From NCBI GenBank assembly GCA_023444705.1, contig JAEXMB010000033.1, positions 581-64,580 of the forward strand: 64,000 bases of DNA, written 5' to 3'. The position numbers and the translations under genes are program-made. The notes under the pieces were generated by a model. It had not been told where the DNA came from, searched no databases, and saw only the letters and a list, made by a program, of their open reading frames with translations. The DNA comes from Pseudomonadota bacterium (lineage in GTDB: Bacteria > Pseudomonadota > Alphaproteobacteria > Micavibrionales > UBA2020). Positions 1-64,000 of this stretch are shown one piece after another (within the stretch, counting starts at the first letter, position 1; every line of letters starts with the position of its first letter).

Positions 1-1095
1 AACCACCGGGAACGCGCCAGCCTGCGATAAGGTTGAGGACCGCGCGCGCCGCATTCTTGCGCGCCGCATAGGGGCGGCGCTCGATCCAGTTTTGCTGGCC
101 CGCGCTCTTGGCAATGGCGTCTTCGCTGATAGGTGCCGCGCGCGGGCGGCCCATCATGTTATCAGCCATATGCTCGACTGCCTTCAGGTGACGGTCGTCT
201 TTATCGACAGGAATAGTCAGGGTGTTAAAGATACGGCCCGTGACTTGCGTATCAGCGTTGTAGAATTTTGAGTCAGAGGAACCGCAGTTGTTCTGTCCGC
301 CGTTATCTTTGGGGTTACAGAACAGGGCCTGGAATTCCTGTGCATGGACAGCGACAACCGCAGCAGGGCCGCGCGCGGAAGCGGTGCCGCGCCTATTCAG
401 CGCCACACCGTTTGAATCGTTTTGCCAAGCACCGCGCATCGCACGCGAAAAAGCATTAGCGCTGCCAAGGCTACCAGCAGACGTTGCGACGGCGCAGGCT
501 TCTTCGCCGGCGGCGTCGGATTGGGCGATGGCGCTGCGCGCATCCTGCGTCTGGATTTCAAGCGACGCGCGGGTTTGCTGTTCGGCATCGGTGATGGCGG
601 CGATCTGCTGCGCCTGGTCCATGCCAGCGATATTGGCCTGTTCGGTCATCGCCTGCAACGATGGCTTGTAGTTGTAATACCAATAGGTGTCAAACCAGTC
701 GGCGATATCCTGTTCGGCCTGCTCAAGACGGCTGAACACCGTTTGCACCAGCGTGTCGACCGACATGCTGATATAATTTTCAACGACTTCGGTTGATGCG
801 ACCAGCGCCTCGTAATAGGCACTCTCAACCGCTGCCGTCAAAAGCGCGGTCGAACCGGGCACCGTGCAAGGGACAGTATTGACGCCGGCACAGCCGCAGG
901 GGCTTGGCAAGACGGGTTGCAGGGGGGAGCCCGGGATAGGCGGCGTCACACTGTACTGCGCACTGCATGACTGCGTCGATGCCGTCATGCTGTTATAGCC
1001 GACCAGAAAGAAGACAATCACCAGCACAGCCGAGAAAGTCCGGCGCAACAGGCGGCGCGCGGTCAGTGGCGGTTTATATGAAGGGGCTTTTGCCA
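1..1095 (-). CDS. 3'-truncated (window edge) membrane-anchored Cys-motif protein, paralog of 1096..2430; possible T4BSS periplasmic component
   Basis: Absent from the ORF track because it has no stop inside the window. My reverse translation from ATG (complement 1093-1095) stays open to position 1: MAKAPSYKPPLTARRLLRRTFSAVLVIVFFLVGY...QDIADWFDTYWYYNYKPSLQAMTEQAN...FCNPKDNGGQNNCGS. It shares the DWFDT(F/Y)WYYN, TEQAN and C-x-P-x-DN-x-G-x-N-x-C blocks with the upstream 444-aa ORF. Its start abuts that ORF's stop. Confidence 0.7.
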
Positions 1096-2430
1096 TCAGT
1101 CGCTCCCCTGCCCTTTTTCGAGCCCTTTGCCGTCGCGCAGCTCGCGCGCCTCAAGCCCCATTTCCGCCGCTAGCATCAGGGCGTAGCGGTCTATCAACTC
1201 CAGATGATCGTGCATCTGCATAACCTGAAAGGCATTTTGCACCGCCAGTTCGCGGTCTGCGTTGGCGGGGGTGTCGATCTGCTCGACGGAATACTGGCCG
1301 TTGCGGAAGCGCTCGCTCAGCATCGCTTCCATGATTTCCTGATAGGACGGGTTATCCGACAAAAGGTCAGGCGGAATGCCCGCACTGTCGCGGATCGCCG
1401 CGATGAAGGCACCGTTGCTGCCGCTAGGCGCGCGGCGGGCGATTGTGTATTGCAGGGCAGTGTGGATTGTCTGACGTTGTGCGCGCAACTCGTCACGCGC
1501 AAGCGCGGCTTGGATACCCTGAGCTGTATTAAGGCTGGCAGGATTGATGTTGTTGCTGACAAAAGGCTCTGCCACGTTGATCACCAGCGCATCTGCAGCC
1601 GCCTTGCGCTGGGCATCGGTCAGGTCGACGGTATCACGGCTGAAGACAGTCCCCGCAACATCGATGTCGGCATTGACCAGTGCCCCGCCGCCGCTTTGGC
1701 ACGTATTGATACCGTTATTGTCAGCAGGGTCGCAATAAACTGCGCGCACCTGATCCCAACGCTCGGCGATATCAGCCGCGGCACCACGCGCTGCCGTGCT
1801 GCCGCGCGCGCCGCCGCTGCGCGGTGCGGCGTCGGCAGGTGCGGCGCGCGCATAGGCGTCGACGATCGCATTGGCGCGCGCGATACCGCCAACGGCAGTG
1901 GCGGCCATGCACACTTGCGTGCTGGGCGCGGCATTGCGCTCGCTTTCGAATTCAAGTTCACCCATCAGGTGATTGGCGCGCAGCACCTCGGCACCATCGC
2001 GGAAGGTACTCATAGCGGCAGCTTGCATGGAATCCATCACGTTGGCCTGTTCGGTCTGGCCCTGCATTGATGGTTTTTCGTTGTAATACCAGAAGGTGTC
2101 AAACCAGTCGTCAATGTCCATGACGATCTGGCCGAAGCGAATGGTCGCCTGCAGGGCAAAGGCCTCTGCCGCAAGTGCGTATTGCGCATTGATCAGGCCG
2201 GTGGCAACCCCGATCTGCGTGGCCGTCTGCCCCGCAACAACAGCGAAGAGCGCCGATACACTGGTCGGGCCCTGCGCCACGCAAATGCCGCAACTGCAGG
2301 CCTGCGCCTCTGCAGGGCAGGACGTCGCGACACTCATGGTTAGATAGCCAACCGTGATCATCGCCAGAAAAACGGCGACGATGGCGATCTTGCGCCATGA
2401 TCTGCGTAAATAAGTCCCGGCTGTGGTCAT
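1096..2430 (-). CDS. membrane-anchored Cys-motif protein; IcmX-like in size and position, family not confirmed
   Basis: 444-aa ORF with an N-terminal TM (IAIVAVFLAMITVGYLTM), the motif CPAEAQACSCGIC, and DDWFDTFWYYNEKPSMQGQTEQAN plus YCDPADNNGINTCQS. Clear paralog of 1..1095. Same strand and neighbourhood as the dot genes. Confidence 0.75.
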   Translation of the reverse strand: MTTAGTYLRRSWRKIAIVAVFLAMITVGYLTMSVATSCPAEAQACSCGICVAQGPTSVSALFAVVAGQTATQIGVATGLINAQYALAAEAFALQATIRFGQIVMDIDDWFDTFWYYNEKPSMQGQTEQANVMDSMQAAAMSTFRDGAEVLRANHLMGELEFESERNAAPSTQVCMAATAVGGIARANAIVDAYARAAPADAAPRSGGARGSTAARGAAADIAERWDQVRAVYCDPADNNGINTCQSGGGALVNADIDVAGTVFSRDTVDLTDAQRKAAADALVINVAEPFVSNNINPASLNTAQGIQAALARDELRAQRQTIHTALQYTIARRAPSGSNGAFIAAIRDSAGIPPDLLSDNPSYQEIMEAMLSERFRNGQYSVEQIDTPANADRELAVQNAFQVMQMHDHLELIDRYALMLAAEMGLEARELRDGKGLEKGQGSD

Positions 2431-2524
2431 TACACCCCTGAATTCCCTGACATTGGCGTCATATTCAGCCTATCCTGATAGTGTATCATATTTAGTTAAA
2501 ATGTGAGATATTTTCAGAATATTA

Positions 2525-2553
2525 AGGAAAATCAAGGGGCTGAAATCCAGCCC
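2525..2553 (-). terminator. putative rho-independent terminator after the TcpQ-like gene
   Basis: On the minus strand, GGGCTG-GATTT-CAGCCC hairpin (2537-2553) followed by a T-rich tract (CTTGATTTTCC). Confidence 0.4.
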
Positions 2554-2605
2554 TGCCGCCATTTTTTGCAACTGGCGGCGGTCATTCAGCCCGGAAAAGC
2601 GGAAA

Positions 2606-3829
2606 TCAGTAGCCGACTCCGTAAGCCTTGACCACCAGCGTGCGGGCCTGCCCGCCTTGCTGGTGCAGTTGCGCATAAGGGCGCGGCTTGGCATTGGCGA
2701 AGCGGTCCAGCAGTTGCGATGCGGCATCGCTGAAGGTGCCGTCGATGCTCACGCTCTGGCGCAGGCGGTAGTCGTAGTCGATCGACCAGTAAAGATCGAC
2801 ACCCGCGCGGTTGGCCCAGTCCTGCAAAACGTCGCGCAGAGTCATGCCTGCCTCGGCCTGCCAGCTGGCGGCAGGGGCGCTGACCACAGCGCGCGACGAC
2901 ATCGGCGGGCGCACCACAGGGGCTGCCGCGCGTGCCGCCGCTGGTGGTGTCGCGGGTGGCGCCATCGTCAGCGCGATCGGGGAGAGGTCTTCGCCGGGTG
3001 CGGTTGCCAGTTGCTCGTCATTATTAAGCGCGGATGCCGCAACATCGTTTTGCGCGTCGTCCCACTCTGCGGTCATTTGCTCGGCCGCGTTGCGCGGGGG
3101 TGCGCCAATGGTCGCCTCGACCGGCGTTTCCTCGCGCGAGAGCTGCGAGCGGATGCGCGAGATCAGGCCCGCGGGTTTTTTGCGGCGGATGTCAGCCGTT
3201 TCAACTGATGACGGTGCCGCAGGTACTGCGGGCGGTGTTACCTGCGCCGTTTGCAGCGCGGGTGCGCTTGCACCCTGCTCCATCACCATCAGGACGTTGT
3301 CGTCTTGCGTTTCAAAGGTCAGGCCCTTACTCGCCAGCATATCATGCGCGACGTCGCGCCAGGGCTTGCCGCCCTCCCACGATACGCGCTGGCCGAGATC
3401 GACACCCGGTGAAAACGCGAATTGATAACCCGGCGGCGCCACCTGTTGCAACGCGATCACCAGCGGCAGGTCGGTGCCAAAACCGCTGAGCATCCCGTCT
3501 GCCTGCGCAACAGCAAGTGGCGCGGCATCGACAGGCGCGGGTGCGTCGATCGGCACGGCAGTGACGGGAATGGTGGCCTGCCCGGCCGCATCGGGCATCA
3601 TGCCGATGGGCGCAAGGGTGCTGTCGCTCTGGATTGCGCCACCCGATTGGGGTTGCGCCTGCGGAATACCCGCGCCGCGAATTTCAAAGCCGGCATGTGC
3701 CGCCAGCGGCACCAGTACGACAGCCACAGCGACCGAGGCCGCAAGCAGGCGCGGCAGGCAGGGGAGCATTTGGGCGGGGCGGCGTGAGGTCATCGGGCGG
3801 GCCAGTGCTAAGGACGGGTTTATGCGCAT
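2606..3829 (-). CDS. secreted TcpQ/PilL-like domain protein (secretion or pilus outer-membrane accessory class)
   Basis: Signal-like segment LLAASVAVAVVLVPLAAHA. The C-terminus WQAEAGMTLRDVLQDWANRAGVDLYWSIDYDYRL...GTFSDAASQLLDRF resembles the TcpQ/PilL C-terminal domain. A weaker earlier copy is SWEGGKPWRDVAHDMLASKGLTFE. Start is ambiguous (3898, 3829 or 3793). Confidence 0.6.
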   Translation of the reverse strand: MRINPSLALARPMTSRRPAQMLPCLPRLLAASVAVAVVLVPLAAHAGFEIRGAGIPQAQPQSGGAIQSDSTLAPIGMMPDAAGQATIPVTAVPIDAPAPVDAAPLAVAQADGMLSGFGTDLPLVIALQQVAPPGYQFAFSPGVDLGQRVSWEGGKPWRDVAHDMLASKGLTFETQDDNVLMVMEQGASAPALQTAQVTPPAVPAAPSSVETADIRRKKPAGLISRIRSQLSREETPVEATIGAPPRNAAEQMTAEWDDAQNDVAASALNNDEQLATAPGEDLSPIALTMAPPATPPAAARAAAPVVRPPMSSRAVVSAPAASWQAEAGMTLRDVLQDWANRAGVDLYWSIDYDYRLRQSVSIDGTFSDAASQLLDRFANAKPRPYAQLHQQGGQARTLVVKAYGVGY

Positions 3830-3924
3830 GTGATGCCGGATTTCTATGACAGAATCCAGCCGCACAGCGGCTTTGCCGAAAGTACACCCGAAAGGCATGG
3901 AAAATCAATGCGGTTAGAGCGTGC

Positions 3925-3953
3925 TTGACAGGCTTCTTTGATTTTCATATTGT
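3925..3953 (+). promoter_or_regulatory. sigma70-like promoter for the two small plus-strand paralogs
   Basis: TTGACA (3925-3930), a 17-nt spacer, then TATTGT (3948-3953), about 37 nt upstream of the ATG at 3991. Confidence 0.4.
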
Positions 3954-3990
3954 GACTTAATTTTTCAGAATCTACAAAACTGAGCATCCT

Positions 3991-4245
3991 ATGGCCAAAA
4001 GCACAAAAACGACGCTCGACAAAATCGACTGGGACAGCATCGCAACCGAGCTGCTGGCCACATTCAATGCGGCCAATACGTTGCGCACCACTGCCTATGG
4101 CAACGACGACAGACGACACAATGCCGAGCTGGCTGTACAGGCCGCGCTTGCGCTTGCGCAAGTCAGCGCCGAAGCCCGCGCCGTGCGCGAAGAAAAAGAG
4201 CGCGACAACTTCACGATCAGCAAACCCAAAGGGCAGCAGGCATGA
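3991..4245 (+). CDS. small hypothetical protein, tandem paralog A
   Basis: 84 aa. Shares IDWD, AY-x-x-D, an A-rich helix and the C-terminal F-x-(I/L)-SKP-x-G with the next ORF. Confidence 0.6.
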   Translation: MAKSTKTTLDKIDWDSIATELLATFNAANTLRTTAYGNDDRRHNAELAVQAALALAQVSAEARAVREEKERDNFTISKPKGQQA

Positions 4246-4487
4246 GCAACCCCGTAAAATCAGCCAGCGAGATCGACTGGGATAAAATGGCCAAGCGTCT
4301 TGGCCGTGCCTTTGATGATGCGATGGACGAGGCAGAACAGTATGCGTATTCCGATCAGGATTCCTGCGCGCCGCTGATCGCCGCCAGCAAGGCGGCACAA
4401 GCACTGGTCAAAATTTCCGAACGCGCGCAGGCGCAAAAGGAAGCGGCTGAAAAGAGCGGCTTTAAACTCTCCAAGCCCGCAGGCTGA
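4242..4487 (+). CDS. small hypothetical protein, tandem paralog B
   Basis: 81 aa. ATGA start/stop overlap with paralog A. Sequence SEIDWDKMAKRL...AAQALVKISERAQAQKEAAEKSGFKLSKPAG. Confidence 0.6.
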   Translation: MSNPVKSASEIDWDKMAKRLGRAFDDAMDEAEQYAYSDQDSCAPLIAASKAAQALVKISERAQAQKEAAEKSGFKLSKPAG

Positions 4488-4504
4488 TTTCATTTCAGAA
4501 AAGG

Positions 4505-4777
4505 TTAGCGCGAACCGGTGTCTTGCAGACGGCGGCGGCGTGTCCATATCCATGCCGGACGGTACTTGCCGATCAGCCACAGGCGACCAGCACGCAAGGC
4601 AGAGGCGAACGACAGCCCTTTGCGCTCCAGCACCCAAAACGTCAGAAAAACGCCGATCAGCAAAAACAGCGTCCACAGGCGGAAGTGAACCAGCAGCAGG
4701 ATGACGAAAAACCCCGCACGCGCGTCAAAGGCAAAGAAGCGCACGGGCTTCATGGTATTGCGCCAATGCCAGCTCAT
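4505..4777 (-). CDS. icmT: IcmT/TraK-like small inner-membrane T4BSS protein
   Basis: 90 aa. WHWRNTMKPVRFFAFDARAGFFVILLLVHFRLWTLFLL matches my memory of the IcmT pattern (WR..ar..rFF.vDa.a.fp...fLlHir.WT). It lies immediately downstream of dotB. Confidence 0.7.
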   Translation of the reverse strand: MSWHWRNTMKPVRFFAFDARAGFFVILLLVHFRLWTLFLLIGVFLTFWVLERKGLSFASALRAGRLWLIGKYRPAWIWTRRRRLQDTGSR

Positions 4778-4798
4778 GATACTCCCCTTCCCTTGCCG

Positions 4799-6019
4799 TT
4801 AGTTGATTTCAGTGACGACTGCGTCGTCGTCGTCATCAGTGATGCCAAGCGCCGTCGCGGCGGCCTTGGTACCCTGCGCATAAAGAAGATAGTAGCGGTG
4901 TTCGATCAATCCAGCCTCGTAAGCATCGCGCGCGGATTTTTCCATCGTCTTGCCGTACTTGGGCACCATCGTCATCAGCTCGAACGGCCAGCGGTCGGCA
5001 GGCAGGTTGAGCATGCGCTCGCGGATTTCCTCGGTGAAAGGCATGTATTCGCGCAAGGCCACGCGTCCGCCGCCGATTCTCGGCACCAGCGTCTGCGTAA
5101 CGATCAGGCGCACGGTTTCCATCAGCGAATAGGCGCGCTCGGAGCGCTCGGACGGCTCGAACGTCGAGACCATGCGTCGGATGGTGGCGGCCACACCCGT
5201 GGTGTGGACGGTGGCGTAAACCGTGTGGCCGGTCTGCCCCGCTTCGATTGCGGCGTTGATGGTTTCGCGGTCGCGCGCCTCGCCCACCATGATGATCTCG
5301 GGCTTGCGGCGCAGGGCGTTGCGCACACCGGCGGCAAAGGTCGGCAAGTGGCGCGGAATTTCCGTCTGCGCGACCAATGATCTGCGCGAGGTGATGGTGT
5401 CGTAGGTGAATTCGATCGGCGCTTCGTACGTCAGCATCTTGCCGCAGCCGTGCGGGCTTTCGATCAGCATGCGGTTGCCAGCGGCCAGCAAGGTCGACTT
5501 ACCCGAACCGGTCGGCCCCGTCACCAGCACAAGCCCCTGACGCGGTTTCCAGTTTTCGATGATCTCGGGCTCGATGTTGAGCTGCTTCATCGTGGGCGGC
5601 GCCTGCGGCAGGGTACGCATGGTGACCTGCACGCCGTCGCGGCCATCGGCCAGAATCGCCGTCATGTTCACGCGAAAGCGCGTGCGCGTGAAACGATCAA
5701 CCATGATCTCGTAAGACAAGTCGATGTCCGCACCGCCGGCAAGGATGGCCAGTGCCTCCGTACCATAGAGGCGGGTGAGGATCGCCGTCATGTCGGCGGC
5801 GTCAAGCGCGCGGTGCGTGCCCGGATAAAGCGTGCCGTGAATTTCACAATAGACGGCGCGGTTGGATTGAAATGTGATGTCCGATGCGCCGCGCTTGACG
5901 CACCACAGCAGGAACGGGTCAATGTGATGCTCGAGAAAACGGTCCGGCTCGTTCGGCCAGGTTTCCTTGAGGTCATCGATACCCTTCTTGAGAAGGCTTA
6001 CCGGTCTGCCGGCTTCCAT
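4799..6019 (-). CDS. dotB: DotB/TraJ-type secretion ATPase (PilT/VirB11 superfamily)
   Basis: Walker A LVTGPTGSGKSTLL. Asp/His boxes IIMVGEARDRETINAAIEAGQTGHTVYATVHT. Sits in dotD-dotC-dotB order and overlaps dotC by 22 nt. Acidic C-tail DDDDDAVVTEIN. Confidence 0.85.
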   Translation of the reverse strand: MEAGRPVSLLKKGIDDLKETWPNEPDRFLEHHIDPFLLWCVKRGASDITFQSNRAVYCEIHGTLYPGTHRALDAADMTAILTRLYGTEALAILAGGADIDLSYEIMVDRFTRTRFRVNMTAILADGRDGVQVTMRTLPQAPPTMKQLNIEPEIIENWKPRQGLVLVTGPTGSGKSTLLAAGNRMLIESPHGCGKMLTYEAPIEFTYDTITSRRSLVAQTEIPRHLPTFAAGVRNALRRKPEIIMVGEARDRETINAAIEAGQTGHTVYATVHTTGVAATIRRMVSTFEPSERSERAYSLMETVRLIVTQTLVPRIGGGRVALREYMPFTEEIRERMLNLPADRWPFELMTMVPKYGKTMEKSARDAYEAGLIEHRYYLLYAQGTKAAATALGITDDDDDAVVTEIN

Positions 6020-7290
6020 TGCTGCGATCCTGTCAGGAATTCAGACGGGCCGGTGATACGCAGCGCGCGATCGCCCACCCGCATGAGGTTTTTGCCGCCG
6101 GTCACCCCGCGGTCTTCATGCATGGCGTAGGGTGCGGAAATCTTGCCCTCTGCCAGCAGGGTCCGGTAACGCACCATACCGTTATAGTCTGACACCAATT
6201 GGTTAAGATTGGTTTCAAAGGCTTCTTCACCCTGATTGTAGCCCGCTGTCCAGCCCTGCTTGACCCAGCTGTTCCATTCCAGCTGTTCCTTGTCATCCTT
6301 GGGCCACAAGACACGCGGCGGCGGCGTGATGTCGGTTTCGTATTCGGGCATCAGATAGGTGCGCCAGTCGCGCGGCGCGGCGACGATCTTCGCCTGCTTG
6401 TTGATGTCGAGGATCTGGTCGGCAACGGCGGCTTCGTTGCCGTCGTTGGTGATGAGGATATTGTCGAGCGATTCGCGCACGATCGGCGGTTCGATCAACA
6501 GGCCCGACGGCGCGCGCACCAAAAGCGCGCGGAAATTGAACACGCCGTCCATGACCTGTTCGTAATCTTCAAGACGTTCGGCCACCTGATACTGGCGCTT
6601 GGCAAGGCCGCCGCGCGCGCCGTACGACAAGGCCGCCTCGCGCTGGGCATCGCGGCGGATGTCGAGGTTGAGCAGTTCTTCCTCCACTTCCGCATCGGTG
6701 ACGTTATAGGTCGTGCCGTGCGTCTTGTGGACGTCTTGCAGGCGGTCAAGCTCGGGCGGGGTCGGCTCGTCCGTCACGGTCTGGCGCGGATCGACCACAG
6801 TCGCGCGCGCAAAGTTGGTGACGTCGCCGTCGCGCTTGGCCTTGTCGGCCAGCTTGTTCGCCTTGTATTGCGGGCTGTCGGGGTTTTTCAGCAGTGCATT
6901 CATCTCGTCGGATGAAATCTCGTCAGGTTGCTGGCCGGGCAGGACCATGCCGGGCGGATAGTAAAAACTCTGCACGCCCTGCGGCGTGACAAAGCCCTGC
7001 GGCACCATGATCTGGCCCTGCCCGTACTGACCTTGCCCGTACTGGCCTTGCATATAGGGCTGTTGCTGGCCGATCTGCTGGCCATAGCCGTATTGCTGTT
7101 GCGTGCCGCCCGTCGTCGTGCCCGATGACGGCGCGCCAAACATCTGCGCGATGGCGCTGGCGTTTGAATTGGGTTGTTGTTGCGTCGTGGTGGTTGTCGT
7201 CTGCGCATGGGCAGCCGTGTGCAGGGCCATCAGGGCGCCCGCCGCGACAATCATGAATGCTGTGCGTTTAACCGCCGGAAGCAGGCGCAT
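5998..7290 (-). CDS. dotC: DotC/TraI-type T4BSS outer-membrane-complex protein with an N-terminal Thr/Gln/Gly/Tyr low-complexity insert
   Basis: Signal peptide MIVAAGALMALHTAAHA. The conserved block EAALSYGARGGLAKRQYQV...FNFRALLVRAPSGLLIEPPIVRESL...AKIVAAPRDWRTYL fits the DotC family as I recall it. Lies between dotD and dotB. Confidence 0.8.
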   Translation of the reverse strand: MRLLPAVKRTAFMIVAAGALMALHTAAHAQTTTTTTQQQPNSNASAIAQMFGAPSSGTTTGGTQQQYGYGQQIGQQQPYMQGQYGQGQYGQGQIMVPQGFVTPQGVQSFYYPPGMVLPGQQPDEISSDEMNALLKNPDSPQYKANKLADKAKRDGDVTNFARATVVDPRQTVTDEPTPPELDRLQDVHKTHGTTYNVTDAEVEEELLNLDIRRDAQREAALSYGARGGLAKRQYQVAERLEDYEQVMDGVFNFRALLVRAPSGLLIEPPIVRESLDNILITNDGNEAAVADQILDINKQAKIVAAPRDWRTYLMPEYETDITPPPRVLWPKDDKEQLEWNSWVKQGWTAGYNQGEEAFETNLNQLVSDYNGMVRYRTLLAEGKISAPYAMHEDRGVTGGKNLMRVGDRALRITGPSEFLTGSQQWKPADR

Positions 7291-7801
7291 AGTTCAGCTC
7301 GACAACTTTCTGGTCGACATCGACCGAAATATCCGCGCGCGTGCCAGCCTGCAGGCCAACGTCGCGCAGCACCTCAACCACCGATTTCTGCTTGGCGATC
7401 ACATGCACAACCACGGGCGCGGGCGGCACATCGCCGTTGACGCGGAAGCGATAGCCCGCGCGGTCGGCCAGTTTTTGCGTCAGCGGTTCGATCGGGCCGA
7501 CCCACTCGACACTGACGCTGCGGCGCAGTTCCTGCGGTGCGGAGGGCACGGACTGGATGGCGACAGCGGGCGTGCGCGCCTGTTCGACCGACGCCAGCGT
7601 TTGCAGCGCAGCCGACGCGCGGTCGGCGGCGGATGCCAGACGCAGACTGACCGGATCGGGTTCGGCGACCATTTGCTGGTCGACCTTCTGGTTGAAATTC
7701 AGCGGCGCGCAGGCAGCCAGCGTGACGGCGAGCGCGGCGCACGCGACCAGCGCGGCAACGCGGCGGTATGGCAAGAGTGTGACAGCGGTATGTGACGGCA
7801 T
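7268..7801 (-). CDS. dotD: DotD/TraH-type T4BSS lipoprotein
   Basis: Lipobox-like LTLAAC after a hydrophobic stretch. The C-terminal domain VSVEWVGPIEPLTQKLADRAGYRFRVNGDVPPAPVVVHV...VLRDVGLQAGTRADISVDVDQKVVELNY resembles DotD. I chose the internal ATG at 7801 over the ORF-track start at 7906. Confidence 0.8.
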   Translation of the reverse strand: MPSHTAVTLLPYRRVAALVACAALAVTLAACAPLNFNQKVDQQMVAEPDPVSLRLASAADRASAALQTLASVEQARTPAVAIQSVPSAPQELRRSVSVEWVGPIEPLTQKLADRAGYRFRVNGDVPPAPVVVHVIAKQKSVVEVLRDVGLQAGTRADISVDVDQKVVELNYAPASGG

Positions 7802-8008
7802 GACGCCTGCGCTTCCCCTAATTTTTACCCTTGTGCAGGCGCGACGCCGTGCCAAAGGCATTTGGCGTGGCTGGCACCGGTCCCCCGACCGGACATCCCC
7901 ACGCATGAACCTATGTTTTTTAATTTTATGGGTTTACGCCGCCGCAAGCAAGCCTTTCGCGGACATGATGGCGGCAAAAGTCACAGTGTAATCTGGTAAA
8001 TGGAAACT

Positions 8009-8497
8009 TCAGCGCGTTTGCGCGCCCTGCGTCGTGCGGCTGGCGACGGCGGCACTGGCGCGCGCGTGCGCCGCGACAAGGTCGCTTGGCTGGCGCACAA
8101 GGCGGTAGTTCTGCATCGCGCGCAAAACTTTCTCGCGGTACTTGTGGCCGAATTTCGGCGTGGCGGAGTGATACCACGCAATCCCCTGATAAAGACTACC
8201 GGTATCGTTCATCTTTTTACGCAGGATCCACGCACCGACGCCGATGTTGATGCAGGCGTCGTCGCGCACCATCTGCTTGGCGCGGCTTTCCGACACGTTC
8301 CAGTGACGCGCCAGTTCGGGCATCCAGATGGTGTTGATCTGCATGGGGCCAAGGTCGTGCGTGCCGTTGGTGTTGGGCACCGCCTGACCGACGCGCCCGC
8401 CTTCGACATGCAGGATACCGAGAATAACGGGGGCAGGCACAGAATAGGTCTGTGCCGCAGCGAAGATACACATGGCAAGGGCCTGCGCGGTAATCAT
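8009..8497 (-). CDS. lytic transglycosylase (SLT domain; VirB1/TrbN-like specialised muramidase)
   Basis: Motifs LHVEGG (catalytic Glu context), GPMQIN and AWYHS. Signal-like N-terminus. ATGA-coupled to the upstream Dsb-like gene. Confidence 0.8.
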   Translation of the reverse strand: MITAQALAMCIFAAAQTYSVPAPVILGILHVEGGRVGQAVPNTNGTHDLGPMQINTIWMPELARHWNVSESRAKQMVRDDACINIGVGAWILRKKMNDTGSLYQGIAWYHSATPKFGHKYREKVLRAMQNYRLVRQPSDLVAAHARASAAVASRTTQGAQTR

Positions 8498-9429
8498 GGC
8501 GTGGCCTCCGGTTGCGGTGCCGGTGTATCTTCGGCAGGTGCCGAGGGCATTTCAGGCGGCAGCAAATCGGCCAGCAATGCCAGCGTGTTTTTCGGACGTC
8601 CCACCATCGCGGTCACCACGCCGTCAGCGGGGCGGCGGTAGATGGTAAAGGGCGGGCCTTGCAGTTTGTTCGTCGTGGCGAAGGCCGTATTGGCGGCGAT
8701 TTTTTCAAGCGCGCCGGCGGCGATCTTGTCTTTGCCAAGTGCTGCTTCGTCGCCATTGATATAAGCCTGCCATGCCGCAAAAGGATCGCTGACCGACAAA
8801 AGCGCCGCACCGCCGTCGCGGTTGGCATCCGCAGCACCAAAGGGCACCAGGCGGATCTGCATCTTGCCCGCCTTGACCAGAGGGGCCACGTCCATGAACA
8901 TCGCCTTGCAGTGGTCGCAGTTCACGTTCATGAACATGTATATATAAGGCGCATCGTCGTTGCCGACCTTGACCCATGCGGATTTTTCGGTGCCGCTGTA
9001 AACCTGTTCGGCCTTGGACAGCTTGCTGGCATCAGCGCCCGCAATAGCGGATTGATCGCCGCTCAGGCGCTTGCGATAGGCGATCAGCTGCGGGGCCGTC
9101 ATGTTCTGCCCTTGCTGGTCGACCATGATGCCCATGACCATCGTGTTTTCAGGCGTGACATAGACAGTCTTGACCGATTTATCGGCACCGATCAGCACGA
9201 AACCTTCAAGGCTGCCGCTGCGGCCCAGATAGTCGACGATGCCGCCGTTGCGCTCGAAATCGGCGAAGGCAGGGAATTTTTGCGCAAGCGCGGACACTTC
9301 GGCGCCAGCGTCTTGTTGCGCGGGGACAGCCGCAGCCGGTGCCGCCTGTTGCGCCTGTGCAGGCATGACCGCAACCAGCGAAAGCATCGCTGCGGGCAAG
9401 AGGACGGCATAACGTGGCAAAGCGGCCAT
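8494..9429 (-). CDS. periplasmic thiol:disulfide interchange protein (DsbC/DsbG/TrbB-like thioredoxin fold)
   Basis: Signal peptide MAALPRYAVLLPAAMLSLVAVMPAQA. CxxC active site in FMNVNCDHCKAMF. I chose the start at 9429, which has a GGGGGAA upstream. Confidence 0.75.
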   Translation of the reverse strand: MAALPRYAVLLPAAMLSLVAVMPAQAQQAAPAAAVPAQQDAGAEVSALAQKFPAFADFERNGGIVDYLGRSGSLEGFVLIGADKSVKTVYVTPENTMVMGIMVDQQGQNMTAPQLIAYRKRLSGDQSAIAGADASKLSKAEQVYSGTEKSAWVKVGNDDAPYIYMFMNVNCDHCKAMFMDVAPLVKAGKMQIRLVPFGAADANRDGGAALLSVSDPFAAWQAYINGDEAALGKDKIAAGALEKIAANTAFATTNKLQGPPFTIYRRPADGVVTAMVGRPKNTLALLADLLPPEMPSAPAEDTPAPQPEATP

Positions 9430-9667
9430 TGGCTGAAAAAGTTCCCCCGGAAAACAGCGCCCTGCACGGGCGCGGTGACACCTCACCATAGCGAAGGCGC
9501 GCATAAGAATCCAAGCTTGATTGCAAGATTGCCGCCCTGCACCGCGCCGCGCGCCTACCCTACATATCTTAACACAGCTTGGATAACACTTTGGATAAAT
9601 TCATTAACACGCGCATAAGTACACGCGGGGACATGCATTTTTATTCATGATAACAACACGATAAAGA

Positions 9668-10207
9668 TCACGGGGCCGGCGGCGGCGATTTTTTGTCGCC
9701 AGGTGCCGGTCCGTCGCTGGCGGGCTTTTCGATGCGCTCGGGCGCGCTGACCATATTGAATCGGGGCGCGATCAAGGTGCGGGTTTCGCTCAAGCCTTCC
9801 TCCTGCTGGCGCAGACGGTCGCGCGCGCTGGCGATATCGGGCATTTCCTCCATCACGCGCAGGCGGCATTTGCGCAGCATCTCGATATAAGCTTCGTGGC
9901 GGTAGGGAATAAGCTGGTCGTCGATCTTGTCGTCAAACAACGTGCGCCCCTTGGTATTGGCGACGAAAAGATCGTCTACATGGGGCAAAACATGCGTCAG
10001 CCAGTCGTATTTCTGGTCCTGAATGGCGCGCTTGATGCCTGCGTGCAATAACGGCAGGCCGTCGCCGTTGCGCGCATGGACATCAGCACCCTTGGCGATG
10101 GTCATGTCAAAAAGCTTTTTGTCGCCGTTCTGCACGGCGGCAAACATCTCGCCGGTCATCAGGGCGATTTGCTTTTTCAGGCCTTCTTCGGTGACGGGGC
10201 GGTCCAT
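9668..10207 (-). CDS. small ankyrin-repeat protein (candidate effector)
   Basis: DKKLFDMTIAKGADVHARNGDGLPLLHAGIKRA fits the ANK consensus. Basic/Pro C-tail GDKKSPPPAP. Confidence 0.75.
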   Translation of the reverse strand: MDRPVTEEGLKKQIALMTGEMFAAVQNGDKKLFDMTIAKGADVHARNGDGLPLLHAGIKRAIQDQKYDWLTHVLPHVDDLFVANTKGRTLFDDKIDDQLIPYRHEAYIEMLRKCRLRVMEEMPDIASARDRLRQQEEGLSETRTLIAPRFNMVSAPERIEKPASDGPAPGDKKSPPPAP

Positions 10208-10484
10208 AGGGCGTTATCGGGATTCTATATGCTGTTAATATGCCATAATACATAACAGGTCAGCGTGCAGGAGTCGACCTTCTTTTCGCGCCTAGATGAT
10301 GCGCCGCAACAGCGCGGCGCAATAAAATATCATTGAAAAATCAGGAAAATTTAACCTGCAGAGGGCTCTTTTCCCCTTGCCAGCCGATGTAGCGGCGTAT
10401 AAGTTTCTTTCCGTATCTAAACCCGAGTCTTTTTATTTATGTCGCAGGCGCGGCGATCAGCACGCGCAGGCCGGAGTAACGACC

Positions 10485-11117
10485 ATGAAGGTATCGCAGA
10501 TTTTCAAAGCCAGTGCTGCAGCCGTTGCCATCGGCGGTGCCGGGTATGGCGGCTATGTCGCCGCCGATCATGCGCACCAGTATCTGGCGAAAACCCCGAT
10601 GCCCGCGCTGAGCGCAAGCGCGCGTGACCGCGCCAAGGACTACAGCCTGCGCTTTACCACCGTGCTGGCGCAGCAACAACTGCTCGACAACACCACGGAC
10701 GAGGAAGAAGCCGGCAACACCCTGTTTGAAGCCAAGCGCGAACTGGCGACCGATGCCGTGCTGGACAGCACGCTGAGCGAAGCCGACCTGTCGCGTCTGG
10801 CGCGCGACTTCAACGCCATCAGCGAAGACGACGCCGTGCGCTTTCGCTCCTACGCCTACGACCCGCAAACCATCGCGCGCCGCAACGAATGCCTGCGCGT
10901 CACCCCCGCCACCAACGACAAGCACGGAGCCGACCGCTTTGCCTACGCGCAGCGTGTTGAAACCTGCATGATCGAAATGACCGACCAGACTCCGGCGACC
11001 AATACCATTGCCGCGCGCATAGGCGGCATGATGGGCGGCGGCATGGCTTTCACCTTCCTGCTGGGCTTTTCCGCGCGCCGCCGCATTCACGGCGCCAAGG
11101 CACCCAAGGCCGGTTAA
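10485..11117 (+). CDS. hypothetical protein with N- and C-terminal TM segments
   Basis: GGAG lies 8 nt upstream of the ATG at 10485. Sequence MKVSQIFKASAAAVAIGGAGYGGYV...IGGMMGGGMAFTFLLGF, tail GAKAPKAG. Confidence 0.6.
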   Translation: MKVSQIFKASAAAVAIGGAGYGGYVAADHAHQYLAKTPMPALSASARDRAKDYSLRFTTVLAQQQLLDNTTDEEEAGNTLFEAKRELATDAVLDSTLSEADLSRLARDFNAISEDDAVRFRSYAYDPQTIARRNECLRVTPATNDKHGADRFAYAQRVETCMIEMTDQTPATNTIAARIGGMMGGGMAFTFLLGFSARRRIHGAKAPKAG

Positions 11118-11176
11118 GCGCGCCTTCATTGCGTGTTTGACATCATCACACTCTTCGCAAAGGATCCCGCGCCAAG

Positions 11177-11698
11177 ATGCTGAAATCATCTGTCTCGCTG
11201 CTGCCTGTTCTGTTCGCCGCCTTTTCGGGCGCGCTGGTTACCGTGCAGGCGGGCTATAACGCCCAGCTGGGCAAGATGCTGGGCCATCCGCTGTGGGCGA
11301 CGCTGGCGTCCTTTGTCATCGGGCTGGTCGGCATCGTCGCCATCATGGGCGCGCTGCGCGTACCCGCCCCTGTGCTGGGCGGCCTGACGGGCGCGCCGTG
11401 GTATCTGTGGCTGGGCGGCTTTTTCGGCGCCATCTACGTCACCGCCGCGATTATGTACGCGCCGCAGCTGGGCGCTGCGGTCTTTATGGCCGCCGTGGTC
11501 GTCGGGCAAATGCTGGCGTCGCTGTTGCTGGACCATTACGGGCTTGCAGGATTCAGTGAACGTCCTGTATCACTGATGCGCCTGCTTGGCGCGGCGTTGC
11601 TGGTTGTAGGCTTGCTGTTGCTGCAGGCGCCCGCCAAAAAGGCATCGGGTGCCGCAGCGCCCGTTGTGCCCGCCCAGCAAGAGAACCCATTGCCGTGA
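11177..11698 (+). CDS. DMT-superfamily membrane protein, YdcZ/DUF606-like
   Basis: 173 aa with about 5 TM. GALVTVQAGYNAQLGKMLGHPLWATLASFVIG and GGFFGAIYVTAAIMYAPQLGAA are typical of the family. Confidence 0.75.
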   Translation: MLKSSVSLLPVLFAAFSGALVTVQAGYNAQLGKMLGHPLWATLASFVIGLVGIVAIMGALRVPAPVLGGLTGAPWYLWLGGFFGAIYVTAAIMYAPQLGAAVFMAAVVVGQMLASLLLDHYGLAGFSERPVSLMRLLGAALLVVGLLLLQAPAKKASGAAAPVVPAQQENPLP

Positions 11699-12258
11699 AC
11701 GAACCCCAAACTCCCCGTCAAAGCGCACCCGCAGGACTGATCCAGATCGAGATGGTCGAAACGCTGTCGCCCGCCGATCTCAACGATCTCTGCGACGCAA
11801 CCGATGCTGCCGTAGAAAGCGGCGGCGGCTTTGGCTGGATCACGCCGCCCGCGCGCGAAGTGATGGAGCGTTACTGGAAGGGTGTGATGGTCGTGCCCGA
11901 ACGCCACCTGATCCTCGCACGCCGCGACGAAGTAGTCTGCGGTGCCGTGCAGCTGGTCGAACCCAGCCGCCATAACGAAGCGCAATCGTTTTGCGCCAAT
12001 ATCCTTGCCTGCTTCACAGCGCCGTGGGCGCGCGGACAGGGTGCGGGGCGCAAACTGGTCGAAACGGCAGAGAAGCTTGCGCTTGAAATGGGCTACAAGG
12101 TCGTGCAGGTCGACGTGCGCGAAACACAGCAGCACGCGATTACGCTGTTTGAAAAAACCGGCTATGTGCGCTGGGGCGTGAACCCGGCCTATGCTTTCGT
12201 GCAGGGCCAGATGATCCGCGGCTTTTATTACACCAAGACGCTGGCAGCCGTCGGCTGA
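11695..12258 (+). CDS. GNAT-family N-acetyltransferase
   Basis: Acetyl-CoA motif ARGQGAGRKLVETAEKLALEMGY and a C-terminal FEKTGYVRWG. ATGA-type overlap with the upstream gene. Confidence 0.85.
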   Translation: MNEPQTPRQSAPAGLIQIEMVETLSPADLNDLCDATDAAVESGGGFGWITPPAREVMERYWKGVMVVPERHLILARRDEVVCGAVQLVEPSRHNEAQSFCANILACFTAPWARGQGAGRKLVETAEKLALEMGYKVVQVDVRETQQHAITLFEKTGYVRWGVNPAYAFVQGQMIRGFYYTKTLAAVG

Positions 12259-12277
12259 TTATTTTCTTTGCTGTTTA

Positions 12278-12907
12278 TCAGGGCTTGGGCGGCGCTTTGG
12301 GCGCGGCAGTCTTTGGCGTGGCCTGATCGTCATTGGCGCGCTTGCGGCCAAAAATGTTGCTGAGGCTGATCGACGCAGCTTTGCGTTCAGGCTGTGGCGC
12401 GGATGTAGGCGCAGGCGCTGCCGGTGCAGCGTTGCCAGCCTTTGCCGCACGTACGGCATCGCGGCGCGCACGCCATGCGCTGGCGATTTCTTCCATCTTG
12501 TAAGCGGCGTAGCGCTTGCCGATTTCTTCCTTGAGGACGGGCAGCGTTTCTCCCTGCGCGCGTGCCCATATTTTTTTACCGCGCCATGCGGCAAAACCGC
12601 ACCCTGCGGCCAGCACGCCAATAAGGCCGGCACCGCTGGCCAGCGTCAGTGCGCCGCCAACAGCAAGCGCAATCCCGCCGCCTGCGGACAGCAGCACACC
12701 GCCAATCGCCGCCGCTGCCGCAACACCCGCAGCGCGCACATCGCGTTTGAAGGGGGCCACGGTTTTATACATGTCCTTGAGCGTTGCGATGATCCAGGTA
12801 TCAGGCGGCAGCAACGCTGAATCCGACGCGATGAAGGGCATGACCTTGCGTGCAAGGCGGCGCGAGGGATCAAGCTTGGCTGGCGTTTGCGTCGGCTGGG
12901 TCATCAC
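12278..12907 (-). CDS. Gly/Ala-rich bilobed-hydrophobic membrane protein (Inc-like architecture), hypothetical
   Basis: One roughly 50-aa hydrophobic block, AAGVAAAAAIGGVLLSAGGGIALAVGGALTLASGAGLIGVLAAGCGFAAW, followed by an A/P/K-rich tail ending APKAPPKP. Confidence 0.6.
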   Translation of the reverse strand: MMTQPTQTPAKLDPSRRLARKVMPFIASDSALLPPDTWIIATLKDMYKTVAPFKRDVRAAGVAAAAAIGGVLLSAGGGIALAVGGALTLASGAGLIGVLAAGCGFAAWRGKKIWARAQGETLPVLKEEIGKRYAAYKMEEIASAWRARRDAVRAAKAGNAAPAAPAPTSAPQPERKAASISLSNIFGRKRANDDQATPKTAAPKAPPKP

Positions 12908-12915
12908 ATCAATCC

Positions 12916-13878
12916 TTATTTCTTTTTATTGTCGGGCGCGCACGCTTTGGGCGCGGCGCGATGATCGCTCGGGTTATCGTTGGCGCTGTCGCTGTCGGGT
13001 TTTGCGCCCTGCGCGAAATCCGCGCGCGCGCTAAGCTGGCTGACAGGCGCTTTGCCCGTTTGCGCGGGCGGTGCCATCTCGCGGTTGGCAACCATCGCGG
13101 CGGCGGCTTTTTCCGCACGCGACACACGGTGCCAGCGGATCAGCGATTTGCTGCCGAAGTAAAGCCCGGCACATCCGCTGACGACACCCGCAACGGCCCA
13201 CAGCGCAACGAAAGACACGGCACTGCCGATCGCAACGACAGGCAGAACGGCCAGTTGCGCCGCCAGCACCCACGCACTCATGCCGGTGGTCAGCGCCGCA
13301 CCGCTCAGTGCCGTGGTGCCAAGCATCCATTTTTTCTGTTCGCGGATGAAGCGTTCGGTCACTTGCCAGATGCGTGTCTGCCCGACGGCCTTGACGGCCT
13401 TAAGCTCTGCAATCTTGTTGACGGTGCGATAGAACGGGCGGTCCGATGCCGCGGGTACGGGCGGCGGCGGTACGGACGGATCGGCCGTCTCGCCGTTCTT
13501 CATTGAATCATAAGCGGCGCGCATGCGGCCCAGAATAAAACGTGTGCCGGCAATGATGCCCACGGTTGCAACGCCCGCCACCACGGCAACGCCGGTGATC
13601 ATCGTCGCCGCCAGCATGAAAGGCAGCGTCATCGCATAGGCGCAGGCACCGGCCACCGTCAGCGCCGTCATGGCGGCACCCGAGCGCACCGCCATCATGT
13701 GCAGCCAGAAGGTATGGTCGCGGCTCAGCTCGTTCATGAAGGTATAGATCGTATTGAAGGCGCGCTTGGGCGAACGCAGCGAGGCCAGCAGCGATTTCAG
13801 CCAGCGGCGTTGCACGGCAGAATCGCCCGCAGCGGCTGGGGTCTGGTTTTCCGTTTGTGTTTCAGGCGTTTGCGTCAT
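12916..13878 (-). CDS. Gly/Ala-rich membrane protein with two bilobed hydrophobic blocks, hypothetical
   Basis: Blocks AMTALTVAGACAYAMTLPFMLAATMITGVAVVAGVATVGIIAG and LSGAALTTGMSAWVLAAQLAVLPVVAIGSAVSFVALWAVAGVVSGCAGLYFG. Basic tail APDNKKK. Confidence 0.6.
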   Translation of the reverse strand: MTQTPETQTENQTPAAAGDSAVQRRWLKSLLASLRSPKRAFNTIYTFMNELSRDHTFWLHMMAVRSGAAMTALTVAGACAYAMTLPFMLAATMITGVAVVAGVATVGIIAGTRFILGRMRAAYDSMKNGETADPSVPPPPVPAASDRPFYRTVNKIAELKAVKAVGQTRIWQVTERFIREQKKWMLGTTALSGAALTTGMSAWVLAAQLAVLPVVAIGSAVSFVALWAVAGVVSGCAGLYFGSKSLIRWHRVSRAEKAAAAMVANREMAPPAQTGKAPVSQLSARADFAQGAKPDSDSANDNPSDHRAAPKACAPDNKKK

Positions 13879-14134
13879 TGAAAGGACATCGCTTGAATCT
13901 GGTGGGCGTTAAGACACAACTGGCGGACGTTTTTACTGTCGCAGAATATCAAAACAAATCAATGGTGTGTTGCGAAAAGGCGTTATCCGCCGGGGGTGTT
14001 AACATATTGTTCATGATATTTGCATAAAGTACATAGTGTGGAAAGCAAAAAACATGGGGCTACATAAGGTTTTTTGCCGGACCACACGGGAATATCCCAA
14101 GGGGCAAGCCCCTTTATAAGAGGAGAAGGCAACG

Positions 14135-14401
14135 ATGGAAAACGTGGTGGGTTTAAAATATACGGGCACGGGGTTCTTTGACCTCAGCGCCAATAACGGC
14201 CTCGGCGAATACAAAGGCTACTTTGTGGTGATGCGCCCCGGCCAGGAAAACGAGGCACAGGACAAGTTGCGCGCCTTTAGCTCGGCAGGTGCCAAAAACG
14301 CCATGCGCGTGCGCGACGGCGTCATCGCCCTGACGCGCAAACAGGCGGAAGAGCGTATCGCAGCCATCCGCCGCAAGCTCAGCGAAATCGAAGGGAACTG
14401 A
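14135..14401 (+). CDS. hypothetical small protein
   Basis: Strong RBS (AAGAGGAGAAGG) about 6 nt upstream. 88 aa. Confidence 0.55.
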   Translation: MENVVGLKYTGTGFFDLSANNGLGEYKGYFVVMRPGQENEAQDKLRAFSSAGAKNAMRVRDGVIALTRKQAEERIAAIRRKLSEIEGN

Positions 14402-14403
14402 CC

Positions 14404-14577
14404 ATGTCCAAGCAAACTGTTATCGACACCCTGCAAACATCCATCGACGGCTTGCAAGCCTTTGCACTGGATGCCGCCAACCCCGCAATCGTGGGCCCGG
14501 CGCGTGACGCGGCGCTTGCCAAGCAGGCAGGCGTTGACCACGTGGCCAACCGCGCGGTACACGTCAAGCTCGGCTAA
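14404..14577 (+). CDS. hypothetical small protein (57 aa, below the ORF-track cutoff)
   Basis: My translation: MSKQTVIDTLQTSIDGLQAFALDAANPAIVGPARDAALAKQAGVDHVANRAVHVKLG. It starts 2 nt after the preceding stop and is followed by a strong terminator. Confidence 0.45.
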   Translation: MSKQTVIDTLQTSIDGLQAFALDAANPAIVGPARDAALAKQAGVDHVANRAVHVKLG

Positions 14578-14596
14578 AACAGCCTCTATCAACAAC

Positions 14597-14640
14597 AAAA
14601 AGTCCCTGCAGGTCCATCGCTGCAGGGACTTTTTGTTGTT
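14597..14640 (+). terminator. rho-independent terminator
   Basis: AGTCCCTGCAG (14601-14611), loop GTCCATCG, CTGCAGGGACT (14620-14630), then TTTTGTTGTT. Confidence 0.85.
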
Positions 14641-14695
14641 GATGCGCCTTGCGCGCGGCGGCTAGAATCATCATGCATTTCAAGGGAGCGCTGCC

Positions 14696-15055
14696 ATGAC
14701 CTATGACACCAGCAATATCTTTGCCCGCATCCTGCGCGGTGAAATTCCGTGCAAGAAAATCCACGAAAGCGCGCATAGCCTTGCGTTTCACGACATCGCG
14801 CCACAAGCCCCCGTGCATGTGCTGGTCATTCCTAAAGGTGCCTATAGCGACATGAGCGATTTTGCCGCCAATGCCAGCGCCGAAGAAAAGGCGGATTACT
14901 TTGCTGCCATCGGCGCAGTGGCCGAGATGACCGGCCTGAAAGATGAGGGCTATCGCCTCATCAGCAATTGCGGCAGCAACGGCGGGCAGGAAGTGCCCCA
15001 CCTGCACGTCCATCTGGTGGGCGGCAAGAAACTCGGCAAGATGCTCGCGGGCTGA
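14696..15055 (+). CDS. HIT-family (histidine triad, Hint-like) nucleotide hydrolase
   Basis: IFARILRGEIPCKKIHE N-terminus and the histidine triad QEVPHLHVHLVGG. Confidence 0.9.
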   Translation: MTYDTSNIFARILRGEIPCKKIHESAHSLAFHDIAPQAPVHVLVIPKGAYSDMSDFAANASAEEKADYFAAIGAVAEMTGLKDEGYRLISNCGSNGGQEVPHLHVHLVGGKKLGKMLAG

Positions 15056-15331
15056 GCGCGACTCGCCCGCCGCCCCCCGCTTTCCCATACATGAATGCCG
15101 CATTGCGGCAAAAGGCGCTTTGGACGAAAAAACCCATTTTTTGTAATATTGTTTTAATATTTCAATCTGAACGGCCTTAAAATTGCCAAAGTATTAATTT
15201 TTCGGTAATTTTATCTTGTCGAGAATCCTGATCGCCTGTACCTTACGTAAACGATCTGACATCCAAATAACAAAAAAGGCTCCGGCCGTTTCTGGCGGTT
15301 GAGAGGCTTGTTTTCAGGAGGCCACTTTCCC

Positions 15332-17986
15332 ATGACCGATCACACTGGTTACACCGGCTACCGCTTTATGGTTGATGCCAAGACGTCGCGCCAATACGCC
15401 CTGCGCTATGTCGACGGCGCCCCCCAGCCCCCGGTGACCATCCACGCAACAGACGTGGCGGAAAGCAAACTCAAGCCCCATGAAACTGTTTTCGCCTTTG
15501 ACGACGAAATCCAGACCGAAAAGCGCGCCGACGGCGTCTATCTGTCGACCGTTGTCTGGCAGATGAAAGCCAACGCCAACGGCGATTTCGGCCAGGGCGC
15601 CGAAGGCAAGCGTTGCGCTGTTGAATACAAAGTCATCTTCAAGCCCGACGCCGAGCGCGAAGGTGCAGTGAACATCGAATACGTGCTGACCGATGAATCG
15701 CGCGCGGATCTTGATGAAAAAGGCTTCTCCGAAGACCTGCCGGAAATGTTCGTGGAAGAACTCGAACTCGACAACCCGGGCATCGACCGCGCACGCGGCA
15801 TCGTCAAGCCGGAAATCCTCTCCACCATCGCCTTCCCGCCGCATCACAACGGCAGCGCCACGATCGCGCGTTATAACGTCGAGCAAAACCCGCAGCCCGC
15901 GCCCAAGCCGGCCACTGTGAGCCAGCCCGCCGCCAATACCAATACCGCGCCGCGCCCGACCCCCGCGTTCCCCCGTCCGACGTCGACCACGTCGCCGCGC
16001 ACGCGCACTGTCGAGCGTCCGCGCGTTCCCGACAGCGCGATCGAGGCGATCATCAAGCAGTTCTGCGACGACCTCAGCGAAAAAGCCGCCAGCGGCAAGC
16101 TTGACCCCGTCGTTGGCCGCGATGGCGAAACCGATCAGGCGCTGAAAGTCATGAGCCGCCGTAAGCAGGCCAGCATGTGCTTCACCGGCGATGCCGGCGT
16201 GGGTAAAACCGCGATGTTCTCGGCCGTTGCGCAACGCCTGCACGACGATCGCGATAACCTGCCCGAAAGCCTGAAGGACGCGCGCGTTCTGGTGCTTGAC
16301 TTGCAGGCGATGAACGCGGGCGCGAAATTCCGCGGCCAGTTCGAAGAAAAGCTGAAACCGCTGATCGACGGCCTGAAAGAGCGCGAAGGCTACCTCAAAG
16401 GCCGCAAGGTTATCCTGGCGATCGACGAGATCCACAGCCAGCTGACCGCCGGTAAAGCCGAAGGCGGCTCTGACGCGGGCAACATGATGAAGCCCTTCCT
16501 GACCTCGCAGGGCATCTCCGTCATGGGCACCACCACGGCCGAAGAATACCGCAAGTACATCGAGAAAGACGGCGCGTTGTCCAGCCGCTTTGAACAACTC
16601 GTTGTCGGCGAGCCGAGCGCGAAAGACACCAAGCTCATCCTCAACAGACTGTGGCCGCTCTACCGCGATCACCACGGCCTGACGCAGGACCTGTCGGACG
16701 AAGACCTTGATTACATCGTCACCATGTCCAACCGCTACGCGCCCAACGAATCCCAGCCCCGCAAAGGCGAGAAAGTTCTCTCGACCGCAGCGGCTTCGGC
16801 TGAATTCCGCGGCTCGAGCAAGATCGAAAAAGAAGACATCATCTCCGCCGTTGCGCAGATGTCGAAACTGTCGGTCGACTTCCTCAACCAGAACGACCTC
16901 GAGCGTTTTGTGCAGATGGAAAAAGAGCTGCCGCAGAAAGTTCTCGGCCAGCCCGGCATCCAGAAAGTCGTCGACGGCCTCGTCGGTGCGCGCTCGGGCC
17001 TGAACGATCCCAACCAGCCCTGGGGCTGCTTCGTTCTGCAAGGTCCGACCGGTACCGGTAAAACCGAACTCTGCAAAGAGCTGGCACGTTACCTGTTCGG
17101 CACCGAGGAAGCGATGATCCACCTCAACATGGGTGAATACGCGCAAGAACATTCGGTCGCCCGCCTGATCGGCGCGCCTCCGGGCTATGTCGGCTTTGAC
17201 AGTGCCGAACCCGCCCTGACCGAAAAAGTCCGCCAGCGCCCCTATTCGATCGTCCTGTTCGACGAAATCGAAAAAGCGCACCCGAAAGTCTTTGACGTCC
17301 TGCTGCCCGTCCTCAACGACGGCAAGATGGAAGACAACCAGGGTAAAACCGTTCTGTTCAACAACTGCATCGTCGTCATGACCACCAACCTGGGTGCAAA
17401 AGACGCGATGGCGCTGGTGAAAAACGGCGGCACTGCAGGCATGGGCTTTGGCACCGAAACCAAGGCAAAAACGCCCGAAGAAATGCAGGACGATCTTGCC
17501 AAGGTCTACAAAAAGGCCCGGGGCGACTTCTTCCGCCCCGAAATGATCAACCGTATCGAGGAGCTGGGCGGTTTCGTGACCTTCCTGCCCCTGAGCCAGG
17601 TTGTCGTGTCCAAGCTGATCGACCGTGAAATCACCAAGGTCAGCGCGCGCCTGAGCAAAAACGACGGTGCAGGCCTGGCCGGTGTCAGCCTCGAGGTCGG
17701 CGAAGAAGTCCGCGCGAAACTGGCGAAAGACGGCTACGTGCCCGAAATGGGCGCGCGTCCGATGCGCAAAGTCATCCGCGAGCAGATCGCCAACCCGCTG
17801 GGCAAATGGCTGATGGTCAACAAGGAAGAGCTGATGACCTTCGTTGCCAAGAACGGCCCCGCGAAACTGGTCATCAACAAAGTCGGTGCCGATTTCGCAC
17901 CGAAGATCGAAAAGGCCGTCAGCAACACCAACGAAGTTGTTGCCAAGCCGGTCCGCAAAAAGGCAGCTGGCCCCAAACCGGGCTAA
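15332..17986 (+). CDS. atypical two-ring Clp/Hsp100 AAA+ ATPase (ClpA/ClpV-like, no long M-domain) with a non-canonical N-terminal domain
   Basis: D1 has Walker A FTGDAGVGKTAM and Walker B ILAIDEIH. D2 has VLQGPTGTGKTEL, IVLFDEIEKAHPKVFDVLLPVLNDG and sensor-2 GARPMRKVI. The first roughly 260 aa (MTDHTGYTGYRFMVDAKTSRQYALRYVDG... then a Pro/Thr-rich linker) do not resemble a Clp_N repeat. Start taken at ATG 15332, downstream of CAGGAG. Confidence 0.85.
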   Translation: MTDHTGYTGYRFMVDAKTSRQYALRYVDGAPQPPVTIHATDVAESKLKPHETVFAFDDEIQTEKRADGVYLSTVVWQMKANANGDFGQGAEGKRCAVEYKVIFKPDAEREGAVNIEYVLTDESRADLDEKGFSEDLPEMFVEELELDNPGIDRARGIVKPEILSTIAFPPHHNGSATIARYNVEQNPQPAPKPATVSQPAANTNTAPRPTPAFPRPTSTTSPRTRTVERPRVPDSAIEAIIKQFCDDLSEKAASGKLDPVVGRDGETDQALKVMSRRKQASMCFTGDAGVGKTAMFSAVAQRLHDDRDNLPESLKDARVLVLDLQAMNAGAKFRGQFEEKLKPLIDGLKEREGYLKGRKVILAIDEIHSQLTAGKAEGGSDAGNMMKPFLTSQGISVMGTTTAEEYRKYIEKDGALSSRFEQLVVGEPSAKDTKLILNRLWPLYRDHHGLTQDLSDEDLDYIVTMSNRYAPNESQPRKGEKVLSTAAASAEFRGSSKIEKEDIISAVAQMSKLSVDFLNQNDLERFVQMEKELPQKVLGQPGIQKVVDGLVGARSGLNDPNQPWGCFVLQGPTGTGKTELCKELARYLFGTEEAMIHLNMGEYAQEHSVARLIGAPPGYVGFDSAEPALTEKVRQRPYSIVLFDEIEKAHPKVFDVLLPVLNDGKMEDNQGKTVLFNNCIVVMTTNLGAKDAMALVKNGGTAGMGFGTETKAKTPEEMQDDLAKVYKKARGDFFRPEMINRIEELGGFVTFLPLSQVVVSKLIDREITKVSARLSKNDGAGLAGVSLEVGEEVRAKLAKDGYVPEMGARPMRKVIREQIANPLGKWLMVNKEELMTFVAKNGPAKLVINKVGADFAPKIEKAVSNTNEVVAKPVRKKAAGPKPG

Positions 17987-18003
17987 TCGCCAAGACCTTC
18001 TCC

Positions 18004-18041
18004 AAAAAATCCCCGGAAAGTCATTTCCGGGGATTTTTTGT
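18004..18041 (+). terminator. rho-independent terminator after the Clp-like gene
   Basis: ATCCCCGGAAA (18009-18019), loop GTCA, TTTCCGGGGAT (18024-18034), then TTTTTTG. Confidence 0.85.
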
Positions 18042-18152
18042 TTCATCACAAAGAGATAGCGCAAAAGCAGGCGGGCAAGAAAAGCTTGACTCTTTGTATT
18101 ATGGCTAATAAAGTCAGGGCATTCATTTCCGCCGTCTTTAGGAGAGTCGCTT

Positions 18153-18974
18153 ATGTCCGTCAGCTATAATGGCAAAAAACCCGGTGCCCTCTGGTACATG
18201 CGCAAGCGCACCGGCGCGTTAATTGCGGCCTGCAAAGACAAAAGCACACGCCATATCGCGCGCGCCATGCGCCGCGACGGCATGCTCAGCACCGCTGGCT
18301 TTGCCACCGCAGGCATCTTCCTCAAGGTTTCAGCCACTGCCATCACCGGCTTTATCTTCAGCTATGGCCTGCCCGTCGCGGCTGGTGCAGGCGTGCTGAT
18401 GGGGGCAAAAAGCTACATGTCCTATCGTAAATCCGCCAAGAGCGGCAAAAAATCCACGCACGTGCGTGACGGGCTGATTGCCGTCGGCGCAATTGGTGTC
18501 GGCGTATTCCTGCTCAGCTCCGGTGCCGCTGCCGTGGTGGCAATGGCCGTTGGCGTCGGCGCACCGGTCGCCGCTGGGGCAGGCATTTTGTTCGCGGGCA
18601 AGGGTTGGCTTGCCAGCCGCAAGCTTGGCAAATCAGCACCTGCGTATAATTACATGCGCAAGGCCGAGCAAAACTGGCTCGACAAAAAAGAACGCGCACC
18701 TCTTCACAAGCGCATCGGCGCAACGCTGGCGCGCATCGCAACCAGCCCTTTGCGTCTGTTCACCCGCAAAGGCGCGCAACAAGACACCGCACAGCAAGAT
18801 GCGCCCGCGCTGGAACAGCAAGGCCGCGCGCCTGCGCTTGAAGCCACCGCCGGTGATGCTTTTGCGAAAAGCGCGCCCGCGGGCGAGCAAGACCCGCAAC
18901 GCGCCGCTGCCGCGGCAGAACGCGCCGCCGCACGCCAGCGCCGCCAGCGCGATGGCGGTACGCGCTTTAACTGA
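18153..18974 (+). CDS. Gly/Ala-rich membrane protein with two bilobed hydrophobic blocks, hypothetical
   Basis: Blocks TAGFATAGIFLKVSATAITGFIFSYGLPVAAGAGVLMGA and GLIAVGAIGVGVFLLSSGAAAVVAMAVGVGAPVAAGAGILFAG, followed by an A/Q/R-rich tail. Same architecture as 12278..13878. Confidence 0.6.
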   Translation: MSVSYNGKKPGALWYMRKRTGALIAACKDKSTRHIARAMRRDGMLSTAGFATAGIFLKVSATAITGFIFSYGLPVAAGAGVLMGAKSYMSYRKSAKSGKKSTHVRDGLIAVGAIGVGVFLLSSGAAAVVAMAVGVGAPVAAGAGILFAGKGWLASRKLGKSAPAYNYMRKAEQNWLDKKERAPLHKRIGATLARIATSPLRLFTRKGAQQDTAQQDAPALEQQGRAPALEATAGDAFAKSAPAGEQDPQRAAAAAERAAARQRRQRDGGTRFN

Positions 18975-18992
18975 TCGCCGGATAGCGCGCAT

Positions 18993-19030
18993 AAAAAAGA
19001 GCGGCCTTGATAGGGCCGCTCTTTTTTATT
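18993..19030. terminator. bidirectional rho-independent terminator between convergent genes
   Basis: A-run, AGAGCGGCC (18998-19006), loop TTGATAG, GGCCGCTCT (19014-19022), T-run. Confidence 0.75.
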
Positions 19031-19060
19031 CAATCGCAGTGCAGCAGTGCAGCGGCGCGA

Positions 19061-19708
19061 TCATCCGCGCCCGACGATACTGTGCAATGCCGCGACATCG
19101 CGCGCGGGCAGTTCCTCCAGCCGCGCGGGATTAAAGGCCTGCACCACGATTTTGTCGGCGGATTTTTGCGCAAGACGGCGCAACAGCACACGTCCGTCGG
19201 TGAATTCGACCACGCAGTCGCTGCCCGTCATGACCGGTTTGGCCGGATGCACATAGACCAGCTCGCCGCGGAAATAGCGCGGCTGCATATCTTCGCTGTC
19301 GACATAGAGGGCATAGGCATCGCGCAGCGCAAACTGGTGCGGATGGCGCACGGCCCAATCAATCACCTCAGCCGTGCGGCGGTCGCGGTAAACAGGTACG
19401 GGAGGCGGCATGGCATGCGCGGCAGCGTCGCGGCCGTCAATCTCTGTCCTGCGCACGTCGGAAAAGCCGCGCGCGGGCGTGCGGGCATTTTGCTGATACT
19501 CGGCAGAGGTCGCGCGGCCAAGGTCAAGCGTGACACCAAGATAGTCTTCAATCACCGGCAGCTCGTCCGCCATGATGTTGCGGCGGCCATAAAGCATGCG
19601 GTTCACAGCGGCGGGATTGACCCCCATACGCTCGGCAAGGCCGCGTTGCGTCAGGCCAGGCGTGCTTTCAAGGTAGTGACGGATTTTTTCGTGCAAACGC
19701 ATATTCAT
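19061..19708 (-). CDS. CI/LexA-like repressor (XRE HTH plus S24-like domain with apparently degenerate catalytic dyad)
   Basis: HTH GLTQRGLAERMGVNPAAVNRMLYGRRNIMADEL. C-terminal domain YALYVDSEDMQPRYFRGELVYVHP...GRVLLRRL. Start is ambiguous among TTG 19750 and ATGs 19732, 19720, 19708 and 19702. Confidence 0.75.
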   Translation of the reverse strand: MNMRLHEKIRHYLESTPGLTQRGLAERMGVNPAAVNRMLYGRRNIMADELPVIEDYLGVTLDLGRATSAEYQQNARTPARGFSDVRRTEIDGRDAAAHAMPPPVPVYRDRRTAEVIDWAVRHPHQFALRDAYALYVDSEDMQPRYFRGELVYVHPAKPVMTGSDCVVEFTDGRVLLRRLAQKSADKIVVQAFNPARLEELPARDVAALHSIVGRG

Positions 19709-19832
19709 GGCACCGAGCATAAGCGATTTCATAAAATGATAAAAGTGCAATTTTTAAAAGAAATAATAATTCTTTTATATCATTAGTTTAATAACATAAA
19801 TTGCGAAAATCAAATTATATATAGACTTTTAA

Positions 19833-19847
19833 TTGCGTATATCGCAA
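19833..19847. promoter_or_regulatory. candidate operator palindrome in the AT-rich divergent repressor/early-gene intergenic region
   Basis: TTGCG-TATAT-CGCAA is a perfect inverted repeat. Another TTGCG half-site is at 19801-19805. The surrounding 19751-19860 is very AT-rich. Confidence 0.35.
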
Positions 19848-19957
19848 TATTGTCAGGATCGCGATTCGACAGTTCCTGCGCACTCCGGCCATCCCTGATG
19901 GCGCGGCGTACAGGCCGACGAAACGCTCGCGCATAACAAGACAAGGAACGCCGACAG

Positions 19958-20455
19958 ATGACACGCAGAAAGTGGTTTAGAGTTTATCACGGCCTTGCCA
20001 GCGATATGACGCTGGCCGTCGCAGCCGAGCAGGCGGCCATCACCCGCGCGGACATGATCGCGCTGTGGCTCTGCCTGCTCGACCATGCCAGCCGCGCCAC
20101 TCCTGCGGGTAGCATCGCGCAATTTGAAAAAGAAGAAACCGCCTTGTTGCTCGGCCTGCCGCTGGCACGCGTTGAAGCCGCCCTTGCCGCCTTGCACGCG
20201 CGCAAAAAAATCGATACCCACCAGCGCATCACCGGCTGGGACAAGTACCAGCCAAGTTCAACCGCGCGCGTGCGTGCCCTGCGCGCGCGACGCCAGACAA
20301 CGCCAAAGGCACCGCAGGCCGCAACCCCTCCTGCCCCACCACGCACGCCGGTGCGCGATGCGGATCATGACAGCCCCGCCGCGATTGCCGCACGGCGCGC
20401 ACGTCTGCAGCACAACAACGCGCTCATCATCGGCCAGCCTGCACGCAACGCCTGA
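19958..20455 (+). CDS. phage early-region hypothetical protein
   Basis: AAGGAA RBS. Divergent from the repressor. 165 aa with a basic, Pro-rich C-half. Confidence 0.6.
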   Translation: MTRRKWFRVYHGLASDMTLAVAAEQAAITRADMIALWLCLLDHASRATPAGSIAQFEKEETALLLGLPLARVEAALAALHARKKIDTHQRITGWDKYQPSSTARVRALRARRQTTPKAPQAATPPAPPRTPVRDADHDSPAAIAARRARLQHNNALIIGQPARNA

Positions 20456-20493
20456 ATTTCCGCTACGTCACGTGTTTTAACGGATGTCATCTT

Positions 20494-21090
20494 ATGTGCC
20501 AGACAACGTCTCTTCCGCCCCGCCCTCACGCTAAAAAGAAATCAACCCCGCGCAAGCCCGTGGCAGCACCGCTTGATCCGTGGCATGACTGGCAACCGCA
20601 ATGGCATGGCAAGAAAACAGGCGAGACACCCCATAGCCTTCAGGAAAGACACGCGCCCACCGTCGCCGTTACCATGCGTATCAGTGCAGAGCGTGCAGAT
20701 TACGTCTGCCAGCGGCGCATGCTGGATGCGCGCCTCTGGGACAGCCTGCCGCGCGAGGCACAGGATGCCGCCACCGACATCGCCGCATCCTACGAGGCCC
20801 TGACCAGAGGCATGGGGGCAGCCACGTCGAACTGGGCGCGCGTTCCCGGCGCGCGCAACCCGGGCGCCGTATCAAATGGCTATGGCCGCCTGAGCGGCAC
20901 TTACATGGATTGGGCCCGCGCCTGCCACGGCGCGGGGATCAGTCATTCAATGATCATCGATGTGCTGTGCCTTGGTATCAGTTGCGCCGCTCTTGACCGC
21001 GACCGCCGTGTGCGCAAAGGCACGTCGCGCCAGAACCTGCACGACGGGTTGATGCTTTATGCACGTCAGCGCGGCTGGGTGCGCAACTGA
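20494..21090 (+). CDS. phage early-region hypothetical protein
   Basis: 198-aa ORF on the same strand as its neighbours. No motif recognised. Confidence 0.5.
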   Translation: MCQTTSLPPRPHAKKKSTPRKPVAAPLDPWHDWQPQWHGKKTGETPHSLQERHAPTVAVTMRISAERADYVCQRRMLDARLWDSLPREAQDAATDIAASYEALTRGMGAATSNWARVPGARNPGAVSNGYGRLSGTYMDWARACHGAGISHSMIIDVLCLGISCAALDRDRRVRKGTSRQNLHDGLMLYARQRGWVRN

Positions 21091-21127
21091 AAATTGAGGC
21101 TTGGATTGACCACTGCGCGGCGCTAAC

Positions 21128-21433
21128 ATGAACACCATGTCAGCTTCTAAAAAACATACGCCGGCGTATACCCCCTATACCACGCGCCCCGTGCTGCCGG
21201 CCGGGCTGGCGGCGTTCTTCAATGACGTTGCACCGCAGGGATCCATCCTGCCCGCGCGCAAATGCACCACCCCCGCCGAGCGGCCGTCTGCCGCGCCTGC
21301 CATGCCTTATACGACGCATGGCAACGAGGTCAGTCAGATGGCCGAGCTGCGCATCCGCCAATGGATCGTCCAGCAGGAACAGGATTTGCGCAAACAGCAC
21401 CACCAGCGCCTGTTCGGTCAGCCCAAGGGCTAA
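21128..21433 (+). CDS. phage early-region hypothetical protein
   Basis: 101-aa ORF. No motif recognised. Confidence 0.45.
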   Translation: MNTMSASKKHTPAYTPYTTRPVLPAGLAAFFNDVAPQGSILPARKCTTPAERPSAAPAMPYTTHGNEVSQMAELRIRQWIVQQEQDLRKQHHQRLFGQPKG

Positions 21434-21552
21434 AAACGTCATAAAATTACCCTGTTGTTACAGGCAGTTGGTTTTTATCGGCCCTTTAACCTGCCTTTAA
21501 CCACCACCTGATAGGGTTGAAACTGAGGGATTATTTTATTGAGGGTTTATTC

Positions 21553-21870
21553 ATGATCGAGTCGACAGTGTCCTTGTCCGCTACCTTTCGCAACGCTTTT
21601 GACAAACGCGTCGCCGATGCGGCAGGGGAAGTCGGCCGCGCCGAAGACCTGATCTCAAACTTCGAACAGCACCTCAAAACCGGCCAGCGCGTCGATACCG
21701 ATGCCGTCAAGGACGCGCGCAAGCTGGTCAGCGATCTCAACATGACAGGCAGCGCGATGGCCCTTGAAGGCCTCAACGGCAATATGTCCGATGACGAGCT
21801 GCAGACCAGCATCACCAAGGTCGAACGCGTGGCCGAACGCCTGACAGGCGTGCTGGCGCGCATCCGCTGA
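21553..21870 (+). CDS. hypothetical helical protein
   Basis: GAGGG RBS 7 nt upstream of the ATG at 21553. 105 aa. Followed by a strong terminator. Confidence 0.55.
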   Translation: MIESTVSLSATFRNAFDKRVADAAGEVGRAEDLISNFEQHLKTGQRVDTDAVKDARKLVSDLNMTGSAMALEGLNGNMSDDELQTSITKVERVAERLTGVLARIR

Positions 21871-21883
21871 AGATCCGCAAACG

Positions 21884-21918
21884 AAAAAAAGCCCCCGGCT
21901 TTCACCGGGGGCTTTTTT
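21884..21918. terminator. bidirectional rho-independent terminator
   Basis: AAAAAAA, GCCCCCGG (21891-21898), loop CTTTCA, CCGGGGGC (21905-21912), TTTTTT. Confidence 0.85.
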
Positions 21919-21939
21919 ATCGTATTGATCTACGCCTGC

Positions 21940-22425
21940 TTAAAACTTGAAGCCGTCGCCGTTATCCTTGGGCGGCTTGCGCGCGGGCGGTGCCGGCGGC
22001 GTGGGGGGCTTTGGCGGTGCGGGCGGCTGCTTGGGCAGGCCAAAATCCATGCCCGGCAGTTTGGGCAGGCCGGGAATACCGGGCAGGTTGCCCAGCATCG
22101 GCAGCAGCGTTTTCATTTCATCCTGAATGTCGCGCGCCAGGTCAGCCAGCACGCTGGCGACTGCAGGATTGGTCTGCGCTTCGCGCTTGAGCTGCGACAG
22201 CGTCATTTGCAGATCCATGATTTGCGGCAGCATCTTCATCATCATGCGCTTGGGATCGCTGTCCTGATTGCGCGGATCCATTGATTGCGTGATCAGGTTG
22301 TCGATCTTGGTAGCCAGTTTCTTGAAGCTGCGTTGCGCGCTGCCGCTGTCGGCCTCGGCTGCGCGGTTGAAAGCCTCGCGGATACGCTCAACGGCTTTGA
22401 GGATTTCTTCGGGATCAAAACTCAT
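21940..22425 (-). CDS. hypothetical protein with a polyproline C-terminal region
   Basis: 161 aa. Helical N-part, then GIPGLPKLPGMDFGLPKQPPAPPKPPTPPAPPARKPPKDNGDGFKF. Confidence 0.6.
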   Translation of the reverse strand: MSFDPEEILKAVERIREAFNRAAEADSGSAQRSFKKLATKIDNLITQSMDPRNQDSDPKRMMMKMLPQIMDLQMTLSQLKREAQTNPAVASVLADLARDIQDEMKTLLPMLGNLPGIPGLPKLPGMDFGLPKQPPAPPKPPTPPAPPARKPPKDNGDGFKF

Positions 22426-22621
22426 CGTCTACTCTCCATGCCTGGACCGGTGCTGAACTTGCAAACGGCCATTATTATTCAGAAACAAAGTATCTGAGCA
22501 TCCCCCAGATGGCGGGCAGGGTCAATACGTTCGATGACCATAATCGCAGCGCAGCATGCAGTTTTTTCTTTCGTCTGCCATGCGCAGTTACGCTCATATG
22601 GAAATAATCTATACAGGAACT

Positions 22622-22664
22622 AAAAAAGGCCCTGCGCCGTTTATCAGGCACAGGGCAATAAAAC
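22622..22664 (-). terminator. orphan rho-independent terminator-like hairpin (minus-strand orientation)
   Basis: Minus strand reads GCCCTGTGCC, loop TGATAAAC, GGCGCAGGGC (one mismatch), then TTTTTT. It lies inside the doubtful ORF 22475..22681. Confidence 0.5.
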
Positions 22665-22765
22665 GAGACGACGTTAACCATTCATTCAGTATTTGGTGGT
22701 GTAGAATGTAAACACCTACCACATCTCGTAGAAGCGACCATTTCCTCACCCCCTAGGAGGCACCC

Positions 22766-23371
22766 ATGGCAGCACCGACGCACACCATCGATCTGATCGC
22801 CTACAACTTCAATATCGAAAGCACCGATTTCTTCACCACCCTGCAAAAAGCCGCGCGCCCTTCGCTGGTCGGCGAAAGCTACCTGCACACCCTTGCGCGC
22901 GAAGGTGACGCGCTGACAATCGACCTGCTCTTGCAAGACGGCGCGGATGCCGATGCTGTTGACGCACAAGGCAATCGTCCCCTGCACGAAGCCGCCCGGT
23001 GCGGGCATGCCGATGTCGTGCAGTTGTTGCTCGACCACGGCGCGAAAATCGACGCCAAATCCGACCCGCTTGGGGTCAGCGCCCTGATGCTGGCGATTGA
23101 GCAGGGCCATGACGATGTCGTACGCCTGCTGGTATCGCGCGGGGCAAGCCTTGCCGCCCGCAATCGCCTTAATGGCTATGGCGTGCTACACCTTGCCGCG
23201 CAACGCGGCGACCTGACGACGATCGGCCTGCTGGTCAGTGCCGGCGCGGGCGTCTTCATGGAAGACCGCCAGGGCCAAACCCCGCGCGACCATGCGGCGC
23301 GCACGCGCAATCGCGCGGCCGAGCAAGCCCTTGTCAAGGTGATGACCCACCAGGCCCGCTATCTTCACTGA
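22766..23371 (+). CDS. ankyrin-repeat protein (cargo gene of the phage-derived element)
   Basis: AGGAGG RBS. About 5 ANK repeats, e.g. GNRPLHEAARCGHADVVQLLLDHGAKIDA and GVLHLAAQRGDLTTIGLLVSAGAGV. Confidence 0.85.
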   Translation: MAAPTHTIDLIAYNFNIESTDFFTTLQKAARPSLVGESYLHTLAREGDALTIDLLLQDGADADAVDAQGNRPLHEAARCGHADVVQLLLDHGAKIDAKSDPLGVSALMLAIEQGHDDVVRLLVSRGASLAARNRLNGYGVLHLAAQRGDLTTIGLLVSAGAGVFMEDRQGQTPRDHAARTRNRAAEQALVKVMTHQARYLH

Positions 23372-23597
23372 TCGCGCAAAGCTGCCACCAGACAGCATTG
23401 TTGACGTCCGCCTGCGCGCGCGTTTGCGTGGTATCCAGCCCGTCCGTATAGACGGGCTGGTAAACCGCGCAAAAGCTATCGTGTGAAGCGCGCACGCACG
23501 CGGCGGGCAAAAACAGCGTCGCGCAACAGGCGATCGCGCACATGTGCGGCCTGTATGACCGTTTTTCTTTGCTCTTCGTCATTGTCATGGCGTTCAT
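23334..23597 (-). CDS. o-spanin (Rz1-like outer-membrane lipoprotein), overlapped architecture
   Basis: Basic n-region, hydrophobic MCAIACCATLFLPAAC ending in Cys, and a mature part containing CAVYQPVYTDGLDTTQTRAQADVNNAVW. It starts in a different frame inside the i-spanin ORF and extends past that ORF's stop. Confidence 0.55.
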   Translation of the reverse strand: MNAMTMTKSKEKRSYRPHMCAIACCATLFLPAACVRASHDSFCAVYQPVYTDGLDTTQTRAQADVNNAVWWQLCAISEDSGPGGSSP

Positions 23598-23691
23598 CCA
23601 GCTGACCGTTGTGATAACTGGCCCTGACGACCATCCACAGCAGCAACGCGCAGGCGCAGCATAAAACGGCGAGCGCTATTGTAGCGCTCAT
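23476..23691 (-). CDS. i-spanin (Rz-like, N-terminal TM plus charged periplasmic domain)
   Basis: MSATIALAVLCCACALLLWMVV TM followed by a charged helix. Positioned after the holin and endolysin genes. Confidence 0.55.
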   Translation of the reverse strand: MSATIALAVLCCACALLLWMVVRASYHNGQLDERHDNDEEQRKTVIQAAHVRDRLLRDAVFARRVRARFTR

Positions 23692-23873
23692 GCCTTTTTA
23701 TCCGGCGTCAGTGCGGCGATCAGTCCGGCCACAGCACTGCCCGCCGCGATGATTGCTTCCTGTTGCACGTCACTGATGACAAGCCCCGCTGCCGTTACCA
23801 GCGAAATCAGACCAATCCAGGTCGAACGTTCGCGCAGGCGCAACAGGATAAACTCCAGCACATCGTGGATCAT
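23688..23873 (-). CDS. holin-like small membrane protein
   Basis: MIHDVLEFILLRLRERSTWIGLISLVTAAGLVISDVQQEAIIAAGSAVAGLIAALTP. Its ATG overlaps the endolysin-like gene's stop (TAATG). Confidence 0.5.
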   Translation of the reverse strand: MIHDVLEFILLRLRERSTWIGLISLVTAAGLVISDVQQEAIIAAGSAVAGLIAALTPDKKA

Positions 23874-24349
23874 TATACATTTTCCTTCTGTTTGATTTCG
23901 CTCATCACCATCGCGCACGCCGCTGTGTAGACGCTGTTGGCGTACCAGTCGGCGGGATAGTCTTTGGGTGCCGGTCCGTTTTCATGCCGCGTAATGGCGC
24001 GCGCCAGCGTGACCAGCACATCACTGCGACGCAGATCAAGCGGTGTCATACGCTCCACCCCCAAGCGCCGCGCAACCTGGTGGATATAGGCATCCGTTGC
24101 ATTTTCATGCGGCGGGGCATAGCGGTTGATCAAAGCCGTCACGCTGTCGAGGCCGTATTTGAAATGATACGTCAGCAACAGGCGCATCATGGCGCGCAAT
24201 CCCAACATGGGCGTTTCGAATTCGACAAAAGCCGGATCGAACTGAAAATTGCGCTGCCCCTTCCACCGCGTGGACGACAGGCGAATATTGCCGGGATTGT
24301 TGTTGCGGATACCGCGCGGCAAAACCGGCGGCATTTTTGGTGCCGTCAT
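23873..24349 (-). CDS. putative endolysin or cell-wall hydrolase (RNNNPGNIR-motif phage protein family)
   Basis: GIRNNNPGNIRLSSTRWKGQ motif and its position in the lysis cassette. The enzymatic class is not determined. Confidence 0.45.
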   Translation of the reverse strand: MTAPKMPPVLPRGIRNNNPGNIRLSSTRWKGQRNFQFDPAFVEFETPMLGLRAMMRLLLTYHFKYGLDSVTALINRYAPPHENATDAYIHQVARRLGVERMTPLDLRRSDVLVTLARAITRHENGPAPKDYPADWYANSVYTAACAMVMSEIKQKENV

Positions 24350-24373
24350 ACTCGTTTGTCCTTGTGATAAGCG

Positions 24374-24601
24374 TCAGGTGCGCTGGCGCAACAGGGTCTC
24401 GATGCGCAAGACGCCACCGTTCAAACCGGCGATTTGCTGTTCCAGCGCGGCCAGCCGTTCGCCGGTATGCTCGTGGCTTGAAATCCACTTTTCGATGTAG
24501 TCGACGCGCTTGGTCATCGATGCCGCCCACCAGGCCGTTGCGATGAGATGCACTGACAATGTCATCGAAATCGTGGCAAGACCGATCAGATCGCCCGTCA
24601 T
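24374..24601 (-). CDS. small membrane/coiled-coil protein (possible second holin or antiholin)
   Basis: TM LIGLATISMTLSVHLIATAWWAA followed by a heptad-like helix. Confidence 0.4.
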   Translation of the reverse strand: MTGDLIGLATISMTLSVHLIATAWWAASMTKRVDYIEKWISSHEHTGERLAALEQQIAGLNGGVLRIETLLRQRT

Positions 24602-24783
24602 GCCGGCACCAGTTCAAGCGCGGCCAGTTGCTGCCACAGGCCTGCGTTGTCCAGACGGCACACCATGACAGGTCCGTCATCTGCGGTTTCAACGATAACG
24701 CTATCGGGATCTTCAGTCGCGGCGACTGAAACGACTGTCAGCGTGCGCGCAAGGGCATTGGGATATGTGTAAATGATTTGCAT
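24598..24783 (-). CDS. hypothetical phage protein (possible fiber assembly factor)
   Basis: 61 aa, coupled on both sides by overlapping start and stop codons. Confidence 0.4.
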   Translation of the reverse strand: MQIIYTYPNALARTLTVVSVAATEDPDSVIVETADDGPVMVCRLDNAGLWQQLAALELVPA

Positions 24784-25772
24784 TATTGTGAATACTCCTC
24801 GACAACCATTTGCCAGCGTGCGATGCCGCCAAACATGCGCCCGGCACCATTGCTGTTGGGACGCGACCAGCCCGATCCGGCGCCGACGCGCAGTTTGTAG
24901 GTTATGGGTGAAAGACTGCCCGGAACATGCTCTGTCAGGATAGACAGGCCGTTCGTATAGTTCGTATCCGGCGCATAGACAGTAGATGCCGCGAATGCGC
25001 TGGACTCGCCATGTACGACAACAGAGCAGGAAAAATTGGTGGCCAGTCCGCAGGCGCCAAAACCCGCGGCCCTGATAACCATTTTACTGGTCGCAGTCAT
25101 TGGCGTGATGCTGACACTCATGATCTCCGTACCTTCGGTCGAAGTCGGGATCGTATCATCGAACGGCAAAGTCGTCGCCAGAAGCGCATAGCTGCTATAT
25201 GTCGCGGTTTGCGTCTGCAAAACGGCCGGCGTTTGTGCCTGCGATGGATTGAGAAGTTTGAAGTTCGCACCGTCGTAACACAGCAGATAGATGCCGTTTG
25301 CGCGCAAAGCGCCCGCAATGGCATTTCCACCGTCAGGCATCTTGACTGCCACTGCGGATAAACCGTCAATGGCCAGTGTGCAGGCACCGGTATTGGTGTG
25401 CGCTGCCTTCAGCAAAACCGTCAGGCCCGCCGTATAGCTACTGACCGTGGGCGACAACGCCGCCGCATAGGCGTTAAGCGACCCGCTGTCGTCATGCAAA
25501 TGCAGGCCGCGCGACGCCTGCACCCCCGCATAGGGAAGCACGGTATTCGATCCGGCATTGATCTGTGACAGACAAATCCAGTCAACGCCGTCATACATCT
25601 TGAGCAACCACGGGGTCGCCGCATCGTCAAGCCAAAGCGTGCCGGCCTGCGCGTATGTAGGGGCCGACGGCCCCTTGTGATGGGTCAGCAAGGCCTGCTT
25701 GCCGTCGTTGTCTTCCTGGCGATAGGTCAGGCCGCTTTTATTCGGGCCGATCAGGGGGGGTGCCTGCGACAT
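24783..25772 (-). CDS. tail fiber / receptor-binding protein
   Basis: 329 aa directly after the host-specificity protein. The N-terminal GTLWLDDAATPWLLKMYDGVDWI motif is typical of fiber N-termini. Ser/Thr/Gly/Ala-rich beta-type C-half. Confidence 0.55.
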   Translation of the reverse strand: MSQAPPLIGPNKSGLTYRQEDNDGKQALLTHHKGPSAPTYAQAGTLWLDDAATPWLLKMYDGVDWICLSQINAGSNTVLPYAGVQASRGLHLHDDSGSLNAYAAALSPTVSSYTAGLTVLLKAAHTNTGACTLAIDGLSAVAVKMPDGGNAIAGALRANGIYLLCYDGANFKLLNPSQAQTPAVLQTQTATYSSYALLATTLPFDDTIPTSTEGTEIMSVSITPMTATSKMVIRAAGFGACGLATNFSCSVVVHGESSAFAASTVYAPDTNYTNGLSILTEHVPGSLSPITYKLRVGAGSGWSRPNSNGAGRMFGGIARWQMVVEEYSQ

Positions 25773-25796
25773 TGTATTCTCCTCTTTTTTTGAAAA

Positions 25797-28700
25797 TTAG
25801 GCGTGTAGACGCCCATAACCTTTGGCGACGTAGTCGAACCGACGGCTGACGCCCTCACCCGCCGCGTTGAAAAACCGCAGGTAAAAGCCCGACGGGCCAA
25901 TATCTTCAACGCGGTAGTAATCGCCGCTACTCAGGTCATGCGGCGTAATCTGGATCGCCGGGACATCACGAAACGCATGCGCGAATGAAACCACCGCGCC
26001 GCCAGCGTCAAAGCCGCCGATACTGGCGCTTTCATAGCGGTCAGGCATGTCGATGCACACCCGCAGGGTTTCGACCACAGGCGTTATTGTTGCGTCACTG
26101 CTGCCCAGCAACAGGCGGAAACGAAAGGCGCGCGCCGTGTAATCACCGACTGTCAGATCCGACCATGCCGACCATCCGCCTTCCGCCTCCGGTGTATCGA
26201 CAGTCGTGGAGATTTGCAGACGAACCGACCATGCGACAGGATCAACCGTTGAATCCCATGACTCACCCGCATCGACATCGCCCCACTGGTCGACCGATGT
26301 ACTCATATCAAGACCCTGCGCACCAATGACGGCACTCACCCGCGAAGTGTAAACCTCACCCAGATCATGGATCGCCATGAACGCATACGCGCCTTCGGCG
26401 CGCAGGCCTGCGATGCCGGTATCAAGCGAGACAACCGCATCGATATTTTCCAGGTCGTCCATCTCGTCCGCGCCATCCAGACGCAATGCGCCTTCGATAC
26501 GCGCCAGACCTGTCTTGGTACCGACAAAATGATGAGCTGCCTCATCTATAGCGATAACAGCGTTATACCCCTGAAGCACGCCCATCGGCGATTTAGCCAC
26601 GGCGGCCCGCACGCTGGCGCGTCCGCCGACATCGACGGCTTTGATCAGATAACTTCCCGGCAGAGCGGGCAGCGCGATTGTCGTCGCATCAAGCGGGACG
26701 ATCTGCGCGATATCAAGCGCATTTGACCACTCGGCACCTTCTGTTTGCGCGCTATGCCTGATGCAGTAATGCGAAAGGTCAATATCACTGACCGCTGGCC
26801 AGCGCAGGTAAGCGACATCGCCCACCACACTGATATCAAGCGCTTCGACATCCGATGGCAGGGCAGAGGTCCCTGCTACCTGATAGCCGCCGATCAGACG
26901 CGGCAGGGAGCGCGTGTTATTGGCCGCGAGATAGCGGAGCTGGATGTCATAGCGTTGCCCCTCTTCCACACCCACGATCGAGATTTGCGTTGGCCCTTCG
27001 CTTAAAATATCGGCAGGAACAAACTTGCTCTCGCCCTCACCACGGATCAGCACCTGCGTTGTCAACGGATGGCTGTAAGCAGGCGGAATCAACGTGACAA
27101 CGATACGCGTGGTCAGTGAACCATCCGCATTGCGGATCAGCGATTCTTCACCCGACTGCACCTCCGCAACATCGGGCGCGGGCGGCAGGCGCGCCGCATC
27201 ATCAAGTGTAATATTGCTCTTGAAGGGCGGGATCACCCCCTGATCGGCCTGATAAATCTCCGGTGCCGCGTCAACGCATGTCAGACGCGCGCTCAGGTCA
27301 CCCTGTGGCTCGATCGACTTAACGACCAGCGCAACGCTTTCCTGACCACTTTCGCCAAACATGACAAGGTCACCCGCTTGCGGTGCCTGCTCCGCTTCAA
27401 GTGGCTGCGCCAGCTGTAGCGTTTTGGACTTGCCCGCAAGTGTTTGCAACCCCACCAGCAGACTGCCGCCTGTTTTGGTGCGGCAACGCAGGCTATAGGA
27501 CTTTCCGGCCTCTTGGCTTGTTTCAGTGTCAAGAGCGATAGCGGTAACTTTGCCGTCCTCGTCCGTCTCCAAGCCTGTGATGCGCGCCGATGACAAGCCG
27601 AACATCGGCACGTCATGCGTCAGACGGATTAGATCCCCGCGCGTGCAAACCAGATGTTCGATATCTGCATTGAATTGATAGGTTTCGGGGCGCAGCAACG
27701 CCGTGGCCAGATGGTAGCGCCCGTGCTTCCATGCCTGTTGCGCACTGGTCACACCAGCCAGTTCCAGCGTTTCGTAATGACTGGCCGTGCTTTCGCTAAA
27801 GCCATCGGCGAAAACCAGACGTTCATCTGCTGTCCACCCCTTGTCGCGGTTGACAAAGCGCACGCGCAGGGCCTGCGGCTGCTCGTCAAAGGCCTTGTGC
27901 GCCTCAAAAGCGAAGCTGTTGCGTGGCGTAAAATGCTGCACAGGGACAGATTGCGCGATATCCTCGACCACCGACCACTTGCCGTCGACAATCGCGGGAC
28001 TGGCACGGCCAAGCGCTGCCACATCTTGCAATACCTCGCGCACCGATGTGTCATAGTTGATGATTGCATCATAGGCATAGCCTGCCTCGCGGCAGCGTCC
28101 GTGCCAATCCTCGATTTTCTGTACGTCCAGGCGCAGGTCGGCCAGCGGGCGGTTGTTGCCCGCCCCCTGCAACACATGGCGATAGATGGCGGCAGGGTTG
28201 GACGTCGGCTGCACGATCCATTCACTGCCGGTAAAATCAGGGATCAAGGCCTGCACCACACCGTTAAAGCGGTCGACAATGCCGTTGAGCTGGTCGGTCG
28301 CCTTGATGCGCAGTGCCGTCATCGCCAGTCCCTGCATGCGCACCGGCGCGCTTGAGCGCACGCTGCGCAATGCCGTCCACATGCACTCGTCGAAAATATC
28401 GTCATTGGCCGCATCCGCCGTCAGACGGCGCAGACGCACATCGTATTGGCCTTTTGGCACCTTGAAGCTGACGGCACGGCGTAAAGTCGTGGCCTGTTTG
28501 GCCGTGATCGACAGCGGGTTATATTTCAGCTTGCCCACCGCAATGGCAAGCTGATCAGCAGCCACGCCTGCACTGACAAGAAAGTCGCCTGATGTTTCAA
28601 ACGTAACGCCCGCCGCCGACGGCAGGCGCTCATCCATCAGCGCGCCGGCAGCAATGACACCCGCAGCGTCAGAGCGGCGCATAACTTTCGCAAGACTGAT

Positions 28701-29882
28701 ATACCCCGCAGGCACCGCAGGGGGCAGCGCCTCCCCGCTATCAAGCCCCTGACGATGCACATCGCCCGCCAGCACTTTCAGACTGGCCGCAGCGGGGTCG
28801 AGGACGACCCGGTCGATGCGCGTTGTCAAATAACCAATACCGCCACTCACATAAGCCGCAGGCGCTGGCGCCAGCGTGACTGTAGCCGCATCGACCGCAC
28901 GGAATTCCTGCGCGCCCGTACTCCAGTTTTCCGTCCCCGCTGGGGCGTACTGCACTTCGACTTCGACCGTGGCGGGTACCTTGGTACTGCCCTTGAATTT
29001 GAACAGACCACGCGCAAACGTGATGTCAACGGAAAGCTCCTCCGCATCCGCCTCGCTTGTGCGGGTGACATAGCCCGCGCTGTTGCGCAGCACGACCTGA
29101 AGGTCATTTTGCAACACAGCGTTGCTATATAACGTCAGCGGCAGGTCATCCACATACCCCTGCCGCGTTTCGATTTCAACGCCTTCAAATTCGGATAGCG
29201 GCGTTTCACCGATACGCAGGTCGGTAATTTCAAGCGGCCCATAGCCCCAAACAAACAGCATGCGCAGGTATTGGTCGCTGCCCAGCGTTTCGGTATAGGG
29301 CAAGGCACCCAGCGGCGGCACAAAGCGGTGGCGCCCCAAGACCTTGGGGACACGGGCAAATGCCTCCACGCGGTTTTGCGCGCCATAGATGCTGTAAACC
29401 GGCGCGTCTTTCTGGCCCATGTTATAGCGTGGCCGGGGCGGCGGCGCGAGCGCGTTCACCGCAAGACGGCCCAGCAGGTTGACGCCGCCCAGAATCAGCC
29501 GTGCCGTGCTGATACCAAGGATCGAGCCTGTGGCACCCAAGGCCCCGGCCAGCGAAGTCGCCAGCATCGGACTGGCCGCCAGCACCGCAATCGACAACAG
29601 CGTGCGCAACGGGTTCTTACCCCCGCCGCCACCCTGCGGCACCATACGCACGGTCAGGGTCGTACCCGCCTTGGGGTACACGCGCGCCCAGTCGGATTGC
29701 GCGACTACATGGCCGTCGAGCAACACATGCGCGCACCCGCGCAATACGGGGTCGGGCTGGATGTGCGCCAGCATCGCCGCGAGCGAGGCACCGGCCGTAG
29801 CCGTATGCGTCACACGCTCAAGCGAAAACGGGTGCGGCGCGACGTTGAGCGTAATGTCACTCTGCGGCGTGGTCATCGGCAT
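25797..29882 (-). CDS. host-specificity / central tail-tip protein (lambda gpJ / GTA g15 class) with a gpI-like N-terminal segment
   Basis: About 1360 aa, positioned after the NlpC/P60 gene. The N-terminus (LDGHVVAQSDWARVYPKAGTTLTVRMVPQGGGGGKNPLRTLLSIAVLAASP) looks like tail assembly protein I fused to the J-like body. Start is 29882 or 29876. Confidence 0.7.
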   Translation of the reverse strand: MPMTTPQSDITLNVAPHPFSLERVTHTATAGASLAAMLAHIQPDPVLRGCAHVLLDGHVVAQSDWARVYPKAGTTLTVRMVPQGGGGGKNPLRTLLSIAVLAASPMLATSLAGALGATGSILGISTARLILGGVNLLGRLAVNALAPPPRPRYNMGQKDAPVYSIYGAQNRVEAFARVPKVLGRHRFVPPLGALPYTETLGSDQYLRMLFVWGYGPLEITDLRIGETPLSEFEGVEIETRQGYVDDLPLTLYSNAVLQNDLQVVLRNSAGYVTRTSEADAEELSVDITFARGLFKFKGSTKVPATVEVEVQYAPAGTENWSTGAQEFRAVDAATVTLAPAPAAYVSGGIGYLTTRIDRVVLDPAAASLKVLAGDVHRQGLDSGEALPPAVPAGYISLAKVMRRSDAAGVIAAGALMDERLPSAAGVTFETSGDFLVSAGVAADQLAIAVGKLKYNPLSITAKQATTLRRAVSFKVPKGQYDVRLRRLTADAANDDIFDECMWTALRSVRSSAPVRMQGLAMTALRIKATDQLNGIVDRFNGVVQALIPDFTGSEWIVQPTSNPAAIYRHVLQGAGNNRPLADLRLDVQKIEDWHGRCREAGYAYDAIINYDTSVREVLQDVAALGRASPAIVDGKWSVVEDIAQSVPVQHFTPRNSFAFEAHKAFDEQPQALRVRFVNRDKGWTADERLVFADGFSESTASHYETLELAGVTSAQQAWKHGRYHLATALLRPETYQFNADIEHLVCTRGDLIRLTHDVPMFGLSSARITGLETDEDGKVTAIALDTETSQEAGKSYSLRCRTKTGGSLLVGLQTLAGKSKTLQLAQPLEAEQAPQAGDLVMFGESGQESVALVVKSIEPQGDLSARLTCVDAAPEIYQADQGVIPPFKSNITLDDAARLPPAPDVAEVQSGEESLIRNADGSLTTRIVVTLIPPAYSHPLTTQVLIRGEGESKFVPADILSEGPTQISIVGVEEGQRYDIQLRYLAANNTRSLPRLIGGYQVAGTSALPSDVEALDISVVGDVAYLRWPAVSDIDLSHYCIRHSAQTEGAEWSNALDIAQIVPLDATTIALPALPGSYLIKAVDVGGRASVRAAVAKSPMGVLQGYNAVIAIDEAAHHFVGTKTGLARIEGALRLDGADEMDDLENIDAVVSLDTGIAGLRAEGAYAFMAIHDLGEVYTSRVSAVIGAQGLDMSTSVDQWGDVDAGESWDSTVDPVAWSVRLQISTTVDTPEAEGGWSAWSDLTVGDYTARAFRFRLLLGSSDATITPVVETLRVCIDMPDRYESASIGGFDAGGAVVSFAHAFRDVPAIQITPHDLSSGDYYRVEDIGPSGFYLRFFNAAGEGVSRRFDYVAKGYGRLHA

Positions 29883-30306
29883 ATTCCAGATCGTCAAGGT
29901 AAGTACGATAGCGATAGATGGCATCGATGCGTGACGCCCATCGCGCGCCTGTATAGCGTTCAAGCGCGCTGTTCACCCCGCGCTCCACGTGCAGCATCTG
30001 GCCATCGCCCGCAACTAGCCCCACATGCATGGGCTGCCCGCGCATGCGCATGACCAGCACATCGCCAAGACTTTCGTCACCGCGCGCTACACTGCGCCAG
30101 TCAAGCGCCTCGCGGCTGATCAACTTGCTGATAGAGGCCGCATCAGTGGTGCGGGTATAGTCGGCGACGTAGGACGGCACATGAAAGCCAAACTGCTCGG
30201 CCAGCACCAGGCGCACCAGTCCCCAGCAGTCCAGCCCTGTGCGCTCACGCCCATGTTCCTTGAACGGCAGGCCTATATAGTGGCCAAGCCAGATCGGTAT
30301 CGCCAT
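29857..30306 (-). CDS. NlpC/P60-family tail peptidase (lambda gpK / GTA g14 class)
   Basis: Catalytic Cys context GLDCWGLVRLVLAEQFG and His context GQPMHVGLV. I chose the start at ATG 30306 (MAIPIWLGHYIGLPF). Confidence 0.8.
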   Translation of the reverse strand: MAIPIWLGHYIGLPFKEHGRERTGLDCWGLVRLVLAEQFGFHVPSYVADYTRTTDAASISKLISREALDWRSVARGDESLGDVLVMRMRGQPMHVGLVAGDGQMLHVERGVNSALERYTGARWASRIDAIYRYRTYLDDLEYADDHAAE

Positions 30307-30340
30307 GACGGATGCTCGCTGTGTGCAAAAGTGAAACGCG

Positions 30341-30375
30341 CAACAAAAAACCCGCCAGATCATGGCGGGTTTTTC
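30341..30375 (-). terminator. rho-independent terminator after the small cargo ORF
   Basis: AAACCCGCCA (30348-30357), loop GATCA, TGGCGGGTTT (30363-30372), flanked by an A-run and a T-run. Confidence 0.75.
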
Positions 30376-30396
30376 GGGGAAGAAACTTGAAGCGTA

Positions 30397-30645
30397 TTAA
30401 CGTCCGCCGGGACGGGGACCTGCGACAGATTTATTCGCAGCCGCTTGTGCGACCGGCTCTTCGCCACGCTGGACAAAGAAGGCGCTGAGCGTATCCATCG
30501 AGCGGCTGTTGTCTGCATAGGCGCTGATCAATCTTTCGCGCGCACCTTGCTCGCCAACCGCGTGGTCAAGAGAAGCAAACAGCAGGTTGCCCACCTTTGC
30601 GGTGTCGGGAGCTTGCTGATTGATGAACTGCGATGTCAGTACCAT
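30397..30645 (-). CDS. small hypothetical cargo protein (moron) inside the tail module
   Basis: AAGAGG RBS 7 nt upstream. It has its own AT-rich upstream region (30700-30840) and its own terminator. Tail AGPRPGGR. Confidence 0.6.
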   Translation of the reverse strand: MVLTSQFINQQAPDTAKVGNLLFASLDHAVGEQGARERLISAYADNSRSMDTLSAFFVQRGEEPVAQAAANKSVAGPRPGGR

Positions 30646-30840
30646 TCTCGACCTCTTGTGTAGTCCCTTCGCATAACCAACGCATCGGCTGGTGTTTAAG
30701 TGCCAGCGGGCGGCGTAGTCTGCGTCAGGAAGGCTATCAATTTAACCGATTTTTAATAGCCTAGCTGATTTATTTTCACTTTACCATAAGAAAATGAACA
30801 GATGGTTTACATAGTAATTTATGTGTGGAAAATCATGCTC

Positions 30841-31314
30841 TTAAAATATACCCGGAAACAGGCTGGGGCAAAAACTCCCTGCCGGATAGGGCTCCGCCGT
30901 GAAGTCTTCTATGGTTAAATCCGCCTCGATCACATGCGAATCATAGCGCACGTTGCGCAGGCGAAAGTCGTGAAAAACAGCCTCCACCACATCTGGCTCG
31001 CTTGCGCGCACTACCTCCAGCGTCAATACGGGCGAGGTCGTCAGCTCGCGCAAAACGGCAACAATCTGCCGGTCCACGTTGTCAATGATCAGACGTGCGC
31101 GCGGGGCGCGGCTTTCGTCGTCATCCGGCAGGGTCAGTTCAAAGGGATAGGCCACATATATGTGGCCACGGCTGACCGTATCGACAGCGTCGCTGCTCAC
31201 GCGGATAGGTTCGGCAAGGCTTGCGTGCGTAAAAGTGAGCAAGATGACAAAGGCCTCGCCACTGTCGGCGGCAAAGATCGCCTGACGCGCGCTGGCGGAA
31301 AGATTACGGCTCAT
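30841..31314 (-). CDS. minor tail protein, DUF1833/gpL-like
   Basis: EAFVILLTFTHASLAEPIRVSSDAVD...YVAYPFELTLPDDDESRAPRARLIIDNVDRQIV fits the DUF1833 pattern as I recall it. Confidence 0.6.
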   Translation of the reverse strand: MSRNLSASARQAIFAADSGEAFVILLTFTHASLAEPIRVSSDAVDTVSRGHIYVAYPFELTLPDDDESRAPRARLIIDNVDRQIVAVLRELTTSPVLTLEVVRASEPDVVEAVFHDFRLRNVRYDSHVIEADLTIEDFTAEPYPAGSFCPSLFPGIF

Positions 31315-31667
31315 GGCAAAATCTCAAGCTCAAGGCGCACAGTATAATACTGGCCGTTGCATGCGACCAGCTGAGGCGGCTTGCGAAAGCGCGCGCTGAC
31401 TTCGACATCGCGGCGTGGGTGAATATAAGCAAACCGCGCACTGCCGCCTGCCAGCGTCGTCATGTAAAACGCCTCCAGCACCCCGGTCTGTGCGCCGGAA
31501 AGCAAATAGCTCACCGTCAGCTCGCTCACGCCCGCACTGCTCCGCTGGCGTGTTTTGGCCGGACCCTGATCCATTTTGGAGCGAATAACCGTATCGGCAA
31601 AGTTTTCCTGATAACGGTCAACCAAAGGCTTGGCCGGCAGATCAGCCGGCCATGATGGCATCGTCAT
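31311..31667 (-). CDS. minor tail protein (gpM-like position)
   Basis: 118 aa, ATGA-coupled to the DUF1833-like gene. Confidence 0.5.
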   Translation of the reverse strand: MTMPSWPADLPAKPLVDRYQENFADTVIRSKMDQGPAKTRQRSSAGVSELTVSYLLSGAQTGVLEAFYMTTLAGGSARFAYIHPRRDVEVSARFRKPPQLVACNGQYYTVRLELEILP

Positions 31668-31687
31668 GTTCTCTGTCCCTTCCCTGC

Positions 31688-32002
31688 CTAACGGCCGATC
31701 AGCCCGGGCGCCAGCCCGAACAGGCTGCGCAACACGCCGGTTGTCTGGCGGCCCTGTGCCAGCGATTGCGCCACCATCTGGTCAATGGTGATCTCAAGCT
31801 GCTTTTGGTTCATGACCCCGGTGGTTTCCCGCGCTGTCACCTGTGCCGAACTGTTGTTGTTCACAATAACCTGCACACCGCCACCTTGCCCCTGCCCCAG
31901 CAGGTCTTCGAACACTCCCCGCAGACCTTGCGTCAACTCCTGGCGCAAAATACGGTTGAGTTCCGTCGTCACGATATCTTCTATGGGCCTGCCTGTACTC
32001 AT
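31688..32002 (-). CDS. short tape-measure-like / tail assembly protein
   Basis: 104 aa. It is the only ORF in the slot where a tape-measure gene is expected, between the chaperone-like gene and the tail-tip genes. Confidence 0.4.
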   Translation of the reverse strand: MSTGRPIEDIVTTELNRILRQELTQGLRGVFEDLLGQGQGGGVQVIVNNNSSAQVTARETTGVMNQKQLEITIDQMVAQSLAQGRQTTGVLRSLFGLAPGLIGR

Positions 32003-32007
32003 AACTG

Positions 32008-32424
32008 TTATCCTTTGTCATCGGGGAACAAAGCCTGCATCTCTGCCAGAAAAGCAGACGACGGGGCGGCGTGCGCACCCGCTTTCGGTGCCAGACGGCG
32101 GTGATGCAATGCCAGTTCATGCAGTGTGAGTTCATACAGCGCCGCATGACGCGACAGCCCGCAGGCGACGATAGCAAAATCGCAAAGGGCCTGACGGTCG
32201 ATTTTCCTGCACCCCGCTGCATCCGTATAAAATCCACCCATGTCAAGCAACGGCGCGATAATATCGCACAGCAACCTGCCAAGGGGCGCCGCCTGCGCGT
32301 CGGCCTGCCCGCTGTCGGCGACCGCGCGCGCAGCAGCGAACAAATCGCCGCAGTCTTCAAGCGCACAGGCCAGTGCAAGCGTGACCGGCAAATATGTTTT
32401 TGGCGTAGTCAGGCGCTCGTCCAT
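32008..32424 (-). CDS. tail assembly chaperone-like protein (GTA g10/g10.1 class)
   Basis: Lies immediately after the major tail gene. The C-terminal LSRHAALYELTLHELALHHRRL resembles the GTA 'lTp.El' motif. Confidence 0.45.
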   Translation of the reverse strand: MDERLTTPKTYLPVTLALACALEDCGDLFAAARAVADSGQADAQAAPLGRLLCDIIAPLLDMGGFYTDAAGCRKIDRQALCDFAIVACGLSRHAALYELTLHELALHHRRLAPKAGAHAAPSSAFLAEMQALFPDDKG

Positions 32425-32822
32425 GTACCCGCCCCGCTGCGCGTCAGGGACGCGCTGAACATTTCAAGCCCGTCATAACTGCCTTCGCGGCGATAGGTTT
32501 CCACCACGAAGTTTGCTTCGTAAGTATCCCCGTTGGGAAACACCATACGGTAGCACCTGATCGCACCACTCTCCGCCGCGTGCCTCAGCAAAGCTTCGGC
32601 GGCACTATCCTTGAAAATCCCCTGTAGCGCGATACGTGCGCTGCGGTTGCCCGCCGCTGCGCAATAGGCCGCCTCGCCCGTGCTGCCAAGTGCCGTTGTG
32701 CCTGCAAGGTCGTTTGCGAAATCAAACGCCGTCGCACGCGCGGCACCCAGTGTCAGAAACGTCATCGGCTCGCCATCATCCGCGATTTTCAGCAATAGCC
32801 CACGGCCTGCATAGCTCGTCAT
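32409..32822 (-). CDS. major tail protein (small GTA g9 / TP901-1-like class)
   Basis: 137 aa. Sequence GRGLLLKIADDGEPMTFLTLGAARATAFDFAND...YEANFVVETYRREGSYDGLEMFSASLTRSG. Sits between the tail terminator and chaperone genes. Confidence 0.6.
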   Translation of the reverse strand: MTSYAGRGLLLKIADDGEPMTFLTLGAARATAFDFANDLAGTTALGSTGEAAYCAAAGNRSARIALQGIFKDSAAEALLRHAAESGAIRCYRMVFPNGDTYEANFVVETYRREGSYDGLEMFSASLTRSGAGTWTSA

Positions 32823-32825
32823 ATC

Positions 32826-33245
32826 CTAACCCTCGTCTTTTTCGATCACGACACGCAGTGCATAGGTGCCGCGGTATGTCTTGCCGTCGCCCATCAGCTG
32901 CACCTGCGCCGCCCCGCCCTGCTGAAGAACAACCCGCTGCCCTTCAATAGTAAGCGGGTTTGACAGCGCGCTTGCCACACCGGCAAGAACATCGCGCGCC
33001 TGCGCACCACCCGCCTGATCGCTATAGACCGCGCAAACCACCTGACAATCATCAAGCGTGTCAGCCTGGGTCGATAGCGGGCTGCTGGCGATCGACTCGA
33101 TCACGACATAAGGAAATTTGCCTTTCGCAGGCGCATAGGCACCAATACCCTGCTCTGCGTCCAGCAATAGCGACACCAGCGGCGCATGGCCTTGCAATGC
33201 CAGAAATACAGCCGCCTGCACGGCAGCATGATCGGGAACAGACAT
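32826..33245 (-). CDS. tail terminator/completion protein (DUF3168-like, GTA g8 class)
   Basis: AVFLALQGHAPLVSLL...KFPYVVIESIASSPLSTQ... pattern and its position. Confidence 0.55.
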   Translation of the reverse strand: MSVPDHAAVQAAVFLALQGHAPLVSLLLDAEQGIGAYAPAKGKFPYVVIESIASSPLSTQADTLDDCQVVCAVYSDQAGGAQARDVLAGVASALSNPLTIEGQRVVLQQGGAAQVQLMGDGKTYRGTYALRVVIEKDEG

Positions 33246-33331
33246 AAAGCCGCCTTCTCCTTGCTGTTGGCAATTTTGCCGAAAAGCTCTAAAATAAAGG
33301 GACCATAGACAGCGTCACCACAGGGGTACCC

Positions 33332-33982
33332 ATGACACGTTTTCCGCTTCTGGCCTTTGCCATCGCCCTTGTTCTTGCAACACCGGCCTATGCCGACTTC
33401 GCCGCCGGAAAAAACGCCTATGACACCAAAAAATGGGAACAGGCCATCATCAACCTGCGCCCGCTGGCCGAAAGCGGCGACGCACGCGCGATGGTCTTGC
33501 TCGGCAACATGTACGCGCAGGGTTATGGCGTCACCAAGGACGACAGCGAAGCCTACAAGCTCTACCGCCGCGCGGCACTGGCCGGCAATAACGAGGCAAT
33601 GGTCGTCACTGCCGCAATGCTGCAACAAGGTCTTGGCGTACCAACCGATGTCGCCACTGCGGTGCAGTGGTACAAGCGCGCGGCACAAACCGGTCAGCCC
33701 GGCGGCGCTTTCTTTTATGCGCTTTATCTGTTTCGCGGCAACAACGTCAACGACGCCAGCAAAAACCTGCTGCCCGACGCCCCCCAGGCCTATCAGTGGA
33801 TGCGCATCTGCGAGAAAATCAGCAAAGACCAGAAAATGAAGACAACGGCTGGCAAGATCGCCGATGAAATCGCCAAAAAGATCACGCCGGAGCAAGTCAG
33901 CGCCGCCGATGCCGCCGCCGCAGCGTGGAAACCAACACCCGTCAGTGAACTCGGCCCTGCGCCCGGCATCACCGTACCTTAA
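33332..33982 (+). CDS. secreted Sel1-repeat (SLR/TPR-like) protein; cargo gene on the opposite strand
   Basis: Signal peptide MTRFPLLAFAIALVLATPAYA. Sel1 repeats GDARAMVLLGNMYAQGYGVTKDDSEAYKLYRRAALAGNNEAMVVTAAMLQQGLGVPTDVATAVQWYKRAAQTG. Confidence 0.85.
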   Translation: MTRFPLLAFAIALVLATPAYADFAAGKNAYDTKKWEQAIINLRPLAESGDARAMVLLGNMYAQGYGVTKDDSEAYKLYRRAALAGNNEAMVVTAAMLQQGLGVPTDVATAVQWYKRAAQTGQPGGAFFYALYLFRGNNVNDASKNLLPDAPQAYQWMRICEKISKDQKMKTTAGKIADEIAKKITPEQVSAADAAAAAWKPTPVSELGPAPGITVP

Positions 33983-34362
33983 TCAAGGCGCGCGCCGAAT
34001 ATCCTGCGTCCCAAGAGAAAAATCGCATATTGGCGTGTGGCTGCATCGATGCGTGTCTGCGCGACAAACCATTTCAAAAAAACAGCCGCCGTGTATAAAA
34101 CCGCCGGTGCCCAGTAACGAAACACCACCAGCCAGACAAACAAGAAAACCACAGGCAAGGTATAGCGCAAAAGATCACCGCGATCGGTGATTTTAAAGGC
34201 ACGCTTCAGCGCAACACCACCGTTGCCGGCTGTCACCTCGCGCCAGTCGCCGCCGCGCGCACCGTCCATATAACGCTGCACATCACGTTCAAAACGACGG
34301 TGGTCCCACAGGTGGAAAATAGCCACCAGCCATAAAAACCCGCTGAAAAGAACAAACTTCAT
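33979..34362 (-). CDS. hypothetical 3-4 TM membrane protein inserted in the head-tail joining module
   Basis: 127 aa with FVLFSGFLWLVAIFHLW and LPVVFLFVWLVVFRYWAPAVLYTAAVFLKWF. No counterpart in canonical GTA/HK97 modules. Confidence 0.5.
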   Translation of the reverse strand: MKFVLFSGFLWLVAIFHLWDHRRFERDVQRYMDGARGGDWREVTAGNGGVALKRAFKITDRGDLLRYTLPVVFLFVWLVVFRYWAPAVLYTAAVFLKWFVAQTRIDAATRQYAIFLLGRRIFGARLD

Positions 34363-34371
34363 GCCCGACCG

Positions 34372-34704
34372 TCATTCGCTGCGCACCTGGATCTCAAGAT
34401 ATTCCTTCCGGTGGCCGACATCAAGGACACTCTCCACGATATAAACGGCATTGTCACCCAGCAGCCGCATATCCTCCCTGACATCGGTGCGATAAGCGAT
34501 GGTGATTTTATGGCGCGTGCGGGTTTTCAGCGCCCCGGCCTCCACGCCCCGCGTAACAGCAATATCATCAATTGCCGCATAGACAACCGGACATTCCTCC
34601 GGCTCTTGCCACATCACAGTAGTGCCGCCCTTGCCGTCGGCCACCAGCGTGAAGCCCTGCAGTTTCAAGACATGGCGCAAAGCGCCGCGTGGTTTTTTAC
34701 TCAT
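34372..34704 (-). CDS. head-tail adaptor / head closure protein (GTA g7, SPP1 gp16 class)
   Basis: LRHVLKLQGFTLVADGKGGTTVMWQE...TRHKITIAYRTDVREDMRL...YIVESVLDVGHRKEYLEIQ. ATGA-coupled to the connector gene. Confidence 0.65.
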   Translation of the reverse strand: MSKKPRGALRHVLKLQGFTLVADGKGGTTVMWQEPEECPVVYAAIDDIAVTRGVEAGALKTRTRHKITIAYRTDVREDMRLLGDNAVYIVESVLDVGHRKEYLEIQVRSE

Positions 34705-35348
34705 CGCAGCGATACCTCGCGAAAGGGCGCCAGCAAGGCCGCAGCACCGCACCGTGCCAGCGCGCTATCGCCGCCATCACCACGGTTTGCGTAAAGATAC
34801 GCCGTCAGCTGGCGGATGGCCTGTTTGTAAACCAGCGGTACCGCGCTTGCATCGCCATACCCCGCCACTATGCGGATTTCGATGGCGTTCATTGTGCGCA
34901 GATCCGCAAATCCCGTATCAGCCAGCGACAGCCGCGCGCCAAGGGCATCAAAAGCGTAATCTGTCGGTGCGATGGTGCGCGCGCCACCAGCAACGTCATG
35001 CAGGTAAATCGCCTCGATCGCCTGCACCGGCGCCACAGGCAGGCGCACGGCCAGATTGTCCTGCAACGCCGCACCCTCGCGCACGCCGTCCCACCACACC
35101 ACATTGGTGTCAAGCGGCCAGCGGTCCAGAAACAACGCCAGCGTGCGCGTAACCAGCACTTTGCCGGCGTAGCTTTCACACAGCACACGCGCCGTTTGTA
35201 GCAGCGTGGCAAGTTCGTCATCCTGCACCGTATCGCTTATACGCAGGTGCGTCTTGATCGCCGCCAGTTCAACCGGCTCTTGCCCGGGCGCGGTCAGTTC
35301 CTGCACGCGGTATTCATGGGGTGCCAGTATTTTCAAATGTGGCGGCAT
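34701..35348 (-). CDS. head-tail connector protein (gp6-like)
   Basis: ELAAIKTHLRISDTVQDDELATLLQTARVLCESYAGKVLVTRTL is the typical gp6-like N-terminal motif. Confidence 0.7.
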   Translation of the reverse strand: MPPHLKILAPHEYRVQELTAPGQEPVELAAIKTHLRISDTVQDDELATLLQTARVLCESYAGKVLVTRTLALFLDRWPLDTNVVWWDGVREGAALQDNLAVRLPVAPVQAIEAIYLHDVAGGARTIAPTDYAFDALGARLSLADTGFADLRTMNAIEIRIVAGYGDASAVPLVYKQAIRQLTAYLYANRGDGGDSALARCGAAALLAPFREVSLR

Positions 35349-35417
35349 AGCCTCTCTCCTGCTTGATCAATCGTGCAAAAAGGGCAGGCAGGGCCCCCCG
35401 CCCGCCCTTTTGCCGTT

Positions 35418-35861
35418 TTACGCCTGCGGCTTTTGCGCAAGGTTGCCTTTGATGGCCAGCACAGCGAGCGCACCGCCACTTTCCAGCGACACCGGTGTTG
35501 CGCTCACGCGCACAAAACGCTTGCCGCCCTGATAGGCCAGCGTGTGGCGTTTGTTGGTCTTGCCCGCCGCATCGATAGACAAAAAGATGCCATTGGCCAG
35601 GCCGCTTGCGCCCAGCACATCGGCATCGCCGCAAGCAGCATAGGCGCCTGCGTTGCCGCTGCCGTCGTCATCGGCATGTTCGATCTTCACATCAATGCGG
35701 TTATCCGCGTCGAGCGCATCGCCAACCGCGCCGACAGCCACGATGAAGGCCAGATTTTCCGCGCCCTGCATGTCGATGGCGGCACCGGCCACAGGTGCCG
35801 AGAGTACCGTTTGCGGCGCAACCGCCTGAATGACGGCCAGAGAGTTGATAAGGTCGTGCAT
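35418..35861 (-). CDS. head-associated hypothetical protein (possible decoration/cement protein)
   Basis: AGGA RBS. 147 aa, between the capsid and connector genes. Gly/Ala/Asp-rich. Confidence 0.5.
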   Translation of the reverse strand: MHDLINSLAVIQAVAPQTVLSAPVAGAAIDMQGAENLAFIVAVGAVGDALDADNRIDVKIEHADDDGSGNAGAYAACGDADVLGASGLANGIFLSIDAAGKTNKRHTLAYQGGKRFVRVSATPVSLESGGALAVLAIKGNLAQKPQA

Positions 35862-36076
35862 AGTTATTTTCCTTTCGTGAAAAGAGGGGCATACAGGCCC
35901 GCACGTTCTGGCGGCGCAGAACCACACAGGGGAGATGCGGTTTTTCTGCGCCAAAGGCATGATGCGGGAGGGGAGCCCGAAAACTCATGCCGGACTGCGG
36001 CGGCAAACGCCGGTCATATTCGCCATGATGGCGGGCCTGTATGCAGACGGGAGCGCTATCAACGTCCCGCCAAGGC

Positions 36077-37363
36077 TTAGGCGCTGAATTTCATCAGCTT
36101 GATGGCCTCGAAGTTGACAACATCGCCGCCGACACGCTTCGTCGTATAGAACTTGACGTAGGGCTTGGCAGTGAAGCTGTCGCGCAGGATGCGGATACCT
36201 TGGCGGTCAACGATCTGATACCCCGCCTTGAAATCGCCAAAGGCGACAGACAGGCTGCCGCTGGCGATATCGGGCATATCTTCAGCCTCGACGACGTCAA
36301 AGCCCAGCAGTGTTCCGCCCTGCTTGAGCTGGAAGTCAGGCTGCCACAGATAATTGCCGTCGCCATCCTTGAGCTTGCGCACCTCGGCCAGCGTCGAGCG
36401 CTTCATCATGAAAACCGCGTTTTCGCGATAGGCCGACTTCAGCGCAAAGACCAGATTGATCAGACGGTCGCCAGGGTCTTCGTCGTCAAAGGCACCATTG
36501 GCGCCCGACGCGATCTGCTCGATCACGTTGAAAGCCGACGCCGTCGGCGTACCCGCAGCATAGGTCAGGAAACCGCGCGGCTTGCGCACGCCGTTGCCGG
36601 TGACGAAGGCCTCGTTTTCCATGCGCGCCATGCGCTCGGCAATCTTGCCGGCCAGCCATTCTTCGACGTTGAACATCGCATCGTCGAGCAGTTTTTGCGT
36701 CGCACGCGGCTCGGCATATTGCTCATGCACGGGAATGCGGTATTCGCCGATCTTGGGGCTTGTGGTTTCGCTGCGCGCCTCGTTCTCGCCCACCCAGCCC
36801 GATGTTGCTTCGTTGACATCATGGATGCCTTCAAGTGCGTCGGTACCGATGGTTACCACATTGGCGACCTGACGCAGGGGCGAGGTTTCGCGCACCAGCT
36901 GCGCAATGCGGCCCGACATATCCGGCGTGACGGTATAGCCACCATCGGGATCCGACCCGACGGAGAGCGCCTTGATCTCGTCCACCGCGCTGCCGGCGTT
37001 ATTCTTGCGCACATAGCTGCGGAAAGCCGATTTATAGTTGCGGTAGGCATCGATGCCAAGATCGGCAATGCCGCTGCCTTTGCGCTCCAGCGCGAAGGTT
37101 TCCGCTTCTTTCCACTCATCACCCGCGCTCAGGCGCGAGCCGCGGCTGATTGCGGTTTCCATCTGGTCCAGACGGCGTTTGGCGTTGTCCGCAGCATCGA
37201 TTGCGCGCGTGATTTCACCGTTGAGACGGTTGACCTTCATATCCGTCAGCGGATCAGCGTGCCCGCGGCGCTCGATCTCGCGCAGGCGTTGGTCGTTGGC
37301 ATCCTTGAATGCCTCAAAGGCGCGGCCGAGGTCATAGACCGCCGTTTGAACGTCGTTGCTCAT
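36077..37363 (-). CDS. major capsid protein, HK97 family
   Basis: 428 aa. N-terminal coiled delta-like region. C-terminus NYLWQPDFQ...LLGFDVVEAEDMPDIASGSLSVAFGDFKAGYQIVDRQGIRILRD...YVKFYTTKRVGGDVVNFEAIK. Confidence 0.9.
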   Translation of the reverse strand: MSNDVQTAVYDLGRAFEAFKDANDQRLREIERRGHADPLTDMKVNRLNGEITRAIDAADNAKRRLDQMETAISRGSRLSAGDEWKEAETFALERKGSGIADLGIDAYRNYKSAFRSYVRKNNAGSAVDEIKALSVGSDPDGGYTVTPDMSGRIAQLVRETSPLRQVANVVTIGTDALEGIHDVNEATSGWVGENEARSETTSPKIGEYRIPVHEQYAEPRATQKLLDDAMFNVEEWLAGKIAERMARMENEAFVTGNGVRKPRGFLTYAAGTPTASAFNVIEQIASGANGAFDDEDPGDRLINLVFALKSAYRENAVFMMKRSTLAEVRKLKDGDGNYLWQPDFQLKQGGTLLGFDVVEAEDMPDIASGSLSVAFGDFKAGYQIVDRQGIRILRDSFTAKPYVKFYTTKRVGGDVVNFEAIKLMKFSA

Positions 37364-37390
37364 GTCTTGTTCCTTTTATGCTGTGAATGT

Positions 37391-38083
37391 TCAGGTCAGC
37401 GCGCGGATGCGTGCCGCCAGGTTGCGCAATGCCGCAACCGCATCAGTACCGCCGTCGCACGTCGCAGGCACGGCATCCCGCCAGGCCTCACCATCCGCGC
37501 AAAGCGACTTGTAGCCATCGGCCAGCAGGGCCTTGGCTTGTTTGCGGCTTAGCCCTGCATCCCGCAGGAACGCCTCAAATTCTCTTTCCGTCGGCATCTC
37601 GCCGGTGGCCAGCGCCGACTTCACGCGGACAATGCGCGCGCTGTCGTTGGCCGGAAATGTCACCATCGACACCTCCAGAAGGTCTACATCGGTCAGAACA
37701 CGCACGCCGCTTTTCTGGTCGCGGTGGGATTGTCGCACGCGGTAGCCGATGGACAGGCCATTGACGACTTTTTCCTGCATAAGCTTATACGCCTCGCGCG
37801 CACGTGCGATATCGGCGACGAACAGGTCGCCTTTGACGTAGAGGCCGCGGCTGTCCTCGTACATCTCCCGCCATGCGCCGATGGGTTGTGCCGTATCATG
37901 CTGCCATAACAGTGGCGGCAGGCGTTGCCCGCTTTTCATTTCTGCAAGACAGCGGCGAAACGCCCCGGGCGAAATGCTGTCGCGCACGGAGTCAACAACA
38001 TTGAAAACCGACGCATATCCTTCGAACTGCCCGCTTTCCGCCTGAAATTTGACCTCAAAGCGGCTTTCCATCTGCTTGTGCAT
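37391..38083 (-). CDS. prohead protease, HK97 family
   Basis: GQFEGYASVFNVVDSVRDSISPGAF...PLLWQHD...IGAW...GLSIGY pattern. Confidence 0.85.
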   Translation of the reverse strand: MHKQMESRFEVKFQAESGQFEGYASVFNVVDSVRDSISPGAFRRCLAEMKSGQRLPPLLWQHDTAQPIGAWREMYEDSRGLYVKGDLFVADIARAREAYKLMQEKVVNGLSIGYRVRQSHRDQKSGVRVLTDVDLLEVSMVTFPANDSARIVRVKSALATGEMPTEREFEAFLRDAGLSRKQAKALLADGYKSLCADGEAWRDAVPATCDGGTDAVAALRNLAARIRALT

Positions 38084-38086
38084 CGC

Positions 38087-38386
38087 TTATCCCTCGTCCG
38101 TTGTAAAGACCCGCGCCAGCAACGACGCCACCGCACTGCGGTAACGCTCAAAACCCTGCGCAACCATGTCCTGCCCAAGCGCCATATAGTCGCAGGAACA
38201 TCCCGCGCGCGCCAAAAGGATATGGCAGAGGCTGACCAGCTCACCCGCCGTCCACGCACCCTGCGTCAGGCGCGCATACACCATGCCAAGACTGCCCATT
38301 TCATCTTCGATCTCGCAGATCGTGGCGAAATCAAGCGTGACACGATACAGCCGCTGCGCATACGCCAAAGCAATATCCGCACTCAT
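38087..38386 (-). CDS. small GTA g3.5-like protein between portal and protease
   Basis: I chose the start at ATG 38386, which is ATGA-coupled to the portal stop. 99 aa. The position matches the small ORF of GTA clusters. Confidence 0.45.
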   Translation of the reverse strand: MSADIALAYAQRLYRVTLDFATICEIEDEMGSLGMVYARLTQGAWTAGELVSLCHILLARAGCSCDYMALGQDMVAQGFERYRSAVASLLARVFTTDEG

Positions 38387-39675
38387 GACAAGCGGTCTCC
38401 GTCGGGTAGCGGTCCCATGCCAAGGGCCTGGCGTTTTTCGTTGATGGTCATGAATGATGCGCCGGATATACGCGTCCATACTTTTTCGCGGCGCGGGGCC
38501 AGCGCCTCGATATGGTCGAGGTCATAATCGATGTGGATATCGTTACCGAATTGCGGCGCCAGCCATGCGTTCAGCTCTGCCTTCATATGTTCGACCAGCG
38601 GCAGGATAGCGTCATCATAAAGTGCCAGCCGCGCCTGCTCGAAATTGGCGAAGGTCAGCGATCCTTCAATGCCGATCAGCTGCGGCGGCACATGAAAGGC
38701 CAGCGCAATCTCGCGCGCCGATACGTCCTTGCCCGCCAGCCAATCCATATCCTTGGGGCTCAGCGACATCTCGCGCCAGTCAAGCCCGCCTTCCAGCACC
38801 AGCGGGCGGCCCGCGCGGTCACTGCCGGTATAGTATTGCTCAAGCTCGCTGCGCAGGCTGGCGCGTTGCGCCTCGGTCAGCGTATCAGGTGCATCGGCAT
38901 GGGCAGGCTTGAAGACAAGCGCACCCGACGGGCGGCCCGACGCCTGCAACAGGCTGGCGTTCCAGCGCGCGGCGTCGTTGTGCTGGTCAACGGATACCGC
39001 TGCGGCTTCAAGCGGGCTCATGCCGTACCAGTCATCAAGCGGGTGAAAGGTCTTGAGATGCAAGACATCCGCATAGCCGCTTACCGCATTGACGGGATAG
39101 TCAACGTGTTGCTGGCCCATCTGACAGCGGTAGGCGCCGACCACGCCTTGCGCCGTGGGAATAACGCGCATACGGTCAGGGCGCAGTGTCCACAATTCGC
39201 GCACGCCGCCGTCAAGCCCCCGAATGGCCTCAAGATAGCTGTTACCCGCGATCAGGTAATAGGCATAGACGCTTTCGAAAAACTCCGCCCCCGCCTGCAT
39301 GGGGTTGGGCTGGCGCAGCAGATCCACCAGCGGATGGTCCTGCACCTTGAACCTGCCCTCGCCCGTGCCGCGATAGACAACAAACGGCACACAGGCCGCA
39401 TTACGGCTCACCAGCTGGATAGCACGGTAGGCGACCACATTCTTGCGGTACCCCTCGTCGGCCAGCGTATCATACTGGCGCGGGGTAAAACGCGGCTGGC
39501 CCGCGCCAAACGGCACCATCAGCGTCGCGCTGTGCGAGGCTTTCTGCTCCGGCGCGCGGTGCAAAACCTGTCCATCCATCCGCTCCACAGTATGCGCGGC
39601 GCGCGTAAACCACCCGCGCCAGCCGGTTTTCTTTTCTGCCGTCATCGACATGATCCTTCCTGTTATATTCGCCAC
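38383..39675 (-). CDS. portal protein, HK97 family
   Basis: 430 aa. NSYLEAIRGLDG...LWTLRPDRM...AAVSVDQHNDAARWNASLLQ...LEGGLDWREMSLSPKDMDWL. Confidence 0.85.
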   Translation of the reverse strand: MANITGRIMSMTAEKKTGWRGWFTRAAHTVERMDGQVLHRAPEQKASHSATLMVPFGAGQPRFTPRQYDTLADEGYRKNVVAYRAIQLVSRNAACVPFVVYRGTGEGRFKVQDHPLVDLLRQPNPMQAGAEFFESVYAYYLIAGNSYLEAIRGLDGGVRELWTLRPDRMRVIPTAQGVVGAYRCQMGQQHVDYPVNAVSGYADVLHLKTFHPLDDWYGMSPLEAAAVSVDQHNDAARWNASLLQASGRPSGALVFKPAHADAPDTLTEAQRASLRSELEQYYTGSDRAGRPLVLEGGLDWREMSLSPKDMDWLAGKDVSAREIALAFHVPPQLIGIEGSLTFANFEQARLALYDDAILPLVEHMKAELNAWLAPQFGNDIHIDYDLDHIEALAPRREKVWTRISGASFMTINEKRQALGMGPLPDGDRLS

Positions 39676-41138
39676 ACGGTCGGCTTGGCAGGCGCCATGC
39701 GGCCCAGTAAAAGCTCGCTCACCGCCCAGGTGCGCGCATCCATGCGGTCAGGGCTGCCCGCCGGCATCTGCGGGTCAAAACTGCACATCTGGTCTTCGAG
39801 TTTTTCAAACAGGCCGGCGTGGTGTACGCGGCCACTGCTGTCAAGGGCTGCCACCGGCTCCGCACGCGCGACTTTGCCGCGGCTGGCACGCACAGCCTTA
39901 TAAGATACGCCCGGGTCAATCGCGCGCAGTGTTTGTTCGACCAGGTCACCACCCTGATTGACCTCGGCCACCACACGGTCGGCCTGATAGGTGTGATAGG
40001 CATCAATCGCGCGCTGCGCCCACAGGACCGGCGGCATGACACCGCTGAGGTCATCCAGCACATAGGCGTGTCCGTGCGCGTCGCACCCCGCCACGATAAT
40101 GCCCGTTTCATCGCTGCCCGCATGCGCCGTCACTGCGGGATCAACCGCGACGACAATACGCGTCAAGGTTGGAACATCGGCGCGCGTCATGCGGTTGCGC
40201 GCGATCGTTTCGCGCGACCATAGCGCACGCGGATGATCGGCCTGAAAGGCCTCGTCCGGATCACAGGGATATTCGCGGCGAAAACGGTGCGCACCACCCA
40301 GCTCGGCGATTTTCGCGCGCCGCCAGAACACCTGCGCTTCGTCAAGACCATAGCGCTGCATCAGCGCCTTTTCATCTTCGCCCAGAATGAACAGCGCCGG
40401 TGGCGTTTTACGGTATTCGTCCTGCCAGAACCACGGCACGAAGATAAAACGATACGGCGAATTACCCTGCCGTGCGCGCTGGCACAAATCATAGAACAGC
40501 CCGGCCGGACCGGCCGAGGTGCTTTCAAGAATAATCTCCGTCCCCGCGACATCGGGCACAGCTTGCAAAACACCGGCCATATGGCGCTCTGCATGCGGCC
40601 AGTAGGCGACTTCGGAGCCGTGAAAAAGCTGTACGGTATCCGAACGCCCCACATCCTGGGAGCGCGCCGTACCAACACGGTAACTCGCGTCCAGACGGTC
40701 AAAGACAAGTGCCCTTGCGTTCAGCTGGCCCGCATGCGGCTTGACCACTGCCGGACAGTGTTCGTGAAAGCGCCGCACAATCTGGTAGACGTTGCGGCTG
40801 GCATCCTCAAGATGCGTCAGGATAAAAGCGCGCATACCGCGTTGATGCGTCAGGCGCCAGTAAAACCGCCCCTGCACATAAGTCGAACAGCCTTGCTGAC
40901 GGCCCTTGAGAATGATCGCGCGCACGCGCCCTTCCTGCCGCCGCTGTTCTTCCAGCACGTGATGGATATATGCCTGCGCCGCATTCAGCGTAAACGGCAA
41001 TACCCAGCCCTGCTTGCTGCGCAATTTGAGACATTTTTGCGCATAATGCGCGAAGTCGTCGCGCAGGCGCTGGCGCAGCGCACGTTCATCCGGCGTCATG
41101 CGTGTCAGGCAAGCTGTTGCAAAGCGTCTTCGTGGCAA
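39663..41138 (-). CDS. terminase large subunit
   Basis: 491 aa. ATPase motif AIILKGRQQGCSTYV. Nuclease-half acidic motifs VAVDPA...GSDETGIIVAG and ADRVVAEVNQGGDLV. Confidence 0.85.
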   Translation of the reverse strand: MPRRRFATACLTRMTPDERALRQRLRDDFAHYAQKCLKLRSKQGWVLPFTLNAAQAYIHHVLEEQRRQEGRVRAIILKGRQQGCSTYVQGRFYWRLTHQRGMRAFILTHLEDASRNVYQIVRRFHEHCPAVVKPHAGQLNARALVFDRLDASYRVGTARSQDVGRSDTVQLFHGSEVAYWPHAERHMAGVLQAVPDVAGTEIILESTSAGPAGLFYDLCQRARQGNSPYRFIFVPWFWQDEYRKTPPALFILGEDEKALMQRYGLDEAQVFWRRAKIAELGGAHRFRREYPCDPDEAFQADHPRALWSRETIARNRMTRADVPTLTRIVVAVDPAVTAHAGSDETGIIVAGCDAHGHAYVLDDLSGVMPPVLWAQRAIDAYHTYQADRVVAEVNQGGDLVEQTLRAIDPGVSYKAVRASRGKVARAEPVAALDSSGRVHHAGLFEKLEDQMCSFDPQMPAGSPDRMDARTWAVSELLLGRMAPAKPTVWRI

Positions 41139-41347
41139 TAAGCCGAAGCGTCATCCGCCCCTGATACCGGCGGCTTGACCGCATAGATCTTGAGCAATGA
41201 CAGCGCGACGTTCACCTGCGTCGGCGTCATTTCATGTTCGCCCAGCGCATGCGCCTGCAACACGGCAACAAGCGCCGCCGTATCGGGAACGATATGCACA
41301 GGCGGCTGTCTTCGCGCGGGCGAAGCCGTTTTTTTGCGTGATGTCAT
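41105..41347 (-). CDS. small protein upstream of TerL (possible small terminase / g1-like)
   Basis: 80 aa from ATG 41347. Assigned on position only. Overlaps the TerL start. Confidence 0.35.
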   Translation of the reverse strand: MTSRKKTASPARRQPPVHIVPDTAALVAVLQAHALGEHEMTPTQVNVALSLLKIYAVKPPVSGADDASAYCHEDALQQLA

Positions 41348-41515
41348 GGGAAAATCTTTTCGGTTGGCAGGTCGGTGTGGCTGAACCTGATAAGCGATGA
41401 TGAACAAAACCTATCAAACATGACCCCGCAGCACCAGCACAAACGCACACACGCCAGCATCACGGCATGTAATCGCTTTACGTGCCAACGCTTTAGACAC
41501 GAAACTTTTTCTCCG

Positions 41516-41552
41516 TGCAAAAAGTAACGCCGGATACATCGCAACCGGCGTT
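41516..41552 (-). terminator. rho-independent terminator ending the long ankyrin operon
   Basis: Minus strand reads AACGCCGG, 11-nt loop, CCGGCGTT, then ACTTTTTGC. Confidence 0.6.
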
Positions 41553-41588
41553 ACAATCATGAATTGATGTTGAGTAAGAACGTCTTGC

Positions 41589-42218
41589 TTACTTCTTGCC
41601 TTCCTCGACGGGGACAATCTGGACCTGCTGCGGCTGCTTGGGTGCAGGGGCAACTTGTCCCGGACGGCGCATCTTCGGCTGGTTGGCGCGGCGTTCGCGC
41701 GCTTCTTCCTCGGCTTTTTTGCGGTCTTCGATTGCTTTGCGGCGTGCCTCGGCCTCGGCTTCGCGCTTGGCCTTGAGGTCCTGCATGCGCTCAAGGCGTT
41801 TTACACGGTCCTGGCAAACAGCATAGATGTCGTATGAATTCAGGTATGCCGCACACGGATCGGTGGGCAAACTGCTGGCATCAAGTTGTCCCGGCGCTGT
41901 GGCAGGTGCGTTGCCTTGTACAGGCGCTTGCGCCTGTGGCTGGGTCACCGGCACTGTCGGCGCGACAGGTGCCGACGGCAGGGCCGGAGGAACCGTTGAA
42001 GCTTGCGACGGCGTGTCAGTGCCCTGGAATACCGGCGGCAGCGTTTGCGCCTGCGGCGCAGACGGAGTCGTCACACCCGTGATGGGCGACGGCGTACCGC
42101 TTGTTCCCGCACTGTCGGTGCCGGTCGTGCCGCTAAAAGCCTGCGCCTGCGCAGGTTGCGCAGCGAGTGGCATGGATAGCATCGCAAGGACAGCAAAAAT
42201 ACCGAATGAAACGCGCAT
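41589..42218 (-). CDS. secreted Pro/Thr/Gln-rich protein with a Cys pair and a Lys/Glu-rich tail
   Basis: GGGGAA RBS. Signal peptide MRVSFGIFAVLAMLSMPLAAQPAQA. DPCAAYLNSYDIYAVCQDRVKRLERM followed by KAKREAEAEARRKAIEDRKKAEEEARERR. Confidence 0.65.
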   Translation of the reverse strand: MRVSFGIFAVLAMLSMPLAAQPAQAQAFSGTTGTDSAGTSGTPSPITGVTTPSAPQAQTLPPVFQGTDTPSQASTVPPALPSAPVAPTVPVTQPQAQAPVQGNAPATAPGQLDASSLPTDPCAAYLNSYDIYAVCQDRVKRLERMQDLKAKREAEAEARRKAIEDRKKAEEEARERRANQPKMRRPGQVAPAPKQPQQVQIVPVEEGKK

Positions 42219-42368
42219 ATTATTCCCCGTAGACATGGTCCAATGTGCCGACGGCCATTGCATGAAACCACCTGATATTATTAATTTTAGGCCTGTTGGC
42301 GGAATTTGAAAAGGGCGCAGGCGGTCAAAACCACCCTAAATATCCCCGTTCTTGTTGTTTTATAATGA

Positions 42369-42815
42369 TTATTTCTTTTTTGACGGCTTGGCGGCGCCGC
42401 TTTTGTCGCGCGGCGAATCCGCGGGCATCGCGTCATCGTCTTCATCATCGCTGACGCGCTTGTAATTACGCGGGGTTTCCTCAACCGGCGCGTTTTTGAC
42501 GGCTTTTTTTTCGACCGCGCGCTCGCGCAGGCGTTTTTGGCAATCGGCATAAGGGGTCAGGGAATTGCGCTTGATCTCTGCCGACTCGTCCGGTCCAAGC
42601 TCTTCAAAGCATTTGCTGACCGAGGTCACCACATGCGACCCAGCCACGGGTACCTCGGCCTGCGCGGGTGCGGGGGCTTGCGGCGCTGCAGGCGGTTCGT
42701 ACTGCGCAGGTTGCTGGCGGTAATACTGCTCAAGCGCGGGTTGCTGTGCCACTGCCGCGGTGGCGAAAGCAACGCAGAAGAAAACAGCACCGGTAAGAAA
42801 ACGCATTAAGGCCAT
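42369..42815 (-). CDS. secreted protein, architectural paralog of 41589..42218
   Basis: Signal peptide MALMRFLTGAVFFCVAFATAAVA. P/Q/A-rich stretch. SKCFEELGPDESAEIKRNSLTPYADCQKRLRERA. Basic/acidic tail ending AAKPSKKK. Confidence 0.65.
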   Translation of the reverse strand: MALMRFLTGAVFFCVAFATAAVAQQPALEQYYRQQPAQYEPPAAPQAPAPAQAEVPVAGSHVVTSVSKCFEELGPDESAEIKRNSLTPYADCQKRLRERAVEKKAVKNAPVEETPRNYKRVSDDEDDDAMPADSPRDKSGAAKPSKKK

Positions 42816-44689
42816 GACGGCGGATACCCATAGGGATAGATTGGCACCTGACGCGGCGTATGCGTGCGGCCTGTTTTCTTAAGGTGCGCGTTAAACACCT
42901 CCATCAAGCGTTCCAGACGATAGCTATAGGCGATGTCATAGGGCGTGATGCTGTTCTGGTCGCGTGCCAGCGGGTCAAAGCCGTTATCAAGCAGATGACG
43001 CACTACGCCTTCCGCCCCTGCCGCGCGCGTGATCGCCATATGCAGCGGCGTGCGGCCATTGCTGTCGCGGGCATGCCTGTCACTGCCGTGGAACATCAAA
43101 CGGCGCACTTCCGCCAGCTGGCCGCTTTGCGCCGCCAGATGCAACGGCGTACGGCGGTTGCTATCGCGGGCAGAAACATCGGCCCCTTTGTTGACAAGCG
43201 CCGCCGTTACGTCTGCGCGCGCCATTGCGATTGAAAGGTGCAACGGCGAAAAACCGCTGTCATCCTGCACCTTGACGTTAGCGCCCGCCTTGATGAGTTC
43301 ATGCGCAACGCCCGCGTGTTCGGCGTGCAATGCCGCCAGCAGCGGTGTGCGCTGATATTTGTCGCGCGCCTCAAGCTCCGCCCCCGCCAAAACCAGACGC
43401 GCCAGCAACGAGGCCGACAGGCCATCGCCACCCCAATGCAGCACGTTGCGCTCTATTTTATCCTTGAGCGCAGGATTGGCACCTTGCTCGAGCATGATTT
43501 CGACCAGGTCGTAAAGGCTGTTGCTTGCCGCCATCATCAAAGGCGTCACGCCGTTTTTGTCCGCACGGTTGCCGTCGGCACCCTGCCCGAGCAAAATGCG
43601 TGCCGTGGCGCGCTGGCCTGCATTGACAGCTACCAGCAACGCACTGGCCCCATCCTTGCCGTCGGCGGCATCAAGCGTGGCGCCGTTTTCCAGCAGCAGA
43701 TAGACCAGTCCGGCTTTACCCGCCTTGGCCGCGATGTGCAGCGGCGTCATGCCTTTGTCGTCGTAGTGATTGGTCAGCGCGCCCTGCGTCAGCATTTCCT
43801 GCGCCAGCGCCTCGTGGCCAGCCTCGACCGCCAGATGCAATGGCGTGCGGCCTTCGTGATTGACGGCATTCAGCAGCTCCGCCGTCCAGCCCTGCAACAA
43901 GGTCATGGCACAGGCCGTGTCGCTGCGCTTGACTGCTTCGTGCAGGCAGGTCTGGCCGTCGTGCGTGGCGGCGTGCGGATCAAGACGGTAGTAAAGCAGT
44001 TTTTCAAGTGCGGCCTGATGGCCGCCGCGCACCGCGTAATGCAGTGCCGTCGCCCCCTTGCCGTCGCGCCGGTTGGGATCAGGCGTCGCTTCGACGATGC
44101 GCGCCAGCAGGTCAAGCGCGTTATTGACATTTCCAAGTTGCGCCGCCGCATGCAAGGGCAATACGCCGGCCTTGTTGGCCAGCGTCACGTCCGCGCCGGC
44201 ATCAAGCAGGATGGCAGCCAGACCTGCCGTTTCCGGTTTGGCCAATGCAACGTGCAAGGGTGTATCTGTGTTCTTGGCGGCCGTATTGGGATTGGCACCA
44301 CGTTCCAGCAACAACGTAACCAGCGGCAGCGAGCCCTGTTGAAGCGCGTGATGCAAAGCCGTCTGGCCCAGCTTGTCGGCGCGCTCGACATCCGCACCGC
44401 TTCTGACGATGCGTGTGGCAAGGTCGATATTGCCCGCGATGACCGCATCCATCAAAATGGTGCGCCCGCTGGCAGCGTCAGAGATACGGTCCGCATCACG
44501 CACAAACCCGCGGTTGCGCGGGGTCAGGCGGTCGTTATCATTGAGGGCAGCCGGCAGCGGCAACATATCCTTGCCGTCCGCTGCGCCAGTGCGCGCGGTC
44601 TTGTTCTTTGCGCTGCGCGTGCGCGGCTTGGCCGCGCGGCGGCTGTGCGTATTAAAGATATGCCGGTTTTTTCTGTGACGCATGGCCAT
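42806..44689 (-). CDS. large ankyrin-repeat protein (about 15 repeats), candidate effector
   Basis: Repeats such as GQTALHHALQQGSLPLVTLLLERGANPN, GRTPLHLAVEAGHEALAQEMLTQGA and GRTPLHMAITRAAGAEGVVRHLLDNGFDP. Confidence 0.9.
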   Translation of the reverse strand: MAMRHRKNRHIFNTHSRRAAKPRTRSAKNKTARTGAADGKDMLPLPAALNDNDRLTPRNRGFVRDADRISDAASGRTILMDAVIAGNIDLATRIVRSGADVERADKLGQTALHHALQQGSLPLVTLLLERGANPNTAAKNTDTPLHVALAKPETAGLAAILLDAGADVTLANKAGVLPLHAAAQLGNVNNALDLLARIVEATPDPNRRDGKGATALHYAVRGGHQAALEKLLYYRLDPHAATHDGQTCLHEAVKRSDTACAMTLLQGWTAELLNAVNHEGRTPLHLAVEAGHEALAQEMLTQGALTNHYDDKGMTPLHIAAKAGKAGLVYLLLENGATLDAADGKDGASALLVAVNAGQRATARILLGQGADGNRADKNGVTPLMMAASNSLYDLVEIMLEQGANPALKDKIERNVLHWGGDGLSASLLARLVLAGAELEARDKYQRTPLLAALHAEHAGVAHELIKAGANVKVQDDSGFSPLHLSIAMARADVTAALVNKGADVSARDSNRRTPLHLAAQSGQLAEVRRLMFHGSDRHARDSNGRTPLHMAITRAAGAEGVVRHLLDNGFDPLARDQNSITPYDIAYSYRLERLMEVFNAHLKKTGRTHTPRQVPIYPYGYPPSWP

Positions 44690-44713
44690 GCCTCCATAAA
44701 AAACAATCGCGCG

Positions 44714-45826
44714 TCAGCGCCCGAAACGCGGTGGTGCCTTGGGGCCGACGAATTTCTTTTCCTCAATCAGGGCACGGTGCGCCTTCTCGAAATGGTCGCG
44801 CAGCCGGAAAGATTCTTCGCTCTTCATGAAATCGTAAAGCTCGCGATGGTTCTGCTGGCTGACAAGGTCAGCGGCGGTTTGCCCGCTTTTGTTTTGCGCC
44901 AGCGCATCAGCACCCGCGACCAAAAGCTCGATCGCAATTTCGTCATAACCGCGTCGCGCCGCGGCCATCAATGCTGTTTCGTCATACATGTCAGGCATCG
45001 GCGCATCCACCGTGGCGCCTGCTGCCAGCAAAATTTTCACGCAATCAATCTGCTTTTTGATCACGGCGGTATGCAACGGTGTATGGCCGCTGGCATTGCG
45101 TGCATCAATATCGACACCATGATCGATCATGGCCTGCAAAACAGCGATACGCCCGTCCGCCGCCGCCAGATGGAACGGCGTCTGCCCTTCGTTATTCCTG
45201 CATGTCGCATCAGCACCCGCCTGCAACAGCGCAACGGCATGATCGGAGGTATTGCGCCCCGCCGCCAGATGCAAGGCCGTCGCGCCGTCCTTGGTACGGC
45301 GCAGTTCAACCAGCGCACCGGCATCAAGCAAGGCCGCAATCATATCCTCGCGCGGGGCCGACAATGCCGCCAGCAAGGGCGTATCGGCACTGATGTCCTT
45401 GTTGACCAGAAGGCCGCCGGTGTTCACACCCATGCCACGGCCTGTGCGTAACAAGACGCCAAGCGCTTCGGGCTTGTTGGCATCCACCGCATACAGCACG
45501 GCGTTAAAATCACCCGTGACGATGCTTGCACCAAGGTCGCGCAGGCAGGCGACGGTTTCACTATCGCCGTCGCTGATCGCATAGGCCAGCGCGGGCAGAC
45601 CTGCGGCGTTTGGCATATCGGGTACCGCGCCCAGCGTTTTAACCGCCTCGACGATGCGGGCCTTGCCTGCCTTCTGACGGCACAATTCGTGCAAATAGGT
45701 ATTGCCTTCGGACGTAACAGGCTCGTTGACCTGTTCAGGCAGAGGGCGCGGCACAGTGACCGCCGCCGTCTCGGGGGCGGTATCGGGGGCGGTGGTCTCT
45801 GCCGGTTTGTTGTCTTCTTCTTGCAC
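44714..45826 (-). CDS. ankyrin-repeat protein, candidate effector
   Basis: GQTPFHLAAADGRIAVLQAMIDHGVDIDARNASGHTPLHTAVIKKQIDCVKILLAAGATVD. Confidence 0.9.
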   Translation of the reverse strand: MQEEDNKPAETTAPDTAPETAAVTVPRPLPEQVNEPVTSEGNTYLHELCRQKAGKARIVEAVKTLGAVPDMPNAAGLPALAYAISDGDSETVACLRDLGASIVTGDFNAVLYAVDANKPEALGVLLRTGRGMGVNTGGLLVNKDISADTPLLAALSAPREDMIAALLDAGALVELRRTKDGATALHLAAGRNTSDHAVALLQAGADATCRNNEGQTPFHLAAADGRIAVLQAMIDHGVDIDARNASGHTPLHTAVIKKQIDCVKILLAAGATVDAPMPDMYDETALMAAARRGYDEIAIELLVAGADALAQNKSGQTAADLVSQQNHRELYDFMKSEESFRLRDHFEKAHRALIEEKKFVGPKAPPRFGR

Positions 45827-45869
45827 AGTGTGCCGTCCTTGCTTTATCGGTTCATCAGTATGGTTTATT

Positions 45870-47111
45870 TCAGCGCGGCTTTGAAGGGTAAAAACCCCCG
45901 CGCCCGCGTCTGGTGCGCACGGGTGCCGCGCGCATATTTCTTCTGCCGCGGCGCAGTTTGGCAGAATCCGGCCATTTGCGCTGTGCGTCCATAACGATCT
46001 TGCGCGTCATCTGCTGCATCGGCGCCTGGCACACCATATCGGGTGTGCGCATTCTGCTGTCGGCGATCGTCGGGTCAGCACCCGCATCAAGCAAGGCGAT
46101 CACCGTGTCGCGGCGGTTATGGTGCGCTGCCAGCCACAAGGGCGTCTGGCCCAGGTGATTGCGCGCATTGAGGTCATGCGGCGCCAGCGCCAGCACGCGC
46201 AGGAACAGATCATGGCGCATGCCGCGCGCCGCGATATGCAGCAGTGTGGTGCCATCATTGCGTCTGGCCTGTGGCGGCACGCCCGCCGCCAGCAAATAAT
46301 CAAACGCCTGCACCCAGCCTTTCTCTGCCGCGAGCATCAGCAAGGTTTCCCCGCCCGCGCTGGCGGTTTGCAACATATCCGCCCCCGCATCATGCAGACG
46401 GCGCAGCAAATCAGCGCTTTCAACCATGCTGGTGCGGTGGCAGATCAGGAATTGCACCGGTGTCTGCCCGTCGCTGCCGCGGGCATTGATGTTGATCCCG
46501 TAGTCGATCAGCACATCAAGAAGATCCGCGCGTTGCGCCGCCAGCACGGCGCGCAAAGTATCAATGCGCAGGCCTTTTCGCGCATATGTCGTGTGGACTG
46601 CCAGCGCCTGCGGACTGCGCAACAGCAGGCGCAGGATTTCCGGCGTGCTGTCCGCCGCCAGATGAAAGGCATTCATCTCGTTACGGTCGATGTCATAGGC
46701 CGCCAGTGCGGGGTTGGCGCCGTAATGGAGCAGCCATGCCACCGCTTTTGCATCGCCCGCTATCACCGCCTGATGCAACATGGTCAAACCGCGCGGACCA
46801 TAAGCGTCGATATCTGCCCCGTGGTCGAGCAACATGACCGCACTGCCGCTTTGCCCCGCACGCAACGCCGCATGCAACGGCGTCAGGTGGCTTGCGCACC
46901 GCGCATCGGCGTCACAACCCGCGCGCAGCAGCGGTTCGATCAGCGCCGTACAGCCGCGCCGCGCTGCCACATGCAAAACGCTTTCACCGTTGTCATAGCG
47001 ATAGCTTGCCACATCGCCACGCTCTGCAGGCGCAAGCGCCTGCCATATGGCCATGATATCATCAGCACTCTGGCTTGTCAGTGCGCGCGCAAACGCCGCC
47101 ATAGTATTCAT
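45870..47111 (-). CDS. ankyrin-repeat protein, candidate effector
   Basis: GESVLHVAARRGCTALIEPLLRAGCDADARCASHLTPLHAALRAGQSGSAVMLLDHGADID. Confidence 0.9.
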   Translation of the reverse strand: MNTMAAFARALTSQSADDIMAIWQALAPAERGDVASYRYDNGESVLHVAARRGCTALIEPLLRAGCDADARCASHLTPLHAALRAGQSGSAVMLLDHGADIDAYGPRGLTMLHQAVIAGDAKAVAWLLHYGANPALAAYDIDRNEMNAFHLAADSTPEILRLLLRSPQALAVHTTYARKGLRIDTLRAVLAAQRADLLDVLIDYGININARGSDGQTPVQFLICHRTSMVESADLLRRLHDAGADMLQTASAGGETLLMLAAEKGWVQAFDYLLAAGVPPQARRNDGTTLLHIAARGMRHDLFLRVLALAPHDLNARNHLGQTPLWLAAHHNRRDTVIALLDAGADPTIADSRMRTPDMVCQAPMQQMTRKIVMDAQRKWPDSAKLRRGRRNMRAAPVRTRRGRGGFYPSKPR

Positions 47112-48547
47112 GGCTGGCGGCCGCCCGGCCCGTAATGCCCACGAAACAGCGGTTTGACGTCACGGCGCAGCGCTTCGGCAAGTATGGGAACGGTCTGCTC
47201 TTTGGCGCGCATATTGACTTGCGCGTAATACATCGCTGAATGCCCGTTGTTATCGAGCAGGCGCGGATTGGCCCCCGCCTGTAACAGCTCGCGCATCGTG
47301 TCGCCCTGCCCCAATGCTGCCGCAATCATCAGCGGCGTGCGCGCATCATGGTCATGGCGCGCGTTGGGGTCCGCACCGGCGGATAAAAGATTGGTGATTT
47401 CATGCAGGCTCGACCCTTCGATCGCCAGCATCAACGCGGTGGCGCCGTCGCGGCTGCGTACATTCACACGCGCGCCATAGCGCAAAAAGACCGACAGCGT
47501 TGCTGTCACGCCGCCAAAAGACATCAGGCGGTGCAACGGCGTTGCACCGCTGTGCGGGTCGTGCGCATTGACATCCGCACCCGCTTCGATCAGCAGGCGC
47601 GCGATCTGCGCGCGCACGTCATCGTTCATGCTGCGAATACCCGCCAGATGCGCAAGCGGGGTCGTCTGCAATTGTTTAAGCACCCCCTGGCCCGTTGCCA
47701 TCACCGGACGGCAGGCATCTGCCCCCTTGGCCAGCAGGACCGCAACCAATGCCGCGTCAGCGCGGTTGATCGCCAGCAACAGCGGCGTCATGCCGTCATC
47801 GCGCGCAAGATTGACCAGCGCGCCGTCATCGATCATGGCATCGACCAATGCCGCATCCGCGCGCATGACCGCAAGGTGGAACAGCGTGCGTCCCTCGCGG
47901 TCGCCGGGCAGGCGCGCGTTAAGGTCGGCGATAATTTCGCGCTGGCGCAACAAGCTTTGCGCGGCAACGGTTTTTTTGGCATTGAGAGCGGCCATCATCG
48001 GCGTGACGTGCAGCGCACTTGGCGTGCGCAAATCCACGCCCGCCGCGGCAAAGGCCAGGATGACATCACCCATGTCTTTTTCGCAGGCGCGGTGCAACAG
48101 GTCTTGCGTGGCCTGCATATTGTCGGGGCAACCGCCACATGTGATCAGCGTGGCGGCGGCGGCGGCCTTGCCGAAATGAATCGCGTCTTGCAGCGGTGTG
48201 CGGCCTGCATCGTCAGCGATACCACGGCGCACATCCGCACCGGCGCGCGCCAGCAGGGCGATCATGTCGGCGCGGTCAGCGCGCGCTGCGATATGGATGG
48301 CGCTTTCGCCGCTGGCGTTGGTCGCATTGGGGGACATTCCCGCCGCCAGTTGCGCGCGCACCCCTGCGCTATCACCGTTTTTCACCATGCGAAAGAAGGC
48401 ATCAACATCGCTTTGCGGGGTCAGCGCGGCGGTTTTCAAACGGTTGAACAGACTGCCCAGCACGCCTTCACTTTTTGGTTGCGCGTCGTCACCACCCGAA
48501 GGGGCGGCACTGTTTTTCGGGTCTGGCGGTCGTGGTGTAAATGACAT
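47108..48547 (-). CDS. ankyrin-repeat protein, candidate effector
   Basis: GESAIHIAARADRADMIALLARAGADV and GATPLHRLMSFGGVTATLSVFLRYGARVNVRSRDGATALMLA. ATGA-coupled to the next gene. Confidence 0.9.
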   Translation of the reverse strand: MSFTPRPPDPKNSAAPSGGDDAQPKSEGVLGSLFNRLKTAALTPQSDVDAFFRMVKNGDSAGVRAQLAAGMSPNATNASGESAIHIAARADRADMIALLARAGADVRRGIADDAGRTPLQDAIHFGKAAAAATLITCGGCPDNMQATQDLLHRACEKDMGDVILAFAAAGVDLRTPSALHVTPMMAALNAKKTVAAQSLLRQREIIADLNARLPGDREGRTLFHLAVMRADAALVDAMIDDGALVNLARDDGMTPLLLAINRADAALVAVLLAKGADACRPVMATGQGVLKQLQTTPLAHLAGIRSMNDDVRAQIARLLIEAGADVNAHDPHSGATPLHRLMSFGGVTATLSVFLRYGARVNVRSRDGATALMLAIEGSSLHEITNLLSAGADPNARHDHDARTPLMIAAALGQGDTMRELLQAGANPRLLDNNGHSAMYYAQVNMRAKEQTVPILAEALRRDVKPLFRGHYGPGGRQP

Positions 48548-48548
48548 C

Positions 48549-48625
48549 GCTTGAACACTGAAAAGACGCGCATGACGCGCATGATGCGCGCGGGGCGTGA
48601 CGGCAATAACGTAGAGTGTTCAAGT
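48549..48625 (-). promoter_or_regulatory. long-range hairpin with nested GC palindromes in the leader of the 479-aa ankyrin gene
   Basis: CTTGAACACT (48550-48559) is the exact reverse complement of AGTGTTCAAG (48615-48624). The proximal arm ends 2 nt before the start codon at 48547. Inside, GCGCATGA occurs as a direct repeat, with a GCGCA/TGCGC palindrome followed (on the minus strand) by TCTTTTC. Confidence 0.45.
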
Positions 48626-48706
48626 CATAGCACCCGCGGCTGGGGGTGACAACCGTTTATGACAAGATTATCCGCTGATTTGTAATTATATTATAGTGTT
48701 ATGTTA

Positions 48707-49237
48707 TTATGGTGCGGGTTTTTGGCCAGCACCTTTGAATGCCGCCTGCGGCGCGCGCAAGGTCACTTCTTTTTTAAGCGCCATGTCTTCTTCACCTTGC
48801 GGATCGGGCAAGGCCGCCAGCAAGCGCGTGCTGAGTTTCTTTTGCCCTTCGTTAAGGTCCCATCCCTCGGATTTGCGTTTACGCATTTGCGTTAGCAGAA
48901 TTTCAAGCGCGCTTTCCTTGCCGAGAGTAAGGTTCGGGTCCGCGCCACGGTCCAGCAAGGATTGCGCAGCACTCAGATGGTCGTTGCGGACATAAGAAAT
49001 CAAAAACGTATCGCCGTCAGGCTTGCCGTTGACACTGGCATTGATGTCCGCGCCTGCCGCCAGCGCAAGATCGATCATATCCCAGTGGTGGGTGGCGTGG
49101 CCCTGCCGCAAGACCGCCTGCGCATCCGCACCTTTATCAAGCGCCTGTTTAAGCATCGTCAGATCCTTGGTTGCAAAACAAACATCAAGCGCAAGGGCAA
49201 GCGCGCGCTTCACATTTTCGGGGTTGGCGGTATTCAT
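48707..49237 (-). CDS. short ankyrin-repeat protein, candidate effector
   Basis: I chose the start at ATG 49237, which is ATGA-coupled to the upstream HExxH gene. Sequence LKQALDKGADAQAVLRQGHATHHWDMIDLALAAGADINA. Tail GAGQKPAP. Confidence 0.7.
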   Translation of the reverse strand: MNTANPENVKRALALALDVCFATKDLTMLKQALDKGADAQAVLRQGHATHHWDMIDLALAAGADINASVNGKPDGDTFLISYVRNDHLSAAQSLLDRGADPNLTLGKESALEILLTQMRKRKSEGWDLNEGQKKLSTRLLAALPDPQGEEDMALKKEVTLRAPQAAFKGAGQKPAP

Positions 49238-50229
49238 GCGACCCTCATGCTGAAACTGTAGCCGGACATTTTGGGGTCGCGCGCCCTTTGCCGCGGAACG
49301 CGGATATTCGACAGGCGTAAAATATCCTGCCACTCCTCGCTGTGCCGCGCCTGGTCCTTGATGAATTCTTTGACCGGCGGATAGTTCAAGAACCGCTTTC
49401 CTGCCTTGATCACGTCGGCGTTATCTGCGGATGCATGCATGACCTTGGCCGTTTCGCGGCAGAACAGCGCATACGCCTCCTCATCACGGCCATAGAGCGC
49501 CCTGACAATGTTGTGCGGCGTTTCATAGCGTTGGTGATATGCTTGCGCCGCATCGTTGAACTTCATGGCAAGCAGATGGTGCGATATGCGCGTATGCATA
49601 TGTCTGCCCACGATATCGTGCGCCAGCGCCGCTGTTTCGTCGAGCGATAGCGCGCTGATGTCGTGCTTGCACGCATGCCTGCGCACAGCCGCCAGAATAT
49701 CGTCGGTATAATGAATAGGCGAGGTACCAAGCACCAGCGTACTGGCCTTGTTCGCGTATTTGAAAAAGTCGCTATCAAGACCAAAGCGCTGGATGTGGCG
49801 CAGGGCCGCAAAAGCATCGGCACGGCATTCGCCTTCATGGCCGCCGATCATCCCGCGCTCCATCACCTGATGGCCGATTTCGTGGTCGAGTACATAGAGC
49901 GTGCGCATTTCAAGCGTATAGCGCGGCGTGAACACCCCGGGCATCTCGCGCAACAGGCCGATCATCTTGATCCCCGCCACGCCGCCCAGTACGGTGGGAT
50001 GATACGCCATGCCCGCAGCGTTGCGTTTTTTGATATATGCGCTTTCCTGATGGATGCGTGCGCGCAGGGCACGCGTTTTCTCGCTCAGGTCATCGGCGAT
50101 CGCGCTCGAGATAAAAACAGGCGCGTCGCTGTCGGTGACGAAAACGACCAGACGCTGCAGACGCTCGGGAAAGCTCTGACAGGCATCGCGCAGGGAGTGC
50201 TGCACTGTGGTGTGAAGATCGTTTTGCAT
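49234..50229 (-). CDS. HExxH-motif protein (putative zinc metallopeptidase), paralog 1
   Basis: YVLDHEIGHQVMERGMIGGHEGECRADAFAALRHIQRFG. Alignable along its whole length with 50385..51341. Confidence 0.7.
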   Translation of the reverse strand: MQNDLHTTVQHSLRDACQSFPERLQRLVVFVTDSDAPVFISSAIADDLSEKTRALRARIHQESAYIKKRNAAGMAYHPTVLGGVAGIKMIGLLREMPGVFTPRYTLEMRTLYVLDHEIGHQVMERGMIGGHEGECRADAFAALRHIQRFGLDSDFFKYANKASTLVLGTSPIHYTDDILAAVRRHACKHDISALSLDETAALAHDIVGRHMHTRISHHLLAMKFNDAAQAYHQRYETPHNIVRALYGRDEEAYALFCRETAKVMHASADNADVIKAGKRFLNYPPVKEFIKDQARHSEEWQDILRLSNIRVPRQRARDPKMSGYSFSMRVA

Positions 50230-50235
50230 GCGGCA

Positions 50236-50264
50236 AGAATAAACGATTCTTGTTTATATGTAAA
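50236..50264 (-). promoter_or_regulatory. promoter positioned for a leaderless mRNA (HExxH paralog 1)
   Basis: Minus strand reads TTTACA (50264-50259), 17 nt, TATTCT (50241-50236), 6 nt, ATG. No Shine-Dalgarno sequence. The 13-mer TTTATATGTAAAA (50253-50265) is shared with paralog 2. Confidence 0.5.
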
Positions 50265-50384
50265 ATAATAAAAGGGCAGGCGGGTTGTGTTAAATTATTG
50301 AATATAATCAATGGATTATCTATTAATTCGGTTTGTGCAACGCTGGGTTTTACTCATCGCGTCACCTTGTATCTGCGTCTTGTC

Positions 50385-51341
50385 TCACGCACCGTGTTTT
50401 TTCATGGCTGGCGTTGGGGCTTTCGAAAGGTCGGCGATGCGCCGCCACGCAGGGTCGGCTTTGGCACGGGCAGTGATAAAATCATGCACTGGCGGGAAAT
50501 TTAAAAAGCGTTGTCCGGCACTTATAACACGCGCATCGGCAGGGTGGGCACGCATCACGCTTGCCGTTTCACGGCAGAAAACTTCATATGCGTCATGGTC
50601 CCTGTCATAGAGCGCGTCAACAAGCTCTTTCTTGCCGCCACAATGGCGCACGGCCATGCGCGCAGCTGGCCTGAATTTCTTTGCCAAGCGGTGAATGTCA
50701 GCAGAGCCAACAGGCAACGAGCGGACAAGACGGTCGGCTAAACGCGCAGTTGCCGCAAGCGGTAAGCCGCTAATATCATTGTCGCGTGCATAAGCGCGCA
50801 CCGCTTCCATGATGTCAGTCGTGTAATGGACAGGCGATGTCCCCAGCACGACCGAATGCGCACGCGTCATCAAGACAAAATAATCCGTGTCAAAGCCATA
50901 GCGCTGAAGATGGCGCAACGTTGCAAAAGCATCCGCGCGGCATTCGGCTAAATAACCGCTGACCATCCCCCGCGGCACAACCTGATGACCGATCTCATGG
51001 TCAAGGACGTAAACGCTGCGCATGTCCTTGGTATAGCGTTTGTTGAAAACGCCTGACACATCGCTGTGTACACCAATCATCTTCACCATATGCCCTGCAA
51101 CACGCATCGGATGATAGGCCATGCCAACACAGTTGCGACGCTTGATATAGGCTGTTTCCCGCGCGATCACACGACTGACTTCCTGCGTCGCCGAAGACAG
51201 CTTTGCCGCTGTTGCAGGTGCGAGATATACCGGCGTTTTTGCATCGGTCATAAAAAGAAACAACGTGCGCAACTGCCGCGGAAAAGCGTCATAAGCTTCG
51301 CGGGCGGTTTGTTCGAAAATGGCGCCGAGCTCTTTTTGCAT
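50385..51341 (-). CDS. HExxH-motif protein (putative zinc metallopeptidase), paralog 2
   Basis: YVLDHEIGHQVVPRGMVSGYLAECRADAFATLRHLQRYG. Further shared blocks are ETAYIK(K/R)RN..GMAYHP and VLGTSP(I/V)HYT.DI..AVR. Confidence 0.7.
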   Translation of the reverse strand: MQKELGAIFEQTAREAYDAFPRQLRTLFLFMTDAKTPVYLAPATAAKLSSATQEVSRVIARETAYIKRRNCVGMAYHPMRVAGHMVKMIGVHSDVSGVFNKRYTKDMRSVYVLDHEIGHQVVPRGMVSGYLAECRADAFATLRHLQRYGFDTDYFVLMTRAHSVVLGTSPVHYTTDIMEAVRAYARDNDISGLPLAATARLADRLVRSLPVGSADIHRLAKKFRPAARMAVRHCGGKKELVDALYDRDHDAYEVFCRETASVMRAHPADARVISAGQRFLNFPPVHDFITARAKADPAWRRIADLSKAPTPAMKKHGA

Positions 51342-51347
51342 CAGGCT

Positions 51348-51377
51348 ATATTACCCGATTCATTTTTTATATGTAAA
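51348..51377 (-). promoter_or_regulatory. promoter positioned for a leaderless mRNA (HExxH paralog 2)
   Basis: Minus strand reads TTTACA (51377-51372), 18 nt, TAATAT (51353-51348), 6 nt, ATG. The identical 13-mer TTTATATGTAAAA is at 51366-51378. Confidence 0.5.
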
Positions 51378-51434
51378 ACATTTATAGGGAGATTTTGTCG
51401 GCTAAAAAAGTATTTTAAATCAGCACTATAGGTA

Positions 51435-51959
51435 TCAATTGGGTTTTCGCGGCGGCGGTTTTGCACCACTCTTGAGGTTCTGGCGGCCCGTCATCATCAC
51501 GCGCAGGCGCTCGGCGGCGGCGGGGTTGTCGTCCCACAACGCCATGTAATCGCGTGCGGTCCAGCCCTGCTTGTCGGCGATATCGTCACGTGCGCCCGCA
51601 TCCTTGAACAACGCGATGATGTCCGCACGCGTGCGCAGGCCGCCCGACACGGCCGCCGCATGCAGCGGCGTCCAGCCGTGATCGTCCACCCGCGCAACGT
51701 CGGCACCGGCCTTGAGCAACAGACGCACAATATCGCTTTCACCCCAATAGGCTGCTTCGTGCAGGGGTGTGGTGCCGCCATCCGCCGCCTGATTGGGATC
51801 GGCGCCGCGGCGCAAACGGTCGCGCACTTCACTGCGGTTTCCCGCACGCACCGCACGATAGAGCGCGCTTTCACCGCGCGCATTGCGCGGGTCGCGCCCG
51901 CCATGCGTCATGCGGTTAAAGCGGTCGGTGATGGTGTCAAGAAACGAAAGTGGTTTCAT
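51435..51959 (-). CDS. ankyrin-repeat protein, candidate effector
   Basis: AGAGGA RBS before ATG 51959. Sequence GTTPLHEAAYWGESDIVRLLLKAGADVARVDDHGWTPLHAAA. Tail AKPPPRKPN. Confidence 0.85.
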   Translation of the reverse strand: MKPLSFLDTITDRFNRMTHGGRDPRNARGESALYRAVRAGNRSEVRDRLRRGADPNQAADGGTTPLHEAAYWGESDIVRLLLKAGADVARVDDHGWTPLHAAAVSGGLRTRADIIALFKDAGARDDIADKQGWTARDYMALWDDNPAAAERLRVMMTGRQNLKSGAKPPPRKPN

Positions 51960-52128
51960 GGCGCAAAAAAGTCCTCTGGCCATTACTCTACGCGAAAAAA
52001 GACAGTATCACCAAGCTTTGCCCGATCTGAACACCGCGCAGACCAGCGCGATGTTGCAGTGCATGCACCACAAACTCTTGACGGTGCCTTGATTGACGGC
52101 TGATTTTTTCGCAATGCAACAGCGTGGA

Positions 52129-53118
52129 TTATTGCTCCGGGCTGACCGCCGCAAATTCGCTGTCGTTGAACAGTTGCGCCGAATCGGCAATGAAATCCTG
52201 CGCGCTTTGCGCCACGGCAAAGCGCGACAGACCCGGCGACAGCGTGCTTGAAAACGGCGGTACCGGGTTAAAACCCATGTTGCTGATCGCCGACAGACTG
52301 ATAACGCTGATCATCAGACCGACCGCAAACGATAGCGCCGCCTGCCTGCGCTTGCGCGCGGACAGCATTGTCGCCGCCGCAAGACAGGCCGAGGTCAGCG
52401 TCGCAAGCAATACCGTCTGTGTCAATATGGTCGCCGCTTGCGATGCCAGACTACCGCTCAGCAAAAAGTCAACGCCGCGCAGCGCCATGCCCGTCACCAG
52501 CGAGGCGATGACATAGACGCTGGCCAGCGACAGCTGTTGCGCAAAGCGCGAGCGATGCGTCAGCAACCGCCCCACCACCGACCACATCGCCGCCCAGACC
52601 ACGATAATCATGAATACGGCCGCCACGCTCATGGCGGCGGTCATTGCGGCTTCGCTGCTCCAGATTTCAAGGTATGACCATCCCGCCGTCAGCGCCAGCG
52701 CCAGCGCGAACAACGCGGCCGCCACCGGCATGCGCCCCAGCGAGGAGCGAAGCCCCCCGTTCTGCGCCATCGGCAACGCCGCCGCAACGGCGTAATCGCT
52801 GGCATAGGCCGCGATGACGGTTTCCCCCGCTTCGACTACATCGCCCGAGGCCAGCGGCGTCCATTGCCCCGCCGTCAACACGCGTGCGTTGAGCAAGGTG
52901 GGATTGACGCTGTCAAGCGCACAGATTTCCCACGGCGTTTTGGCATCCGCCGCATCGTTGGCGCGAATGATGTATTGGCGTGCCGCCAGATAGGGATCGG
53001 CGACGATAACGTCACAGGCAGGGCTGCGGCCCACAACCACGGGCAGGGACGTGATCTTTTCGTGATGCGTGCGCACGCTGTCAGTCAGGGGCGCGATTGC
53101 AAGGACCATCATGCTCAT
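52129..53118 (-). CDS. FHA-like domain protein with a polytopic membrane C-half
   Basis: The N-terminus VVVGRSPACDVIVADPYLAARQYIIR...WEICALDSVNPTLLNARVL...LASGDVVEAGET follows the FHA pattern, with substitutions at the usual Ser/Asn positions. About 6 TM segments follow. Confidence 0.65.
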   Translation of the reverse strand: MSMMVLAIAPLTDSVRTHHEKITSLPVVVGRSPACDVIVADPYLAARQYIIRANDAADAKTPWEICALDSVNPTLLNARVLTAGQWTPLASGDVVEAGETVIAAYASDYAVAAALPMAQNGGLRSSLGRMPVAAALFALALALTAGWSYLEIWSSEAAMTAAMSVAAVFMIIVVWAAMWSVVGRLLTHRSRFAQQLSLASVYVIASLVTGMALRGVDFLLSGSLASQAATILTQTVLLATLTSACLAAATMLSARKRRQAALSFAVGLMISVISLSAISNMGFNPVPPFSSTLSPGLSRFAVAQSAQDFIADSAQLFNDSEFAAVSPEQ

Positions 53119-54560
53119 GGCGCCACCATCCCGTCCGGCGACTTGTCCATCACGCTGTCGCCTGCAGGCGCGACGACGTCGCGGACATCCGGCGCATCCC
53201 CGCGTGCGGGTGCGATTTCAGAGATAAACCGCGACATGAATGCCTGCGCGTTGTCGCGCGTCACCCCGAGCGCATTGACGGTGATGACGACACCGGTGCG
53301 CGGCGCATCGACCATCGCCATATAAAGATGCGCGTCGAACAACGACGGATATTTGGTGTATTGGCGCACGCAATACGATGTCTTGAAGCGATGGCCCGCC
53401 TGATCGACGAAGCCGTCATGGCAGGCAAAGTTGCCGACATCGCCTTCGCCTGCGTTGCTTGATTCAACGCTATTTGAATACAGCCCTTCGTAAAAGCTGT
53501 AAAAACGCGCCGTCCACATCTCAGGCGACGGTGTCACCAGGTCATAGCGGTAAAAGTACACGCCCGTTTCAAACGTATCACTGAGGAACAAGCTGTCCTC
53601 GTTATAGCAGGTCGACCAGAAATGCGTGTAGGGGTCCTTGTCTTCATGCGCGGGCGCACCCCAGCATTTCAATGCAGGATGCAGACGGCCCGGCAGCGAC
53701 AGCGGCCCAAAAGTCATGCTGTCCCACGTGTGCGCGGGGTCGAGCATGGTCTTGATGATCGACGACTGGCTGGCGTCAAGCTGTGCTTCGATATCGGCAT
53801 GCGCACGCGTCAGGAAATCGCCCGCCATATCACCCGTCATATCACCCGTTTGGCCGCTGTTGCGGTATTTTGCGACCAGTGCGGCAAGCGCTTCGACCGG
53901 CACCAGAAAACCGATCTGGTTGCCGCCCGTCATGACGTTGATCCCCACAACGCGGCCATCGCCTGACAGGGCGGGCCCGCCGCTCATGCCCTGGTTGATC
54001 GCACCGGAAAAGTGAATCTTGTCGTGGAACGTATCCGAAGCCATGCCATTGTGGATACCCTCGACGATCGTAAAGCCGATGTCGTGCGGGTTGCCAAGCG
54101 CAAAGACGCGCGTGCCCTTGCGCAGGTCGGACGTGCCGAGCATGACAAAAGCCGGCCCCGCCTTGTCCATGCGCAACAGCGCAAGATCATTGACGACATC
54201 AACACCCACCAGCGACAGCGCGCCGCGCGTGCCGTCCTCGTGCAGGTATTCTAGGCGGTTGTTGGCCGGGCGGTTGATCATGTCGGACACGACATGGTAG
54301 TTCGTCGCCAGCAAGCCCTGCGCATCGATCTGAAACCCGCTGCCAATCGCGGCTTTCTTGCCCGAGGCGCGGTCGATGACCTGTACCTGATAGACGGCCG
54401 CGCCATGATCCTGATACATGCGCTCCGCCGCATCCGTCAGCGGCGGTTGCGGCGCGGTGACGCCTTGCGCCGGTGTGTCCGTTTGCGCACGCGCGGGCGG
54501 GGACAAGAAAGTTGCAGCCAAAAGCAAAGCACAGGCAAGTGATCGTGTGTATGTGGTCAT
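53115..54560 (-). CDS. secreted trypsin-like (S1/HtrA-class) serine protease with an unknown Cys-containing C-terminal domain and no PDZ recognised
   Basis: Signal peptide LACALLLAATFLSPPARA. Triad contexts ATNYHVV (His), NDLALLRM (Asp) and GMSGGPAL (Ser). About 250 extra C-terminal aa. ATGA-coupled to the FHA gene. Confidence 0.8.
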   Translation of the reverse strand: MTTYTRSLACALLLAATFLSPPARAQTDTPAQGVTAPQPPLTDAAERMYQDHGAAVYQVQVIDRASGKKAAIGSGFQIDAQGLLATNYHVVSDMINRPANNRLEYLHEDGTRGALSLVGVDVVNDLALLRMDKAGPAFVMLGTSDLRKGTRVFALGNPHDIGFTIVEGIHNGMASDTFHDKIHFSGAINQGMSGGPALSGDGRVVGINVMTGGNQIGFLVPVEALAALVAKYRNSGQTGDMTGDMAGDFLTRAHADIEAQLDASQSSIIKTMLDPAHTWDSMTFGPLSLPGRLHPALKCWGAPAHEDKDPYTHFWSTCYNEDSLFLSDTFETGVYFYRYDLVTPSPEMWTARFYSFYEGLYSNSVESSNAGEGDVGNFACHDGFVDQAGHRFKTSYCVRQYTKYPSLFDAHLYMAMVDAPRTGVVITVNALGVTRDNAQAFMSRFISEIAPARGDAPDVRDVVAPAGDSVMDKSPDGMVAP

Positions 54561-54865
54561 GGACCCTGATATTTCGCGGAGGATAGACAGCTTGCGCCAG
54601 TCTGCACGTCCCGGTCTTTAATGTATACAGCCGCGTCCATACGGGGCACCTCGCCGGATTGTTTACAGAATCTGGTATTTTTCCATTTTCTGCGTGCAAC
54701 GCGTCAATTTTTTGCATTGATTGCGCCTGCGGTTATCCAAACGTAGCAAGATTACACTTTTCCGCCTTTTTTCGTTTTTACGGGGTTGTCCACAGGTCGC
54801 CTGCTTGCTACGGTTTTGCGGTATTCAAAACGGGACCCGCCGACGTGAAAAAGTTTTTCAACGCC

Positions 54866-56284
54866 ATGTCCGACCGCACCAGCCGCGATCTTGACCGGAT
54901 CGGCAGCAAGGGTCTGACGCGCCTGCAACAGGCCGCGGATGAAAACGACACCGACCGCATCCGCCTGCTGTTGCGCCGCAAAGCCGACATCAACGAAACC
55001 GGCCTGTGCGGCGAAACCGCCCTGCACCGCGCCGCGCGCCACAACAACTACAGCGCCGCGCGCCTGCTGGTCGATATGGGTGCCGATGTCAACCTGCCTG
55101 ACGCGCAGGGGCAAACAGCGCTCCACAATGCCGTCCTGCATGGCAACACGATGATCGTCGCCCGCCTGATCGAAGCCGGCGCAGACGTCAACATCGCCGA
55201 TCACGAGGGCCGCACCGCCATGCATATGGTGCCGCGCGGGTGCGAGGATATTTTCACCCAGCTGGTGGCGCAGGGCGGCGACGTCAACGCGCTCGACAAG
55301 CAAGGCTATCCGCCGCTCAACTACCATCTGCGCCACGACAGGCTGGTCACGGCCATCATCAATCTTGGTGCCGACCCCAATCTTTCGACGACACAGCCAT
55401 CGCCACTGGTCACCGCACTGAGCATCCCTTTGCTGGCCACACATCCCGCAATCATCAGAAGCCTGCTGGCAGGCGGCGGCGACGTTAACGCGCGCAGTGC
55501 GTCAACGGGCGAACCGCTGATCCACCTTGCCGCACGCAGCGGCCAAAACGCCCTGCTGGTCGAAGCCCTGGCGCGCAAAGCCGACGTCACCGCAACCGAT
55601 CCCGCGGGCATGACCGTCGCGCATGCGCTGGCGCAACTGCCCCAGCCCGACCTGATGCGCCTTGTACTGTTGCGCGCGCCCGATCTTGCGCGCACACGCG
55701 CCAAGGACGGCACCACGCCGCTGCATCTGGTCGTGCAGCATCTGACGCAAACGCCGTTGCGCGGTGCCGAAACCCATGTCGCAACGCTGGTGCAACTGGC
55801 GCAACTGCTGATCGAATACGGTGCCGATCCTTCGACCGCCACCACCAACGGCACGACCCTGCTGCACGAGGCCACGACGCGCAACATGCCGGGCTTCATT
55901 GATTTCCTTGCCAAGCATAAGGCGGATTTCAACCTGCGCGACCAGCAGGGCAACGCCGCGCTCAATGTCGCGATCACCGCGCGCAATGTGGAACTGCTCG
56001 ACCGCTTGCTCGACCACGGCGCCGATCCGGACCTTACGGATGCACGCGGCTGGACAGTGCTTGACCGCCTTGCTGAAAAGAAAGACCGCGAAAGCCCGAT
56101 CGTGCAACGCCTGATCGTGGCGGGCGGGCAATACAACAAACAGTTGCCCCTCTACCCCGATCTGATCCGTCCGCGCAAAAACACAGCTCCGGCCCCCGCC
56201 AATGACACCGCGCCCAAGCCAGCGCCCGAGACTATTGTCTCGCCGATCAAAAAGATCATCAAGCGCCAGCCACCAACAAATTAA
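54866..56284 (+). CDS. ankyrin-repeat protein (about 12 repeats), candidate effector
   Basis: GETALHRAARHNNYSAARLLVDMGADVNLPDAQGQTALHNAVLHGNTMIVARLIEAGADVN. I chose the start at ATG 54866. Tail KIIKRQPPTN. Confidence 0.9.
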   Translation: MSDRTSRDLDRIGSKGLTRLQQAADENDTDRIRLLLRRKADINETGLCGETALHRAARHNNYSAARLLVDMGADVNLPDAQGQTALHNAVLHGNTMIVARLIEAGADVNIADHEGRTAMHMVPRGCEDIFTQLVAQGGDVNALDKQGYPPLNYHLRHDRLVTAIINLGADPNLSTTQPSPLVTALSIPLLATHPAIIRSLLAGGGDVNARSASTGEPLIHLAARSGQNALLVEALARKADVTATDPAGMTVAHALAQLPQPDLMRLVLLRAPDLARTRAKDGTTPLHLVVQHLTQTPLRGAETHVATLVQLAQLLIEYGADPSTATTNGTTLLHEATTRNMPGFIDFLAKHKADFNLRDQQGNAALNVAITARNVELLDRLLDHGADPDLTDARGWTVLDRLAEKKDRESPIVQRLIVAGGQYNKQLPLYPDLIRPRKNTAPAPANDTAPKPAPETIVSPIKKIIKRQPPTN

Positions 56285-56392
56285 TACAAAACAACAACTT
56301 AACCGTTCACCGTGCGGCCAATCCGCTGTTGACGCAGTTCTGCTTTATGACTAAACTCTGTTTTACCTAATAACAAAGCAGATTCTTGCCCC

Positions 56393-57403
56393 ATGTCATC
56401 CAGCGAAAACGACAGCACCGGCGGCTCCGCGCGCAGTGCCTATAACAGTGCCGCCATAAGCGGCGACGACGGCACGACCAGCGTTGACCCCCTGGCCGAT
56501 CTGCCGCCGCGCGTGCGCGACTTTTTGCGCAATGCCGATGTCGCGCAACCGCTCAAGGATCTGTGCCTGCACATTCTCCCTGCTGCCGATTTTGCAACTT
56601 TCAAAAGACGTCTTGATCGCGGTGACTTTGACGCCCACCTGACCTGTGATGCGCACCCAATGGGCGGTCTGCTTGCGCAACTGGCGGCGGCCCCCAAGGA
56701 ACTTGGCAACGACTGGCTACAAGCCGTGGCACAACGCGAGGCTTTCGCCGTCGATGCGCTCAGCGTCCCCTACTATTACACGGGAAGTTATTACAGCAGT
56801 CACATCAAGGACTATACCGGCCAAAGCGTGTCACAACGCCCGCTTGGCAGCTGGATGCTCGGCCATCGCAGCATGAAATACCCCGATCTCGCGCAATTCT
56901 GCGCGCGCCTGCTTGCACATGAATACAAAGCCAATGACGTATCGCAACCGATCGCCCATCACGCGATTTACGGCACGCCGACGCTTGAATACCTGCGCGA
57001 CTTCGCCGACAAGGCAGGCACGCTTGACTTCATCAACGTAAAAAACGCCAATGGCGAAAGCGTTTTTTACCGCCTTGCAACCAATAAAAACCTCTATAAC
57101 CACGCATCGACGCTGAATGTGCTGAGCTGGCTGCTGGAGCGCAAGCCCGAGCTGATCCACACCACCGACGATGCCGGCTGGACGGCGCTTGACCGCTATG
57201 TCCTGCAGATGACGGTGCAAAGCGGCGTCTCGCAAGCCGTCACCACCGAAAGCGGTATGCTGCGCCTGTTGCTTGCATCGGGCGCGCAGTTCCGCCGGCA
57301 AACGCCGCCGGGCATGTCACTGGTGGACTATCACAATAATCAGCAGACGACCACGCTGCTCGGCAAACCGGCAGCGGCAGGCCCGATCAAACGCAAACCC
57401 TAA
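56393..57403 (+). CDS. hypothetical protein with 2-3 C-terminal ANK-like repeats, candidate effector
   Basis: NANGESVFYRLATN...LNVLSWLLERKPELIHTTDDAGWTALDRYVLQ. Tail AAGPIKRKP. Confidence 0.6.
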   Translation: MSSSENDSTGGSARSAYNSAAISGDDGTTSVDPLADLPPRVRDFLRNADVAQPLKDLCLHILPAADFATFKRRLDRGDFDAHLTCDAHPMGGLLAQLAAAPKELGNDWLQAVAQREAFAVDALSVPYYYTGSYYSSHIKDYTGQSVSQRPLGSWMLGHRSMKYPDLAQFCARLLAHEYKANDVSQPIAHHAIYGTPTLEYLRDFADKAGTLDFINVKNANGESVFYRLATNKNLYNHASTLNVLSWLLERKPELIHTTDDAGWTALDRYVLQMTVQSGVSQAVTTESGMLRLLLASGAQFRRQTPPGMSLVDYHNNQQTTTLLGKPAAAGPIKRKP

Positions 57404-57415
57404 GGCCCGCGTTTA

Positions 57416-57676
57416 TCACAGCGTTGCTTGCGCGTCGTCCAGATGGCGGTGCAGTTGCAGCGGCTTGAGTACGGGATTTTTCAGCACCTCGGGCGCGCTG
57501 AGGTTGGCAAGGCGCAATGCCGTCGCCACATGTGCGCCTGTTTCCATCAGAAAGCGCACGCGGATGCTGTCGATGCGGGGCTGGGTCAGCTCCCATGCCA
57601 GTTCGCGGGTTTCGTAATTGATATCATCGTTGGGCGAAATCACAGGCTGGCCAAACGAAGCGTCGTGCTGTCCCAT
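57416..57676 (-). CDS. hypothetical small protein
   Basis: AAAGG RBS about 10 nt before ATG 57676. 86 aa. No confident family. Confidence 0.45.
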   Translation of the reverse strand: MGQHDASFGQPVISPNDDINYETRELAWELTQPRIDSIRVRFLMETGAHVATALRLANLSAPEVLKNPVLKPLQLHRHLDDAQATL

Positions 57677-57792
57677 CGGAAAATAACCTTTCAAGTATAC
57701 AGGTGGCTGTTGCAAGCGCATGCGAAAGCCCTGCGGCCCTACGACCGCACGTCACCGCGCCGCTTTCACATACGTGCATCCCTCTATGCTAG

Positions 57793-57817
57793 TTCGAAAA
57801 TATGAAAATTTTCTGAA
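57793..57817. promoter_or_regulatory. imperfect palindrome, candidate TetR operator
   Basis: TTCGAAAAT-ATGAAA-ATTTTCTGAA in the AT-rich divergent intergenic region. Confidence 0.3.
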
Positions 57818-57999
57818 ACCATTGCCAGCGAGGCATTTTTTAAACCAGACAGACGAAAAACATCGCAAAATCGCTTATTTTATTGCTTTTTTGAACAGCC
57901 ATTCACATGAAATGTTTGCACTGGCGTCCCCCCGCCTGCTATACCCCTAAGCGCATTTTTATTTTCCGAGAATCATTTAAGCACCAAAGGCTAACGACA

Positions 58000-58590
58000 A
58001 TGGGACGCAAGCTGGAATTCAGCAAAGACAAGGCGCTGTTACAGGCAATGGAAAGTTTCTGGGCGCAGGGCTACGACGCCACCTCGATGCGCGACCTCGC
58101 CCAGCGCCTTAACCTTCACCTCGGCTCGGTCTATAACGCCCTCGGCGACAAGGAAGAAGTCTTCGAGCAATCCCTGCGTCTCTACCTCAAGCACAAGGTC
58201 GTCCCTGTGATGTCGGCACTGGAAAGCAGCGAAGACCCGCGCGCCGCACTGTCGCAGTTCATCGACAAAATCATGGTTGACTGCCGTGCGGACAGTACTT
58301 CGCCCGGTTGCTTCATCGTCAACTCCCTGCTGTGCATCACCCGCATCAATGACAAGATCACCTCTGCCGTCCACGAATACATGCAGGTGCAGGAAGCCGC
58401 CATTTCCGCCTGCATCGCGCGCGCGCAGGCCGCCGGACACATTGACCGCGACGAGCGGCCCCAGCAACTAGCGCGCTTCGTCATCGCCTCGCTGAAATCC
58501 ATGCATGTGATGAAAAAGATCGGCGTCAATGACGACTATCTGCAGGACATCCGCGATACCGTCGACCGCCGCCTGTTTCAGGCCGCCTGA
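58000..58590 (+). CDS. TetR-family transcriptional regulator
   Basis: N-terminal HTH AMESFWAQGYDATSMRDLAQRLNLHLGSVYNALGDKEEVF. Start at ATG 58000. Confidence 0.85.
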   Translation: MGRKLEFSKDKALLQAMESFWAQGYDATSMRDLAQRLNLHLGSVYNALGDKEEVFEQSLRLYLKHKVVPVMSALESSEDPRAALSQFIDKIMVDCRADSTSPGCFIVNSLLCITRINDKITSAVHEYMQVQEAAISACIARAQAAGHIDRDERPQQLARFVIASLKSMHVMKKIGVNDDYLQDIRDTVDRRLFQAA

Positions 58591-58611
58591 CGCACGTCAC
58601 CGCCTGCCCCC

Positions 58612-59550
58612 CTATAATTTGAATTTATCGGGCCGCTGCGCCTGCTGTCGCGCGTTGATGTCTTCGCGCTTGAGCGCCGCCACGAAAGGTGCGAGGCTGA
58701 CTTTGTCTTTCATGCCAAAGGCCTCAAGCGCCTCGTGCAGCTTGAACGCATCCTCGCGCGCCGCGCGCCAGTGACGCGCATCAAAAACCTCCGTCAGCCG
58801 TCCGCGGGCGGCCAGAATACCAAGCAAAGTAACAGGCGCACCGGTGCGGTCATAGCTGATCGGATTAATGAATGCCGCCGCACGCCACTGGTTGCCGGCA
58901 GCGCGCATATGGTCAAACCGCGCCAGTGCCGTGCGCGCATCACCATGTGCGCAGGCCGCCTGCCACCACACCCTGTGCGTGTCTTCGTCACGGCGTTCTT
59001 CGTCAAAAACCTCGCGCAGCATCCTGGGCGCAAAGGGCGACATGCCCTGTTCGATCAGCAATTGCATCAGCTCGGGGCGGCATTCGTCGATGGCGATTTC
59101 TACCGCATCGCCGCCCAGTAACACATCAAACCCCGCCGCTGCCAGTTGCGGCACCACTACGGGGGCTGCAGCTTGCCGCCACGCATCGCCGATCAGCGTG
59201 CGCACATCGATTTCAGGCGCGGCAGCCACCACAGGCGCGAAAGCCTGCGCCACCGCTTCCTGTTCGGCCCCATCCACAAATTCAAGCTTGTCGACGATCG
59301 CCTTGAGGTCCTCGCGCTTTGGCACATAGCCGCGTGACAGGATATCCGCCGTCAGGGCGGATTTTCCGGCCAGAACCGCGGCCTCAAGCACAGCAATGGT
59401 CAGGGTATGGCGCGGTGTTTTCTGCGCGGGCGAAGCATCAAGGTATTCCTTGAGCAACGGCCAGTCCTTGGCATCCGCCGCGCGGTTGAGCGCAAACCAA
59501 AAACTGAAATCATCCGCAGGCAATTCTTTGTCGTCATCAGGCATGTTCAT
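58612..59550 (-). CDS. degenerate ANK/helical-repeat protein with a shared C-terminal module ending FKL
   Basis: Start at ATG 59550, ATGA-coupled. C-terminus PVTLLGILAARGRLTEVFDARHWRAA...RQQAQRPDKFKL. Confidence 0.6.
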   Translation of the reverse strand: MNMPDDDKELPADDFSFWFALNRAADAKDWPLLKEYLDASPAQKTPRHTLTIAVLEAAVLAGKSALTADILSRGYVPKREDLKAIVDKLEFVDGAEQEAVAQAFAPVVAAAPEIDVRTLIGDAWRQAAAPVVVPQLAAAGFDVLLGGDAVEIAIDECRPELMQLLIEQGMSPFAPRMLREVFDEERRDEDTHRVWWQAACAHGDARTALARFDHMRAAGNQWRAAAFINPISYDRTGAPVTLLGILAARGRLTEVFDARHWRAAREDAFKLHEALEAFGMKDKVSLAPFVAALKREDINARQQAQRPDKFKL

Positions 59551-60743
59551 GCGCCATTGCTCCCGCCTGCGGGTGCCAGCTTGAAGCAAGGCATCGGCGT
59601 TCCGATGCGATGGCGGCCAAACGCTGACCTGACCCTGCCGAGATCGACCTGCGCCTGCAGGTGTTGTGGTAATTGTCCGTGCATAGCCGCCGCCAGTGCG
59701 AAATCGCCGCGCCATGCCGCAGGATCAAAGGCCTGCGCCAGTTCCCCCCGCACGGCCAGCACCTCGGCCAGCGTGGCGCCATGTTCGTCTTGCGCTTGCA
59801 ACAGGTTGATGCCCGCCTGCGGCAACAGCGGCGCAACCACGCGCAGAAACGCGCCGCTGCGCGTCAGCGCAAATGCGGCCTGCGCACCCTCGGCACTGTG
59901 CAGGCTCTGCGCTGCCAGCACGCGACAGCTATGCGCCAGTGTTTGCGCATCAAGCACTTGGTGATTATCTGCATGCACCCAGGCTTGCATCAGCTCGCGC
60001 ACGCGCGCCGCGCGCATATTATCTGCGCCTGCTTCTTCAAGAAGGGCGAGATGCGCGGCTTTTTGTGCTGCATCGGGGCGGTAGCCTCTCTCGTAAAGAT
60101 CGCGCAAAATCGCGTAGGCGTGCTTTTTCATTGCTACGTCGTACAACGTATGCGCGGGCAGGCCTTCTTGCAGCGCGATGGCCGCATCGTCCGCATATTC
60201 GTTGTGGGCGATGGCTTCCAGCGCCGCCAGCAGTGCATCGGCCATCGCTTTTTCATCCATGCCGGTGCGCAACTCCGCCGGTTTTTCCAGCGACGCGATA
60301 TAGGGTAATTCATGCAGCATGTGGCGAAACAGCACGGGTGCTGCGTTGACCATGTTACCCAGTACGCGCGGCATATGCATGACCTTGGCGCCGCACGCGA
60401 TCAGCCATTGCGCAACCTCCCAGCGGCTGTTTTCAAGCGCGCAGTGCATGGGGTATTGCGCGATAGTCACGGCAGGATTGCTGTCGTCGAACAGGAACCC
60501 GTCGACCTTCACACCCAGCGCATGCAAACGTTGCGCAACAGCCAGATGGCCTTTGGCGCAGGCCGCGGCCAAGGCATCCTCGCCAGCGGCGCGCACAATC
60601 GCGGGCTCTGCCGTGATCAGCTTTTGCAGGCCGTCAATGTCGTTGCCGTCCGCACAAGCGATCAGCATTTGCTTGCGCTGCGCCTGTGTTGTAGAGGCCA
60701 GCAGGAAATCAATTGTCGCTGTCGGAAGGTCTTGCGCGTTCAT
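59547..60743 (-). CDS. degenerate ankyrin-repeat protein with a shared C-terminal module
   Basis: ACADGNDIDGLQKLITAEPAIVRAAGEDALAAACAKGHLAVAQRLHALGVKVD. C-terminus GATLAEVLAVRGELAQAFDPAAWRGD...MPCFKLAPAGGSNGA. Confidence 0.65.
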   Translation of the reverse strand: MNAQDLPTATIDFLLASTTQAQRKQMLIACADGNDIDGLQKLITAEPAIVRAAGEDALAAACAKGHLAVAQRLHALGVKVDGFLFDDSNPAVTIAQYPMHCALENSRWEVAQWLIACGAKVMHMPRVLGNMVNAAPVLFRHMLHELPYIASLEKPAELRTGMDEKAMADALLAALEAIAHNEYADDAAIALQEGLPAHTLYDVAMKKHAYAILRDLYERGYRPDAAQKAAHLALLEEAGADNMRAARVRELMQAWVHADNHQVLDAQTLAHSCRVLAAQSLHSAEGAQAAFALTRSGAFLRVVAPLLPQAGINLLQAQDEHGATLAEVLAVRGELAQAFDPAAWRGDFALAAAMHGQLPQHLQAQVDLGRVRSAFGRHRIGTPMPCFKLAPAGGSNGA

Positions 60744-62245
60744 AGCTTGAACTGCCCGTTGCTGGCGCGCTGGCGTGCTTCGAGCGTATCCAGCTGGACC
60801 TTGTGCAACAACGCGTGGCGCGCTTGGGGCGGCAGATATTTATCGTCAATCACCGACAGTAGCGCGCGCAGCGGTGCAACCCTGCCTGTCCAGAAATCCG
60901 GCGACAGCAGGATATCAAGCTGCCCGCTGGCCGCTGCCAGGTCGACCAGCCGCACACCGGCGGGGTTTTTAGCTGTCCATACCACACTATCAGGCAGCGC
61001 GATCATTTCACGGCGCAACAGAATATCAAGAACGCGATGGCGCGCGGCGTGGTGCAGCAGGCCTTCGTAGCAGCCCTTGACGGTGGGAACATGCGGATCG
61101 CGATAGACCTGCGGCGCCAGCGCGGCATCATCGTCAAGTGTTTGTTGCGGCATCAGCCGAGCTGCATTGCGCGCGCGCAGGTTTTGGGTGCTGGCATCGA
61201 TGCGCGCAATCGTTTCAGCGCACAGATCGGGGCGAACCCATTGCCCGACCGCCTGGATTGCCGCCACGGGATTGGCGCCAGTGGCCAGCAACGTATCGAC
61301 AATGCCCATGCGGCGTTCGATTTCATCCGCGCGTGCATCGGCATGGGCGTCACGCGCGTTCAGTGCGGTGGCAAGGTTGCGCACGGCATGGCGGATGGCG
61401 GCATTGTCAAAAGCCAGCGGATCACCGCCAAAGCGCTGCGCAATGCGCGCGCATTCGATATTGTTTTTATCAAGCGCCGCCACAAGCATCTGGCCGATAT
61501 GATCGTCGTTGAGGTAGTCGATCCCATGATCGAGCAATGCCTGAAACGTGCGCGCATGGCCTTCGGCAGCCGCGCGGATGGCGATGTTGTGAAAGGCGTT
61601 GTTGAACGGCGAAAACACGCCATCCGCAGCGCTGAAATGCGCCGTAAGAATTTCAAGCGCGAGTTCCGCGCGGTTATTGGCACTGCAGGCATGCAGGTAG
61701 TTGACTAGCAGCTTGATCTTTTTTTCCGCCAGTTGCGGGCCAAGCCCGCAGGCAGGCGCAATCAATGCGCGCGCCAGCGCCGCATGGCCTTCGCGCACGG
61801 CCAGTCCGGCCAATGCCGCCTTTTCCTCGTAATTGGTATAGGCGGCATCACAGGCCGCAAGCCATGTCAGTGCCGCATCATTGTGCGCAATGACAGCACC
61901 CTGCCAGGCGGCGTGACACAGGCTGGCGATATCGCGGCGTTGTCCGTGCGTGTCGTAAAGTGCCGCCAGTACCGCGCTGTCGCCCTGCCCGCCGGCGGCG
62001 CGCCAAAGAATTTCCGCCGGTGCGGGCACGTTGTTTTCGGCGATGATGACCAGCGTATCGCGCAACGCGCGCGCGTCTTGTGCGGCAATCGCGCGCAATG
62101 CCGCATCAACGCGTGCCTGATGCGCGGCCGCCACCTGAAAGGGCAGACGCGAGCTGGGCGACAAACGTGTACGCGCGGCGCGGGAGCGCATGGGCCAAAT
62201 ACCGGAAAAACAAGTTAACTCAATGGGTTCGCGCAAGTCTTGCAT
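60740..62245 (-). CDS. degenerate ANK/helical-repeat protein with a shared C-terminal module ending FKL
   Basis: C-terminus GVRLVDLAAASGQLDILLSPDFWTGRV...RQRASNGQFKL. The start may instead be the internal ATG at 62191. Confidence 0.6.
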   Translation of the reverse strand: MQDLREPIELTCFSGIWPMRSRAARTRLSPSSRLPFQVAAAHQARVDAALRAIAAQDARALRDTLVIIAENNVPAPAEILWRAAGGQGDSAVLAALYDTHGQRRDIASLCHAAWQGAVIAHNDAALTWLAACDAAYTNYEEKAALAGLAVREGHAALARALIAPACGLGPQLAEKKIKLLVNYLHACSANNRAELALEILTAHFSAADGVFSPFNNAFHNIAIRAAAEGHARTFQALLDHGIDYLNDDHIGQMLVAALDKNNIECARIAQRFGGDPLAFDNAAIRHAVRNLATALNARDAHADARADEIERRMGIVDTLLATGANPVAAIQAVGQWVRPDLCAETIARIDASTQNLRARNAARLMPQQTLDDDAALAPQVYRDPHVPTVKGCYEGLLHHAARHRVLDILLRREMIALPDSVVWTAKNPAGVRLVDLAAASGQLDILLSPDFWTGRVAPLRALLSVIDDKYLPPQARHALLHKVQLDTLEARQRASNGQFKL

Positions 62246-62353
62246 AGTTATTTTGTTATGTCAACACAACCGGCTTTATTCTACGCAAGCCATTGAAAGT
62301 GGTGACTTTTACCCCCGTGCCGCCTAAACTGGTGAAAACGGGAGAAAAGCGCC

Positions 62354-62569
62354 ATGAATCCAACAGAAGTCAAACGCCTGCAAACCTACCTGCAGACCAA
62401 ATTCGGCAATACCAAGCTGACCCTCAACGTCCGCAAGGAAGATAAAAATTCGCTCGAGGTCATGCTGGCTGGCGAGTTCATCGGCACCATCTACCGCGAC
62501 GAAGACGAAGGCGATGTGTCTTACGACTTCAACATGGCCATTCTCGACATGGACCTGCCCGCCGCCTGA
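62354..62569 (+). CDS. DUF3126-like small conserved protein
   Basis: EVKRLQTYLQTKFGNTKLTLNVRKEDKNSLEVMLAGEFIGTIYRDEDEGDVSYDFNMAI matches my memory of this alphaproteobacterial family. GGGAGAA RBS. Confidence 0.75.
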   Translation: MNPTEVKRLQTYLQTKFGNTKLTLNVRKEDKNSLEVMLAGEFIGTIYRDEDEGDVSYDFNMAILDMDLPAA

Positions 62570-62606
62570 GCATCGCGGCCTCTGAATCACGACAAGGTCA
62601 GGGTTC

Positions 62607-63779
62607 ATGCGTCTTTACAACAAAACGTTGCGCGAGATTTGGGACGACCTGCCGTTGCCCTACCGCATCGTCGTGGTTGCGGGCGCACTGTTCATCGTCT
62701 TTACCCTGATCTTTTTGTTGTTTCTGACCGCATCGGGCCTTGGTCGCGCAATGAACGCGGGCAAGGGGCAGCTTGAAATCAACGCCGCGCGCGCCGTTGG
62801 CCTGCTCGATCCATCGATGGCCAGCGATGGTAAAACTATCAGTGCGCTGGCCTATACCAGCCTTGAAGCGCAAAACGGCATTCGCATCAGCCTTGCCACC
62901 ACCGGTTTTCCCTGCCAGCGCTGGCGTTGGAACCAGGATATTTTCGAAGAGCGCCGCGAAACGCTGCTCGCACCCGATGGCACCACCACGCTGTCACAGG
63001 GCATGACGCGCTATGAAACACCCGCCCTCGTCTACGATCCGCAAGACAGCGCCGCACCGTGGAAGATCTTCGCCTACCGCTATTTCTGGATGGGCAATGC
63101 CGATTTCGCGCAACGCTACAGCACCATTGTCATGCGCACCGCACCCGCCGTCACCGGCCCGTGGAGCAAGGAAGAATGGATATTGGGCACCGCGCCCGAC
63201 TATCCCCCGCCGCCCTATCAGGGACTGGTGCGCGCACATATCAATCCGATGAGCGCGCAATTGTCTGGCATCACCGGCTACGCACGGCCAAGCGTCGTTG
63301 AAGACCGCGGGGTTTTGCTGATGTCGCTTGCCGCATTCAAAGGCCCCGCCGATATCGAGCGCATCGTCCTGCTGGCCTCACTTGATCACGGCAAGCGCTG
63401 GGTTTACGCCGGCACGCTTCTCACGCGCGCGCAACTGGCGCAAATTGGCGCCTTTACGCGTATCAGCGGCGCTTCTCTGCTCAAGCAAGGTCAGGCGATC
63501 TATCTCGCGGCCGTTTTCGGCGATGCGCAGACCAGTGCCAACGGCACCTATCTTTTCCGCATCAGCGACCCCGCCAAGGCCAAGCTGGTCAGCAATGACA
63601 ACGGCGTGCCGGCACCCGTGCTGTTTATCGACCGCCAGTCCGCGGCCCCCACGCCCCAGGGCGGCGGCTATGCGGCATTTGACGAGAGCTGCCCCCTTGG
63701 CATCGTTACGTCGGAATATTCGGGCTTGCTCAACAACTACCGACTGTTCAGCACACTGGTCATGCCGGCAGGCAAATAA
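62607..63779 (+). CDS. membrane-anchored hypothetical protein (beta-rich ectodomain)
   Basis: N-terminal [24 protein letters not shown]. 390 aa. No catalytic motif recognised. Confidence 0.55.
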
Positions 63780-63802
63780 CAGACAGGATAGACGCACACG
63801 CT

Positions 63803-64000
63803 ATGGCTTCTCTTTACTTCAAATACGCCGCCATGAACTCCGGCAAGTCGACGCAACTGCTGCAGGCGCATTACAACTATGCGGAGCGCGGGATGAACCC
63901 TGTCGCCATGACTGCGGCCATCGACAACCGCAGCGGCCACGGCAAGATTTCATCGCGCCTTGGCATCGACAGCGCGGCCCGCACCTTCAGCGCAACGACA
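63803..64000 (+). CDS. tdk: thymidine kinase, 5' part (truncated by the window end)
   Basis: My translation: [55 protein letters not shown]. This closely parallels the E. coli Tdk N-terminus, including the P-loop MNxGKST. Confidence 0.85.

Follow-up and report, generated by a model that had tools for sequence, protein, structure and literature searches.

Among the closest described counterparts of the proteins reported here are the Ank/LegA effectors of the Dot/Icm systems of Legionella and Coxiella. These are ankyrin-repeat (ANK) proteins without a signal peptide, encoded in genomes that also carry a Dot/Icm-type machine. They form many lineage-specific paralogs, and their disordered C-terminus is the presumed export signal. 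The proteins of the locus described below are alike in each of these respects. The type IVB signals of Legionella and Coxiella are degenerate, and effectors there come from machine learning and screening.

Three consecutive genes lie on the minus strand of the window, the whole 64,000-nucleotide stretch of DNA that we analyzed, which comes from an uncultured, Micavibrio-like bacterium. Gene 1 (60740..62245) is a 501-aa open reading frame (ORF) whose product, P0001, is a helical-repeat protein that has ANK repeats in its middle, a C-terminal module, and the tail ...SNGQFKL. Gene 2 (59547..60743) encodes P0002, a protein of 398 aa with N-terminal ANK repeats, the module, and the tail ...PCFKL, which is followed by a Gly-rich extension of 9 aa. 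Gene 3 (58612..59550) encodes P0003, which is 312 aa long when counted from the ATG in its ATGA overlap and ends in ...RPDKFKL. The initial annotation had described minus-strand ORFs at 60740, 59547 and 58612 that overlap by ATGA, and the stop/start overlaps are indeed present at 60740..60743 (gene 1/gene 2) and 59547..59550 (gene 2/gene 3); the C-terminal strings that it quoted are exact. The GGGAG that serves gene 3 as a ribosome-binding site lies within the nucleotides that code for the gene 2 extension (59550-59576). Because the orthologs of P0001 are 479-484 aa long and align from M19, its true start is probably the ATG at 62191 rather than position 62245, giving a protein of 483 aa.

The three-gene operon and its overlaps are conserved by synteny in relatives, at loci L018 and L019. 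The gene 1/gene 2 overlap is retained at both loci, and the gene 2/gene 3 overlap is retained at L019 and replaced by a 1-nt gap at L018. A convergent TetR-family gene (57907..58590, plus strand), whose counterparts at these two loci match PF00440 / PF16925, occupies the equivalent position in the relatives. Gene 2 has six orthologs with 53-69% identity. A promoter and terminator scan of 58400-62700 performed no better than shuffles. We conclude that the genes form one conserved operon, that they are probably co-translated, and, we infer, co-transcribed. An RTX-type substrate of type I secretion would be an acidic protein with Gly-rich nonapeptide repeats, encoded next to an ABC/MFP pair. Nearby lie the convergent TetR gene, further genes for ANK proteins and one for a protease, and none for a transporter; on this ground and for want of an RTX match, such a substrate was rejected.

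Pairwise BLAST among the three C-termini is weak (E values of 8e-4 and 0.19, and no match), as would be expected if the similarity were a product of chance and the ankyrin consensus. Taken alone, these comparisons would have led us to dismiss the similarity; profiles overturned that. A foreign-only profile, built from 76 foreign orthologs of the module of another protein, scored 23.7 bits for the module and tail of gene 1 (60743..61012, minus strand), 31.5 bits for the module of gene 2 (59577..59807, minus strand, with FKL at 59577-59585), and 16.0 bits for the module and tail of gene 3 (58615..58893, minus strand). The maximum over 1000 shuffles of each protein's last 120 aa was 8.7 bits. Matches to this profile among 2,088 gene calls were confined to module proteins, and a separate profile (A1) gave E values of 3.7e-20 for gene 1 and 2.9e-25 for gene 3. 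The common C-terminal module of about 70 aa that had been noticed from the letters is thus real, at 16-31.5 bits against 8.7 or less for shuffled controls, and it is, as had also been noted, the only region alignable between the three proteins. A search of 1.84 billion representatives in public data gave 466 clusters carrying it at E<=1e-3, all of them named 'hypothetical'. Of 150 representatives, 129 have the end of the module no more than 25 aa before their C-terminus. With scores far above shuffles, genome-wide specificity, and hundreds of homologs sharing the architecture, an origin in chance plus ankyrin consensus is refuted, and we give it practically no weight.

Part of the similarity first seen is nevertheless ankyrin consensus, since the module itself begins with a degenerate ANK repeat that fills its first third. 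The 'G.TLL..AA.G.L' portion of the common block belongs to that consensus, whereas the F.P..W.GR block and everything downstream of it are module-specific: a Trp-containing helical cap and a long polar helix, followed by the disordered basic tail. A sequence profile of the module matched only the ANK consensus in the PDB, over positions 12-37, with designed ANK proteins at E 0.0017. The module is covered by no Pfam or NCBIfam model, and its isolated AlphaFold model from gene 2 (pLDDT 80) found nothing at E below 1 in Foldseek searches of the PDB and BFVD. A protein with three modules (the triple-module protein) had ANK proteins as its best Foldseek matches, which were weak (E 4e-3, TM 0.16-0.3). 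N-terminal ANK repeats occur in 41 of 49 single-module proteins. On the evidence of sequence comparison, the module is a homologous, conserved and previously undescribed C-terminal domain, family-specific and tied to ankyrin proteins. Possible roles for it are presentation of the tail and binding to a shared partner.

The N-terminal bodies had been described as ANK-like throughout, and this stands for two of the three proteins. P0002 scores 28.7 bits for Ank_2 and 25 bits for Ank_3, above the respective Pfam cut-offs of 27.3 and 22.3, with repeats at residues 28-122 (60378-60662). For P0001, Ank_2 reaches 20.3 bits, below its cut-off, and a profile of its orthologs matches DARPins at E 3.3e-5. 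The N-terminal region of P0003 matched no family, ANK included, in Pfam and in a profile search. Defining an ankyrin protein by tandem 33-residue repeats above an ANK profile threshold, the assignment holds overall and does not extend to P0003. Matches to the effector models of NCBIfam are confined to the ANK repeats and score far under the cut-offs of those models.

These ankyrin ties suggest an account in which module and tail are unrelated to export. The module would be a C-terminal cap handed down within an ankyrin family that has expanded, and the basic-hydrophobic tail would act at the protein's destination, for example as a binder of acidic membranes or of a common partner. The ANK repeat that makes up the first third of the module, the ankyrin-like fold matches of the triple-module protein, and the frequency of ANK repeats among carriers are all as this account predicts, as are the basic and aromatic character of the tails and the finding that, among orthologs, the module is conserved no better than the rest of each protein. 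[quoted passage not shown] We consider it unlikely.

The tail has a distribution of its own. Exact [FY]KL ends are found on 13 of 1,994 called proteins where 0.46 would be expected (p 4e-15), and 12 of these 13 have K or R at position -4. The motif falls within the last 12 aa of 28 proteins (5.2 expected) and is enriched in ANK genes (8/33, compared with 47/1,994 overall; Fisher p 5e-7). Proteins ending in [FY]KL are ankyrin and orphan proteins, many of them in tandem arrays. One FKL-type tail peptide reads '...ARQQAQRPDKFKL'. At least 13 proteins of this genome carry the tail without the module. The initial annotation had pointed to FKF and FKL in two further ORFs of the window, and both are real: a Pro-rich ORF without the module (21940..22425, minus strand) ends in ...KDNGDGFKF, of the same tail class, and an 81-aa ORF within a T4BSS sub-cluster (4242..4487, plus strand) ends in ...SGFKLSKPAG. 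Tails are predicted to be coil, and their net charge lies between +1 and +5. The motif is kept in orthologs of all three operon genes and in 76 orthologs of the triple-module protein, and in a protein without ANK repeats or module it is kept at 53% identity while adjacent residues have diverged. When terminal [FY]K[LF]-stop patterns were counted in the DNA of 40 relatives, forward counts did not exceed those of a reversed-pattern control except in this genome (20 versus 14); the census is uninformative, in part owing to extensions on the relatives' tails.

Given that so many proteins here have a tail without the module, it is unlikely that the module is what signals export. The claim that it is a conserved C-terminal targeting, secretion or host-binding module therefore survives as regards a conserved, homologous domain; the general candidate tag appears instead to be the short tail, [KR]-[FY]-K-L.

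Its shape, a carboxyl end running hydrophobic-basic-Leu with a basic residue at -4, invites comparison with the eukaryotic PTS1 and PDZ motifs, a likeness that we draw from general knowledge. The terminal -[FY]KL would then be a sorting or docking signal dependent on a free carboxyl end, either peroxisomal and PTS1-like or a ligand for PDZ domains of class II. The motif occurs with or without a Gly/Lys/Pro extension, however, and 1-15 residues follow it in P0002, in all P0002 orthologs, and in most orthologs of the triple-module protein, so a free carboxyl end is not conserved. Phe or Tyr at -3 is also non-canonical for PTS1. We rejected this candidate on the extensions and regard it as highly improbable.

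A secretion machine that could use such a tag is encoded in the genome. In the window we identified dotB, the T4BSS ATPase (4799..6019, minus strand; TIGR02524, 2.7e-112), and dotD, a T4BSS lipoprotein (7268..7906, minus strand; NF033882, 4.3e-33). The genome also encodes DotI (8e-54), DotH (3e-67), a DotG-like protein, DotN (8e-20), DotM (E 1e-22 to PDB 6sz9), and a single coupling protein adjoining dotM. IcmS (PF12608) had no match in this genome, which is 85% complete, or in the control genomes. By these profile matches the genome encodes a chromosomal Dot/Icm-type T4BSS. We found no description in the literature of a T4BSS or of the module in Micavibrio-like bacteria, and according to the paper on the M. 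aeruginosavorus genome, that species has no type IV secretion system (PMC3189940).

DotH occurs in 40 of 41 sampled genomes of the order and in 24 of the 301 sampled Alphaproteobacteria, and all 3 module-bearing genomes of the latter sample are among those 24. This co-occurrence is one-way and weak, because the T4BSS is order-wide and the module is present in only 3 of 8 sampled families (f1, f4 and f8). In this genome and 12 relatives, a module gene adjoins dotO at a distance of 8-14 kb from dotH. The placement bears on a further possibility, that some other exporter, type I secretion for instance, takes the tail, alone or together with the module, as its C-terminal signal, as for the ankyrin proteins of Orientia. 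Type I signals are likewise C-terminal and uncleaved. Against this, Pfam gave no RTX match, acidic repeats are absent, the motif sometimes has 4-15 residues after it, a module gene adjoins dotO in these 13 genomes, and tail-bearing genes lie within the window, which also holds dotB and dotD; we judge such an exporter improbable.

The explanation that we favor, with confidence a little above even, is that P0001-P0003 are T4BSS substrates and that the tail is their export tag. Each protein would be synthesized in the cytoplasm. Its body varies, being helical or built of ankyrin repeats, and no signal peptide is visible on reading of the three N-termini. It would be a substrate of the chromosomal Dot/Icm-type machine. 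The tail would be recognized by the coupling complex (DotL/DotM/DotN), and the repeat bodies would bind target-cell proteins once injected. Export, the exporting machine, and the kind of target cell are what we infer from this arrangement. Some observations speak against export: the basic tails (net +1 to +5) are unlike the Glu-rich Dot/Icm signal of Legionella, the module is conserved no better than the rest of the proteins, and the census of 40 relatives stayed at control level. In an alignment of DotM to Legionella, the residues at 2 of 4 basic positions are still basic, so a charge reversal is not evident; the four positions were taken from the alignment, and they are neutral as to the export reading.

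A more specific and distinctly more speculative version, which we hold only tentatively, has the Dot/Icm-type machine of an alphaproteobacterial lineage that is widespread and uncultured reading a motif-defined tag composed of the polar helix, a break of Gly/Asp, and [KR]-[FY]-K-L, with the ankyrin-capping module as a second docking element. Recognition would pass through the acidic C-terminal tail of DotL, which has conserved P-[LI]-[SN]-W-x-[DE]-V-I-G repeats. These repeats correlate only partially with the module: genus g5 has them although the module is mostly missing there, and family f4, which has the module, gave no detectable match to the DotL tail. If this version is true, the entire effector set of these bacteria would be readable from sequence, the signal would be the first motif-defined one of type IVB, and the repeat-bearing DotL tail would be a candidate partner for it. 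More generally, if the tail is an export signal, effectors could be listed from sequence across the whole order of Micavibrio-like bacteria, whose candidate targets are protist hosts or bacterial prey. The module itself adds a new domain family of 466 clusters that is described in no database.

Several other described systems share parts of this arrangement. The Bep effectors of Bartonella, a paralogous family with a bipartite VirB/VirD4 signal, likewise combine a folded helical C-terminal domain (BID) of about 70-100 aa with a short, positively charged, unstructured tail. Bep proteins use a type IVA system, however, and the many proteins here that carry a tail without the domain indicate that the domain is not required in general. 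A BID-domain effector was rejected: BID had no match in Pfam searches of the three proteins and of 49 relatives, the module is without a Pfam domain, and the single coupling protein adjoins dotM. The VirB/D4 substrates of Agrobacterium (VirE2, VirF) also have a short, basic, unstructured C-terminal tag, but that tag belongs to a type IVA system, and its consensus is Arg-rich and lacks a hydrophobic-Lys-hydrophobic core. The XVIPCD of Xanthomonas is similarly a conserved C-terminal domain that marks T4SS substrates with varied N-terminal parts; it differs in being about 120 aa long, in binding VirD4 (type IVA), and in occurring on antibacterial toxins. We know of no sequence relation between XVIPCD and the module, the two being set apart by description rather than by a model. 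The ANK-PRANC/F-box proteins of poxviruses, Orientia and Wolbachia are an expanded family in which ANK repeats precede a small helical C-terminal domain. PRANC and F-box were rejected, as Pfam gave no match at E<=1 for the three proteins or at E<=1e-3 for 49 relatives, and the module's model (pLDDT 80) matched no fold in the PDB and nothing, poxviral or other, in the library of viral folds. The Dot/Icm effectors with which we began differ in that here the tail follows a folded domain that is conserved, no IcmS was found in the 85% complete genome, and the organism is an alphaproteobacterium. The Legionella signal is degenerate and Glu-rich, while the tails here are basic (net +1 to +5), motif-defined ([KR][FY]KL), and form no 'E-block'. 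Compared with Legionella and Coxiella, the C-terminal tag is thus sharp, conserved, and paired with an undescribed domain.

Three genes on the minus strand, in a window that maps to G000:C98:581-64580 of the source genome, are tightly joined. P0001 (60740-62245, 501 aa) overlaps P0002 (59547-60743, 398 aa) by an ATGA at 60740-60743, and P0002 overlaps P0003 (58612-59550, 312 aa counted from the ATG of the overlap) by another at 59547-59550. Because gene-1 orthologues are 479-484 aa long and align from Met19, P0001 probably starts at 62191. Relatives keep the trio in synteny at 53-69% identity, with the genes joined by 4-nt overlaps (at one locus, L018, genes 2 and 3 are separated by a 1-nt gap), and also keep its neighbors: a convergent TetR gene, an 86-aa ORF, a 335-aa ORF, a large ankyrin (ANK) gene and a trypsin-like protease. 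The initial annotation gave all three proteins divergent ANK-like N-regions. This holds for P0002, which is above the Pfam ANK thresholds, and for P0001, which is below threshold but whose orthologue profile matches designed ANK proteins (DARPins; E 3.3e-5). It is not borne out for P0003, for whose N-region neither Pfam nor profile search returned an ANK match.

The same annotation proposed that the trio shares a C-terminal targeting, secretion or host-binding module of about 70 aa ending in FKL, and the C-terminal strings it quoted match the ORF translations exactly. Pairwise BLAST of the ends is weak (P0002/P0003, E 8e-4; P0001/P0002, E 0.19), with no match between P0001 and P0003. As an independent test, we used a profile in which the third module of a protein on contig C13 is represented by 76 foreign orthologues, with G000 sequences left out. 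This profile scored P0001, P0002 and P0003 at 23.7, 31.5 and 16.0 bits, respectively, whereas none of 1000 shuffles per protein of the last 120 aa rose above 8.7 bits. All three ends thus score far above shuffled sequence, which argues against a chance resemblance. Across 2,088 G000 gene calls, the profile matched only the C13 protein, a C5 protein and P0001-P0003.

Searching the G000 ORFs with the three ends returned the same block in four further proteins: a protein of ~500 aa with three module-containing repeat units (C13:10725-12215, locus L001) that ends GNFKLK, an ANK protein with one module (C5:20620-21633) that ends RLRLPKPPRP, and the products of two adjacent genes on C66 that end RRYKLGPK and KKHFKL. 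The C13 triple-module protein is the best-conserved module carrier (86 orthologues, 42-92% identity, all named hypothetical), and its gene adjoins those for a large P-loop protein and a vWA-like protein. Neither Pfam nor NCBIfam has a model that covers the module, and every named homologue is a 'hypothetical protein'. Against 1.84 billion representative proteins, the module profile retrieved 466 clusters at E<=1e-3, of which 120 reach E<=1e-10. Among the best 150 of the matches, the last module ends at most 25 residues from the C-terminus in 129, and Pfam ANK repeats lie upstream of the module in 41 of 49 single-module proteins. The AlphaFold model of the C13 protein (pLDDT 91.4) has only weak matches to PDB folds, all ANK or DARPin proteins (E 4e-3). 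Modeled alone, the P0002 module (pLDDT 80) forms a hairpin and two helices, then three more helices, with the last 17 residues, including FKL, as coil; this model has no match in the PDB or a viral fold library. From the models and profile matches, we conclude that the module opens with a single degenerate ANK repeat, which leads into a Trp-containing helical cap and then a long polar helix, and that it closes with a disordered tail. The proposed module stands as a homologous domain, except that part of the aligned stretch, positions 12-37, is ANK consensus (E 0.0017 against designed consensus ANK repeats); the 'F.P..W.GR' block and everything after it are module-specific.

The basic tail, [KR][FY]KL, reaches well beyond the module. 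In a crude gene call of G000 (2,088 genes, 1,994 complete proteins), [FY]K[LF] falls within the last 12 residues of 28 of the 1,994 proteins where 5.2 are expected, and 13 end exactly in [FY]KL (0.46 expected, p 4e-15); a fourteenth, on C66, lies outside this count owing to a wrong gene call. Lys or Arg occupies position -4 in 12 of the 13, and Gly, Asp or Asn is common at -5 to -7. The tail is found on ANK proteins and orphans, many of them encoded in tandem arrays (C29 15229-20313, C94, C90). The C29 array consists of small ANK genes (176-236 aa), mostly with 4-nt overlaps, and six of its genes end in R/K-[FY]-K-L or a close variant. ANK genes are enriched for the tail (8/33 versus 47/1,994 overall, Fisher p 5e-7). 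All seven G000 module proteins carry it or a close variant, and most tail proteins lack the module. Among orthologues of genes 1, 2 and 3 the tail reads G[RQ]FKL, [RQ]FK[LF] with a Gly/Lys extension, and [KR]F[KR]L, respectively; the 76 orthologues of the C13 protein share an FKL consensus that is terminal in some and precedes KP/GG-rich extensions in others. A protein without ANK repeats or module, at 53% identity, still ends exactly in D/P-x-R-[FY]-[KR]-L while the preceding residues have diverged. Since the motif can be followed by extensions, it does not need to sit at a free carboxyl end, which argues against a PTS1-like or PDZ-type reading. P0002 itself continues past FKL for 9 residues (APAGGSNGA), encoded by window 59550-59576, where gene 3 also has its GGGAG ribosome-binding site and its start; the gene overlap may be why this extension exists. 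An 81-aa ORF at window 4242-4487, in the dotB/dotD sub-cluster, has a GFKL tail with a Lys/Pro extension. Lys/Pro-rich tripeptides are strongly enriched at C-termini across G000 (RKP, KPP, PKP, KPA and PAP, 5- to 11-fold within 15 residues of the end of called proteins). DotM, too, has a basic end (KPKKKKKG), so such tails also occur outside the effector-like proteins.

G000 encodes a Dot/Icm-type type IVB secretion system (T4BSS): dotI(x2)-dotH-dotG-dotF-icmC-icmD-dotN-dotO on C5, dotB and dotD within the window, and dotL and dotM on C37, with one coupling protein only found in the genome. Among 41 sampled genomes of the order, DotH occurs in 40 and the module in 25, most of family f1 carrying 10-14 copies in each genome. 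Across 301 evenly sampled alphaproteobacterial genomes, the module occurs in only 3, all among the 24 with DotH. Dot/Icm-type DotH (about 200-270 bits) is present in roughly 21 of the 301; these 21 or so come from about 15 families and mostly have genomes of 1-4 Mb, suggesting that such machines are wider in Alphaproteobacteria than the literature we found indicates. In G000 and 12 relatives, the distance from dotH to a module gene on its dotO side is 8-14 kb. The C5 ANK-plus-module gene is the immediate neighbor of dotO, where the dotI-dotO cluster ends, and at least 13 genomes of the family keep this arrangement. In public records the relatives are MAGs filed as 'uncultured Micavibrio sp.', 'Alphaproteobacteria bacterium' or 'Bdellovibrionales bacterium', and NCBI places Micavibrio under Bdellovibrionales. 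According to its genome paper, M. aeruginosavorus has no type IV secretion system (PMC3189940).

We infer a route wherein P0001-P0003 would be made in the cytoplasm, probably by coupled translation, and handed over to the T4BSS via the basic [KR][FY]KL tail. Such delivery is suggested by a tail that is conserved, disordered and distributed over effector-like proteins, by the absence of signal peptides, and by a machine that is both present and linked. Given the many tail proteins without it, the module would not be a general export requirement. Several observations count against the proposal: IcmS was not found in a search of G000 (85% complete) with PF12608, a model that did not match the control genomes either, the tails are basic rather than Glu-rich like the Legionella signal, DotM has no evident charge reversal, and the module is no more conserved among orthologues than the protein bodies. 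In a DNA-level census of relatives, terminal-tail counts were not above a reversed-pattern control, except in G000 (20 versus 14). One possible reader of the tail, offered as a lead, is the end of DotL (G000:C37:23855-26458, locus L021, outside the window), a strongly acidic stretch of ~170 residues (33 D/E versus 7 K/R) that contains four P-[LI]-[NS]-W-x-[DE]-[VI]-I-G repeats. DotL in eight other genomes of the family has three to four of them; homologues of this tail were found only in families f1 and f8, and its repeats correlate only partially with module presence.

In our literature search, neither the module nor the [KR][FY]KL motif was described, and no account of a T4BSS in these bacteria came up; the module family, the motif and the DotL-tail lead are new here. 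The trio shows none of the features that define BID, PRANC/F-box and RTX proteins and the Legionella E-block signal. A C-terminal domain with a charged tail is a scheme known from type IV effectors: it is that of the Bartonella BID plus tail, the Xanthomonas XVIPCD effector family likewise has a C-terminal domain, and the architecture of the trio resembles that of Legionella ANK effectors.
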